Part shown: positions 1 to 38,227 of the stretch, piece by piece
How positions within the stretch are numbered: position 1 is the stretch's first letter
How the letters are laid out: every line of letters starts with the position of its first letter
Program-made: the position numbers and the translations under genes
Virus record (IMG/VR): IMGVR_UViG_3300012665_000204
Location: 1 to 38,227 of that record
Source: a virus
Lineage: Duplodnaviria; Caudoviricetes
Length of the DNA stretch: 38,227 nt
Direction: 5' to 3' (one strand)
The notes under the pieces: model-generated
What the model saw: only the letters and a program-made list of their open reading frames with translations
What the model was told of the DNA's origin: nothing
Database searches by the model: none

Positions 1-234
1 TCCGTCTGACTCCACCCACAACAACAACTTCCCCGATTTTGCACAGAATATCATGACACTCAAGGGAAGACAAACGGCGACCAACTGCTCCTTTAAACTT
101 GGTAACGCAAAACTTATAAAGTTCTTCCAAAGGACCGGGTCCAGATGCTCTTCCGCCGAACGTTTTAAGACGTGCTCCTGCAGGACGAACTCGTGATACG
201 TCAAACTTTGGAATCTCGCCAGCGTACAGAAGAG
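1..234. repeat. Terminal overlap, identical to 37994-38227 (circular assembly)
   Basis: tccgtctgac...cagaagag occurs at both ends; it falls inside the RNR ORF, which reads through the join, so it is an assembly overlap rather than a physical terminal repeat. Confidence 0.97.
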
Positions 235-718
235 CCAAGAGTTGTCGTAACGATTTTGCCCATCCTTCTTTAGAATCCGACACAACAATAGTAGTCTTAC
301 TATCGTACAACTGAGTCGGCACTTCAGGTAACTTAGAAACATATTGTTGCTCCACAGAGAAACCGACACCAGTGCCACAGAGAAGAATATACATCGCTTC
401 GTCAAAGGCTTTAGGGTCGTCAATCGGTAAATAAGAACAGTTAAACGCAGCTACGTTCTGACGCTCTAATGCAGGTCCTGCTGTCATTACTGCTCTCATA
501 GATGGTACGACATCAAGAGCAACAACCGCTTGCTCAAGTTCACTGCGTAATTCTTTAGTTAGTGTGTAGTTCTGTTTTGATGCTAAGTGTGTCTCCATAA
601 AATCAAAGTATCGTGCTACTGTTTCATTCCAGTGTTCACGACGACCTTTATCGTCAAGATAACGACTGTATCTTGATTTAGCGATAAAAGTGTTGTACGG
701 AGTCATTGTGTATGGCAT
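1..718 (-). CDS. nrdJ: Class II (adenosylcobalamin) ribonucleotide reductase, N-terminal part; continues across the join
   Basis: Hand translation from ATG 718 (GAGG SD): MPYTMTPYNTFIAKSRYSRY...PSMRAVMTAG...FNCSY...LLCGTGVGFS...RPAGARLKTFGGRASGP; in frame with the ORF ending at 36807, about 634 aa in total. Confidence 0.93.
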   Translation of the reverse strand, partial: MPYTMTPYNTFIAKSRYSRYLDDKGRREHWNETVARYFDFMETHLASKQNYTLTKELRSELEQAVVALDVVPSMRAVMTAGPALERQNVAAFNCSYLPIDDPKAFDEAMYILLCGTGVGFSVEQQYVSKLPEVPTQLYDSKTTIVVSDSKEGWAKSLRQLLALLYAGEIPKFDVSRVRPAGARLKTFGGRASGPGPLEELYKFCVTKFKGAVGRRLSSLECHDILCKIGEVVVVGGVRR

Positions 719-721
719 ATC

Positions 722-877
722 TTATAAAACCTCTTTTTCTAGTCTATCGGCATTGTCCTCAATTTTATCCGAGAACATCTCTACTATGTCTTCACTGCTA
801 ATGTTTAAAAGTTCCAGTAGCGTTACCTCATCTAAAGCAATAAGACGTTCTTTAATTTCGTGCAAAAGCAGTGGCAT
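722..877 (-). CDS. Small hypothetical protein (51 aa)
   Basis: Hand translation MPLLLHEIKERLIALDEVTLLELLNISSEDIVEMF...; fills the gap between the DUF3310 gene and the RNR. Confidence 0.75.
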   Translation of the reverse strand: MPLLLHEIKERLIALDEVTLLELLNISSEDIVEMFSDKIEDNADRLEKEVL

Positions 878-886
878 AGTTTCTTT

Positions 887-1240
887 CTACTTGTAATACT
901 TATCTACTACATCATCATAATTATCTATTAAAAACTCTAAATAATGCTGAATTTTCTCTAGGTCTTCTCGTCCATTTTTATAAGGGAAGCGAAGTATGTA
1001 TTTTACCACATTATGAGACCAAGGGTCAAGTCCCCAATCTAATGCTATAGTCCAAGGTTGTACACCTTTTTTATAGTGTGTACCGCCTACTTGCTTAGAC
1101 AAACTATCGCCACAGTCTTCCATTCCATCCGCAAACTGAGCAGCTAATCTAGCTTTACGAAAAAACTCTTCTGTATCATCTTCATACTTTGTTAAAACAT
1201 CGTAGCCATAATGTGCTGGCATTGCGATTGGATTATCCAT
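887..1240 (-). CDS. DUF3310-family protein (T7 gp1.7-like nucleotide kinase domain)
   Basis: QVGGTHY...NVVKYILRFPYKNGREDLEKIQHYL signature. Confidence 0.85.
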   Translation of the reverse strand: MDNPIAMPAHYGYDVLTKYEDDTEEFFRKARLAAQFADGMEDCGDSLSKQVGGTHYKKGVQPWTIALDWGLDPWSHNVVKYILRFPYKNGREDLEKIQHYLEFLIDNYDDVVDKYYK

Positions 1241-1970
1241 GAGATTTTACCTCTACCATTTTCTTAGTTGATTTAGTACCTTGTGACCAGCTTCCACAAG
1301 ACCTACATTGATACCTTTGATAAGTTCCTGTAGTTGACACTGCTGTTCCACGCTTTTGCAAATGCTCATGTCCACAAGTCGGACAGCCTTGAATATCGCT
1401 GAATAAATTGCGGTTAGGGGGATTTTTAATCCAAGGCAAAAGATTATTGTACAAGTCTTCCAATAAAACAACATCTTGTATGTTGTAATCTTCCATACGT
1501 TTCCAAGCATCTTTATCTCCATTCATACATTTGACCCACAAAGCATGACCTTCGTGTTCGTGTTTTTTACCTAGACCCAGACGTTGAGATACATAATCCA
1601 GCTTATTGCTAGGAAACCTAAAATTACTACGAACCACACGCAAGAGGTCAATCTGTTTATAAGGCGATGGCGGAAGTAACTTGCCGAGTAAAAATTCTTT
1701 GTTAAGAGTAGGAATATCAAACTTAGTTCCATTGTAATGGATAACAGCATCAGCAGAGTCCAGAAGAGCATGAATACCTTTCAACATTGATTTAGGTTTA
1801 GATTGGTGTACAGAATCAAAATAGATGTCTTCCTCGCCTAGCCACTTAGCTGCATAGCAGAGGACATAGGAAGACTCCATCAACTGATTGATACTGACGT
1901 TTTGCTGCCACAAGCCCCAGACATGGGCTGTGTTAGGACTGGTCTCAATATCGAGCAGTAGAATTTTCAT
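1233..1970 (-). CDS. RNase H-like / DEDD 3'-5' exonuclease with C-terminal Zn ribbon
   Basis: LLDIETS, YNGTKFDIP, YNIQDV motifs; CPTC...CRSC. Confidence 0.85.
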   Translation of the reverse strand: MKILLLDIETSPNTAHVWGLWQQNVSINQLMESSYVLCYAAKWLGEEDIYFDSVHQSKPKSMLKGIHALLDSADAVIHYNGTKFDIPTLNKEFLLGKLLPPSPYKQIDLLRVVRSNFRFPSNKLDYVSQRLGLGKKHEHEGHALWVKCMNGDKDAWKRMEDYNIQDVVLLEDLYNNLLPWIKNPPNRNLFSDIQGCPTCGHEHLQKRGTAVSTTGTYQRYQCRSCGSWSQGTKSTKKMVEVKSHG

Positions 1971-2260
1971 TCGTCGAAGTCCATTTCTTCTTGATTAGAA
2001 TCAATCTCTTTAGCTAAGTTATAAGCAGCAGTAGTGATTGTTCTTGAACCAATTACAGACCACTCATCATGAAAGCCGTAGTCGCTTAAGAATACAATCT
2101 TTTCTTTTACGTCGTAGCCATACTGAGCATTTAAGAAATCAGCAAACTTAATAATTAGTGTTGTCCACTGTGTGTCACCTTCAACGACAAACACATTATT
2201 AAGCAAGTTGTTTTCTTCTTCTAATGTAAAGCTTAACTTCATTGGATAATCTAGTTTCAT
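1967..2260 (-). CDS. Hypothetical protein
   Basis: ORF with ATGA overlaps on both sides. Confidence 0.75.
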   Translation of the reverse strand: MKLDYPMKLSFTLEEENNLLNNVFVVEGDTQWTTLIIKFADFLNAQYGYDVKEKIVFLSDYGFHDEWSVIGSRTITTAAYNLAKEIDSNQEEMDFDE

Positions 2261-2643
2261 TTTGTTCCCTTTACTAAAAGTAGTACATCGATTTGGTGTT
2301 GTAAATCTTTAATCTTTTGAATCAAATCTAAGAAGTGTTCAGCGTCTACTAATGCTAAAGGCTTGCTAAGGTTTTGTTTCAATATCACTAAAGGCTCTGT
2401 TACTCCATGGGTTTTTGCTTGTTCGTAGTCTTTGTACACTGCGATTGCTTTTCTGTTTTTGCATTCAACTGTGTAATTAAATAACGACCTAGCCAGAGGA
2501 CTGAGTTGTACATCCTCTCCACTCGCTCCCATGCTCGTTGACCGGACATCATCTTGGTGCAACGTCGGAAAACGTTGGAGTATCTGATCCCTGCACCACT
2601 GCTGAAGCTTTCTTCCTTTTGCCTTTGCGGACTGTGGCTTCAA
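2257..2643 (-). CDS. PD-(D/E)XK nuclease, putative Holliday junction resolvase
   Basis: KAKGRKLQQW, GEDV, VECKN motifs; TTG start with AAGGA SD. Confidence 0.75.
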   Translation of the reverse strand: MKPQSAKAKGRKLQQWCRDQILQRFPTLHQDDVRSTSMGASGEDVQLSPLARSLFNYTVECKNRKAIAVYKDYEQAKTHGVTEPLVILKQNLSKPLALVDAEHFLDLIQKIKDLQHQIDVLLLVKGTK

Positions 2644-2863
2644 GTTTAACTTCCTTTCGTTTGGTAATCATTCTTTTAGGGATAGTGATACTGTTATTAC
2701 ACATTCCGTCTGTTATTGTTCCTGCTAGTTCAATCTGCTCTTCATTTTCAAAGACAACAAATCCAACTGTCTTACATCTTAAATCTTCATGCTTTGCTTC
2801 ATGCCACTCGCCTTGTGCTAAAGCGTCCAGCCACTCAACTAAGACAAGCTTGGCGGTGTCCAG
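2549..2863 (-). CDS. Hypothetical protein (start uncertain, possibly CTG)
   Basis: Globular-looking segment KLVLVEWLDA...CKTVGFVV...ITIPKRMI; overlaps both neighbours. Confidence 0.6.
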   Translation of the reverse strand: MDTAKLVLVEWLDALAQGEWHEAKHEDLRCKTVGFVVFENEEQIELAGTITDGMCNNSITIPKRMITKRKEVKLEATVRKGKRKKASAVVQGSDTPTFSDVAPR

Positions 2864-3519
2864 AGTTGATCGTGGCTTCTTTGGAGCCACAATAGCTGCC
2901 CGTTCTCCAAGACTCGCTCCTCGTTTCCTTGGTAGGCTTCTAGGACAGCAAGATACATCTCGTGTTCTGTTTGGCATTCTTCAAGTATCCTTTTTGCTTT
3001 GACGGGACCAATCCCTTTAATACCAATGATGTTATCAATTCGATCTCCAGTTAGCATTTGAATATAAAAACTATGTAGACCTTCAAACTCTGTTACGTGA
3101 TACTTTTCTTTTTTGCGATAGTTGTAATGCCAGCCACGAAGTTGATTAAGGTCTTTATCGATGTGTACCATAATCATTTCATCTTCAGGGATAGCGTAAC
3201 AAGCTATTGCAACTGCATCGTCAGCTTCTATATCCTTAGTCATCATGAAGCCGTACTTGACCTGTAGGTGCTCCCGTAAGGCTTGATAGTGAGCAGGTTT
3301 AGGAGCTACACGAGTTCCTTTGTAAGGAGCAGTCTTTGCTATGTCGTTACGGAAGTTTCCTTTACCCGTTAACCAACCAAAGTAACAGTCTGCCCCTACA
3401 TCAGAAAGAATCGTATCGACAGCTTCATTCATTCTCCATTTAGCTAACGGCTCTTCAATACCTTCACTGGAGAAGCCGATAGCGTACACTAGAGAATCAG
3501 CGTCGATTAAAGCTCGCAT
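2839..3519 (-). CDS. 5'-3' exonuclease (T7 gp6/FEN-like)
   Basis: LIDADS, YKGTR, EADD, DKDL, GDRIDNIIGIKGIG motifs. Confidence 0.92.
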   Translation of the reverse strand: MRALIDADSLVYAIGFSSEGIEEPLAKWRMNEAVDTILSDVGADCYFGWLTGKGNFRNDIAKTAPYKGTRVAPKPAHYQALREHLQVKYGFMMTKDIEADDAVAIACYAIPEDEMIMVHIDKDLNQLRGWHYNYRKKEKYHVTEFEGLHSFYIQMLTGDRIDNIIGIKGIGPVKAKRILEECQTEHEMYLAVLEAYQGNEERVLENGQLLWLQRSHDQLWTPPSLS

Positions 3520-3929
3520 TACAGAACGTCGTCTAACTCTGCTACTGCTTCAGGGTTATACGTAACTACTTCGTTCACTGTCAGCTTCTTGATCGATGGA
3601 GCCATGCCATGAGCAGGAGTCATCCGGTGCTCATAAGAAGTTACTTCAGCAGTAACTTTAGATCCATTACCAAGTGCTTCAATCTCAACTGGCTTACCTT
3701 TGGAATCAAAAGGTGTAAACAAGTAATTGCTTTTAGCAACAATAAACTTGCCTTGTGCGTCTTTGTGCTTAATCTTAATACCTAAGCCTTCCAACTTGGT
3801 AGCGTCTGCATCACTGATATTACCGATAGTGCATTGATACTTGGTGTTGTCTGGATTAAACTTAGTGTTAAAGTTATTCATATCACGAGTCCAAAATAAC
3901 TCGCCTTTAATTGTCACTTGCTTATTCAT
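3519..3929 (-). CDS. Single-stranded DNA-binding protein (T7 gp2.5-like)
   Basis: LGNGSKV motif, acidic C-terminus, position between polymerase and exonuclease. Confidence 0.7.
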   Translation of the reverse strand: MNKQVTIKGELFWTRDMNNFNTKFNPDNTKYQCTIGNISDADATKLEGLGIKIKHKDAQGKFIVAKSNYLFTPFDSKGKPVEIEALGNGSKVTAEVTSYEHRMTPAHGMAPSIKKLTVNEVVTYNPEAVAELDDVL

Positions 3930-3999
3930 TTTATATCCTTAATTAGGTTAGTAAGTACTGCTTCGTTATTATACTACAAGTTTACTTCTACTGCTTGAG

Positions 4000-4179
4000 T
4001 TACTGCAAAAGTGTTGTTTTTACGTCATACTCTTCATTCTGTACCGACTCGATTGCCATCTCTAAAATACCTGTAAGATTATCATCATCCAGATATGAGT
4101 AGACATGTAAGTATCCACCAATGTCCCCTAAGATTGCTAGGGGTTGAAAGTCTTCTGGTAGTTCGTCGATGATACTCAT
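4000..4179 (-). CDS. Small acidic hypothetical protein (59 aa)
   Basis: Hand translation MSIIDELPEDFQPLAILGDIGG...; ATGA coupling to the upstream gene. Confidence 0.7.
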   Translation of the reverse strand: MSIIDELPEDFQPLAILGDIGGYLHVYSYLDDDNLTGILEMAIESVQNEEYDVKTTLLQ

Positions 4180-4340
4180 GGTGCTAAATGTGATTCTTTA
4201 ATTGCTTGTAAATAGTCACTTGCGTTTCCTAATTGTTCAAGCTCTTCTGTTAATAAAATAGAAATGTTGTGGATACTTTGTCCTCTTCTGAATAACTCAA
4301 GAACAACATTGTGTACTAAATCTAATTCTCCATCACCCAT
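4176..4340 (-). CDS. Small hypothetical protein
   Basis: TGATG coupling to the polymerase stop; MGDGELDLVHNVV... Confidence 0.65.
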   Translation of the reverse strand: MGDGELDLVHNVVLELFRRGQSIHNISILLTEELEQLGNASDYLQAIKESHLAP

Positions 4341-5989
4341 CAGTGTGTTTCCTTCCAATTGTTACCAACTTTATATTCACCTGTTAGAGGACATCTCATC
4401 TCCAACACCTGCCCTGCTTCTTCTATTGCCTTTACTCCAAACTTTCCTACCTGCTCTGCGTATACTTCTGGTACTTCTAACTGCCACTCATCATGCACGT
4501 TAGCCACGAACTTATAAGGTATCTTAGAGACCTTTAATTTACGATCTAATAGCACCAGTGCTTGCTTCATAACGATCGCACCAGCCCCTTGCAATAACGT
4601 GTTAAGCGACGAGTGCTCGGAACGAACGAGTATTTGCCTTCCGTCAATACCTTGTACCCGTCCTTTTTGAGAGTAGATACGAGCCACTTTCTCTCTAAGT
4701 TCTTTAAGTTTCGGTGTGTTTCGTAAAAAATTATCAATGAGTTGTTGTCCTTCTTTCGCAGAGCCTCCAACAATTGTCCCGATTTTGGTACTTCCGGCAC
4801 CATAGAGGAATGCATATATAAACGTCTTAGCTTGGTTCCTCGTTTGTAGCCCAGCAGCGGTTTGGTTCGCTGTGTGTATGTCGCCTGAAACAACTTCATG
4901 TGTATATACATTGTCATTCATATAGTGAGCCAGCATACGAAGTTCTAATCCTGAAGCATCGATACCAACTAACTTATTGCCTTTCTCAACAGTCCAAAGT
5001 TCTCTACAGTCCATTCCGTAAGGGCTGCCACTGTTAGGTACTTGTGCCATGTTAGGTGACATATGTGTCATCCTGCCTGTAATAGCACCACAAGTGATAA
5101 CCCTTCCATGAATACGACCATCCGACTTCATAGCGTCTAACCAAGATTCAATCTGTGCTATACGCTTTTGAAGCATCATGTACTCTGCGATGGCTTTCGC
5201 TTCGGGGTAGTCGAGCGTTTCGAGGACGGCTTCGTCGACGATGACGCTACCTTTTTCTGTGTGCTTCTTGGGCTTCCAGCCTTTTTCGATGAGTCTTTCG
5301 GCGATTTGCTTACGGCTGCCGGGGTTGAACGGGGTGATGATGTCTTTGAGCGGTTTACCGTTTTTGCTGACTCTACCGGACTCGACTCTGTCTGGAAATA
5401 TGCTTGACATTTCAATTTGAATAGCGTCCAGCTTAGTTTTAAGTAGAGATAATAATTGTAAAGATTTTGCTTCATCAATTTTAAACCCGTGTTCTTCTTG
5501 CTTCGTGATGATCGCTTGTACATTGTGCTCAAGATCTATACTCCTTTGTGAGAAATTCTCTAGTTCTAAAGTAGCTACTAGACGATAAAATAACTTGCTA
5601 GTAACCAACGTATCCTGAATGCAATACTCTTCCATTTCAGGTGTTGCTCCATTGTCCCAGTCGCTAAAGTTTCCCTTAGCGTATCCGAGACGATTACCCC
5701 ATGCTTCAAGACTATGACCGTCCTCTAGGCTTGGGTTTAGAAGTCGGCTTGCTACGAGCGTATCGTACACTTGGCTCAACTTCATCGTGACGTTCCAGTT
5801 CTTCCTCAGTACTGGTGCATCGAAGTTTATTCCGTTGTGCATGATAATCAAATCGCAAACTTCCAAATACTTTTGTAATCCACTTGCTGCTTTCCATACC
5901 TTAACCTCATCTGTTTCAATGTCACGAGTAACACACATCCAAATCTTATCGTGTGTACTATTGGTTTCGATGTCTAAAACTATTTTCAT
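4340..5989 (-). CDS. polA: Family A DNA polymerase with 3'-5' exonuclease (T7-like, Tyr762 type)
   Basis: DIET, HNGINFD, YCIQD exonuclease motifs; DASGLELR (motif A), KTFIYAFLYG (B), VHDE (C). Confidence 0.97.
   Translation of the reverse strand: MKIVLDIETNSTHDKIWMCVTRDIETDEVKVWKAASGLQKYLEVCDLIIMHNGINFDAPVLRKNWNVTMKLSQVYDTLVASRLLNPSLEDGHSLEAWGNRLGYAKGNFSDWDNGATPEMEEYCIQDTLVTSKLFYRLVATLELENFSQRSIDLEHNVQAIITKQEEHGFKIDEAKSLQLLSLLKTKLDAIQIEMSSIFPDRVESGRVSKNGKPLKDIITPFNPGSRKQIAERLIEKGWKPKKHTEKGSVIVDEAVLETLDYPEAKAIAEYMMLQKRIAQIESWLDAMKSDGRIHGRVITCGAITGRMTHMSPNMAQVPNSGSPYGMDCRELWTVEKGNKLVGIDASGLELRMLAHYMNDNVYTHEVVSGDIHTANQTAAGLQTRNQAKTFIYAFLYGAGSTKIGTIVGGSAKEGQQLIDNFLRNTPKLKELREKVARIYSQKGRVQGIDGRQILVRSEHSSLNTLLQGAGAIVMKQALVLLDRKLKVSKIPYKFVANVHDEWQLEVPEVYAEQVGKFGVKAIEEAGQVLEMRCPLTGEYKVGNNWKETH
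5176..5475 (-). CDS. Putative overprinted Ser/Lys/Thr/Pro-rich basic protein (+1 frame of the polymerase)
   Basis: Open frame coincides with an abrupt loss of T at polymerase third codon positions; see findings. Confidence 0.6.
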   Translation of the reverse strand: MKQNLYNYYLYLKLSWTLFKLKCQAYFQTESSPVESAKTVNRSKTSSPRSTPAAVSKSPKDSSKKAGSPRSTQKKVASSSTKPSSKRSTTPKRKPSQST

Positions 5990-6183
5990 AATCTAATTAT
6001 ACCATAAAAATACATTAGCACTGCTACGAACTCGACCATGAATAAAGCATAGTCTTTTTGTTTTAGTCCAGCAATAGTCCACAGTCCACTTCCGATTAAA
6101 CCAAACCAAAGATTTAAAGGAAAGATGTTTAGACTTGTGAGAGCAATTCCAACAAGGCATAGGACTGTGCCTGTCCACTTCAT
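5986..6183 (-). CDS. Small 2-3 TM membrane protein
   Basis: Hydrophobic segments throughout; ATGA coupling on both sides. Confidence 0.8.
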   Translation of the reverse strand: MKWTGTVLCLVGIALTSLNIFPLNLWFGLIGSGLWTIAGLKQKDYALFMVEFVAVLMYFYGIIRL

Positions 6184-6482
6184 CGGTTACTGTATCCTCT
6201 ACGTGTACCATCGTTGCTATAATAGTTCGTAGTGCCTTGATTTGATTCAGTTTTATAACCACTGCGACGACCTTGATCATCGTAAACTGCGTTCTTAGCT
6301 GCAGGATTTAATGAGCTATTGTTGTAGTTATACGGACTATTTTTGTAGTTATACTGTGAGTTCTCATAGTTGTACGGACTGTTCTTATAGTTATAAGGAC
6401 TATTGTCGTACGAAGTCTGAGCACTACATAGTGTAGCTACAAATAATAAACTACTTGCCGTTACAATTTTGATTTTGTTCAT
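6180..6482 (-). CDS. Secreted protein with NS(P/Q)YNYx heptad repeats
   Basis: GGAG SD at ATG 6482, signal peptide ending LCSA, four tandem repeats. Confidence 0.8.
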   Translation of the reverse strand: MNKIKIVTASSLLFVATLCSAQTSYDNSPYNYKNSPYNYENSQYNYKNSPYNYNNSSLNPAAKNAVYDDQGRRSGYKTESNQGTTNYYSNDGTRRGYSNR

Positions 6483-6621
6483 TTTCAACTCCATTAAATT
6501 CAAACATATTAGAATAATTTCTTAACTGTTGTATTGCTTCTTGAATCAGTGCATTCTCTTTTGAAGCATACGGATTGCCGTAACGTTGATCTAGTGCTTC
6601 GATTAATTCATTTGTTGTCAT
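6451..6621 (-). CDS. Small hypothetical protein
   Basis: Hand translation MTTNELIEALDQRYGNPY...; AGGAG SD and ATGA overlap. Confidence 0.6.
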   Translation of the reverse strand: MTTNELIEALDQRYGNPYASKENALIQEAIQQLRNYSNMFEFNGVENEQNQNCNGK

Positions 6622-6842
6622 TCTTGCTCCTTTAAAAGTTGTTCAAGTACTTCTAGTTTTTCATCATCAGTCATAATGTACCATGTACTGATTTGCTCTT
6701 TAGTTCTACCACAATCGTTACATTTTTGTATTGTAATGTCATAAGTACATTTACCAATACAAGGTGATTTTACCATATCTGTTTTCCATTTCCATAAGTT
6801 ATTCCAATTAGGTAAGTGTAGTGGTGGACACTTCCAAACCAT
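6618..6842 (-). CDS. DUF1289-like Cys-rich (putative Fe-S/metal) protein
   Basis: SPCIGKC...CNDCGRTKEQISTW...DDEK pattern; alternative start at 6776. Confidence 0.75.
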   Translation of the reverse strand: MVWKCPPLHLPNWNNLWKWKTDMVKSPCIGKCTYDITIQKCNDCGRTKEQISTWYIMTDDEKLEVLEQLLKEQE

Positions 6843-6961
6843 TAAGTATTTCTCCAATACCTATCTTTAGGGTTAGCCAACATAGACTTCAGTAGCTCAT
6901 CAACTGAGCTAAACCATTGAGTAACTCTCATGCCTTCCTTAGTAATAATATCAAAGCTCAT
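6842..6961 (-). CDS. Small hypothetical protein (39 aa)
   Basis: MSFDIITKEGMRVTQWF...; ATGA and TAATG coupling. Confidence 0.55.
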   Translation of the reverse strand: MSFDIITKEGMRVTQWFSSVDELLKSMLANPKDRYWRNT

Positions 6962-7146
6962 TTATGCCACCATTGTCCTTTAGTCAATCTCTCACAATGT
7001 TTTTGTACATCAGGAGGATTATCTTTTTTGTCACTACAGACATACACCGGACCAGTTTGTAAATACATTGTCATAGCAGTATCAGCTAAGTTAATTACAC
7101 CGATCGCTAATAAACAAGCAAAACTTATTTTAAAGAACGTCATCAC
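6958..7146 (-). CDS. Small protein with N-terminal TM/signal and a Cys pair
   Basis: ORF track; hydrophobic N-terminus. Confidence 0.65.
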   Translation of the reverse strand: MMTFFKISFACLLAIGVINLADTAMTMYLQTGPVYVCSDKKDNPPDVQKHCERLTKGQWWHK

Positions 7147-7585
7147 TCATCCTTAAATCTGATTGTGGTACAAAATATGAAGGAGGTCTACCTGCAACTG
7201 GCTGATCTAAATACTTATCGTGTTTTGCTTCACGTGCATAGATGTATCCACGTATAGTGTATTTTCCATTAATGCCGGTGAGTAGATAATATTTAGTATC
7301 ATCTTTATCTCTTTCACGAATAATCAATCGACCATGTTCATGTGTAGTTGTACGTACTTCAACATCGCCGACATCTGGATTAAACCAAGGCGACTTGTTC
7401 CAGTACACGTTTAAGTACTTCGCCATTGCACATTCGGATAGAGCACCTTCAATGTGTCGTTGCCAAGCCATATCTTGCTTTTCACCGATAAATGATTTCT
7501 TATTGGCTTTAATATCCTCTAGCTGACGCAGGATACCTACCTGACTAGCCACAAGGATCTCATGTAGAGTTAACTCAATAATCAT
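7130..7585 (-). CDS. Hypothetical protein, possibly PD-(D/E)XK-like
   Basis: GALSECA...PDVGDVEVRT pattern. Confidence 0.7.
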   Translation of the reverse strand: MIIELTLHEILVASQVGILRQLEDIKANKKSFIGEKQDMAWQRHIEGALSECAMAKYLNVYWNKSPWFNPDVGDVEVRTTTHEHGRLIIRERDKDDTKYYLLTGINGKYTIRGYIYAREAKHDKYLDQPVAGRPPSYFVPQSDLRMSDDVL

Positions 7586-9165
7586 AATACATCCTTGATC
7601 TCTAGCATACGACCGGTATCACGATTGTAGAGCAAGCTTGCACAATGCGGTGACGTAAGACCTGCAAAGCGATTCTTTAGGATTGATACCTTAGTGGTAT
7701 TACGCTCCATAGGGTCTTCTGCTTGTGCATTGCGAACCAGTCCGATAACAATGTCAGATAGCTGAGCAATTGATCCAGAGCCACGAAGTTGTGACAAGGA
7801 TGTCGCAGCTCCTTCTTCGTGTCCTTTTGATTCTGGACGCTTCAGGTGCGATACTGCGATCAAGCAAATGCCAGTCTCCTGTACCAGCATACGAAGCTTA
7901 GTCATCAGCTCATCAATCGACTTACGCTCATCACCATTTGACTGAGCACTGACAACCATACTAATGTGATCAAGAAATACATACTTGCAGTCCGATGCCT
8001 TAGCGAAGTAACGAATGCGATTAATGACGTTATCAATGTCAGTAGAACCAAAGTTATCCCAAAAGAATAAACGATCAGTAGCCAAAGTGTTGTCGAATGC
8101 ATCTTTCAATTCCTCCTGAGAGACCTGAGTACTAGGTAAGTGTAGTGGCTTATTAGCGTACAGTGACATAATAGATTTAGCAGTCTTACTGACTGACTCC
8201 TCCATAAACATACAGCCTATACGTCCGTCCGTGGTCTTAAGCAGGTGCCAAAGAATTTCTCGAAGGAATTGTGATTTGCCAAGACCTGATCCAGCAGTGA
8301 CTGTGATGAGTTCAGCAGGTCTAATTCCATAAGTGAGTTCGTTAACACCGTCCCATGGGTATAAGGCAAGCGACTGCTCGACTGGCTTCGTAACTTCGTC
8401 CCATAATGATGATCCGGCAATGATCCCGTCTGGAGTCCATTGTTCGGCATTCCACCATAAGTTAACATACTCTGCACTCTTACCACCTTTGAGATAGTCG
8501 CAAGCATCTTTGTACCCTGTTAAGTGTTTAATGATTTTACATTTAGAACCAAACAATTCTGCTACTTCGTTAACTGCTTTTGTACCGGCTTCGTCACTGT
8601 CAAACGACAAGTAGATTGTCTCGAAGCTATCAAGCCATTCATACTGTGCTTTACAGTCCTTTAGAGCAGCACTAGCACCGTTTTTAACAGAGACATGGGG
8701 ATACTTACTACCAGCCATCTGAAACCCTGCCAGAGCGTCTAATTCGCCTTCGTGGATAGTGACGTTACGACCACCCTTAGCAAACTTATTCTGTCCAAAT
8801 AACGTAGTGGCTTTCCAGTCACCTTGAATAGAAAATTGCTTGTCTGCTACGGTGCGAACCTTAAGACCGGCAATGGCATTGTCACTATCAAAGTAAGGAT
8901 AGTAATGCTTTGAGTCGTCTTGACGTACTCCATAGGCTAACGCAGTATTGTAAGTAATGCCACGATCACTGATAGCACCGCTAGTAAGATTGTCATAATT
9001 AGTAAAATTCCGCATAGGTTTAGTTTTCTGAGTTGATTCGACACCATCACCATCAATGTAATTAAAGCAAACATGACAGTATTCGTGATTGTCCGTATAG
9101 ATGGAATTACCATCACTAGATCCACACTTGGTGCATGGAATGTGTTTTATAAAGTGGCTAGTCAT
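7582..9165 (-). CDS. Primase-helicase (T7 gp4-like)
   Basis: N-terminal Cys4 Zn finger, TOPRIM EGELD/FDSD, Walker A AGSGLGKS, FLDH, LRGSGSIAQLSD, KNR. Confidence 0.96.
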   Translation of the reverse strand: MTSHFIKHIPCTKCGSSDGNSIYTDNHEYCHVCFNYIDGDGVESTQKTKPMRNFTNYDNLTSGAISDRGITYNTALAYGVRQDDSKHYYPYFDSDNAIAGLKVRTVADKQFSIQGDWKATTLFGQNKFAKGGRNVTIHEGELDALAGFQMAGSKYPHVSVKNGASAALKDCKAQYEWLDSFETIYLSFDSDEAGTKAVNEVAELFGSKCKIIKHLTGYKDACDYLKGGKSAEYVNLWWNAEQWTPDGIIAGSSLWDEVTKPVEQSLALYPWDGVNELTYGIRPAELITVTAGSGLGKSQFLREILWHLLKTTDGRIGCMFMEESVSKTAKSIMSLYANKPLHLPSTQVSQEELKDAFDNTLATDRLFFWDNFGSTDIDNVINRIRYFAKASDCKYVFLDHISMVVSAQSNGDERKSIDELMTKLRMLVQETGICLIAVSHLKRPESKGHEEGAATSLSQLRGSGSIAQLSDIVIGLVRNAQAEDPMERNTTKVSILKNRFAGLTSPHCASLLYNRDTGRMLEIKDVL

Positions 9166-9410
9166 AGGATCCCATGCATCTTCTCTAGTGCTCTAAAAAA
9201 CCCTATTAGATCATCAGGTTTAGACACTACGGGCAATGTTGTAATAAAGTCTGTCATCTCGTTGTCTGTTAGTGGCTTAGGGAGCATGATAGCGTTACTT
9301 AACTCCTCCGGTGTAATGCCAATATCCTTAGCACAGCTCTCGCATACGAGTACGTATTTTTCGTCATTCATTTGATTGTCTATCCTTCCTACGTAATTCG
9401 ATGCGGTCAT
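9162..9410 (-). CDS. Hypothetical protein
   Basis: ORF; KPLTDNEM...FFRALEKMHGI C-terminus; ATGA coupling; start may be 9370. Confidence 0.7.
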   Translation of the reverse strand: MTASNYVGRIDNQMNDEKYVLVCESCAKDIGITPEELSNAIMLPKPLTDNEMTDFITTLPVVSKPDDLIGFFRALEKMHGIL

Positions 9411-9519
9411 AGATGTCAGTCATAACGACATCAATACCATATAGGGCAACTGCAAGCTCAATATCATCTAAAGTAAAGTGATACCAAGCATTTTGTGACG
9501 TGAAGCGGTCTTCGTTCAT
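9364..9519 (-). CDS. Hypothetical protein (51 aa)
   Basis: GGAG SD before ATG 9519 (MNEDRF...). Confidence 0.7.
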   Translation of the reverse strand: MNEDRFTSQNAWYHFTLDDIELAVALYGIDVVMTDIYDRIELRRKDRQSNE

Positions 9520-9543
9520 AGTGTTGTTCTCCGTTTTTAGTGA

Positions 9544-9625
9544 AGCCCTACTATACTTATAAGTTAAGACATATATGTATAAATAATTGAGTTTTTTATA
9601 CATATAAGAAAAACATCCTTAGTGT
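9544..9625 (-). promoter_or_regulatory. Bipartite leader element, copy 1 (box A + AT-rich spacer + box B)
   Basis: ACACTAAGGATGTTTTT (9625-9609) and AAGTATAGTAGGGCT (9558-9544), also present at 13584-13711. Confidence 0.75.
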
Positions 9626-9638
9626 CTTACTTCATAGT

Positions 9639-9666
9639 ATTATAGTGCAAAATCTTAGTCTGTTAA
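9639..9666 (-). promoter_or_regulatory. sigma70-type promoter for the replication operon
   Basis: TTAACA-N16-TATAAT on the minus strand. Confidence 0.65.
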
Positions 9667-9885
9667 AGGGTTTTCGTTCCACGATGTAAAATAGTCCTCT
9701 TTTTCCACATTGTGAAATTCATCATCTTCGTCTTCATGCCGTAGGTCTGTTCGCTCAACGGCTAACACTTCACTAGAAATAGAGCCATAACACTTATTGC
9801 ACATATCTAGAAAATCGCCAGTTGATACACTTTTGCGTGTCGCTTCGTAATCGGACAACGCTTTATTGCAACAATAGCATCTCAT
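9655..9885 (-). CDS. Small Zn-finger protein with acidic tail
   Basis: CYCC...CNKC; AAGGA SD. Confidence 0.8.
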   Translation of the reverse strand: MRCYCCNKALSDYEATRKSVSTGDFLDMCNKCYGSISSEVLAVERTDLRHEDEDDEFHNVEKEDYFTSWNENPLTD

Positions 9886-9948
9886 AATAGAATCCTTTTA
9901 AATCGATTTTAAGGGGCTTTTTAGCCGTTTTCTCATACCAGTTGATAC

Positions 9949-10167
9949 CTAGCCTTCACTTTGCTCTTCATCTCCTCCTAAGCCCTGTATTTTCTTGAAG
10001 TCAAAATAGGCTTTGACGTCCTCTTCCTTCATAGCTTGCATCTCTGCTTTAGTGAAAACACACTTGTATATACGCTTCCATTCCAGTAGAAAATCAGCGT
10101 ATTGACGGGCTTCGTTATAGCAATCAAAGGGAAAACCATTGACATAGTAATTGTGCTCATATTTCAT
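9949..10167 (-). CDS. Early hypothetical protein
   Basis: ORF with TAAGGA SD. Confidence 0.75.
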   Translation of the reverse strand: MKYEHNYYVNGFPFDCYNEARQYADFLLEWKRIYKCVFTKAEMQAMKEEDVKAYFDFKKIQGLGGDEEQSEG

Positions 10168-10179
10168 AATGTGAAATCC

Positions 10180-10467
10180 TTAATCGTTACGTTCATAATA
10201 GGCTTCTTCTGCGAATTTTTGACCCATCTCAAGCCAATATTCGGTTATCTGTAGCTTTTCTGCTTCGGTGCAATCGTCCCAAGATCCTATATCATCCCTT
10301 AGACCTAGCTCGCCTACAGCTTCTCCAAAGTTACGCTCCTCCCTAGGATCAATATAACCACCTTCTCTGCTCTCAAACTTAATCCAGTCCTCCATCCATA
10401 GCTCCATCCCTTCATAGTCTTCTCCGTCCTCCGGCTCATAATATCTATCGTGTAATGATGTACCCAT
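10180..10467 (-). CDS. Highly acidic early protein
   Basis: GGAGG SD; about 29 D/E versus 9 K/R in 95 aa (hand count). Confidence 0.8.
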   Translation of the reverse strand: MGTSLHDRYYEPEDGEDYEGMELWMEDWIKFESREGGYIDPREERNFGEAVGELGLRDDIGSWDDCTEAEKLQITEYWLEMGQKFAEEAYYERND

Positions 10468-10468
10468 T

Positions 10469-10666
10469 TTATAAGACCTCCTCTATAGAATTGTAACCTA
10501 ATAAGTATAAATTATTTTTAAGCTTTTTTAGTGCTCTTTTTTCAATCTCACATACAGCTTGATGACTGATCCCCATCATAGTGCCAATTTGATCATAAGT
10601 GTAAGTATCAACCCTTCGGCAAGCTTTACAAGTGTAATACGGATCGCATTTACAAGCTTCATTCAT
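10469..10666 (-). CDS. Stand-alone sigma70 region 4-like HTH protein
   Basis: YTYDQIGTMMGISHQAVCEIEKRALKKLK matches the sigma 4.2 pattern; N-terminal CKC...CKAC. Confidence 0.8.
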   Translation of the reverse strand: MNEACKCDPYYTCKACRRVDTYTYDQIGTMMGISHQAVCEIEKRALKKLKNNLYLLGYNSIEEVL

Positions 10667-10832
10667 TGTCTATCCTCCAATAGCCCGTTTTATTGCCGTT
10701 AGTGTCATAAATAGAGCTATCCTTAGTGCCTTGTCCTATTCTGCTGATGACATACTCTAGATTTTCCCCTAGCTCCCATCCTAGATTGTCATAAGCTTCA
10801 TTGTCTAAGTTTATTTCAATAATAAGCTTCAT
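10659..10832 (-). CDS. Early hypothetical protein
   Basis: GGAGG SD; MKLIIEINLDNEAY...IYDTNGNKTG. Confidence 0.75.
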   Translation of the reverse strand: MKLIIEINLDNEAYDNLGWELGENLEYVISRIGQGTKDSSIYDTNGNKTGYWRIDNE

Positions 10833-10840
10833 AGATCCTC

Positions 10841-11125
10841 CTAAGTATTCCATAAATTAAGGGTTTTAATCTCTTCTATAGCTTGTTTTCGGATGGAGTT
10901 TAACTCATTGGCTATATCGTCACCTCCTATAGACTTGATCCATCCGCTTCCATGCCATGAATGATATTTATCATGGTAAGTAAGATCTATCCAATTCTCA
11001 CCCCATGTAATTGTAAAATTCTTGGCTCCTTGCTTTAAGTACTCCGCTATTGTTCGCATAATAACGGCTTTAGATGGTCGTCTATTGTTATAGGTGATCT
11101 CAATCACTGGATACATTGTCGACAT
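10841..11125 (-). CDS. Early hypothetical protein
   Basis: ORF track, tightly packed in the operon. Confidence 0.75.
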   Translation of the reverse strand: MSTMYPVIEITYNNRRPSKAVIMRTIAEYLKQGAKNFTITWGENWIDLTYHDKYHSWHGSGWIKSIGGDDIANELNSIRKQAIEEIKTLNLWNT

Positions 11126-11127
11126 AA

Positions 11128-11361
11128 TTAAACCCCTTTCACGTTGATAATTGAGTCTTTATTGATAGCCCTATAGCCTTCGGACTGTAGATCATAGACT
11201 GTAATAAACTTCTCAGGATCTAGGGTGCTAGATCCTCCCTTAAGGTGCTTAGTAACTCCTAGACGGCAATTCATTAGACGCTTAGTGCCATCCTTTTTAA
11301 TGAATTCAACGCTAAAGATTTTCCCGTTACTATTCAGAATTCTATCTACAAAGTTTTCCAT
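11128..11361 (-). CDS. WYL_2/SH3-like beta-barrel protein
   Basis: FSVEFIKKDGTKRLMNC...VYDLQSEGYRAI pattern; AGGAG SD. Confidence 0.75.
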   Translation of the reverse strand: MENFVDRILNSNGKIFSVEFIKKDGTKRLMNCRLGVTKHLKGGSSTLDPEKFITVYDLQSEGYRAINKDSIINVKGV

Positions 11362-11374
11362 TTTTACTACTCCT

Positions 11375-12019
11375 TTATTGTTTTGCCGCAATGATTTTGA
11401 TTACCTTAGCCATCTTTACCCCATGAGCCTTATACGCAATGATAGAGACGTCCTTATCATAACAAGCTCTGCAGCCGTTGCACTTTCCTTCATGCTTATA
11501 GGCTTCGCACTCCTTAGCACCCTTTGGCAATACGTCACTAAAAATAGTCGACGTTGTTAAGCCTTCGATTGTTTCTCCAGTTACGCTATCGCTAGAATAA
11601 CGGACGACAACATTCGGCAATTTTTGCATAGCTTCAAATATAGGTAAGTATTTTTTGAATTTATACATTCTAGTAGGGAGCCAGTGATTGCACCAAGGAG
11701 TTAACGTCATAACGTCTAGCACCTTCTGAGCAAGCTCAACGCTATAGAGATCCCCTGAGTCTAGCCATCTGAAGTAACGTGAAGAGTCTAAGCCTTTCAC
11801 CATGTCACTAACCCATTCGGATCTTTTCCAGTCTTCTTTATTGTGCTCCCTTGGTGCTTTGACATTCGAAAATCTATAATTGCCCGTTGTCGCATAGCAC
11901 CCTGAACAAGCCGGCACAAGCTCACCATCTGAGCCTATAGAGCCTTGGCAGGTGTCTAGAGCTTGAAGGCTCCAAGATAGAATCCCATCCAGTTTAGAAG
12001 TTTTTGATAGTTTGATCAT
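11375..12019 (-). CDS. GP88-like Cys-rich, radical-SAM-like protein
   Basis: C-X13-CSGCYA, FRWLDSGD, WLPTR, C-terminal C..CNGCRAC; GGAGG SD at 12019. Confidence 0.8.
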   Translation of the reverse strand: MIKLSKTSKLDGILSWSLQALDTCQGSIGSDGELVPACSGCYATTGNYRFSNVKAPREHNKEDWKRSEWVSDMVKGLDSSRYFRWLDSGDLYSVELAQKVLDVMTLTPWCNHWLPTRMYKFKKYLPIFEAMQKLPNVVVRYSSDSVTGETIEGLTTSTIFSDVLPKGAKECEAYKHEGKCNGCRACYDKDVSIIAYKAHGVKMAKVIKIIAAKQ

Positions 12020-12020
12020 T

Positions 12021-12110
12021 TTAAAATCCTCCAGTTTTATAGACATAAATTAATAATGGTATGGTAAAGCAGAGTAAACCTAATAGACATCCTTGTAAAA
12101 ACTTAATCAT
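12021..12110 (-). CDS. 29-aa single-TM peptide
   Basis: Hand translation MIKFLQGCLLGLLCFTIPLLIYVYKTGGF; GGAG SD. Confidence 0.65.
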   Translation of the reverse strand: MIKFLQGCLLGLLCFTIPLLIYVYKTGGF

Positions 12111-12291
12111 TTTTAGCTCCATTCATAAATCCAAGTTTAATTGCAAGTAATTCGAGATTGTTTTCAAACTCTTCTAATCTTCTAGAGCTTACACTTAAGC
12201 CCGTAATATCAGAACAGAATGCAATCTTATCGGTAAGGCTTGCATATTCCTGAGCATTCTCTACTGTTAAATATTGTCCTAAGTTAATCAT
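12103..12291 (-). CDS. Early hypothetical protein
   Basis: ORF with AAGGA SD. Confidence 0.75.
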   Translation of the reverse strand: MINLGQYLTVENAQEYASLTDKIAFCSDITGLSVSSRRLEEFENNLELLAIKLGFMNGAKND

Positions 12292-12302
12292 GATCTTTTC
12301 CT

Positions 12303-12500
12303 TTAAATTGCTTTTACTTTCCTGAGATCTATTACGGCTTGATCTAAGTGCTCAATGGTGCTCTCAATGTAATCGTATGTAGGCAGATTACCCCTTAAGT
12401 CCTTAATGGTCTCTGAAGCGTCTCTAAGCAAGGACTGAAGATAAATAATTCTACCTAATGAAGACATTTTGTTTAAATCAATCTCTGTTCTATATTTCAC
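12303..12500 (-). CDS. Early hypothetical protein
   Basis: GTG start with AGGAG SD. Confidence 0.75.
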   Translation of the reverse strand: MKYRTEIDLNKMSSLGRIIYLQSLLRDASETIKDLRGNLPTYDYIESTIEHLDQAVIDLRKVKAI

Positions 12501-12720
12501 GTTTTGCTCCTTTTGCGTTAATTAAATCAAAATAAGGACTTACTAATTTAATTGCTTCGAATACTGAATTGTTATTTTTGATTGCTCTACCTGTTTTACC
12601 TTTAAGCGTCCAGTGGTTTGTAATTGCGTCTAACTCTAATATTTTGCCGTTATCTAGAAAAAACTTAGTGTATTCGGTGTCATCTTCTCTAGTGATATTC
12701 CAGTGGTTTGTAATCTTCAT
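12490..12720 (-). CDS. First early gene, hypothetical protein
   Basis: TAAGGA SD before ATG 12720 (MKITNHW...). Confidence 0.75.
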   Translation of the reverse strand: MKITNHWNITREDDTEYTKFFLDNGKILELDAITNHWTLKGKTGRAIKNNNSVFEAIKLVSPYFDLINAKGAKREI

Positions 12721-12733
12721 TTTACTTTCCTTA

Positions 12734-12752
12734 TTAAGAATGATTCTCATTT
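12734..12752. promoter_or_regulatory. Fur box-like site
   Basis: Minus strand AATGAGAATCATTCTTAAT, 7-1-7 inverted repeat. Confidence 0.6.
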
Positions 12753-12781
12753 ACTAATTGTATTGCTTGCTCCGATGACTA

Positions 12782-12810
12782 ATAGTCTCATGCCATTATT
12801 AGGTCGTCAA
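12782..12810 (-). promoter_or_regulatory. Early sigma70-type promoter
   Basis: TTGACG-N17-GACTAT with extended TG. Confidence 0.55.
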
Positions 12811-12842
12811 TACCAATTACGGGAATTTCAGGGTATTTTTTA

Positions 12843-12879
12843 ATTGTATTTAACTATCGCATTGATTAATAAAATCTAT
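12843..12879. promoter_or_regulatory. OxyR-like binding site
   Basis: ATTG-N7-CTAT-N7-ATTA-N7-CTAT. Confidence 0.55.
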
Positions 12880-13026
12880 CACCCTGAGAGCCTTATACTT
12901 ATTGAGTTACTAGAGATCTCTAAACTAATGAGCCTGAATATCATCTCTTACTATGAAGGCTCCTAAGCCCCTTTAAAGCCCTTGTAATTGATTGTCATAT
13001 TAAACCCATGATTCTTTGAAGTTATC

Positions 13027-13219
13027 TAGTGAGTATGTACTAACTTAAGTACTGTATGTCTATCCAGTACTGTATAGGTTACTGTATAGGATCCTAAATA
13101 GCCCTATACACTTACCCTTTGTAGGGTCTCTAAAGTAAGTACTCACTAACCCTTAGCCTTCGGAGTACATGTAAGTAAGTACTCACTAACGTAACTCCGA
13201 AGTGACTGCTCACTAACTT
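13027..13219 (+). repeat. Four quasi-palindromic repeats resembling SlmA-binding sites
   Basis: Cores at 13029-13040, 13135-13146, 13175-13186 and 13202-13213, each followed by TAAC; AAGTAAGTACTCACTAAC exact twice. Confidence 0.75.
13050..13069. promoter_or_regulatory. LexA (SOS) box, Beta/Gammaproteobacterial type
   Basis: TACTGTATGTCTATCCAGTA, 17/20 to TACTG(TA)5CAGTA. Confidence 0.75.
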
Positions 13220-13361
13220 TGATGGGGGCTAGGGGTGACCTTCACAGAATTCTTTAACGGAACCCACAGAGATTCCTAAAAAGAAAAAACAAGCAATAGC
13301 TCTAAAGTAACTAAAAAGCAAGAAAAGTGACCTCTAACGTGACAAAAGAGAATCCCTTAAG

Positions 13362-13374
13362 AATCAACAGCTTA
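13362..13374 (+). promoter_or_regulatory. IHF consensus site
   Basis: AATCAACAGCTTA = WATCAANNNNTTR. Confidence 0.55.
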
Positions 13375-13526
13375 GTAACGACACTGTCCCCTTTAATGAT
13401 ATACAAATAAGTATAGTGTAAGTGAATGTCGGAGATGCCCACCCGAAGGGCTGTCTAAGATGTGCTAGGTGTGCTCCCCGAAGGGGCTACTAAGAGAAGA
13501 CATACTAAATAAATCTTACAAAGTAC

Positions 13527-13555
13527 TTGACAATGAAGAACTATTCTGTTATAAT
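13527..13555 (+). promoter_or_regulatory. Consensus sigma70 promoter for the packaging operon
   Basis: TTGACA-N17-TATAAT with extended TG. Confidence 0.9.
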
Positions 13556-13583
13556 AGTATCTAAGGAGTTCTATGTCGTTCAA

Positions 13584-13711
13584 ACACTAAGGGTGTTTTT
13601 ACTTAAGTAGATATAACTTATATTGTTATAACATTGATAGTTATAACTTAATAAGAAAAACAACTAATAAAGAAATACTCCTATAAGTTAACTTTAAAGT
13701 ATAGTAGGGCT
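13584..13711 (+). promoter_or_regulatory. Bipartite leader element, copy 2
   Basis: ACACTAAGGGTGTTTTT (13584-13600) and AAGTATAGTAGGGCT (13697-13711). Confidence 0.75.
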
Positions 13712-13742
13712 GTTCAAAAAGAACAACAACCTGAAAGGTGTC

Positions 13743-14117
13743 ATGTCTGAACTTGTCGTAAAACCTAAAGCGAAGATGGGTCGTCCTCGTAAAGAAGACC
13801 TTAAGAAAGCTAAAGCACCACTAGGTCGTCCTAAGAATGATACCGGTCGCTTAGCTGAATTTAAACAAAGACTCTTAGGAACATCAGGCAGTGCTGTCAT
13901 CGAGAAGATTATCCAGATAGGTCAGAACGATGACCATCCCGGACAGATGGCTGCATTGAAGATGGCAATGGATAGAATCTTACCGTTGTCGATGTTTGAG
14001 AAAGATGCTAAGGGTCAACGTAATGCCATCCAGATTAACATCACTGGTATTGGTGAAGCTAAGATTGAAACAGCTTCTGACTATGTCGATGAAGTAGTGG
14101 ACGAAGATGAAGCTTGA
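13743..14117 (+). CDS. terS: Terminase small subunit (putative)
   Basis: Directly upstream of terL; GRP AT-hook-like motifs; ALKMAMDRILP. Confidence 0.75.
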   Translation: MSELVVKPKAKMGRPRKEDLKKAKAPLGRPKNDTGRLAEFKQRLLGTSGSAVIEKIIQIGQNDDHPGQMAALKMAMDRILPLSMFEKDAKGQRNAIQINITGIGEAKIETASDYVDEVVDEDEA

Positions 14118-15360
14118 CTTTGAACTACTGCCTTGGCAGCAAGAGGTCTACAAAGACCCTACAAGATTTAAGGTTATTGTTGCTGGTCGTCGCTGTGGTA
14201 AGTCAAGATTGTCTGCCATCAGTTTGATTGTCGAAGGACTAAAGTGTCCTAAAGGTTCAGCAGTAATGTATGTAGCTCCTACGCAGGGGCAAGCAAGACA
14301 GATTATTTGGGATGTCCTCATGGACTTAGGAAGAGAAGTAATTGCGTCTTCCCACGTTAACAACATGGACATCACCTTAGTAAATGGTGCAAAGATTTAT
14401 GTCAGAGGCTCAGATCGTCCTGATACACTTCGTGGTGTCAGTTTAACGTATCTAGTGTTAGACGAGGTAGCTGACATTAAGAGTGAGACTTGGGAGAAGG
14501 TCCTACGTGCTGCACTGTCAGACAAAAAAGGGAATGCCTTATTTATTGGCACACCAAAGGGACGTAACTGGTTTTACGATATGTACAATATCGGTCTTGA
14601 AGAAGAAGACAAAGATTGGAAGTCTTGGCACTTCACCACCAAGGACAATCCGCTGATTGATCCTGAAGAGATTGAAGGTGCAAGAAAGAGTTTAAGTTCT
14701 TTTGCATTCAAGCAAGAATTTGAAGCAAGCTTTGATAACGCTGGTACAGACGTATTCAAAGACGCTTGGTTGAAGTATGGTGAAGAGCCTACCAACGGTG
14801 CTTACTACATCGCAATTGACTTAGCTGGCTTTGAGAATATGAACAACTCAGCCGAGCGTAAGAAGCGATTAGATAAAACAGCTATCGCAGTAGTTAAAGT
14901 AGATGAAGACGGTGAGTGGTTTGTTAAGAAGATTGAAACTGGTAGATGGGATATTCAAGACACTGCCAGACGCATCCTAAAGAACATAGCGGAGTTTAAA
15001 CCGTTAGCAGTAGGGATAGAGCGAGGAAGTCTTAAGAACGCTGTGTTGCCCTATCTGAGCGATCTGATGAGGTCTAACAATGTGTACTGTCATATTCAAG
15101 ACTTGACACATGGTAATAAGAAAAAGACTGAACGTGTGATCTGGGCATTACAAGGACGATTTGAGCATGGTAAGGTTGTCCTCAACGAAGATGAAGATTG
15201 GGATGAGTTTAAGGATGAGTTCTTAATGTTCCCAACACCACAAGTGCATGATGACTTGATTGACGCTTTAAGCTACATTGACCAACTAGCGGTTACGTCT
15301 TATTTCTCAGACGATAACTCCGATGAATATGAACCTTTGGATATGATAAGTGGATACTAA
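14107..15360 (+). CDS. terL: Terminase large subunit
   Basis: AGRRCGKS, LRG, VLDE, GTP, IDLAG, HDDLIDALSY. Confidence 0.96.
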   Translation: MKLDFELLPWQQEVYKDPTRFKVIVAGRRCGKSRLSAISLIVEGLKCPKGSAVMYVAPTQGQARQIIWDVLMDLGREVIASSHVNNMDITLVNGAKIYVRGSDRPDTLRGVSLTYLVLDEVADIKSETWEKVLRAALSDKKGNALFIGTPKGRNWFYDMYNIGLEEEDKDWKSWHFTTKDNPLIDPEEIEGARKSLSSFAFKQEFEASFDNAGTDVFKDAWLKYGEEPTNGAYYIAIDLAGFENMNNSAERKKRLDKTAIAVVKVDEDGEWFVKKIETGRWDIQDTARRILKNIAEFKPLAVGIERGSLKNAVLPYLSDLMRSNNVYCHIQDLTHGNKKKTERVIWALQGRFEHGKVVLNEDEDWDEFKDEFLMFPTPQVHDDLIDALSYIDQLAVTSYFSDDNSDEYEPLDMISGY

Positions 15361-15808
15361 TACAAGCTGTCCTTTAGCAACTTACGACATTAAACACAAC
15401 CTCAAGAAACGTGACTGGGCTTTTAAGAACGTAGGCTATGGTCCTGCTAACCCTGAAGAGCCTAACAAACCTTTCTGGGCTGAAAGAGCTAAAGAGTGGA
15501 ACACCACTACAGATCAAGCTAAAACAATGCGTTGTGGTAACTGTGCTGCATTTATTCAAACATCTGACATGATGGAATGTATTCGTACAGGTATTGACAA
15601 GACAGAAGAAAGCTACGCTGACGACATGATCGAGAGTGCTGGCTTAGGATATTGTGAATTGTTTGATTTTAAATGTGCTGCTTCTCGCACTTGCAGTGCT
15701 TGGCTTGTCGGTGGTCCAATTACCGATGAAACAGAAGAAGAGATGGAATATACAAAAGAAACTGACCCAAGTTACAAAGACCCCTTCAAATCAACACTGG
15801 AAGACTAA
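15350..15808 (+). CDS. Cys-rich protein with HiPIP-like motif
   Basis: CGNCAAF...YCELF...TCSAW. Confidence 0.75.
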   Translation: MDTNTSCPLATYDIKHNLKKRDWAFKNVGYGPANPEEPNKPFWAERAKEWNTTTDQAKTMRCGNCAAFIQTSDMMECIRTGIDKTEESYADDMIESAGLGYCELFDFKCAASRTCSAWLVGGPITDETEEEMEYTKETDPSYKDPFKSTLED

Positions 15809-15811
15809 TAC

Positions 15812-17806
15812 ATGAGTGATCCGTTAATCGACGAAAACATCGATAAGAATGAATTTGTAACCGCTACAGATCCAGACAAAGAGTTAGTTGCGTTTGTTCT
15901 AGATCATTGTGATGAGTGGCGAGACCATCGTGATGTAAACCATGTAATCTACTGGGAAGAGTATGAGCGTCTATTCCGTGGTATTTGGGACGCATCAGAC
16001 AAGACTCGTGACTCTGAGCGTTCACAGTTAGTAACCCCAGCTATGGCTCAAGCAGTTGAGTCTAAGCAAGCTGAGATCTCTGAAGCAATCTTTGGTCGTG
16101 GTGAGTGGTTCGACATTGAAGATGACATCAACGACGAAGACAAATCAGATGTCCAACTTATGCGTCGTCAGATGCACGAAGATTTCCGTCGTAGCCGTAT
16201 CAAGAAATCGATTGACAATATTATTCTCCTTGGTGAGATGTATGGTACAGGTATTGGTGAGATTGTTATTGAAGAACAAACAATCCTAGCACCTGCTACC
16301 CAGCCTATCCCCGGAGCTAATATGGCTGCTATTGGGACAATGGAGAAGACGCAGTTCATGGTTGGCTTGAATGCTATCAACCCACGCAACTTCCTCATTG
16401 ATCCTAATGCCGAGACTGTAGATGAGTCTTTAGGTGTTGCAATTGAAGAGTATATGTCTTACTACACTATTGTACAAGGCATGGAAAAAGGTATCTATCG
16501 TAAGGTGGACGTAGTGCCTAGCTATCGTGATACTAAGCTAGAAAGCGTACAAGAAGATGTTATTTCTCGTTCAGACAAGATTCCAGTCATTCGCTACTAT
16601 GGTTTGATTCCACGTGCAATGCTTAACGGCTTAGAAGAAGCTGAAGCAGAAGCAATGGAACTCTTTCCTGAAGATAGCGTAGCTGACGAATACTCAGACA
16701 TGGTTGAGGCTGTTGTTGTTATTGCTGACAATCAGTATTTGCTCAAAGCAGAAGAGTCTCCTTACATGATGAAGGATCGTCCTGTAGTTGCTTATCAGGC
16801 AGATTCAATGCCGGGTCGCTTCTGGGGTCGTGGTACGATTGAGAAGGGCTACAACATGCAAAAAGCCCTTGACGCACAGATTCGTAGCCACTTAGACTCT
16901 TTAGCACTAACTACTGCTCCAATGATGGCTATGGACGCTACCCGTCTACCACGTGGTGCTAAGTATGAAGTACGTCCGGGTAAGAACTTCTTGGTTAACG
17001 GTAATCCTGCTGAGATTATGATGCCATTCAAGTTTGGTTCTACCGATGGTGGCAATATGCAGACTGCTACAGCATTCCAGCAGATGCTTTTAGCTGCTAC
17101 TGGTACTCTAGATAGTTCTTCTATGCCTAACTCAGTAGCTGGTGGTGAAGCTTCTGGTGCTGGTTTGTCGATGGCTCTGTCTGGTTTGATGAAGAAGAAC
17201 AAACGTGCCTTGATTAACTTCCAAGAAGACTTCTTAATACCGTTTATTGAACGTGCTGCATGGAGATTTATGCAGTTTGATCCTGAGCGTTATCCAGTCA
17301 AAGACTTCAAATTCATGCCTATTTCGACCATGGGAATGGTTGCAAGAGAGTACGAACAGCAGCAAATGGTTGGTTTAATGCAGACTTTGGGACCAAATAG
17401 CCCAATTACCCCTGTATTGCTCCAAGGTATTGTACAAGCTAGTTCATTATCCAATCGTGAAGACATTATTGCTCAGTTACAGAAGATGTCACAGCCTGAT
17501 CCACAAGCTCAACAACGTGCAATGCAAGAAGAACAGCTTAAAAATGGTCTGGTTGAGGCTCAAATCAACTACTACAACTCACAAGCTGGTAAGAGTATGG
17601 CTGATGCTCAGCAAACTCAAGTTGAAACTCAACTTTTACCTCAAGAAGTTGAAGCTAAGATGATTGGTAACATCTCACGTGGCTCTAAAGACCCGTCTGA
17701 CTTTGACAAACGAGTTAAGGTAGCTGAATTGGCACTTAAAGAACAAGATATTCAGTCCAATGAGCGTATTAGTGTTATGCAAATGCAACGTAGTAAGCTA
17801 GTATAA
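15812..17806 (+). CDS. Portal protein
   Basis: 664 aa after the terminase; YGTGIG, INPRNFLIDP, FWGRG; Q-rich coiled-coil C-terminus. Confidence 0.9.
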   Translation: MSDPLIDENIDKNEFVTATDPDKELVAFVLDHCDEWRDHRDVNHVIYWEEYERLFRGIWDASDKTRDSERSQLVTPAMAQAVESKQAEISEAIFGRGEWFDIEDDINDEDKSDVQLMRRQMHEDFRRSRIKKSIDNIILLGEMYGTGIGEIVIEEQTILAPATQPIPGANMAAIGTMEKTQFMVGLNAINPRNFLIDPNAETVDESLGVAIEEYMSYYTIVQGMEKGIYRKVDVVPSYRDTKLESVQEDVISRSDKIPVIRYYGLIPRAMLNGLEEAEAEAMELFPEDSVADEYSDMVEAVVVIADNQYLLKAEESPYMMKDRPVVAYQADSMPGRFWGRGTIEKGYNMQKALDAQIRSHLDSLALTTAPMMAMDATRLPRGAKYEVRPGKNFLVNGNPAEIMMPFKFGSTDGGNMQTATAFQQMLLAATGTLDSSSMPNSVAGGEASGAGLSMALSGLMKKNKRALINFQEDFLIPFIERAAWRFMQFDPERYPVKDFKFMPISTMGMVAREYEQQQMVGLMQTLGPNSPITPVLLQGIVQASSLSNREDIIAQLQKMSQPDPQAQQRAMQEEQLKNGLVEAQINYYNSQAGKSMADAQQTQVETQLLPQEVEAKMIGNISRGSKDPSDFDKRVKVAELALKEQDIQSNERISVMQMQRSKLV

Positions 17807-17826
17807 CAAAATAAGTTGCAAAGTAC

Positions 17827-17855
17827 TTGACAATTGGTTGAAATTGTGTTAAAAT
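17827..17855 (+). promoter_or_regulatory. sigma70 promoter for scaffold/capsid genes
   Basis: TTGACA-N17-TAAAAT with extended TG. Confidence 0.85.
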
Positions 17856-17908
17856 AGTGGTATTGCAGAAACTATAAACACATTTCTCCACTTGTTAAGG
17901 AAAAAGAA

Positions 17909-18163
17909 ATGAAAAAAGAATTACAAGACTATTACGAGAATAGATTCTCCATGATGGCTACACAAGGATGGCGAGACCTCCTTGAAGACCTAGAAATCAT
18001 GATTGAGGCAACAAATACACTAGCTGGTGTAGACACAGAGCAGCAACTGCATTTTAAAAAAGGTGAAATGTCAATCCTTAACTGGATCAAAAACCTTCGA
18101 GATGCTTCTGCCGAAGTCTACGACCAATTACAGCAAGAAGAGAAAGAATTAGAGTATGCCTAG
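17909..18163 (+). CDS. Hypothetical head-region protein
   Basis: ORF with TAAGGA SD. Confidence 0.8.
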   Translation: MKKELQDYYENRFSMMATQGWRDLLEDLEIMIEATNTLAGVDTEQQLHFKKGEMSILNWIKNLRDASAEVYDQLQQEEKELEYA

Positions 18164-18401
18164 ACGTCTGTATGAGTTTAAGTGTACCAAAGATCATATC
18201 ACTGAGCAGCTCGTCGATGAGACGATAAAGGTTTCTCAGTGCCGTGAGTGTGACGAGATGGCAACTCGTATCATCTCCCCTACTGGGATCTATCTAGAAC
18301 CCTTTAGTGGCAACCACGTCGGGGCTTATGACCGATGGACTAGGGTTAGAGCTGAGAAGCTCAAACAGGAGAAGAGACAAAATGCCGAACATGGCTCATA
18401 A
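18156..18401 (+). CDS. FmdB-like Zn-ribbon protein
   Basis: LYEFKC..H...CREC...RIIS. Confidence 0.75.
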   Translation: MPRRLYEFKCTKDHITEQLVDETIKVSQCRECDEMATRIISPTGIYLEPFSGNHVGAYDRWTRVRAEKLKQEKRQNAEHGS

Positions 18402-18461
18402 GTGGTGATCGTTACCACCGAGTTATTTTAAAAACATCCTACAATCTTTACGACAGGAAAC

Positions 18462-19280
18462 ATGATGGCTGAATTAATTGAAGTGCAAGATGACCAAGGT
18501 AGTGTTGATAGCTTAAACCAATCCATTACTGATGCAACCGCAGATACTGCGACAACTGCTCCAGAAGGACAAACAACTGAAACTGTAATTCCTGATAAGT
18601 ACAAAGGTAAATCCTTTGACGAAATCATGAAGATGCACCAAGAAGCTGAAAAGCTCATTGGACGACAGGCTCAGGAAGTTGGTGAAGTACGTAAACTAGC
18701 TGATGAGTTAATCAAGCAACAACTCAATACCAATAAGCAAGACACGCAGCCACGTGTAGAAGATAACGAGATAGATTACTTTGCTGATCCCGATAGGGCG
18801 GTAAATCATGCAGTAGAGAACAATCCGGTTGTTAAACAACTAAGAGAGCAATCGGAATTAGCAGCGAAACAGCAGGTTGTAGCGACCCTACAACAGCAGT
18901 ATCCTGATTATTTAAACATTGTTCAAACTGAAGATTTTGCCAACTGGGTTAAGTCCTCGAAAGTACGGACTAATTTGTTGATTGACGCTGAGAATTATAA
19001 TTTAGACGCTGCTCAAGAATTGTTGGAAACATATACAGCAATCAAGGGTATCAAAGCACAGAATGCTCAAAAAGCTGATGCTGCTTTAGTCGAAGATGCT
19101 AAGACTACACGTTCACAAACACTTAGATCTGCTGCTGTTCAAAAGGGCGGTACTGGGGAAGTAGGCAAACCTATTTATAAACGTGTCGATTTAATTCGTT
19201 TAAGAATGACAGATCCTAACAGGTACAACGATATGCAAGACGAAATTCATGCTGCGTATGCCGAAGGACGAGTCCGTTAA
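18462..19280 (+). CDS. Capsid scaffolding protein
   Basis: PDKYKGKS, helical acidic body, C-terminal AYAEGRV; precedes the major capsid gene. Confidence 0.8.
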   Translation: MMAELIEVQDDQGSVDSLNQSITDATADTATTAPEGQTTETVIPDKYKGKSFDEIMKMHQEAEKLIGRQAQEVGEVRKLADELIKQQLNTNKQDTQPRVEDNEIDYFADPDRAVNHAVENNPVVKQLREQSELAAKQQVVATLQQQYPDYLNIVQTEDFANWVKSSKVRTNLLIDAENYNLDAAQELLETYTAIKGIKAQNAQKADAALVEDAKTTRSQTLRSAAVQKGGTGEVGKPIYKRVDLIRLRMTDPNRYNDMQDEIHAAYAEGRVR

Positions 19281-19303
19281 TTTAATTTTAGGAGATTTTT
19301 AAA

Positions 19304-20224
19304 ATGGCTTTAGGTACAGATCATCAAACAAAAACAACTGGCGATAAGTTTATCCCAGAGATTTGGTCCGACGAAGTAGTTGCGACCTACAAAAAGAACT
19401 TAGTTCTAGCAAACCTCATCAAAAAATTGTCTTTCAAAGGCAAAAAAGGTGACACACTCCATATCCCTAAACCGGGTCGTGGTTCCGCTAACGCAAAAGC
19501 TGCTTCTACTCAAGTAACATTGAATACAGATACAGCGACTGAAATTCTCGTGTTGATTAACCAGCACTTTGAATATTCAATCTTGATCGAAGATATTGTT
19601 GACGTACAAGCTTTGGCTTCTATGCGTCAGTTCTACACTGATGACGCTGGTTACGCTTTGGCTCGTCAAGTAGACAATTCATTGATCCAATTGGGTCGTG
19701 GTGTTAACGGTGGTGACGGCACAGCAGCTTACACAGCAGCTTACGCTGGTTCAAACGGTACAACTGCTTATGTTGCAGCTTCTAACAACGAAGCAGCTAT
19801 CGCTGACGCAGCTATCCGTCGTTCAATCCAGCGTTTGGATGACAACGATGTTCCAATGGACGGTCGTTTCTTAATCGTTCCACCATCAAGCCGTAACACA
19901 TTGATGGGTATTCAGCGTTTCACTGAGCAAGCTTTCGTTGGTGAAGCTGGTTCACAGAACACAATCCGTAACGGTGAAGTTGGTAACGTATACGGTGTTC
20001 CAGTATTCGTATCTACAAACGCTGATACAACATCTGGTTCAGGTGCAGCTCGTATTGCATTGCTAGGTCATCGTGACTTCGCTGTGTTAGCTGAGCAAAT
20101 GGCTGTTCGTTCACAAACTCAATACAAACAAGAGTACCTCGGTAACTTGTTCACTGCAGACACAATCTACGGTGTTAAAGAGTTGCGTGATGGTTCCGCT
20201 GTTGCATTAGCTGTTCCAGCCTAA
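19304..20224 (+). CDS. Major capsid protein
   Basis: FIPEIWS, GDTLHIP, LDDNDVP, D.IYG motifs; strong SD and biased codons. Confidence 0.92.
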   Translation: MALGTDHQTKTTGDKFIPEIWSDEVVATYKKNLVLANLIKKLSFKGKKGDTLHIPKPGRGSANAKAASTQVTLNTDTATEILVLINQHFEYSILIEDIVDVQALASMRQFYTDDAGYALARQVDNSLIQLGRGVNGGDGTAAYTAAYAGSNGTTAYVAASNNEAAIADAAIRRSIQRLDDNDVPMDGRFLIVPPSSRNTLMGIQRFTEQAFVGEAGSQNTIRNGEVGNVYGVPVFVSTNADTTSGSGAARIALLGHRDFAVLAEQMAVRSQTQYKQEYLGNLFTADTIYGVKELRDGSAVALAVPA

Positions 20225-20239
20225 GTAGTTTGATTCACT

Positions 20240-20270
20240 CTGCCCTGATAGAAACTGTCGGGGCAGTTTA
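20240..20270 (+). terminator. Hairpin/terminator after the major capsid gene
   Basis: CTGCCCTGATAG-AAA-CTGTCGGGGCAG followed by TTT. Confidence 0.65.
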
Positions 20271-20320
20271 CTAAAGAGTTCTTTAACATAGAATTCTTTA
20301 TTAAACTGTGGAGATATAAT

Positions 20321-20488
20321 ATGGCATTATTTAAATGCAACCAAACAGGCAATACTGTTGAGTTTGATCTCGAGCACGATATTGCTGCAATGCGTTCACA
20401 CCCAGACTATGAAGAGGTCCTCGAAGAGGTTAAACCTGTTGTAGAAACTAAAGAAAAGAAAACTGTAGCTAAATCTAAGGCTGAATAA
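20321..20488 (+). CDS. Small hypothetical protein (55 aa)
   Basis: Hand translation MALFKCNQTGNTVEF...; GGAG SD, TAATG coupling. Confidence 0.8.
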   Translation: MALFKCNQTGNTVEFDLEHDIAAMRSHPDYEEVLEEVKPVVETKEKKTVAKSKAE

Positions 20489-21474
20489 TGAGCATCTATC
20501 GTGGTGCAGGTGGAGCAGGTGATGCTACAGCAGACTCTTCTAGCGAAGCGTTATTAATTCGTGATCTAGCTGAAGAAGTACAAGCTGACGCAGACGCTGC
20601 TGCTACTTCGGCTAGTGCTGCTTCAGGTTCTGCTACATCCGCAGCAAGTTCTGCTAGTGCTGCATCTACATCAGCAACTAACGCTAGTAACTCTGCGTCT
20701 TCAGCAAGTACTTCAGCTACTAACGCATCTAATTCTGCGACCACAGCAAGTACTCAAGCATCTAACGCAAGCACTTCAGCAACTGCTGCTGCAGCTTCTG
20801 CAACCAGTGCTTCAAACTCTGCTACTACAGCAACTACACAGGCTACTAATGCTTCCACTTCCGCATCTGGAGCAAGCACTTCAGCAACTAACGCATCCAA
20901 CTCAGCCACTACAGCAAGCACTCAAGCAACAAACGCTGCAAGCAGTGCATCAAGTGCTTCCACATCTGCTACAAACGCAGCAACATCATCTACTTCCGCA
21001 TCAGGAAGCGCTACTTCAGCAACTTCTTCAGCCTCTAGTGCCTCTACTTCTGCAACTAATGCAGCGTCCAGCGCTACAAGTGCAACAGGATCAGCAAGCA
21101 CAGCAACAACTCAAGCAGGTATAGCAACAACACAGGCTTCCAATGCCTCTAGTTCGGCTTCTGCTGCGTCTACGTCAGCTAGTAATGCTAGTACCTCAGC
21201 TACTAACGCTGCAGCCTCTGCGACCTCTGCAAGTGGCTCTGCGTCGACTGCTACTACACAGGCATCTAATGCCAGTACTTCAGCTAGTAATGCTTCTACT
21301 TCGGCAACTAACGCTGCCAATTCAGCAACACTTGCAGCATCATATACACCAAGTCAAACTGGTAACGCAGGTAAGTTTTTAACAACTAATGGTACTTCAA
21401 CTTCATGGGGTACTGTTACAGTCGATGCAGACCCTGCTGGTACTGCTGTAGCTCTCGCAATCGCACTAGGATAA
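20488..21474 (+). CDS. Ala/Ser/Thr-rich fibre stalk protein
   Basis: ~14-aa repeats (ASTSATNASNSATT); C-terminal GKFLTTNG...AIALG. Confidence 0.8.
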   Translation: MSIYRGAGGAGDATADSSSEALLIRDLAEEVQADADAAATSASAASGSATSAASSASAASTSATNASNSASSASTSATNASNSATTASTQASNASTSATAAAASATSASNSATTATTQATNASTSASGASTSATNASNSATTASTQATNAASSASSASTSATNAATSSTSASGSATSATSSASSASTSATNAASSATSATGSASTATTQAGIATTQASNASSSASAASTSASNASTSATNAAASATSASGSASTATTQASNASTSASNASTSATNAANSATLAASYTPSQTGNAGKFLTTNGTSTSWGTVTVDADPAGTAVALAIALG

Positions 21475-21477
21475 ACA

Positions 21478-21804
21478 ATGGCAAATACATTTAAGAATTA
21501 CTTTAGCAAGTCTGTTGGCACATCTGCTGCTACAGTTTATACTTGTCCTTCAGCGACACAAACAACTATCATTGGTATGTCGATTGGTAACACTACATCG
21601 TCACCTATTACTTGTGATGTGTTTGTTACTTCTTCTGCTGTAGATTACTACTTAGTTAAGGGTGCTACAGTGCCTGTTGGTGGTTCTCTAGTGCCTATCG
21701 GTGGCGACCAGAAGTTATGCTTAGAAGCTGCTGATGTACTCAAGGTAGTTAGCTCTGCTGCATCTTCTGCTGATGTTATCGCATCCTTACTGGAAATTGC
21801 TTAA
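21478..21804 (+). CDS. Fibre-associated structural protein
   Basis: MANTFKN..., beta-rich; follows the AIALG fibre. Confidence 0.75.
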   Translation: MANTFKNYFSKSVGTSAATVYTCPSATQTTIIGMSIGNTTSSPITCDVFVTSSAVDYYLVKGATVPVGGSLVPIGGDQKLCLEAADVLKVVSSAASSADVIASLLEIA

Positions 21805-23102
21805 TGGCTTATATCGGTTCTACTCCTACAAGTCAGAACTTTATTGCTGGTACTGACTACTTTAATGGCACAGGCTCACAGACTGCGTTTACTTTAACTC
21901 GTTCTGTAAATTCAGTAAACGATATTGAATTAGTTATTAACAATGTTATTCAACAACCTAATAGCTATACAGTTAGTGGCACTACATTAACTATCTCTGC
22001 TGCTCCATCTAGCGGAACAAGTAATGTGTATGTTCGTTATCTATCTACTACACTACAGAGCATTACAGTCCCTGCTAATAGTATTACTCGTACACAACTA
22101 GATAGTAACTTACAAGCTGCTGCTGTAGGAAAAAATCGCATTATCAACGGAGCAATGGTTATTGACCAAAGGAACGCTGGTGCTAGTGTTACTCCTAGTG
22201 CTGGTTCGCTTACATATACATTAGATAGATGGAGTGCACAATATTCTGTTGGTTCTAAATTTAGCGTTCAGCAAAACGCTGGCTCTGTTACACCACCAGT
22301 AGGATTTACTAATTACTTAGGCGTTACTTCATTAGCGACTACTTCATTAGGTGCTGGCGATTATTACAATATTGCACAATCTATTGAAGGATTTAATGTT
22401 GCTGACTTGGGTTGGGGAACTGCAAACGCTAAAACTGTTACTTTGTCATTTTGGGTTAGAAGTTCTTTAACTGGAACTTTTGGTGGTGTATTAAGCAATT
22501 CTTCACAACTTCGTAGTTATCCATTTACTTATACAATTTCTGTTGCAAATACTTGGGAATACAAAACTGTAACGATTGCTGGTGATACTACTGGCACTTG
22601 GCTAACAACTAACGGCATAGGGCTGACTATTTGGCTTGGTCTTGGAGTGGGCACTACATATAGTGGAACGGCTGGTGCATGGTCAGGAAGCGTTTTACTT
22701 TCAGCTACAGGAGCAACATCCGTAGTAGGAACTTCAGGAGCAACCTTCTATATTACTGGTGTTCAACTAGAAGTAGGAAGCAGTGCTACTGGATTTGAGT
22801 ATCGTATGTATGGTCAAGAGTTAGCTAACTGCCAAAGATATTTTTATAGAAAAACATCCGATACTGTTACTGATGCACTTGTTATTCCAGCCCCATATAA
22901 TTTAACTGCAACAAATGCTTGGGCTGCTTGGTGGCATCCAGTAACAATGCGAGCAATACCAACATATTCAAATGGAGCTAGTTTTGCTGGTGGTTCTCCT
23001 GCAACAGTAAACCCTGGAATTCGTCACCTTATTATGCAATTTACTAATGGCACTTACTATATCCAAGGTACAACAACATTCGATGTATCTGCGGAGTTAT
23101 GA
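21804..23102 (+). CDS. Tail fibre/receptor-binding protein 1 with a carbohydrate-binding-like domain
   Basis: MAYIG N-domain; KNRIINGAMVIDQR...ITGVQLEVG...ELANCQRYF. Confidence 0.8.
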   Translation: MAYIGSTPTSQNFIAGTDYFNGTGSQTAFTLTRSVNSVNDIELVINNVIQQPNSYTVSGTTLTISAAPSSGTSNVYVRYLSTTLQSITVPANSITRTQLDSNLQAAAVGKNRIINGAMVIDQRNAGASVTPSAGSLTYTLDRWSAQYSVGSKFSVQQNAGSVTPPVGFTNYLGVTSLATTSLGAGDYYNIAQSIEGFNVADLGWGTANAKTVTLSFWVRSSLTGTFGGVLSNSSQLRSYPFTYTISVANTWEYKTVTIAGDTTGTWLTTNGIGLTIWLGLGVGTTYSGTAGAWSGSVLLSATGATSVVGTSGATFYITGVQLEVGSSATGFEYRMYGQELANCQRYFYRKTSDTVTDALVIPAPYNLTATNAWAAWWHPVTMRAIPTYSNGASFAGGSPATVNPGIRHLIMQFTNGTYYIQGTTTFDVSAEL

Positions 23103-23104
23103 TT

Positions 23105-23263
23105 ATGTATAAATTACTTATAAATCCAATGACAGGAAATCCACACAATGTTATTTTTAGGACAGAAGGTAATGCTTTTATTCCTATGGTAGAAGATAAC
23201 ACAGACTACCAAGCCTACCTCAAGTGGTTAGCACTTGGCAACGAACCAGAAAGTGCTGAATAA
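23105..23263 (+). CDS. Small fibre chaperone-like protein
   Basis: Hand translation ...FIPMVEDNTDYQAYLKWLALGNEP; GGAG SD. Confidence 0.75.
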   Translation: MYKLLINPMTGNPHNVIFRTEGNAFIPMVEDNTDYQAYLKWLALGNEPESAE

Positions 23264-23730
23264 TGCCTATCTCTAAGATTGAATCTGCTGGTTTAGGAGT
23301 TGGTACAGTATTACAAGTTGTTCAAACTACAAGCACAACTTTAGCTTCTACAAATTCAAATAGTTTAGTTGATTCAGGTATTAGTGCTTCTATTACACCT
23401 AAATTTGCAACTAGCAAAATTCTTGTTTGTTTAAGTATTCCAACTAGAAAGAACCTTGTTAATGGTATAAACATGGCTTTATATCGTGGAGGTAGTAGTA
23501 TTACTGGTATTGTTTATGGTGGTGGATACAATGGTGGAACTTCAACAGTCAACAGCGTTGGGTATTCCTTAAACTATTTAGATTCCCCTGCTACTACATC
23601 AAGTACAACTTATAAAATTTATTTTTGCTGCACAAGCGGTGGTGGTGGAGGTGGCTCAAACTGCTCAATAAACCCTGATGGTGGTAGCAATGATATTACA
23701 ACAATTACCTTATTGGAAATTGCACAATGA
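23263..23730 (+). CDS. Fibre tip protein A (paralogue of 25085-25570)
   Basis: VLQVV...ITPKFATSKIL...YLDSPATTS...TITLLEIA. Confidence 0.8.
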   Translation: MPISKIESAGLGVGTVLQVVQTTSTTLASTNSNSLVDSGISASITPKFATSKILVCLSIPTRKNLVNGINMALYRGGSSITGIVYGGGYNGGTSTVNSVGYSLNYLDSPATTSSTTYKIYFCCTSGGGGGGSNCSINPDGGSNDITTITLLEIAQ

Positions 23731-23957
23731 TAGATATGACACAAGCTATATATAAGCTCTATTCGCAAGTAGTTACTATCATTGGCGATGTTGCTTACGA
23801 TGTAAACGGTAATGTAGTTAATTATGACCTACAAGCCGTAACTGCACAGGCTGAAGCGGATGCTCAAGCAGCTATAGATACAAAGGCTTCTGCACTAGAT
23901 AAACTAACTGCACTTGGTTTAACTCAAGCTGAAGTTAAAGCTCTCTTAGGACTATAA
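23727..23957 (+). CDS. Small chaperone-like protein (paralogue of 25567-25800)
   Basis: YDLQAVTAQAEADAQA...KLTALGLT. Confidence 0.75.
   Translation: MIDMTQAIYKLYSQVVTIIGDVAYDVNGNVVNYDLQAVTAQAEADAQAAIDTKASALDKLTALGLTQAEVKALLGL
23823..23942 (+). repeat. Direct repeat copy 1 (copy 2 at 25669-25788)
   Basis: Exact 32-bp (23826-23857 / 25672-25703) and 22-bp (23877-23898 / 25723-25744) blocks. Confidence 0.85.
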
Positions 23958-25085
23958 ATGTCATATATCGGTAATCCAATAGTATCAACAGACTTTCCTA
24001 AAGATACCTTCTCAGGGAATGGAAGCACTACTGCTTTCACTATGTCTATTGCTCCTGCATCTGTCAATGCAGTTATCGTAGTAGTTTCTGGTATTACTCA
24101 AGACCCATCTACATACACTATTAGTGGCACTACTTTAACATTCTCTGGTGCTCCTCCTACAGGTACAAGTAATATCTCTGTAAGACACTTAGGTATTGCT
24201 GGTATTCCTAATGTTCCTAGTGCTGGTTCTGTTGTAACTAACTCTATTGCTGACTCTAATGTAACTGCTGCCAAGATTGCTGATGGTGTTATTACTCCTG
24301 CAAAACTAAGCACAGGCTATCCTTCTTGGGACACAAGTAATAACTTAACTATTGGCACAGGAGCTGCTTCTTCAGGAACAGTAGTACTTGGAGTTAAATG
24401 CGAATCCATTAATGGTGCTTTTGCTACTGTCAAAATAGGTCGTGGTAACTTTGCTGCTTATGGTGAATACAAATGGGATACAACTAATGATGCTGCAGTA
24501 TGGACAAATAATGGTACGCAAATTATGCGTATTACATCAAATGGTTGTTTAATGTATGGTACTGGAACAACACAAAATCAAATAGGTTCAATTTCATTTA
24601 GTAACTCTAGTGATACTTCTAGTTATGGTGCTGCATTTTACATGAATACAGGGTATAATGGCACTCGAAACGCTATTTCTTTTGGGTACAACTCAAACGG
24701 TGTTGGTGCGATTGTAACTGGTACAAGTACCACTTCATACAATACATCTTCTGACTATCGTTTAAAAGATAATATTGTACCAATGACAGGAGCTTTATCT
24801 ACTGTTGCATTGTTAAAACCAGTTACATATAAATGGAAACTTGATGGCTCTAGTGGTCAAGGATTTATTGCTCATGAATTGCAAGAAGTAGTTCCTGATG
24901 CCGTTAATGGTATAAAAGATGCAGTAGAAACTTACACAGATGAAAACGGGAATGAGCAAACTAGAATCAAGCCACAAGGTATTGACACTTCATTCTTAGT
25001 AGCTACATTAACTGCTGCAATTCAAGAACAACAAGCCATGATTGAAGAATTAAAAACTAGAGTAACAGCATTGGAGACAATATAA
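23958..25085 (+). CDS. Tail fibre/receptor-binding protein 2 with peptidase S74 intramolecular chaperone
   Basis: MSYIG N-domain; SDYRLKDNI...PVTYKWK...GFIAHELQEVVP; C-terminal coiled coil. Confidence 0.88.
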   Translation: MSYIGNPIVSTDFPKDTFSGNGSTTAFTMSIAPASVNAVIVVVSGITQDPSTYTISGTTLTFSGAPPTGTSNISVRHLGIAGIPNVPSAGSVVTNSIADSNVTAAKIADGVITPAKLSTGYPSWDTSNNLTIGTGAASSGTVVLGVKCESINGAFATVKIGRGNFAAYGEYKWDTTNDAAVWTNNGTQIMRITSNGCLMYGTGTTQNQIGSISFSNSSDTSSYGAAFYMNTGYNGTRNAISFGYNSNGVGAIVTGTSTTSYNTSSDYRLKDNIVPMTGALSTVALLKPVTYKWKLDGSSGQGFIAHELQEVVPDAVNGIKDAVETYTDENGNEQTRIKPQGIDTSFLVATLTAAIQEQQAMIEELKTRVTALETI

Positions 25086-25570
25086 TGGCTTTAACTAAAG
25101 TACAATCAGAGATGGCTGGTGCTGGTCAGGTCTTGCAAGTTGTTAGTGCTTCTTATTCAACAAGAACTTCTTATTCAAGTCCGGGTGGGTGGTCGGCAAC
25201 TGGATTAACCGCCACAATTACCCCTAAATTTGCAACAAGTAAAATTTTAATATTAGTTACCCAACAAATGTATCAAAATGTTAGCAATAGTCAAAACAAT
25301 GTGGGTATGGGTGTTCAAATTGTAAGAAATTCTACAGCTATTTGGTCAACCGCTGGAAACTATGGAGCAATTTATAACTACATTAGCGTTGATTCTGCTA
25401 GTGGCAGTAGAGAACAAGCGATTGTTCCATCTATTGTTTATTTAGATTCTCCAGCAACAACATCAGCAACTACATATTTGACAAATGGAATAATGGGTAA
25501 TAGTGGTTCTCTTGTATTTCAAGATGATAGCAAAATATCAACTATTACATTATTGGAGATTGCGGCATGA
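25085..25570 (+). CDS. Fibre tip protein B
   Basis: Paralogue of 23263-23730. Confidence 0.8.
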   Translation: MALTKVQSEMAGAGQVLQVVSASYSTRTSYSSPGGWSATGLTATITPKFATSKILILVTQQMYQNVSNSQNNVGMGVQIVRNSTAIWSTAGNYGAIYNYISVDSASGSREQAIVPSIVYLDSPATTSATTYLTNGIMGNSGSLVFQDDSKISTITLLEIAA

Positions 25571-25800
25571 TTACCACTAAACAAATGAATGTAGTTTTTC
25601 AACTGTATCCTCAAATTAAAAAAATGATTGATGATACCGCTTACGATGCATACGGCAATGAAGTAGCTTACGACCTACAAGCCGTAACTGCACAGGCTGA
25701 AGCTGATGCACAAGCAATCATTGATACAAAGGCTTCTGCACTAGCTAAACTAGCTGCATTAGGTTTAACTCAAGATGAAGTTAAGGCTTTGGTAGGCTAA
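25567..25800 (+). CDS. Small chaperone-like protein
   Basis: Paralogue of 23727-23957. Confidence 0.75.
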   Translation: MITTKQMNVVFQLYPQIKKMIDDTAYDAYGNEVAYDLQAVTAQAEADAQAIIDTKASALAKLAALGLTQDEVKALVG

Positions 25801-25801
25801 C

Positions 25802-26008
25802 ATGACAGATTCCGTAGAGCGTATAGCTGTGTTAGAAGCTGAAGTAGAAAAGCTACAGACTAGCCAGAAAGAGATACTAGAGTGCATCCATTCTGTTCGT
25901 GATGAGATGATGCGTTATAAAGGCTTTCTCGGTGGAGTAGCTTTCTTAGCTTCTGGTATCGGGATATTCTTAACAGTCTTCAAAGACTGGATTCTAAAAC
26001 ACTTTTAA
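25802..26008 (+). CDS. Coiled-coil plus single-TM protein (possible lysis accessory)
   Basis: ERIAVLEAEV...GFLGGVAFLASGIGIFL. Confidence 0.7.
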   Translation: MTDSVERIAVLEAEVEKLQTSQKEILECIHSVRDEMMRYKGFLGGVAFLASGIGIFLTVFKDWILKHF

Positions 26009-26018
26009 AGGAAATATT

Positions 26019-26189
26019 ATGCCAATGAAACCCGGAAGTTCTAAAAAAACTATTTCTTCTAATATCAAGAAAGAAATGAAAGCTGGTAAACCACAGAAGC
26101 AAGCTATTGCAATGGCTTTGAGCAGTGCAGGTAAAGCTAAGCCAATGGCTAAACCAATGAAGAAGATGGGTGCTAAGCGTGGCTACTAA
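26019..26189 (+). CDS. Small basic protein (56 aa)
   Basis: Hand translation MPMKPGSSKKTISSNIKKEMKAGKPQKQAIAMALS...; AAGGA SD. Confidence 0.8.
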   Translation: MPMKPGSSKKTISSNIKKEMKAGKPQKQAIAMALSSAGKAKPMAKPMKKMGAKRGY

Positions 26190-26334
26190 GATGGGTTTGT
26201 ATGCCAATATCGCTGCTAAGAAAAAGCGTATCGCTGCAGGATCTGGAGAGAAGATGCGTAAAGTAGGCAGCAAAGGTGCTCCTACTGCTCAGGACTTCAA
26301 AGACTCTGCTAAGACTGCAAAGAAGAAGAAATAA
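26179..26334 (+). CDS. Small basic protein (~50 aa)
   Basis: GLYANIAAKKKRIAAGSGEKMRKVGSKGAPT...KKKK; start GTG 26179 or ATG 26191. Confidence 0.75.
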   Translation: MATKMGLYANIAAKKKRIAAGSGEKMRKVGSKGAPTAQDFKDSAKTAKKKK

Positions 26335-26579
26335 TGGTTAAGAAGGCACATCAGAACCCTGAAGGTGGTCTCAATCAAAAAGGTAGAGATCATTACAACA
26401 AGACTACAGGCTCTAAGCTAAAGCCACCAGTGTCTGCTAAGGCTGCTGCTAAGTCGCCTAAAGCTGCTGGTAGACGTAAGAGCTTCTGTGCTCGTATGGG
26501 CGGTGTAGCTGGTCCAATGAAGGATGAGAAGGGTAAACCTACTCGTAAAGCATTGGCACTTAAAAAATGGGATTGTTAA
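26334..26579 (+). CDS. Small basic protein (DUF6321-like)
   Basis: GGLNQKGR...RRKSFCARM...KWDC. Confidence 0.8.
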   Translation: MVKKAHQNPEGGLNQKGRDHYNKTTGSKLKPPVSAKAAAKSPKAAGRRKSFCARMGGVAGPMKDEKGKPTRKALALKKWDC

Positions 26580-26584
26580 GTTGA

Positions 26585-27037
26585 ATGCCGGATCCATACG
26601 GAATCTCCGAAGGAGCAAAAGCCCTTAGCGGTAGTCTTGATAGCGGTCGTGAAGCTGCTAACAAACTATCTAAAAGCATTGAAGGTATACAACAAGACGC
26701 AGCCGATGTAGCACAGCGTCAAGCCACAGAAAGACGTAGAGCAGCTAGAGAAGCAGAGTTTAAGAAAGAAACTGCTTTAATCAAAGCACTAAACGACTGG
26801 AACCATAAAAAGCAGATTAGTGACCATGAAGCAAAGTTAAAAATAGACTTCATTAAGAAGCACGGTGCTAAAGAGTGGGAAGCGTTACTTAAGATTAAGT
26901 TAGATATAGAGAAAATGGAACAACAAAATAAAGAACAATATCAGCACGATATGAAAGCTGTAAAAAGAGTACAGTTGTATTGCTTTGCCTTGGCTGCGGT
27001 AATAGCTTGGTATTTAACTTGGGGTTATAAAATTTAA
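26585..27037 (+). CDS. Coiled-coil protein with C-terminal TM
   Basis: ORF track. Confidence 0.75.
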   Translation: MPDPYGISEGAKALSGSLDSGREAANKLSKSIEGIQQDAADVAQRQATERRRAAREAEFKKETALIKALNDWNHKKQISDHEAKLKIDFIKKHGAKEWEALLKIKLDIEKMEQQNKEQYQHDMKAVKRVQLYCFALAAVIAWYLTWGYKI

Positions 27038-27046
27038 AGGTAGATT

Positions 27047-27460
27047 ATGTTTCCATTAGATGCTTTACTAAACATTGGCGGTAAGATATTAGATAAGGTC
27101 TTTCCAGACCCTGCACAAGCAGAACAAGCTAAACTTAAACTATTAGAGATGCAACAGAATGGTGAGTTAGCTCAGATTAATGCTGACATGGCAGAGCAAC
27201 ACGAACTCACGGCTAGACTACAAGCTGACATGGTTAGCGATAGCTGGTTGTCTAAGAACATTCGTCCTATGACACTAATCGCTATTCTTGCTGGTTACTT
27301 TATATTTGCTGGCTTATCTGCTGCTAAGATAGATGTTACAGGCGAATATGTCCAGTTACTAGGTCAATGGGGTATGTTGATTATGTCCTTCTATTTCGGC
27401 GGACGTACTCTGGAGAAGATAATGGATATGAGAGCTAAGGACAAAGATGCAAATAAGTGA
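27047..27460 (+). CDS. Holin (GTA 3TM-like)
   Basis: ILDKVFPDP...SWLSKNIRP...FYFGGRTLEK; adjacent to the endolysin. Confidence 0.8.
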   Translation: MFPLDALLNIGGKILDKVFPDPAQAEQAKLKLLEMQQNGELAQINADMAEQHELTARLQADMVSDSWLSKNIRPMTLIAILAGYFIFAGLSAAKIDVTGEYVQLLGQWGMLIMSFYFGGRTLEKIMDMRAKDKDANK

Positions 27461-27875
27461 ACACTTTAGTTTAGAAGAGTTAACTCATACTGATCATCGT
27501 CAGTTTGACAATACTCCTAATGAACAAGAACGTGAGAATCTAGGTCGTTTAGCTACTCTGTTAGAAAGAGTCAAAGAAGTACTAGGTGGTAAACCTATTA
27601 TGATTAACTCTGCTTTCAGATCTAAAGCTGTGAATGATGCCGTAGGCTCTAAAGATACTAGTCAGCATCGTCTAGGATGTGCTGCTGACATTAGAGTCCC
27701 CGGAATGACTCCAGATGAGGTTGTACGGGCTATTATGGCTTCGGACATAGGGTACGATCAGATCATCAGAGAATTCAATGCATGGACTCATATAAGCGTT
27801 CCTAATAGCTTTACTATACCACCAAGAAATCAAGCTTTGATTATTGATAAGACAGGCACAAGAAAGTTTAGCTAA
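27447..27875 (+). CDS. Endolysin, peptidase M15A-like
   Basis: HFSLEEL, INSAFRS, SQH.LG.AAD, WTHIS. Confidence 0.9.
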   Translation: MQISEHFSLEELTHTDHRQFDNTPNEQERENLGRLATLLERVKEVLGGKPIMINSAFRSKAVNDAVGSKDTSQHRLGCAADIRVPGMTPDEVVRAIMASDIGYDQIIREFNAWTHISVPNSFTIPPRNQALIIDKTGTRKFS

Positions 27876-27878
27876 AGC

Positions 27879-27907
27879 TTGACATTTAGTATAAAATGTG
27901 TTAAAAT
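27879..27907 (+). promoter_or_regulatory. sigma70 promoter for tail/ejection genes
   Basis: TTGACA-N17-TAAAAT with extended TG. Confidence 0.85.
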
Positions 27908-27916
27908 AAGGACACC

Positions 27917-28570
27917 ATGGCAACTCCAACGTACTTACAATTAGTAAATGATGTACTGATTAGACTTCGTGAGAACGAGGTCTCTTCTGTATCAGATAAC
28001 GCTTATTCAAAGCTTATCGGTAAATTTGTAAATGATGCCAAGCGTCAGTGCGAAGATGCTTATAACTGGAATGCATTGTCAGAGACTTTATCTGCCACTA
28101 CAGGTGCAGACATATTTAACTATGTATTAGTCGGTTCAGGTCAACGCTTTCGTGTAATTGATGTGATTGACGACACCAGTAAAAATATGCTGCAGTTACA
28201 GACTACAGCTCAGATGAACAAGCTTTTCTTGTTACAGGCAGCCCAAAAGGGTGCTCCGATCTATTACAACTTCAACGGTACAAATACTAACGGAGATACC
28301 CAAGTAGACTTATATCCAGTCCCTAACGGTGTATACAATCTTCGTTTCAACGTTATTAAACCACAAGTGCCTCTATCAGCTAACTCAGATCAGCTACTGA
28401 TTCCTTCAGAGCCAGTCATCTTTAATGCTGTGGCTCGTGCCATGGGCGAGCGTGGTGAAGACGGTGGTATTGCTTCTAATGAAGCCTACGCAATGTACAA
28501 AGCTTCTCTAAGTGACGCTATCTCTCTTGAGAGTGGTCGTTATCTTGAAGAGATGGAGTGGACAGACTAA
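27917..28570 (+). CDS. Tail adaptor (tubular protein A-like)
   Basis: TYLQLVNDVL, W.ALS, LYPVP; position in the tail module. Confidence 0.75.
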   Translation: MATPTYLQLVNDVLIRLRENEVSSVSDNAYSKLIGKFVNDAKRQCEDAYNWNALSETLSATTGADIFNYVLVGSGQRFRVIDVIDDTSKNMLQLQTTAQMNKLFLLQAAQKGAPIYYNFNGTNTNGDTQVDLYPVPNGVYNLRFNVIKPQVPLSANSDQLLIPSEPVIFNAVARAMGERGEDGGIASNEAYAMYKASLSDAISLESGRYLEEMEWTD

Positions 28571-30426
28571 TGGCTGAACAGTTACTTACTGGTTCAATCC
28601 AAGCTCCGGGGTTCTCCGGACTTAATATTCAAGATGCTTCAGTGCAGCTTACAAGTGGATATGCATTAGAAGCGTTTAACTGCGTCATTGATAAATATGG
28701 TCGTATTGGTGCTCGTAAGGGTTGGGCAAAGTTAAACACCACAGAAATTACATCTACTCCAGCAGTAAGAACAGTATTTGAATTTGTGAAGTCTGATGGT
28801 AACGTAGTATTTAGTGCTGCTGGTAATAAGGTTTATACAGGTACAACTACACTGACGGCAGCTATTAACGGTACAGTTACTAATTCCTCTGGTTCAGGAA
28901 CAGTTGCTTACACTATCAGCGATGACAACTGGCAGGTTGCTAGTATGCCTTATGATAATAGTGGTAATACTTCTGCTCATGCTATATTTGTTCAAAGTGG
29001 ACATCCAACACTAGTATACCATAAATTACCTTCACCCGGATCAGGAGCTACATTAACAGTATCTTCAGTTAACGGAGCAGGACATGTTACAGGAATTGCT
29101 GTAACTAACGGAGGAACTAACTGGTATGTGGGTGAAACAGCCACAGTAACTGGCGGTTCTGGAAGTGGAGCAACTTTTACTGTATCTACTGTAAGCGGAA
29201 CAACAATAACAGGTGTAAGTATTACTACAGCAGGTTCAGGTTATACTGTTGGTAATGTATTAACTTTAGTAGACACTAGTCCAAAACACAACCACACAGG
29301 TTCTTATGGTTTTCAAAGATTAGGTGATATTGCAACACTACCGACAGGATATTCTGTAACTAGTTTTACACCTAACTGTGCTATGACAGCTTACGGTCGT
29401 TTATGGACTGCTAATATTGCAGGTGACAATCAAACTGTTTATTTTAGCGACTTACAGAATCCAGCTAACTTTACTACAGGTACGTCAGGTTCATTAGACA
29501 TCAGTACAGTTATTCCTACTGGTGACGGTATTACAGCAATTGCAGCACATAATGGTTTCTTAATTATCTTCTGTAGTCGCAGTATCTTGGTCTATGCTAA
29601 TCCTAAAGATCCAGCAACAATGACATTGCAGGATGTGATTAAAGGTGTTGGTTGTATTGCTCGTGATTCAGTAGCATCGGTGTTTGGTTCAGACATTATG
29701 TTCTTATCTGAAACTGGTGTTCAGTCTCTTGGTCGTTTGATTCAAGAAAAGTCCATGCCACTACGTGACGTATCGAAGAACGTACGTGATGATTTAATTG
29801 CTAACGTATCTACAGAGACTTTAAAGAATGTTAAAGCTGTGTATTTTGCTACTGATGCTTTCTATTTATTATCTTTACCTTCAGTAGGTTTTACTTATTG
29901 TTTTGATACTCGTGGTGTACTAGAGAATGGTGCAGCGAGAACAACAATCTGGAAGAATATTAATCCTACAGCGTTTCATGTAACAGAAGACAGAAAGCTT
30001 TATGTTGGACAGCGTGGTTACATTGGTAACTACACAGGCTATCAAGATAATGGTGCTGTGTATCGTTGGTCTTACTATACTAACTACTTTGACTTTGACC
30101 AGCCAACAGCCATTAAGATTCTTAAGAAATTAGGATTGGTAGTTATTGGTGGAGGTAGTCAGGTTGTGTCTATTAAGTGGGGCTTTGATTACACCAACAA
30201 CTATAACAGCAGCACAATTGTATTAGCACCTATTTCTGTAGCTGAATATGGTATTGCTGAGTATGGTATCGCAGAATACGCTAACGGTATTGCCTTAGAT
30301 ACATTAAAGTTTAATGCGTCAGGTTCTGGAATCGTATTACAAATTGGATTTGAGTCAGATATTAACGGATCTCCGCTGTCTGTTCAAAAAGTAGACGTAG
30401 CTATTAAAACAGGAAAGAATTTATAA
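28570..30426 (+). CDS. Tail nozzle (tubular protein B / packaged-DNA stabilisation-like)
   Basis: Beta-propeller-like; GVGCIARDSV, FLSETG; TAATG coupling. Confidence 0.75.
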   Translation: MAEQLLTGSIQAPGFSGLNIQDASVQLTSGYALEAFNCVIDKYGRIGARKGWAKLNTTEITSTPAVRTVFEFVKSDGNVVFSAAGNKVYTGTTTLTAAINGTVTNSSGSGTVAYTISDDNWQVASMPYDNSGNTSAHAIFVQSGHPTLVYHKLPSPGSGATLTVSSVNGAGHVTGIAVTNGGTNWYVGETATVTGGSGSGATFTVSTVSGTTITGVSITTAGSGYTVGNVLTLVDTSPKHNHTGSYGFQRLGDIATLPTGYSVTSFTPNCAMTAYGRLWTANIAGDNQTVYFSDLQNPANFTTGTSGSLDISTVIPTGDGITAIAAHNGFLIIFCSRSILVYANPKDPATMTLQDVIKGVGCIARDSVASVFGSDIMFLSETGVQSLGRLIQEKSMPLRDVSKNVRDDLIANVSTETLKNVKAVYFATDAFYLLSLPSVGFTYCFDTRGVLENGAARTTIWKNINPTAFHVTEDRKLYVGQRGYIGNYTGYQDNGAVYRWSYYTNYFDFDQPTAIKILKKLGLVVIGGGSQVVSIKWGFDYTNNYNSSTIVLAPISVAEYGIAEYGIAEYANGIALDTLKFNASGSGIVLQIGFESDINGSPLSVQKVDVAIKTGKNL

Positions 30427-31199
30427 TGTCTGATTATTCAAAATCAACTAATTTTACAACTAAAGATACACTCCCTACTGGCAATGCTGGTAAGATTGTT
30501 AAAGGTACTGAGTTAGATACTGAGTTTACAGCTATCTCTTCTGCTATTGCGTCTAAAGCTGACATCTCTAGTCCTGCTTTATTAGGAACACCTACTGCTC
30601 CTACAGCAACTTCAGGTGCAAATACAACTCAATTAGCTAACACAGCGTTTGTTAAAGCAGCTATCGATACACTTGGTTTAGGCAATATGTCTACACAAGC
30701 TAAGACTGCTGTAGACATTACTGGTGGAACTATTGTCGGTATCACTGACTTAGCTGTTGCTGATGGTGGCACAGGTCGTAGTACTTTAACTGATAAAGCA
30801 GTTCTTATCGGTGCTGGCACAAGTGGTATTAACTCCGTAGCTCCGGGTACTAGCGGTAATGTTTTAAAGTCTGATGGAACTAACTGGACTTCTGCAGCAC
30901 AGGCGACGGTTGCTGGTTTAGGTTTAAATGGTGAAGTTTGGAATGATGTTGCTGGTTCAAGAGGTTTTGGATCTACTTACACTAACTCTCGTAGTTATCC
31001 TATTGCGGTATCTGCTACAGCAACTTGTGCTGTAACATCAGAAATTCATGCTTATGTTGATGGTGTTTTGATTGCTTGGTATCAGTGGCAGTTTAACGGA
31101 TGTGGCTCTTACGGTGGTACATTTATTATTGTTCCTCCCGGAAAGACATATCGTTTAGATAGCGGTCAAGGTGTCTATCAATGGAAAGAATTATACTAA
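30426..31199 (+). CDS. Tail fibre/needle protein
   Basis: EFTAISSAI anchor, GTPTAPT, TQLANTAFV, VADGGTG. Confidence 0.8.
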   Translation: MSDYSKSTNFTTKDTLPTGNAGKIVKGTELDTEFTAISSAIASKADISSPALLGTPTAPTATSGANTTQLANTAFVKAAIDTLGLGNMSTQAKTAVDITGGTIVGITDLAVADGGTGRSTLTDKAVLIGAGTSGINSVAPGTSGNVLKSDGTNWTSAAQATVAGLGLNGEVWNDVAGSRGFGSTYTNSRSYPIAVSATATCAVTSEIHAYVDGVLIAWYQWQFNGCGSYGGTFIIVPPGKTYRLDSGQGVYQWKELY

Positions 31200-31208
31200 G
31201 GATAAATA

Positions 31209-31607
31209 ATGAGATATTTTAAAGACCAAACAAACGAAGTTTTTGGATATGACGAAACAGAGTCATCACAGTTACCTTATATTGCGACTGCTATTAGTAA
31301 CGGCTGGACAGAAATTACTGGTTCATTTCCTCCGGCTGAGACAAAACAACAAGCTCAGAATCGTTTAACACCTGCAGTAACTTCTGCAATTAATGACGGA
31401 GCACAGTCTTGGGGTTATGACAGCATAGAGTCTGCTGTGTCTTATGTTACTAGCTCTAACGCACAATATGTCGCAGAGGCTCAAGCAATGAGTCAATGGA
31501 GAGATGATGTTTGGGACTGGGCTATTCCTAAACTAGCTGCAGTGACTCCCAATACAACTGCTGGTGAGTTCTTAGCAACAATGCCAGAAGTACCAACTAA
31601 GCCTTAA
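31209..31607 (+). CDS. Tail fibre assembly-like protein
   Basis: MRYFKD...GYDSIESAVSY...WRDDVW. Confidence 0.7.
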   Translation: MRYFKDQTNEVFGYDETESSQLPYIATAISNGWTEITGSFPPAETKQQAQNRLTPAVTSAINDGAQSWGYDSIESAVSYVTSSNAQYVAEAQAMSQWRDDVWDWAIPKLAAVTPNTTAGEFLATMPEVPTKP

Positions 31608-31897
31608 TGATAAAAGTACCAGTAGTCATTCGTGAAGACTACACAATGTTGTTAGAGTTACACGATAACTTAATTTGGTTCCACACAGATATACGTAAGT
31701 GGACACCTAAGATAAAAATAAAGTATCTTGGAGACTTACACTTATTACAGCATTTAGTAAGTATTCCATTAGTAGCGTTGGTACATGAAGACGATACTAA
31801 GTTAGCAAAGTTTGGAAGAACAATTGGTTTTGAATTTAAACAACCTTTTTTAGGTCAGGATAATAAGATGTATCACATATATAGTAGGAGTCTATAA
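31607..31897 (+). CDS. GNAT-like virion assembly protein (T7 gp13-like position)
   Basis: KLAKFGRTIGFEF; precedes the ejection genes. Confidence 0.6.
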   Translation: MIKVPVVIREDYTMLLELHDNLIWFHTDIRKWTPKIKIKYLGDLHLLQHLVSIPLVALVHEDDTKLAKFGRTIGFEFKQPFLGQDNKMYHIYSRSL

Positions 31898-32970
31898 TGG
31901 GTCAAGTAGCTCAAATCGCTGGACCACTATTGTCAATTGGTGGTGGTTTAATTAGTGGCTCTAAGGCTGCTGACGCTGCTAAAGGCAAAGCTGAAGCACT
32001 TCGTGCTGCTGGTCAGTTATCTTACGACAGAGCGAAGTTTAATCCAATTGGAATTAAGACTAACTTAGGTCAGTCTCAGTTTACAATGGGTCCTGATGGA
32101 CAACTAACTGAAGCAGGATACTCTTTATCTCCTGAGTTACAAGCTATTCAACAACGAGTCATTGGTGGTGCTGGACAGTATGATCCGTATCAGATTACTA
32201 ACATGGCTCAGTCCTTGTTTGGTGGAGCCAATAAAGCTTTTGGAATGGCAGATCAGTATCTGTCTACATCACCTGAGCAAGCTCGTCAAGATTACATCAA
32301 TACACAAAGAGCTGCTTTAGCTCCGGGTCGTGAACAAGATTTAGCAAACATCCGTAATCAAGTATATCAAACAGGTCGTGCTGGTTTATCTACTGGTGGA
32401 ACAAACGCTGGTGGTATGATGCAGTCTAATCCTGAACTACAAGCTTACTACAATTCTCTCGCTAAACAAGATTTAGCTCTTGGTACACAAGCAGAGAATG
32501 CAGCACAACAACGTCAGACATTTGGTTTGAACTTGTTTGGTACAGGCGGTGGTTTATTGTCTCAGAATGCTGCTATTGGAGCACAAGCATACAACCCATT
32601 AACTGCTGGACTAAACCTTGCAAATACAATCGAAGGTTACGGTCAACAACCTTTTGCATTAAGTCAAGGTTTAGCTACAAACCAGTCTACTGCTAACGCT
32701 AATGCTGGTCGTCTATACATGGAGCCACAAGCTGCTGCTGCTAATGCTTATGCACAGTATCAGGGTTACAGTCCAATGGGTGCTGCTCTTAGTGGTGCTG
32801 GTTCTTCTTTAAGTGGAATGGGTGGTGGTGGCGGAAGCGGTGGCTTTGGTAGTGTTGGTAGTTGGTTTGATAACATGATGGGTAACCAATCTACAGCAGC
32901 AAGATACAACACTAACGCTGGCTCACAACAAACAAGTATGTTAGCAGAACAAGAAAAAGGATTTTGGTAA
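31897..32970 (+). CDS. Internal virion / DNA ejection protein
   Basis: G/A/Q-rich with hydrophobic Gly-rich termini. Confidence 0.7.
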   Translation: MGQVAQIAGPLLSIGGGLISGSKAADAAKGKAEALRAAGQLSYDRAKFNPIGIKTNLGQSQFTMGPDGQLTEAGYSLSPELQAIQQRVIGGAGQYDPYQITNMAQSLFGGANKAFGMADQYLSTSPEQARQDYINTQRAALAPGREQDLANIRNQVYQTGRAGLSTGGTNAGGMMQSNPELQAYYNSLAKQDLALGTQAENAAQQRQTFGLNLFGTGGGLLSQNAAIGAQAYNPLTAGLNLANTIEGYGQQPFALSQGLATNQSTANANAGRLYMEPQAAAANAYAQYQGYSPMGAALSGAGSSLSGMGGGGGSGGFGSVGSWFDNMMGNQSTAARYNTNAGSQQTSMLAEQEKGFW

Positions 32971-32973
32971 ATC

Positions 32974-34026
32974 ATGGCTACTAATTCAATCGTAGGCGGT
33001 TTATTTGGTGCAGATCCAGCAGTATTACAAGCACAGCAACAACAAGCAGACATGCAGAATGCTGCTGCGTATGCTCAGATGGATCCAATGCAAAGAGCTA
33101 ACGCTAGTATCTATCAAGGATCTGCAGGTCTAGCTCGTCAAGCTGGTGGTCTTTTAGGTCTTCAAGACCCTATGCTGGCTCAAGCTACAGAGTTAAAGCA
33201 GATTGCTAGTCAGTATGATATTTCAACACCAGAAGGCTTGACTCAGTTAGCTCAGGCTATTCAGGGTAAGTATCCACAGCAAGCACAACAAGCTATTGCT
33301 GCTGCTCAGAAGATGAAACTAGATCAAGCAACTATCTACCAGAAGACTGGTGAGAATTTGAACTCGTTGATTGCTTCAGGTAAATACACACCTGAGTCTC
33401 TTGCTAAGTATCAACAAACACGCAATGCTGGTGATCTAGTTCCGTTTGTCGCTGCTGAGAAAATGGGTGAAGGAACTATTAAAGAAATAGCTACTGCAGA
33501 AAAGAACAACACTATTCTTACAAATAGTAATGCTAAACTAGATAGTTTAATTACAGACGTAGAAAACGGAGACATTCAGTTTGGTTTAGGTTCTCGTGCT
33601 GTAGCAATCGGTCAAAGATTTACCGGTACTCAAGATGCAAATACACGTAAATTGGACAGCTTGTCTAAGTTTATGGAAACAGAACGTAACAACATTTTGT
33701 TAGCTGCAAAAGGTACACAGACAGAAGGTGACGCTACACGTGCAATGGATCAGATCATTAAGAGTACTGATCTGAATAACCAAGAGAGTGTCGCTCAAGC
33801 ATTGAGAGATTTGAAAGCATACAAAGAATCACAGATTGCAGGAAACAATGCTTTTATTAGTTCTTTACAAGGAACACGTAAACTAGGCGGTGCTGCTACA
33901 ACCAACACAACACCACCAGCAGCTACGGGTGAATATGCTGACGACTACAAGAAATATGTAGCTAAATATGGTAATGTATTATCATACGCAGCCTACGCTG
34001 CTAAACGTAAACAAGCTGCACAATAA
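32974..34026 (+). CDS. Internal virion / DNA ejection protein
   Basis: Q/A-rich helical protein; position. Confidence 0.7.
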   Translation: MATNSIVGGLFGADPAVLQAQQQQADMQNAAAYAQMDPMQRANASIYQGSAGLARQAGGLLGLQDPMLAQATELKQIASQYDISTPEGLTQLAQAIQGKYPQQAQQAIAAAQKMKLDQATIYQKTGENLNSLIASGKYTPESLAKYQQTRNAGDLVPFVAAEKMGEGTIKEIATAEKNNTILTNSNAKLDSLITDVENGDIQFGLGSRAVAIGQRFTGTQDANTRKLDSLSKFMETERNNILLAAKGTQTEGDATRAMDQIIKSTDLNNQESVAQALRDLKAYKESQIAGNNAFISSLQGTRKLGGAATTNTTPPAATGEYADDYKKYVAKYGNVLSYAAYAAKRKQAAQ

Positions 34027-34035
34027 GGAGTTTTA

Positions 34036-36630
34036 ATGGCTCAGTATAAGTCAAAAGAAGAAGCAGGAAAAGCTCTATCCGCTAAGTTGCAAGCTAAAGG
34101 TCGTGAATTACTTCCTATCTACGATAGCAAAGACCCTAAAGATATTGCTAAAGCAGATAAATTAAAAGCTGAAATTGGTGCTATTCAGAATCAGTTAATG
34201 ATTAACAGTGGTGGTGTTGGTGCTTTTGGTGGAGGTATTGCTAAAGGTGTGACTAGTGTTGCTACAGCAATTCCTGACATTCTTACAATGGGTAAGAACC
34301 TATTTACTAAAGAGCAGACACCTTTAATTGGTGACATACTTACTCCGGGTTTAGAATCAACATCTAAAGACTCTGCTTTGTTGTTTGGTGCTGGTAAAGG
34401 TATTGGTAGTTCGTTAGGTTTAGGTAGAAAATTAACTGGTTTAAACATCGGTGCTAACGTTACTGATGAAACACTATTTGGCGGAACCCCTGTAGCTCAA
34501 TCAGTATTGGCTGTAGGTACTTTAGGTAAGGGTGGTTTTGATCTTGTGCGTAACATGCAGAAGAACAAACAAGTTAAAAACTTGATGAACCAGCTTGGAC
34601 CTGAAGAGCAGAATGCATTACAGCAATTTATGCTAAAAGGACAATCATCTAGCGATCCTGTCGTGTCTGGAATGGTTGCTAAGTTACGTCAGAATCCAAA
34701 GTATGCTGAGCTGTTTAACGTACTAGAAGCACAGGCTACTAAAGCTTCTACAGCAGGTGCTCGTGTTGAAACTAGAGCTGGCTATCCAAAAGAAGATGCT
34801 GGATCAGCAATCTTTCAAGCAGTAGATGGTAAAGTTCAGCAATTACGTGAGAATATTACAGTATTACCCCAAAGTAAGTTTGATGCTGCTAAGAAGATGG
34901 GCGGTAACAACGACATTCTGATGACAGATAATACTGTCAAGCAGCTTGATAATTTAATTGAAACATACGGTAAAAAAGGCACAGACGATTCCAAAGCTGC
35001 TGTGGCATTCTTACAAAGATTTAAAAATCAACTAACCACAGTTACATCTGAGGCATCACCTTCTGCAGCATCCGGTGTAAATAGACAGCTTGTTCAAACA
35101 GAAGCAGGATTAATGGTTGCACCCGGTGCGGTTGCTGACATTCCTGCTGGTACAGTAGGCACTACTTCTAAGATTTCAGTAGAAAAGATGCAAGCGTTGT
35201 TACAAGAGTTTGGCTCACAAGCTAAGCAAGGTGAGTCTTTAATTACTGATGTATCTTTAGGTACACAGAAGCAAATCGCTACAGCTATTTTTGGTGGTCT
35301 TAAAGACGATCTGAAACTAACAGCACAAGAGTCTACTGTTCCACGTATTCGTGAACTATCTCGTATACTTGAAGGAGCACGTGGTGATGTTGCTAAAGCT
35401 TACGGAGCATACGGAGATTTTATTGCACAAGGTCTTCCAGCAAAGTTAAAAGATACACCTTTGAATGCGATTGATACTGAAACATTATTACAAACTATTA
35501 AAGGTCTGTCTAATGCACAACGTGATAAATTAGCCGGTGTTCTACAAAACACTGCACCGGAAGATCTAAAGCGGATCCGTCAAGTAATGTATGATGACTT
35601 TACACAATCTGCTAAGACAACTCTGCCTGACGGAACAACAGGTGTAGACTTAAAACTGTTGGCAAATAAGTTTAATATGTTAGATGAGACTGATCGTAAA
35701 GCATTCGCTTTTGCTGTCGGTACTAACATTGATGATTTCTCTGGTCGCATGAAGGATGCTGAGAACTTCTTTAAGTATCAGCAAAGATACGGACAAGCCG
35801 TAGAAGGTGGAGATGCTTTAAATGCAAAGACTGTAGATGCTGTATCGTCTGCTGCTGCGGTAGCCCTTGGATACGGTCCTGCTAAAGCTGTTAACTTAAC
35901 TGGTCGTGTAATCAATAGACTTAAAAACGGTTTAACTGAAGAGGAAACTCTTAATCTGTTAATGGGTCCAGAGACTAAGGGTATCTTACGTGATGTTATT
36001 AAGAACCCTAACAGTGTTGAAACATTAAACAGAATTGAAACTTCTTTGTTTAAACCAGCAGCCTCAACGATTCGTCAAGGTGCTCAAATAGGTGTTACAG
36101 GTGTTGAAGGAATGCCTTCTAACGTAGCTCCTGTAGACGGTAAGCCGTTACAAAACAAAGCTGAGCCTTGGGACATCGGTGCTCCTACAGAGGCTCCTGC
36201 AGCCCCTAAGAGTGGCTCAGGCGAGGCTTGGGATTTAGGTGCTCCTCAGCAATTCTCACAAAGCGATATTGAACAGCAAATTCGTGCGGAGGCAGAGAAG
36301 CAAGGCTTGGGAAAGTATAGTGACCTGCTTGTTCGTCAAGCAAAGCAGGAATCTAATTTTAATCCTTATGCAACATCTCCTAAAGGTGCTGGTGGTATTT
36401 TCCAACACATGCCAGCCACTGCTAAAGAACTAGGTATTGATCCGTACGATCCGACACAAAGCATTCAAGGTGGTGTTAAGTACATGGGTCAACTACTAAA
36501 CAAGTACCAAGGAGACCAGACAAAGGCTCTAGCAGCTTACAACTGGGGTATGGGTAACGTAGATAGGCAAGGACTTGAAAAAGCTCCTGCAGAGACGCAG
36601 AACTACCTAAAGAACATCTTAGGGGTATAA
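34036..36630 (+). CDS. Large ejection protein with C-terminal lytic transglycosylase (SLT)
   Basis: QESNFNP...SPKGAGGIFQHMPAT...ALAAYNWG. Confidence 0.88.
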   Translation: MAQYKSKEEAGKALSAKLQAKGRELLPIYDSKDPKDIAKADKLKAEIGAIQNQLMINSGGVGAFGGGIAKGVTSVATAIPDILTMGKNLFTKEQTPLIGDILTPGLESTSKDSALLFGAGKGIGSSLGLGRKLTGLNIGANVTDETLFGGTPVAQSVLAVGTLGKGGFDLVRNMQKNKQVKNLMNQLGPEEQNALQQFMLKGQSSSDPVVSGMVAKLRQNPKYAELFNVLEAQATKASTAGARVETRAGYPKEDAGSAIFQAVDGKVQQLRENITVLPQSKFDAAKKMGGNNDILMTDNTVKQLDNLIETYGKKGTDDSKAAVAFLQRFKNQLTTVTSEASPSAASGVNRQLVQTEAGLMVAPGAVADIPAGTVGTTSKISVEKMQALLQEFGSQAKQGESLITDVSLGTQKQIATAIFGGLKDDLKLTAQESTVPRIRELSRILEGARGDVAKAYGAYGDFIAQGLPAKLKDTPLNAIDTETLLQTIKGLSNAQRDKLAGVLQNTAPEDLKRIRQVMYDDFTQSAKTTLPDGTTGVDLKLLANKFNMLDETDRKAFAFAVGTNIDDFSGRMKDAENFFKYQQRYGQAVEGGDALNAKTVDAVSSAAAVALGYGPAKAVNLTGRVINRLKNGLTEEETLNLLMGPETKGILRDVIKNPNSVETLNRIETSLFKPAASTIRQGAQIGVTGVEGMPSNVAPVDGKPLQNKAEPWDIGAPTEAPAAPKSGSGEAWDLGAPQQFSQSDIEQQIRAEAEKQGLGKYSDLLVRQAKQESNFNPYATSPKGAGGIFQHMPATAKELGIDPYDPTQSIQGGVKYMGQLLNKYQGDQTKALAAYNWGMGNVDRQGLEKAPAETQNYLKNILGV

Positions 36631-36660
36631 AAAGAAAGGGACTCGAAAGTCCCTTTTTTG
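36629..36660. terminator. Bidirectional intrinsic terminator between the convergent arms
   Basis: A-rich run, GGGACT-CGAA-AGTCCC stem-loop, TTTTTT. Confidence 0.9.
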
Positions 36661-36810
36661 TTACTCGAAGTCTACATCATCTTCGTGTGGTTTGCTAAAG
36701 ATTATCCTAAGTACTCCTAGGTCGATAGCAAAGTGTGCTTCATCATCCCAGTCAGGGACGTACTCAAATCCAACACTAAAGCCACAAATCCAATGGAACA
36801 TAATAATCAT
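36661..36810 (-). CDS. Small hypothetical protein (49 aa)
   Basis: Hand translation MIIMFHWICGFSVGFEY...IDLGVLRIIF; ATGA overlap with the RNR stop. Confidence 0.75.
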   Translation of the reverse strand: MIIMFHWICGFSVGFEYVPDWDDEAHFAIDLGVLRIIFSKPHEDDVDFE

Positions 36811-38227
36811 ATTGAACATCCTCCGGCTGTACAGGACAGCATTTGTGCTCCTTCGACATTATCGTCGTACTCCTTAAAGTTCTCCCAGTCTACTGTAGTC
36901 GGTACTAATGACTTCAATCGATTGAAAGTTTCCACATCACATTCCTCGTAAGGTGCTTGCTTGTATGTACCACCATCCATCGGTAGGAATGATACACCAG
37001 TGACTTCATCAAAGTGCTTGAATGTCCATGCTCCGACATCCATCCATTCGTTCTCTAACACAGAGATGGTTACTGAAGGCTTATGCTCACAGTAGTGACG
37101 CTGAAACAGTAACCACAACTTCAAGTGTTGAATAGCAGACAAGTCTTCACGCAACAAACCACCTTCAGCAACTTCTACAGGGAAACTAAATACTGTAGTT
37201 GATTCTGGCTTCATCACGCAAGGCTCTGCAACAAAACCAGCTTGAATCATAAACTGTGTTAACGGGTCTTTATTGTCAGCACGAACACGTCTAATATAAT
37301 ACTTACTATGTTGAGGATGAATACCGCTTGCAGTAGAACAGAGTTGAGAAACAGTTCCTTCAGGCTTAACGGCAGTAACAGCAACAGACTGGTTAATGCC
37401 AATACTGTTAGCATATTCAGCGTTCGTAGCAATAGCAATATCACGTAGTGCCTCCAATCGAGCAGGTAATCCTTCATCATCAGGATTGTTAAGTAAAGTG
37501 TTATCGCAGATACCGGTCATTGATACACCTAAGAGTGCTTCTTCTTCTGTATTCTTCTGCCACACTTTACGCAAGTAAGGGAAGTCTGTTAACGACGCTT
37601 GAAAAGTTCCAAGAATTGTAGCAAGCCTAATCTTATTAGCAATACTATCTTCAGTGTCAGTAGAGCGAATGATGCAAGAAGACAAATTACAGAATTGATA
37701 AGGACGTAGAATGATTTCTGAACAGGGATTGGTTCCGAATTCATAGGTCGCATCACGTCGTCCATTCTTAGCAGCTTGCACCTGAGAAGCATCACGATTG
37801 AAGATTCCACGCTCTCCGCTATGTGATTCATATATTGAACTCCATTCTCTCATAAATTGACCAACATAAGGTGTCTCAGTGTACGTAGCAGAGTTGTTAG
37901 CTAATGCACGTTGACCTTGACCATCCCACCAATTACCTGCTTTAGCATGAGCCATCTTATCGTCTGATAAGTCTGACAAGCTAATCATTGCACTCCGTCT
38001 GACTCCACCCACAACAACAACTTCCCCGATTTTGCACAGAATATCATGACACTCAAGGGAAGACAAACGGCGACCAACTGCTCCTTTAAACTTGGTAACG
38101 CAAAACTTATAAAGTTCTTCCAAAGGACCGGGTCCAGATGCTCTTCCGCCGAACGTTTTAAGACGTGCTCCTGCAGGACGAACTCGTGATACGTCAAACT
38201 TTGGAATCTCGCCAGCGTACAGAAGAG
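36807..38227 (-). CDS. nrdJ: Class II ribonucleotide reductase, C-terminal part
   Basis: GGVRRSA, TNPCSEI, FCNL, KPEGT, C-terminal CTAGGC; no beta subunit gene seen. Confidence 0.93.
   Translation of the reverse strand, partial: LLYAGEIPKFDVSRVRPAGARLKTFGGRASGPGPLEELYKFCVTKFKGAVGRRLSSLECHDILCKIGEVVVVGGVRRSAMISLSDLSDDKMAHAKAGNWWDGQGQRALANNSATYTETPYVGQFMREWSSIYESHSGERGIFNRDASQVQAAKNGRRDATYEFGTNPCSEIILRPYQFCNLSSCIIRSTDTEDSIANKIRLATILGTFQASLTDFPYLRKVWQKNTEEEALLGVSMTGICDNTLLNNPDDEGLPARLEALRDIAIATNAEYANSIGINQSVAVTAVKPEGTVSQLCSTASGIHPQHSKYYIRRVRADNKDPLTQFMIQAGFVAEPCVMKPESTTVFSFPVEVAEGGLLREDLSAIQHLKLWLLFQRHYCEHKPSVTISVLENEWMDVGAWTFKHFDEVTGVSFLPMDGGTYKQAPYEECDVETFNRLKSLVPTTVDWENFKEYDDNVEGAQMLSCTAGGCSI

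Follow-up and report, generated by a model that had tools for sequence, protein, structure and literature searches.

A T-poor stretch in the polymerase gene

Why do codons ending in T nearly vanish from one stretch of a phage DNA polymerase gene, and does that stretch carry a second protein in another reading frame? The gene (positions 4340 to 5989, minus strand) lies in IMG/VR record IMGVR_UViG_3300012665_000204, of which the whole stretch of 38,227 nucleotides was analyzed (here called the window), and it encodes a 549-aa T7-type family A polymerase (Pfam DNA_pol_A; phrog_17). This 38-kb tailed-phage genome also encodes terminase, portal, capsid, primase-helicase, holin, and endolysin; the lysis genes (holin, phrog_3427; endolysin, phrog_894; positions 27047 to 27875) are separate from the polymerase gene. 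A promoter and terminator scan returned 2 and 2 sites, respectively, against 4.3 and 1.5 in shuffles. Sequencing runs richest in the polymerase gene are mainly freshwater metagenomes, and the bins that hold members of the polymerase clade described below disagree (L161, Burkholderiaceae; L162, Terrimicrobiaceae). Elsewhere in the window, a small gene without a PHROG match between helicase and polymerase (6180 to 6503, minus strand) has a signal-peptide-like start and NSPYNY repeats; a 142-aa ORF (2549 to 2977, minus strand) overlaps, in another frame, the 3' 139 bases of an exonuclease gene (2839 to 3519); and a 169-aa alternative-frame ORF (20615 to 21124, plus strand), also without a PHROG match, lies within an Ala/Ser-rich gene (20488 to 21474), of whose low-complexity codons it may be a product.

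In polymerase codons 199 to 270 (positions 5180 to 5395), the third base is T in 4, C in 38, A in 19, and G in 11 cases (n = 72), against T in 141, C in 77, A in 154, and G in 105 of the remaining 477 codons, which bears out the hand count of an earlier, sequence-only reading of this DNA. Among 7,381 stretches of 72 codons from 38 ORFs, this one has the strongest C skew, with C/(C+T) at 0.90 and the next-best gene at 0.56, and in 5,000 synonymous shuffles the minimum T count over any 72-codon stretch never fell below 6. The +1 frame is free of stops for 119 codons here, a run that appeared in 0 of 3,000 synonymous shuffles. The skew ends at the +1-frame TGA (5176 to 5178), as that reading had said, and among relatives it ends at each lineage's own stop: of the codons from 260 to 270 that end in a pyrimidine, T closes 65 of 86 where the stop is at codon 256 or 259 (14 sequences), and 15 of 200 where it is at codon 271 (36 sequences). 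The boundary moves with the stop codon of the lineage, and the skew therefore tracks a protein and not a place.

GC content is 0.525 in positions 5201 to 5400 and 0.41 in the window as a whole, which would suit an explanation without any protein, in which the skew would come from a patch of recombinant high-GC DNA, from RNA structure, or from a signal in the DNA. The first of these can be excluded: G at third positions falls within the skewed stretch (0.18 versus 0.22), Leu codons are CTC (106) or CTT (31) and almost never CTG (1), and the neighboring core of the same frame is T-rich; Lys, Glu, and Gln codons also favor A. Both counter-possibilities raised by the sequence-only reading were thus looked at: the patch is not high-GC DNA, and the relatives that share the skew have no +1 stops. 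No consensus RNA fold was found over codons 140 to 272 in 33 sequences, core and tail of the frame included, weak folds (about -2.7) being confined to the region of ORF2 (see below), and the antisense frames hold no conserved open stretch save one of 42 codons in a frame with 12 stops. With the pattern clade-wide and its boundary shifting with the stop, we consider an origin without a protein highly improbable.

Extent and start signal of ORF1

The open frame, here called ORF1 (5176 to 5532, minus strand), lies in the +1 frame and would encode 118 aa from a TTG start, 19 codons more than the frame noted earlier, which had been started at ATG 5475. The Shine-Dalgarno sequence AAGGAG (5541 to 5546, minus strand) stands 8 nt ahead of TTG 5532 and scores -8.2 kcal/mol against an anti-Shine-Dalgarno sequence, a value beaten by only 2 of the 33 ordinary window genes scored. 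We rejected ATG 5475 as the start; it has no Shine-Dalgarno match (-3.7 kcal/mol), and only 52 of 65 relatives have an ATG at this position (polymerase codon 172). TTG 5532 is probably the start, judging from these signals, although TTG is a weak start codon.

Across the clade, 65 of the 70 full-coverage members combine a Shine-Dalgarno sequence with a start codon, using one of three sites that differ by lineage (TTG at codon 153 in 30, ATG at codon 143 in 22, and ATG at codon 155 in 13), so the frame has the translation start signal of its own that marks an overprinted gene. The background rate of such a combination is 239 of 11,796 control codons (2% per codon). The sites mostly track subclades, with the exception of L092; one relative, L136, has an open frame but ACG at the codon 155 start site, which counts against the gene. 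A programmed frameshift out of the polymerase frame, which would fuse the exonuclease domain to ORF1 sequence, is suggested by a database singleton from one contig (P0011) that runs from polymerase into ORF1 sequence. This is most simply a sequencing error, there is no common slippery run by eye in codons 138 to 180, and start signals in 65 of 70 members with compensating moves among the three sites speak against it; we regard a frameshift as extremely improbable. An assembled contig of a relative from an RNA run spans ORF1 (5064 to 6030, 77 differences) and is mute on strand, level, and translation.

Conservation of ORF1 among relatives

Three scans yielded 211 loci; removal of 1 locus with internal stops and 6 identical copies led to a set of 205 polymerase sequences, the window included. 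The clade was defined as the rows at 63% identity or more (n = 74, the fragmentary L124, L169, L173, L182, and L188 excluded), and as 4 of the 74 are cut at the 5' side, 70 members have full coverage. The +1 frame is open for more than 100 codons in 66 of these 70, which span 61 to 100% nucleotide identity; it is not open to that length in L029, L103, L106, and L107, and ORF1 is therefore dispensable in some lineages. Among relatives at 49 to 61% identity, L164 alone has an open frame of more than 100 codons at this position.

We counted optional +1 stops, i.e., those that one synonymous third-base change would create, in codons 156 to 255. In the 65 carriers 0 of 1,032 are used, a pooled count over related and thus nonindependent sequences that were picked for openness, yet make up 65 of the 70; the proportion used is 45 to 58% in three control stretches and 232 of 415 in the same region of 23 relatives without the frame. 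Thinning to a single sequence from each of 18 clusters (80% nucleotide level) left 0 of 282 (31 positions) against 433 of 876. Selection has thus kept the alternative frame open across relatives, and this stop avoidance, together with T avoidance tied to each stop, agrees with the proposed gene, overprinted in the +1 frame and with a tail kept hydrophilic by selection.

Synonymous sites of the polymerase gene are constrained over the ORF1 core. In three distance classes, divergence at fourfold sites is 0.03, 0.08, and 0.30 over the core and 0.12 to 0.22, 0.35 to 0.42, and 0.54 to 0.60 over the flanks, whereas this stretch ranks with the fastest (0.30, 0.50, and 0.66) in the 23 relatives that lack the frame; the collapse is seen in ORF1 carriers only. 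Fourfold sites under the tail are not slowed and diverge like the flanks. Since the frame is kept open in most relatives and has its own ribosome-binding site, ORF1 very likely encodes an unannotated small protein; comparative evidence of this kind makes us highly confident that it is a real protein-coding gene, with translation predicted.

A constrained hydrophobic core and a hydrophilic tail

The predicted product has three parts: a basic, Ser/Lys-rich leader (residues 1 to 19; 5476 to 5532, minus strand), a hydrophobic, aromatic, acid-free core of 27 residues predicted to form a helix (residues 20 to 46; 5395 to 5475, minus strand), and an S/K/T/P-rich tail that is predicted to be disordered, carries a net charge of +14, and is the source of the T-poor skew (residues 47 to 118; 5179 to 5394, minus strand). 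Where the polymerase codon leaves either class available, the hydrophobic option is chosen at 0.29 in the leader (187 of 654, codons 156 to 171), 0.75 in the core (846 of 1,122), and 0.19 in the tail (475 of 2,497), compared with 0.49 to 0.61 in controls. Four polymerase codons nearly always end in T although the polymerase residue varies (codon 176 in 65 of 65 sequences, codon 185 in 64, codon 189 in 65, and codon 192 in 62), and L, V, I, or F is therefore fixed in the +1 peptide. The core is 22% aromatic and 1% acidic, with a net charge of +3 to +6. By these measures, it is the hydrophobic core, and not the tail, that is the sequence-constrained part of the putative protein.

The tail had been described as histone H1-like, a label that the analysis did not support. 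The C-terminal tail of histone H1 is dominated by Lys and Ala and lies behind a winged-helix domain; the ORF1 tail resembles it in being basic, Pro-containing, and disordered with occasional S/TPxK words, but is dominated by Ser (S 23%, K 18%, P 9%, A 6%) and has no winged-helix domain. No linker-histone globular domain is seen in the model, which is one helix and coil, and no histone family is among the Pfam matches of 65 ORF1 members at E 0.1. Across 65 relatives the tail has 57 to 74 residues and a net charge of +9 to +18, and its end varies from codon 256 to 271. S, T, and P are doubled (0.38 versus 0.18 expected) while K+R stands at the expectation from the polymerase frame (0.24 observed and 0.23 expected, in a test blind to changes that reshaped the polymerase residues themselves), so the tail appears to be selected as hydrophilic and not as basic; its charge may be a by-product. 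The alignment of the polymerase with T7 gp5 picks up again at residue 220 (T7 333), just past the T7 thioredoxin-binding insert, and the insert is short here; the overlap with the position of that insert, which the sequence-only reading had given for the frame as such, holds for the start of the tail.

AlphaFold models ORF1 as one helix (residues 3 to 49, pLDDT 94 at residues 21 to 40) and coil, with a pTM of 0.30. The core's averaged hydrophobic periodicity peaks at 160 degrees (0.46) and not at the helical 100 degrees (0.18), a peak that is partly forced by Lys, Glu, and Gln codons of the polymerase; it speaks against the simple amphipathic helix that the AlphaFold model suggests. By Kyte-Doolittle hydropathy, no canonical transmembrane segment is present in the 65 sequences, the best 19-residue means being 0.12 to 1.42 (median, 0.79), under the usual transmembrane level. 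Family scans with ORF1 returned nothing in Pfam above the cut-off, PHROGs, or NCBIfam, and no usable match in the ESM Atlas.

Origin of ORF1

Profile searches gave 6 matches among 5.8 billion proteins (word-indexed, 56 to 224 residues) and 10 among 1.84 billion representatives. By sequence, each of them is either this nested frame or a singleton that includes it; no free-standing homologue and no match outside such overlaps was found among them. ORF1 has a narrower distribution than its host gene, being present in one clade and a sister lineage. In a tree of 83 representatives built from 295 columns outside ORF1 and ORF2 (the ORF3 region was kept; support is SH-aLRT), the ORF1 carriers form a clade (95) with a group lacking ORF1 as its sister (83.5), and the next branch holds L052, L113, and L116 (and L128 by sequence). 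These four sequences have the core codon signature in a shorter frame that ends at codon 206 or 236, and they have no S/K tail. The simplest inference from this distribution is that ORF1 arose de novo, the core first, with loss in one group, and that the main clade gained the tail later; there may also have been two separate origins. The clade would thus display steps of gene birth that are seldom visible together, namely, a core in a sister lineage, a variable tail, three start-site moves, and probable losses. A distant lineage (L059, L056, L071, and relatives, at about 52 to 57% identity) has a different R/K/S-rich +1 frame of 62 aa over the thumb, at codons 188 to 250, with an ATG and a Shine-Dalgarno sequence; in two members it is only 35 aa long.

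Other nested frames

Two further frames in the same polymerase gene are likely hidden genes by similar signals. ORF2 (4567 to 4911, minus strand) is a +1 frame that covers the fingers and motif B and would encode 114 aa from ATG 4911 (116 from 4917). It is open in all 74 clade members, each with an ATG at codon 358 to 360; the T needed for the ATG at codon 360 is used in all 67 cases in which it is possible, against 741 of 1,155 elsewhere, and 0 of 590 optional stops are used. No Shine-Dalgarno sequence precedes it in the clade of 74, which counts against ORF2. Among relatives at 50 to 63% identity the frame is open in 51 of 85, all 51 with ATG at codon 364 and 48 with a Shine-Dalgarno sequence, and it is closed in one clade at 55 to 61% identity. 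An unannotated open counterpart lies over motif B in the Pelagibacter phages HTVC103P (L212:589-2277, 99 codons) and HTVC115P (L213:589-2295, 113 codons). The ORF2 model is a small alpha/beta domain (pLDDT 68, pTM 0.58) for which Foldseek returned nothing from PDB or BFVD at E 0.001 and the best VIA-align Z was 4.5, an outcome that marks the fold as neither new nor known; family scans found nothing in PHROGs or NCBIfam, and ESM Atlas scores were at most 0.84.

ORF3 (5712 to 5897, minus strand), in the +2 frame over the exonuclease domain, would encode 61 aa from an ATG with a Shine-Dalgarno sequence. It starts at codon 30 or 31 and reaches at least 55 aa in 48 of 66 clade members, with a Shine-Dalgarno sequence in 44 of the 48, and is absent from 17 members whose ORF1 starts at the codon 143 ATG and from L016. 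ORF3 would explain a second T-poor patch, at polymerase codons 49 to 78; its family scan found nothing in NCBIfam. Together, ORF1, ORF2, and ORF3 cover 296 of the 549 polymerase codons (54%), and as gains and losses of the three frames do not coincide, they are not an obligate set.

In the primase-helicase gene, a 65-aa +1 frame (7905 to 8102, minus strand) with a strong Shine-Dalgarno sequence (-10.3) is open in 24 of 133 homologous matches, and the open matches listed are ORF1-clade phages; judged by sequence, it is likely another nested gene. A 96-aa +1 frame in the same gene (8217 to 8507, minus strand), with a weak Shine-Dalgarno sequence, is open in 12 of 121 matches. T7 gene 5 (L217:354-2468) has unannotated +1 stop-free stretches of 116, 72, and 68 codons, the longest of which (codons 258 to 373) runs across the thioredoxin-binding insert without a good Shine-Dalgarno sequence. 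The CRP-403 and HTVC019P polymerases have no +1 stretch of 60 codons, and the long +1 frames of GC-rich polymerases (LUZ100 and several prophages) may be explained by base composition.

Possible function of ORF1

Taken as a whole, the reading we favor is tentative and falls a little short of an even chance: ORF1 would be a selected +1 gene with its own ribosome-binding site, encoding an accessory protein of 118 residues whose core docks on the inner face of the host membrane. Granted that the gene is real, a role at the membrane surface is about evenly balanced against the other possibilities. Ribosomes would start at the internal Shine-Dalgarno sequence on the polymerase mRNA, and the protein would therefore be made along with the replication genes and act on the host cell during replication. 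Too polar to span the inner membrane, the core would lie along its cytoplasmic surface, probably at a host envelope protein, while the disordered hydrophilic tail would keep the protein soluble and may bind nucleic acid nonspecifically. Hydropathy below the transmembrane level and a periodicity of 160 degrees weigh against membrane docking, and a hydrophobic core suits a protein partner equally well.

That partner could be a soluble host protein, with the core as a docking motif (an inhibitor of an enzyme, a regulator, or a defense system) and the tail serving solubility. The low hydropathy would fit, as would the fact that L/V/I, S, and W are each fixed at particular positions of the core, and small host-inhibiting genes of T7 adjoin gene 5 (e.g., gp5.5, which acts against H-NS). 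On the other hand, hydrophobic residues are taken almost wherever the polymerase allows, and the interchange of L, F, Y, W, and C in an acid-free segment would be more typical of a surface that faces lipid than of a specific interface; we hold a soluble partner to be rather unlikely, if a serious contender.

The sequence-only reading had the basic tail condensing DNA or tethering replicating phage DNA to the membrane, which now seems quite unlikely. The charge and length of the tail and the position of the gene inside a polymerase gene are in keeping with it, and [ST]Px[KR] motifs number 38 against 22.3 expected in 65 related sequences. Even so, this is less than one motif per sequence, K+R is not above expectation, fourfold sites under the tail evolve like the flanks, and the tail varies in its end and is missing from the sister lineage. 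Phage phi29 offers a precedent: its small proteins p1 and p16.7 have been put forward as membrane anchors of replication, and p16.7, itself integral to the membrane, binds terminal protein and ssDNA (PMC4974454). They illustrate a possible way of working for ORF1, but their genes are free-standing, and none of our searches matched ORF1 to them.

An accessory role for the polymerase itself, in which the core binds the enzyme and the tail grips DNA as a thioredoxin substitute for processivity, would suit a polymerase without the long T7 insert and two products made from one mRNA. Close relatives with a short insert have no ORF1 (the L029 group and the clade at 55 to 61% identity), so the polymerase works without it, and this role is very unlikely; a complex model of the polymerase with ORF1 residues 12 to 55 scored 0.00 and gives no answer either way.

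Comparison with known nested genes

By its sequence, ORF1 shows the testable marks of overprinted (de novo nested) viral accessory genes. An embedded o-spanin of the Rz1 type has a lipoprotein signal with a lipobox Cys and is nested in Rz in the lysis cassette; we rejected this identity, as ORF1 is nested in the polymerase gene and has a Cys at codon 194 in only 28 of 65 sequences. Nested genes in phage polymerases have already been published; a literature search mostly of papers outside subscription, main texts only, returned no report of them in these family A polymerases.

The leviviral sgl genes arose de novo inside the replicase gene, in the +1 frame and with their own Shine-Dalgarno sequence (Chamakura et al. 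2020, PMC7693330); rep holds 21 of the 33 active genes, and they lie mostly over less conserved regions (PMC7693330). ORF1 likewise lies wholly within a polymerase gene, in the +1 frame, with its own Shine-Dalgarno sequence. Sgls, in contrast, are the lysis function of ssRNA phages and were selected for a predicted transmembrane segment (PMC7693330), whereas ORF1 belongs to a dsDNA phage with a separate holin and endolysin and has a long disordered tail. We rejected a lysis protein of the Sgl type, as ORF1 has no transmembrane segment predicted by hydropathy and would not be the sole lysis function.

In mycobacteriophage Patience, a 372-bp out-of-frame ORF inside gene 91 (DnaE) was detected by mass spectrometry (Pope et al. 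2014, PMC4324244); it is kept in Barnyard but not in Konstantine, and a possible expression artifact was left open (PMC4324244). ORF1 is also an out-of-frame ORF inside a phage DNA polymerase gene, but of family A instead of family C, with selection visible over 65 relatives, three nested frames, and knowledge from sequence alone. PB1-F2 in an influenza polymerase gene is an overprinted viral accessory protein (Sabath et al. 2012, PMC3494269), and astrovirus XP is overprinted, membrane-associated, and found by a comparative signal (PMC7426862) of the kind seen for ORF1. ORF1 would resemble both as a de novo, mostly disordered accessory protein; they come from eukaryotic RNA viruses, and we claim no sequence relation.

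Implications

PolA, a standard marker gene for aquatic phages, carries the annotation of a single protein. In this lineage more than half of it would be dual-coded, so neutrality would not hold at its synonymous sites, and up to three proteins per genome would escape standard annotation. The open ORF2 counterpart in the cultured phages HTVC103P and HTVC115P makes direct detection possible now. Read jointly, and we think this unlikely in its entirety, the family A polA genes of abundant aquatic phages may be nurseries of new genes, with 54% of an essential polymerase overwritten by three de novo proteins in this lineage: one would run across catalytic motif B, be old, and be common to cultured SAR11 phages, and ORF1 would be a newly born membrane anchor, a hydrophobic core with a later disordered, DNA-gripping tail, that holds the replication machinery at the membrane.

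What the first reader, a model, noticed from the sequence alone, without database searches (positions are those of the whole stretch)
12734..13374. A docking array of host regulator sites (Fur, OxyR, LexA, SlmA x3-4, IHF) in the divergent non-coding region
Seen: within 640 bp lie close matches to five different proteobacterial DNA-binding consensus sequences, in a phage with no repressor or integrase. Only the Fur- and OxyR-like sites are near a recognisable promoter; the LexA and SlmA-like sites are over 200 bp from any promoter I can see, which argues against simple operator function. Inference: a protein-free host-manipulation module. Options are (a) decoys that titrate repressors once the genome is amplified (iron uptake, SOS recombination) and activate SlmA, (b) coating of the incoming DNA end with host proteins for nuclease protection or entry ratcheting, or (c) sensing of host iron/redox state to gate early transcription. 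I know of no description of such a composite array, but have not searched.
Basis: partly seen in the sequence, partly recalled or inferred. Interest (0 to 1): 0.85.

Follow-up and report, generated by a model that had tools for sequence, protein, structure and literature searches.

The report
Host-protein docking array in terminal repeat
A freshwater phage packs look-alike docking sites for several unrelated bacterial proteins into and beside the predicted short repeat at its genome ends, and its relatives fill the same slot with different sites, so these phages likely coat their first-entering DNA end with borrowed host proteins.

Summary
The sites are real. The Fur, OxyR, LexA and SlmA matches are the genome's best and beat shuffles (P 0.0005, 0.0125, <0.0005, 0.001). 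IHF alone is borderline, but it is position-fixed in relatives and belongs to the packaging signal. The new result is the location. A conserved motif occurs twice, 170 bp apart (13083, 13253), around a G-run. Contig ends and cultured Zobellviridae termini point to these as terminase cuts, giving a predicted terminal repeat at 13093-13262 that holds three SlmA sites. In 182 dereplicated relatives, host-type sites (SlmA, Fur, DnaA, LexA, NtrC, sigma-54, OxyR) lie inside the repeat in 96 (shuffled 1.8), left of it in 49 and right of it in 3. They form 27 combinations and are mostly far from promoters. Fur and OxyR here flank the early promoter and look regulatory. Best reading: a swappable coat of borrowed proteins on the leading end (0.4). 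Main rival: SlmA/DnaA cell-cycle sabotage (0.3). Binding, host and function are untested. My searches found nothing in print, but this scan noted SlmA and composite arrays before on other DNA.

The parts
12490..12720 (-). First early gene (76 aa from the ATG at 12720, Shine-Dalgarno just upstream); no Pfam or PHROG family
12733..12754 (.). Fur-like box in the leader of the first early gene, about +21 to +42 from the inferred start site, abutting the Shine-Dalgarno sequence
   Evidence: same place in L002
12782..12810 (-). Inferred early sigma-70 promoter: -35 TTGACG, 17 bp, extended -10 TG-n-GACTAT; missed by the strict scanner
   Evidence: sequence; similar in L002, L084, L087; not listed
12843..12879 (.). 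OxyR-like (LysR-family) four-block site, about -68 to -104 of the early promoter
   Evidence: shared with L084 and L087; 1-mismatch versions in five more distant relatives
13029..13040 (.). Degenerate SlmA-like site (9 of 12); better matches at the same place in L002 and L087
13050..13069 (.). LexA-like SOS box, followed by two further half-sites; no promoter found nearby
   Evidence: kept in L002 and L087
13083..13106 (+). Motif M2, predicted terminase cut for the right genome end at 13092|13093
   Evidence: 105 of 126 loci; held-out 30 of 49 against 1-3 shuffled; contigs starting at offset +10
13093..13262 (.). Predicted direct terminal repeat, 170 bp (inferred, not mapped by reads)
13135..13213 (.). 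Three SlmA-like sites (13135, 13175, 13202) inside the predicted repeat
   Evidence: PMC3020112 section 8
13224..13236 (+). G-run, the family-wide landmark; near-identical to the C-run 19 nt inside the mapped left end of cobavirus ICBM2
13253..13283 (+). Motif M1 (second copy of M2) and fixed A-run; predicted cut for the left, first-entering end near 13262|13263 (range 13255-13274)
13362..13374 (+). IHF-like site at a fixed distance on the terminase side; likely part of the packaging signal
13527..13555 (+). Perfect sigma-70 promoter (12 of 12) for the terminase and virion genes
13743..15360 (+). Small ORF in the terminase small-subunit position (identity inferred) and terminase large subunit

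Best explanation
This stretch is the predicted genome-end region of a lytic podovirus-like phage, and its variable part is a swappable array of host-type DNA sites that likely loads borrowed host proteins onto the end that would enter the cell first, likely slowing or masking attack on that naked end before any phage protein is made. Shown: the sites, their enrichment, their confinement to the interval between two copies of one motif plus the leader next to it, and their exchange between relatives. Inferred: that the two motifs are terminase cuts; that this end enters first (T7-like analogy: early genes read away from it); that host proteins bind; that binding protects. In this genome SlmA would sit on three sites 42-120 bp from the right cut and 49-128 bp from the left cut, and LexA just inward. 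Fur and OxyR at the early promoter are best read as an added regulatory layer (iron-replete repression, peroxide input). IHF is best read as part of packaging.
For: Strict host-type site inside the predicted repeat in 96 of 182 loci (shuffled 1.8), in the leader in 49 (3.2), on the terminase side in 3 (2.4). Replicated on 77 loci not used for discovery: SlmA 21/0/0, Fur 31/5/0, DnaA 37/15/0 sites inside/left/right. 27 non-empty combinations mixing repressors, activators, an initiator, a division factor and a sigma factor, so identity seems to matter less than occupancy. Sites inside the repeat are rarely near a sigma-70-like promoter: SlmA 0 of 76, DnaA 4 of 73, Fur 5 of 40, LexA 0 of 10, NtrC 0 of 9. 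Repeat length tracks site number (rho 0.64); SlmA spacing peaks at 22 bp. L103 and L104 share an identical TerL row but differ in array. Ends: 4 of 20 left contig ends score best at M2 offset +10; 6 of 8 right ends fall 38-46 nt past a G-run; cultured ICBM1 and ICBM2 ends lie 19 nt from such a run, and the Pecta and CVT22 records open in an M2-like motif. VpV262 has six sigma-54-like sites just inside its left end (shuffle mean 0.06), which ties such arrays to the leading end and not to the repeat as such.
Against: No binding or protection data. 84 of 182 repeat interiors lack a strict known site; some hold only simple repeats, and 60 of 182 loci have none in repeat or leader, so a coat is not universal. 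Sites start a median 50 bp from the cut and leave room for a nuclease to load; RecBCD is reported to push bound proteins off (recalled). The terminase side may lack sites only because packaging proteins need it, so the region could simply be the only free non-coding space. ICBM1, ICBM2, RIO-1, ICP2 and Pecta show no convincing array at their ends. The six right-end contigs are not family members by M2 score. No raw reads exist to map this phage's own ends. The host is unknown.
Confidence: 0.4

Rival explanations
1. Protein-free host sabotage that depends on the identity of each site: after replication, hundreds of SlmA sites activate SlmA throughout the cell and block division; DnaA boxes titrate the initiator; LexA boxes relieve SOS repression.
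For: Tandem SBS on a multicopy plasmid cause a lethal division block in E. coli (PMC3573117, passages; SlmA was about 4x overproduced in that selection). SlmA and DnaA are the two classes that expand into long tandem arrays. Tandem SBS occur in about 390 IMG/VR stretches against 2 for the reversed control, many in other phage groups. Site variation matches measured SlmA specificity. A Comamonas SlmA is 45% identical with the helix-turn-helix largely kept.
Against: Needs a separate story for each protein. Titrating the activator NtrC or sigma-54 has no clear gain, and Fur is probably too abundant for 1-2 sites per genome (recalled). Does not by itself explain the confinement to one side of the G-run.
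Confidence: 0.3
2. Host-state sensing: the sites regulate early transcription (or gate replication or packaging, as Spo0A does at phi29 ends).
For: Here Fur lies in the first leader and OxyR just upstream of the early promoter. Left-of-cut sites are near promoters more often: LexA 8 of 14, OxyR 4 of 10. 15 of 16 sigma-54-like sites inside the repeat face the early genes (few loci). Precedent: PMC2731898 (abstract).
Against: Most sites inside the repeat are far from any sigma-70-like promoter. SlmA is not a signal sensor in E. coli (PMC3020112 passages: its sites are not in promoters). Probably true for the Fur and OxyR sites only.
Confidence: 0.15
3. A role in end processing: bound host proteins act as a roadblock or bridge during terminal-repeat duplication, terminase cutting or pairing of the two ends.
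For: SlmA sites are almost wholly inside the repeat (55 of 57; 21 of 21). No RNA polymerase family was found among 57 ORFs, so the T7 way of marking the junction (recalled) is unavailable.
Against: Many sites lie outside the repeat (leader, 49 of 182), as do all six in VpV262. Some repeats carry only simple-sequence filler.
Confidence: 0.1
4. Sites for a phage protein, or neutral tandem filler that resembles host sites by chance.
For: The phage encodes a small HTH protein. One frequent palindrome (AGGG-n4-CCCT) has no assigned owner. Enriched dyads also occur on the terminase side.
Against: Seven unrelated host consensus sequences are each matched far above shuffles and reversed-motif controls. 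The SlmA logo follows the host protein's position-by-position tolerance. No SlmA homologue in the phage.
Confidence: 0.05

Closest known systems
Phage T5 injection-stop region (Repeat Region 3, eight DnaA boxes; Davison, bioRxiv 10.1101/866236: abstract, section 3.3.3 and passages read)
   Same: Clustered host-protein sites in non-coding DNA of a terminal repeat; function proposed, not proven.
   Different: In T5 the boxes are one kind in a fixed layout near the end of first-step transfer (about 8% of the genome); the preprint has no whole-word hit for LexA or Fur. Here the repeat is about 100-350 bp, the sites lie within about 300 bp of the tip, and at least seven kinds are exchanged.
Short direct terminal repeats of Zobellviridae (ICBM1, ICBM2, VpV262; PMC6775973, passages)
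   Same: Two convergent arms with the ends in the divergent non-coding gap; G+C-rich run near the 5' end of the repeat; similar length (159-173 bp against 170 predicted).
   Different: No host-site arrays are mentioned in the passages read; no Zobellviridae record appears among the listed top TerL, capsid or polymerase hits.
Chromosomal SlmA-binding sequences (PMC3020112, section 8 and passages; PMC3573117, passages)
   Same: Same 12-bp palindrome, same tolerated substitutions, similar flanks to the laboratory oligonucleotide (PMC7468209, section 12).
   Different: Dispersed on the chromosome, tandem and often 22 bp apart here; on a phage that encodes no SlmA.
Spo0A boxes of phi29 and Nf (PMC2731898, abstract and section headings only)
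   Same: A lytic phage carries host-regulator sites at early promoters and replication origins.
   Different: One regulator with a shown role; here many interchangeable ones, mostly away from promoters.
IHF site of lambda cosB (recalled)
   Same: IHF-like site at a fixed distance from the cut on the terminase side.
   Different: Terminal repeat rather than cohesive ends (inferred).

Membership tests
SlmA-binding sequence (SBS) | 12-bp palindrome; strict positions 1, 2, 4, 5; purine at 3; pyrimidine preferred at 6 | tested here: met
   89 distinct sites: position 1 G 0.97, 2 T 0.96, 3 G 0.61/A 0.23, 4 A 0.92, 5 G 0.83, 6 T 0.68/C 0.32
SlmA-binding sequence (SBS) | Host encodes SlmA with the same specificity | tested here: inconclusive
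   Host unknown; one Comamonas SlmA keeps most of the helix-turn-helix; its 373-kb record has 0 exact sites and 0 controls
SlmA-binding sequence (SBS) | Binding by SlmA and activation against FtsZ | not testable with these tools
   needs binding and cell assays
Fur / OxyR / LexA operators | Match to consensus above chance and recurrence in relatives | tested here: met
   consensus recalled; OxyR may be another LysR-family protein
Fur / OxyR / LexA operators | Placed to control a promoter | tested here: inconclusive
   Yes for Fur and roughly for OxyR in this genome; not for LexA here; 5 of 40 Fur sites inside repeats; promoters are inferred
Short direct terminal repeat (T7/cobavirus type) | Physical ends at both boundaries | tested here: inconclusive
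   Supported by contig ends and cultured analogues; no raw reads for this phage
Zobellviridae | Two-arm genome, no RNA polymerase, T7-like replication genes | tested here: met
   (also a ribonucleotide reductase, as in cobaviruses)
Zobellviridae | Core proteins group with family members | tested here: not met
   Listed top hits are other groups, all under 60% identity; no joint tree was built, so this argues against filing it there, not against similar ends
T5 injection stop signal | Long terminal repeat, paired DnaA boxes in inverted repeats | tested here: not met
   No exact DnaA box in this genome; predicted repeat 170 bp

The most novel reading that the evidence does not exclude
A large group of aquatic phages has evolved a protein-free, plug-in module at the genome tip: any tight-binding host protein (SlmA, DnaA, Fur, LexA, NtrC, sigma-54 holoenzyme) is recruited to cap the incoming linear end against nucleases and end-sensing defences, and SlmA or DnaA versions double as cell-cycle blockers once the DNA is amplified.
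Probability: 0.35. Interest if true: 0.9.

Novelty: new variant of a known kind. Interest (0 to 1): 0.72.

Why it matters
How a linear phage genome survives the first seconds in the cytoplasm without a cap protein is an open question (raised for T5 in bioRxiv 10.1101/866236, passage). Mapping exchangeable host-site arrays to base-level terminal coordinates makes it testable with short synthetic DNAs and with cultured VpV262. If the SlmA rival holds, non-coding phage DNA alone would block host division. The array also hints at the host class of uncultured phages, and the G-run/M1/M2 rule predicts genome ends in circular metagenomic contigs.

Tried and rejected
Read-based terminus mapping: only Logan contigs were served, none holding half the words; uninformative. 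Host identification failed: one genome-contig hit, a 35-kb contig binned as Sphingobacterium and probably misbinned; DUF1289 homologues carry no organism; no centre was available for a class-wide genome search. DNA similarity to cultured phages: only chance hits; VpV262 and CVT22 ends match only themselves. Rfam: two matches far below gathering score. CRP-like and FNR-like sites are not convincingly enriched (2 against 1.9 and 7 against 2.4; FNR 0 in replication). The IMG/VR 'direct terminal repeat' label is a 234-nt assembly overlap inside the RNR gene, not the biological repeat. An entry ratchet as main role was rejected by reasoning. The TerL tree is the quick version; the careful run did not finish, and label changes were not counted formally. 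Rows dropped: 179 loci with enough flank gave 140 after dereplication, and 14 with off-peak spacers were removed; of 219 new loci, 73 were duplicates and 69 lacked M2. Dereplication used the left side only, so right-side counts share more descent. Searches used a simpler 2-mer block shuffle. Literature searches that found no description: (listings only); subscription papers and bioRxiv supplements were not visible, and the DTR alignment in the PMC6775973 supplement was not opened.

Full report
Context. The window is a complete 38.2-kb virus record. Replication and early genes (family-A polymerase, primase-helicase, exonuclease, RNR) read leftwards; terminase, portal, capsid and tail genes read rightwards. 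The finding lies in the roughly 1-kb gap between the two arms. No cultured phage is close (all listed hits under 60% identity). The host is not known. LexA-type and SlmA-type sites point to Beta- or Gammaproteobacteria, and the freshwater runs with small word shares would fit Burkholderiales; this is inference.

Observation. All sites are present and, except IHF, are the best in the genome and unlikely in shuffles. The SlmA consensus is from PMC3020112 (passages and section 8), the DnaA box from bioRxiv 10.1101/866236 (section 3.3.3); the others are recalled.

Relatives. TerL and TerS-position searches gave 155 loci. A G-run followed about 43 nt later by an A-run was found in 125 of 156 (window included); many of the rest start to the right of it. 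It persists down to 53% TerL identity. Among 12 close relatives the sequence right of the G-run is conserved and the sequence left of it is a mosaic. Adding an unbiased G-run scan gave 126 dereplicated loci. Loci with a site in the 400 nt left of the G-run, against the shuffled mean and the 200 nt on the right: SlmA 22, 1.4, 0; Fur 15, 0.1, 2; OxyR 11, 0.6, 0; LexA 12, 0.2, 0; NtrC 11, 0.2, 0; DnaA 22, 0.3, 0; sigma-54 10, 0.6, 0; IHF 16, 3.6, 43. A de novo dyad count recovers LexA-, Fur-, SlmA-, NtrC- and LysR-type dyads plus an unassigned AGGG-n4-CCCT palindrome. On the quick TerL tree SlmA arrays occur in separate well-supported clades, and near-identical TerLs carry different arrays. Across IMG/VR, tandem SlmA sites occur in about 390 stretches against 2 for the reversed control; 54 of 120 sampled have a G-run nearby, 50 of the 54 on the same side as here.

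The genome end. A second motif, M2, lies 74-317 nt left of the G-run in 105 of 126 loci; a profile trained on one set finds it in 30 of 49 held-out loci against 1-3 in shuffles. The same profile's best hit on the right falls at +26 to +32 in 50 of the 58 loci scoring above 5 bits, so M1 and M2 are direct copies; their spacing is 102-349 nt, 170 here. Of 20 contigs that begin left of the G-run, 4 score best as starting at M2 offset +10 (L473, L545, L570 and the doubtful L512); three of 13 in a later scan start at +8 to +11 with moderate scores. Of 8 contigs that end right of a G-run, 6 end at +38 to +46, but none is a family member by M2 score. Cobaviruses have 159-173-bp repeats mapped by PacBio with a conserved G+C-rich 5' part (PMC6775973, passages); their ends lie 19 nt from a run nearly identical to this one. 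The Pecta and CVT22 records open in an M2-like motif upstream of a G-run; how those records were opened was not checked. I infer a terminal repeat at 13093-13262, with the left cut uncertain within 13255-13274.

Placement. In 105 loci SlmA (55 of 57), DnaA (36 of 46) and sigma-54 (13 of 19) sites are inside the repeat; OxyR (10 of 11), NtrC (13 of 15) and LexA (9 of 12) are left of it; Fur is split 9 to 8. In 77 new loci the inside bias holds for SlmA, Fur and DnaA, and LexA (7 to 4) and NtrC (7 to 1) are also mostly inside, so the zone split for these two is not stable. Pooled, 96 of 182 interiors, 49 leaders and 3 right sides carry a strict site, in 27 combinations, with 60 loci empty. Inside sites are seldom near a sigma-70-like promoter. 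Of 84 interiors without a strict site, 50 have a loose hit (21.6 in shuffles) and some are simple repeats. VpV262 carries six sigma-54-like sites just inside its left repeat and CVT22 a LexA-like box in its first 200 nt; ICBM1, ICBM2, RIO-1, ICP2 and Pecta show no array.

Mechanism. The occupied zone is the first few hundred bases that would enter the cell, if entry follows the T7 pattern. The mix of repressors, activators, initiator, division factor and sigma factor suggests that occupancy matters more than identity, so I favour a borrowed-protein coat that slows or hides the end (0.4). Against it: many relatives lack sites, the sites leave the tip free, and the region may just be the only spare non-coding DNA. 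Identity-specific sabotage (0.3) has the best experimental precedent, since tandem SBS on a multicopy plasmid block division (PMC3573117, passages). Regulation (0.15) probably holds for Fur and OxyR here. End processing (0.1) and phage-protein or neutral readings (0.05) trail. The first three can coexist.

Known or new. Host sites at phage ends are known for T5 (DnaA boxes) and phi29 (Spo0A; PMC2731898, abstract only). Six searches (listings only) found no description of SlmA sites on phages or of exchangeable arrays in short terminal repeats. This scan has noted SlmA arrays (15 findings) and composite arrays with a similar end-coat idea on other genomes; these are unchecked AI notes and not support.

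Noticed in passing
L282-L401, L415-L653: The G-run plus A-run element matches about 2000 IMG/VR stretches with a sharp 43-nt spacer peak (44 of 120); with M1 and M2 it may serve to predict termini in circular contigs.
   Followed up: partly
L030-L079 repeat interiors; L316, L416, L650: Unassigned palindrome AGGG-n4-CCCT (40 of 182 interiors, 31 leaders), sometimes next to a -35 box or between back-to-back -35 boxes; owner unknown, resembles LuxR-family response-regulator boxes (recalled).
   Followed up: partly
L404:173-346 (Vibrio phage VpV262): Six sigma-54-like sites in both orientations just inside the left terminal repeat of a cultured phage; not annotated in the record.
   Followed up: partly
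L098, L333, L342, L346, L354: NtrC-like sites about 150-250 bp from sigma-54-like sites; could be real nitrogen-regulated promoters.
   Followed up: no
window 10469-10666 (-): 65-aa sigma70-region-4 HTH protein, the only clear phage DNA-binding regulator; candidate owner of an unassigned palindrome.
   Followed up: no
window 13743-14117 (+): The small ORF before terL has two GRP motifs resembling AT-hooks near its N-terminus and no Pfam or PHROG family.
   Followed up: no
window 13430-13480 and 13597-13660: Two short CCGAAGGG hairpin-like repeats kept in close relatives, and a 34-nt-arm imperfect inverted repeat after the late promoter.
   Followed up: no
L098, L107, L354, L481, L503, L637: Another repeated palindrome type (GACT-n4-AGTC / TGAC-n6-GTCA) fills repeats that lack known sites.
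   Followed up: no
window 17138, 22986, 32407, 33142, 36388 (+), 33913 (-): E. coli-type Chi octamers, 5 on + and 1 on -; may only reflect Ala-Gly-Gly codons.
   Followed up: no

Follow-up and report, generated by a model that had tools for sequence, protein, structure and literature searches.

A compact array of SlmA-type sites beside the likely packaging element of an uncultured lake phage

The genome of an uncultured lake phage, available as the virus record IMGVR_UViG_3300012665_000204 and analysed here over its complete 38,227 bp (the window), carries a compact array of SlmA-type sites next to a conserved element that is likely its packaging site. Judging from the make-up of these sites, the array very probably binds SlmA of the host, and the best single reading of its selected function, which we advance tentatively, is a block of host cell division by way of this protein. 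The phage element is real and widespread, and apparently unpublished: searches of the literature on SlmA sites in phages and on phage DNA decoys, judged from titles and the beginnings of abstracts, returned no paper describing such arrays, and a search on geometry at packaging ends likewise came back empty. Two sequencing runs that contain a fifth of a 3-kb stretch of the window stem from a freshwater and an industrial-waste metagenome.

The array lies within a 1-kb non-coding gap separating a leftward block of replication genes that begins at 12750 (T7-like polymerase, primase/helicase, exonucleases) from a rightward block that begins at 13743 and comprises the terminase, portal, capsid, tail and lysis genes. 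The GC-skew minimum of the genome is close by, at 13391. No ATG-started ORF of 25 or more residues runs across the array, and three scans of phage ORFs, covering 50, 18 and 49 proteins, revealed neither a TetR protein nor any of the known FtsZ-inhibitor families. Away from the gap, at 10469-10666 on the minus strand, the phage encodes a 65-residue protein with a sigma-70 region 4 HTH, a candidate transcription regulator. The landmarks around the array are the following:

12782..12810, minus strand: candidate leftward early promoter, a script match (TTGACG-17-GACTAT) below the threshold of the promoter scan
13224..13292, plus strand: conserved element of G-run, dyad, ACCC and A-tract, referred to below by its G-run
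13527..13555, plus strand: perfect sigma-70-type promoter (12/12 match) upstream of terS, its -35 hexamer kept in every close relative aligned
13743..14117, plus strand: putative terminase small subunit (terS), named by its position directly 5' of terL and devoid of PHROG, Pfam and NCBIfam matches
14107..15360, plus strand: terminase large subunit (TerL; phrog_2, E 3e-51; Terminase_6N)

The array itself and the motifs accompanying it are:

13025..13044: weak distal SlmA-type site with 4 mismatches, an equivalent of which precedes a LexA-like box in the relatives L007 and L008
13050..13069: site resembling a LexA (SOS) box as in E. coli and Burkholderiales, which by itself lacks significance (25 of 100 shuffles)
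13131..13150: SlmA-type site with 2 mismatches, core 13135-13146
13158-13166 and 13194-13202: arms of a 9-bp inverted repeat around the perfect site
13171..13190: SlmA-type site (core 13175-13186) that fits the degenerate 20-bp consensus without mismatch and agrees with the SBScons oligo of the literature at 19 of 24 positions
13198..13217: SlmA-type site with 3 mismatches, its end 6 bp short of the G-run

A preliminary description of this DNA had noticed four 12-bp cores resembling the SlmA site, each followed by TAAC, with two of them 40 bp apart and one enclosed by an inverted repeat. All of this holds: the cores start at 13029 (9/12 matches), 13135 (11/12), 13175 (11/12) and 13202 (10/12), TAAC stands 3' of every one of them, the 13135 and 13175 copies share an exact 18-bp repeat, and the inverted repeat surrounds the latter copy. 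As the 12-mer at up to 3 mismatches occurs in the window at chance level (16 observed, 17.4 expected), the copy at 13029 proves nothing by itself. The full 20-bp site has three matches in the window, all inside the 87 bp of 13131-13217, against 0.05 expected, and none of 100 shuffles reaches three; the SlmA-type sites in this interval are real. The inverted repeat is probably incidental; its hairpin is modest (z -2.2, with 6 of 200 shuffles folding equally well) and, of its arms, only the right one recurs regularly among relatives. The LexA-like box was identified with what we take to be the LexA motif, and recurs in relatives: L007 has two such boxes, L008 a single one.

What identifies these sites as SlmA-type? 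The SlmA-binding-site core is given as GTGAGTACTCAC in excerpts of PMC3116907, and the SBScons and SBS17 oligos, in the excerpted PMC4423959, extend it by GTAA/GTTA and TTAC flanks. The array has both the GTGAGTACTCAC-like palindrome and flanks of the GTAA/GTTA type. To viral sequences we applied the core plus TAAC as a 16-mer, leaving the 5' flank unconstrained; an estimated 540 or so viral stretches (extrapolated from 15 of 64 parts) contain it, as opposed to 2 for a rearranged control, and in the 121 loci retrieved the free flank came out as G (70 of 121), T (63), A (72) and A (95), as in SBScons. Applied to E. coli, the phage-derived 20-bp pattern yields 13 sites against 2 for the control, including SBS17, with none between 0.1 and 2.6 Mb, and so recovers the exclusion of these sites from the terminus. 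The best chromosomal sites found there have 2 mismatches, leaving the perfect phage site nearer to the consensus than any of them; with a looser 18-mer pattern the signal is lost, even in E. coli. The array thus shares the 12-bp core and the 20-bp flanked palindrome with the chromosomal SBS of E. coli and V. cholerae, but it resides on a lytic phage without slmA, its sites are 27-40 bp apart rather than dispersed, and it is fixed beside a likely packaging element. The identity proposed in the preliminary description is substantiated by the 20-bp flanks, by the terminus-excluded sites in E. coli and by a recognition helix that is identical in the candidate hosts.

These hosts we infer to be slmA-positive Burkholderiales. 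Searches with terL, capsid and primase retrieved distant matches only and no cultured close relative; blastn with the window or with the arrays of locus L225 found the array in no cultured phage, plasmids did not have it either, and 401 Burkholderiales genomes contained no relative of the capsid. A scan of bacterial genomes for tandem sites gave 21 matches, two of them on phage contigs that combine the array with a G-run and terS. The contig with four perfect sites belongs to a slmA-positive betaproteobacterial MAG, the other to a Chlorohelix MAG without slmA; their binning may be wrong. In the order of the former MAG, the Burkholderiales, slmA scores above the cut-off in 111 of 151 genomes, a tally that includes G025. 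The recognition helix SEAALYR and T33 are identical in all 43 aligned SlmA rows from 42 genomes. Among the residues that serve FtsZ regulation, F65 is kept in 42 of the 43 rows and N102 in all, whereas R73, which is needed for it in E. coli according to excerpts of PMC3573117, is kept in 3; other changes in these rows include L105M and F65Y, both of which E. coli SlmA tolerates (PMC3573117, excerpted). Predicting the complex between the SlmA dimer of a candidate host and the FtsZ tail of that host gave a score of 0.02, which carries no weight either way.

Chromosomal sites are not enriched over the order as a whole, with 54 sites against 51 for the control in 27 slmA-positive genomes (the four phage-contig sites removed). 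One species-rich Burkholderiales genus with small genomes of about 2 Mb, which we take to be probably Polynucleobacter, encodes slmA in each of 41 genomes; in 121 genomes it shows 56 sites, several of them at conserved gene boundaries, as against 16 for the control. On 11 dnaA-started chromosomes of this genus, only 3 of 49 matches fall into the terminus half and the span from 33% to 72% is free of them; here genome sizes are rounded, sites are partly orthologous and the control count is 26. This suggests that nucleoid occlusion by SlmA extends past enterics and vibrios; one literature search on SlmA in betaproteobacteria yielded nothing relevant. The type of LexA-like box seen in the phage occurs in this genus as well as in E. 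coli and many Burkholderiales. Examples of sites in the same genus are G087:C1:216954 and 1710984 and those at C1:145-204 in G436, G184, G404 and G407; one site is found repeatedly where dnaA begins or shortly ahead of it. In two related small genomes whose SlmA keeps R73, all exact 12-mer sites, 7 in G099 (C1, 211-496 kb) and 6 in G048 (C2), are gathered in one region. A 2-mismatch site precedes a gene that by eye resembles a phage protease, in a prophage-like stretch (L282, G056:C1:21885).

How could an array of this kind serve the phage? It would load host SlmA onto phage DNA, and multiplication of the phage genome would then disperse DNA-activated SlmA through the cell and stall assembly of the FtsZ ring, with no need for a phage-encoded inhibitor. 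With three strong sites per genome, some tens of phage genomes would presumably offer more sites than the few, weaker ones of the host. A cell contains 300-400 molecules of SlmA, which binds as a dimer of dimers (PMC4726725, excerpted). In E. coli, a multicopy plasmid that carries two sites disperses SlmA-site complexes and thereby keeps Z rings from assembling, as read at about fourfold overproduction of SlmA (excerpts of PMC3573117 and PMC4117426). From this work we carry over, by analogy, the notion that SlmA bound to multicopy DNA would prevent Z rings in the phage host. The plasmids concerned, pUC-2xSBS and p2SBSK, likewise present tandem sites on multicopy DNA and delocalise activated SlmA; the phage array differs from them in being natural and in facing a host SlmA that probably departs from the E. 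coli protein at R73. Against a division block stand the replacement of R73 in most Burkholderiales SlmA, the overproduction used in E. coli, the absence of an order-wide enrichment of sites, the use of the sequence by unrelated TetR regulators and the lack of any site at up to 3 mismatches in 37 of 57 relatives, some with terS 88-90% identical. Phage proteins that inhibit FtsZ are exemplified by lambda Kil and T7 Gp0.4; the outcome proposed here, infection without septation, is the same, but the array would achieve it without a protein.

The position of the array is more constrained than such a block would demand. Of 80 terS relatives, 61 extend at least 700 bp upstream, and 57 of these, array-bearing or not, have the G-run element, which from its place before terS and its dyad is likely a terminase cut or packaging-initiation site. 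A SlmA-type site at up to 3 mismatches is present in 20 of the 57. At up to 4 mismatches, 96 sites lie within 400 bp on the early-gene (left) side of the G-run, none on the terS side and one elsewhere; the closest one in most cases begins 22-27 bp ahead of the G-run, an offset represented in the window by the 13198 copy and occupied in most array-bearing relatives. When 120 loci were chosen by the G-run alone, 15 of these loci had sites: 19 sites on the left and none on the right. Similarly, 35 of the first 80 site-bearing viral loci are within 1.5 kb of a terminase gene and 34 of these are upstream of it; 30 belong to a second terminase family, unrelated to that of the window.

Since a division block needs no special place, the one-sided position at the G-run is the main fact that it leaves unexplained. 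It speaks for a local function at the end of the DNA, the strongest competitor, which we nevertheless consider somewhat unlikely: SlmA would bind, but as a protein coat beside the terminase cut that shields the free or first-entering DNA end from host nucleases or end-sensing defences, marks a boundary for the packaging motor or shapes a replication origin, so that any tightly binding host protein would do. Fitting with this, the GC-skew minimum is near, other kinds of repeats occupy the same place in relatives and keep almost entirely to the left side, and host motifs near phage ends have a loose precedent in the Chi sites of P1 (bioRxiv 2021.07.08.451572, excerpted). Speaking against it, contig ends do not pile up at the element in any of 80 loci of the second terminase family, contigs (as opposed to raw reads) of four sequencing runs give no genome-end signal there, and close relatives do without a recognisable array of protein sites; moreover, the right side may simply be taken up by terminase and promoter elements. 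Five of the 120 G-run loci do end 7-27 bp past the G-run, none of them shown to be related to this phage and all confounded by poly-G dropouts; the contig-end search with the pattern of the window's own family had 4 matches.

The stretch left of the G-run seems to be a place where DNA-binding proteins of the host in general dock or are decoyed. In the window's family, 59 loci were compared: SlmA-type sites occur in 23 of them and strict DnaA-type boxes in 18, and none has both at these thresholds; L073 combines DnaA-type boxes with a 4-mismatch SlmA-type site. LexA-like (10) and NtrC-like (6) matches in this family are confined to the left side, all these labels being assigned with what we take to be the DnaA, LexA and NtrC motifs. 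In the 68 loci of the second terminase family, SlmA-type sites are present in 2 and DnaA-type boxes in 18, and many contain tandem repeats of other kinds, as does DSL-LC05, for which excerpts of PMC10611076 give only predicted hosts; four annotated relatives of this family are free of SlmA-type sites. Many loci are near-copies, such that these counts do not represent independent events; the P value of an exclusion test is inflated by such near-copies and carries no weight here. Relatives whose terS is 88-90% identical lack the array, and the SlmA-site label changes at least three times on a TerL tree built by a quick method from which 5 short rows were omitted.

Clusters of DnaA-box-like 9-mers lie within 350 bp left of the G-run in L028, L030, L034, L053-L055, L057, L062, L066, L068, L069, L072, L073, L075-L078 and L080. 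Further fillers of the slot are TCTCA-N-TGTGAAA palindromes, AGGG-W4-CCCT, NtrC-like sites, GGTGGTGG runs and a CTGACCCACTGGG tandem array, in L001-L003, L013, L023, L034, L050, L065 and L442. Of these, AGGG-W4-CCCT proved not useful as a host marker, and a reading of the GGTGGTGG runs of L050 and L065 as Chi arrays is rejected, as they come from a single pair of similar loci and the abstract of PMC8022716 states no Chi motif for most Proteobacteria.

SlmA-type sites and DnaA-type boxes, which are among the commonest fillers, both correspond to proteins of the cell cycle. The division block could be one instance of something broader, a swappable, protein-free cell-cycle decoy cassette by the packaging site of abundant lake phages, in which SlmA arrays would activate a division inhibitor, DnaA-box arrays would soak up the replication initiator and the copy number of phage DNA would act as the switch for arrest; we regard this as possible, with less assurance than the division block itself.

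Could SlmA be bound for the sake of its removal or of transcription instead? The array might act as a sponge that draws SlmA away from the chromosome and so relieves nucleoid occlusion or transcription that depends on SlmA; alternatively, SlmA bound there might tune the early promoter of the phage. The best phage site has no mismatch and the few host sites have 1-3, a LexA-like box lies in the same stretch, and SlmA activates a V. cholerae promoter from 167 bp away (PMC5519180, excerpted). The array, however, lies at a distance of 215-390 bp from the candidate early promoter and coincides with none of the promoters found, and in E. coli the movement of SlmA to plasmids blocks division and does not release it (excerpts of PMC3573117 and PMC4117426), which makes such uses decidedly unlikely.

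The preliminary description had also considered an operator for another TetR-family protein. That other TetR proteins can read the SlmA-site sequence is indicated by the 19 tandem-site matches, out of 21, that are not phage contigs: in the five loci among them with ORFs listed (L207, L208, L213, L221 and L222), a TetR-like gene starts beside tandem sites identical to the SlmA site, and four of the ORFs tested have S-E-A-A-L-Y in common with SlmA. The alternative thus stands in principle, but for this phage a different host TetR protein of SlmA-like specificity is an improbable reader. The bacterial matches are mostly from high-GC actinomycetes, whereas the phage has a LexA-like box of E. coli/Burkholderiales type and a sigma-70 promoter, and in that group SlmA is the obvious candidate. 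In actinomycete and myxobacterial TetR autoregulation, the same palindrome occurs in tandem beside the gene of its own regulator; the phage array adjoins no TetR gene, and the proteins scanned contain none.

Equally improbable is a reader encoded by the phage, be it the terminase small subunit, as the earlier suggestion of terminase-recognition repeats had it, or another protein such as the small sigma70-r4-type HTH protein: the array does abut the likely packaging element and many site loci adjoin a terminase gene, but the repeats neither accompany the terminase (absent in 37 of 57 relatives, and present before two unrelated terminase families) nor track its phylogeny, they match the full 20-bp site of a host protein, and their being optional and exchanged for DnaA-box-like arrays argues against terminase repeats.

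Host-recognised motifs near a terminase site, or DNA that soaks up a cell-cycle protein, have counterparts in the IHF site of lambda cos, in the Chi sites of P1 and in datA, a DNA titration locus. The phage slot differs from these in that its filler is optional and interchangeable between SlmA-, DnaA-, LexA- and NtrC-type sites and other repeats. The present analysis contributes the placement of arrays on one side only, their exchange for DnaA-type arrays, the exclusion of sites from the terminus in a genus of candidate hosts and the caveat regarding TetR operators. If a division block is indeed what the array brings about, phages would turn a safeguard of the host against it by non-coding DNA alone, in a manner invisible to gene-centred annotation; the idea can be tested directly in E. 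coli K-12 with a 200-bp fragment. Further, the motifs in the slot could help to indicate the hosts of uncultured phages.

An additional conserved element of two hairpins lies at 13430-13492, past the G-run and ahead of the terS promoter, which is also present in relatives without an array. A search of 12500-14000 against Rfam gave two matches, both below threshold, and none for this element. Its second stem shows a compensatory change around a GNA triloop, in two variants that possibly trace back to one event, and the element could be a single-stranded DNA signal or a small RNA.
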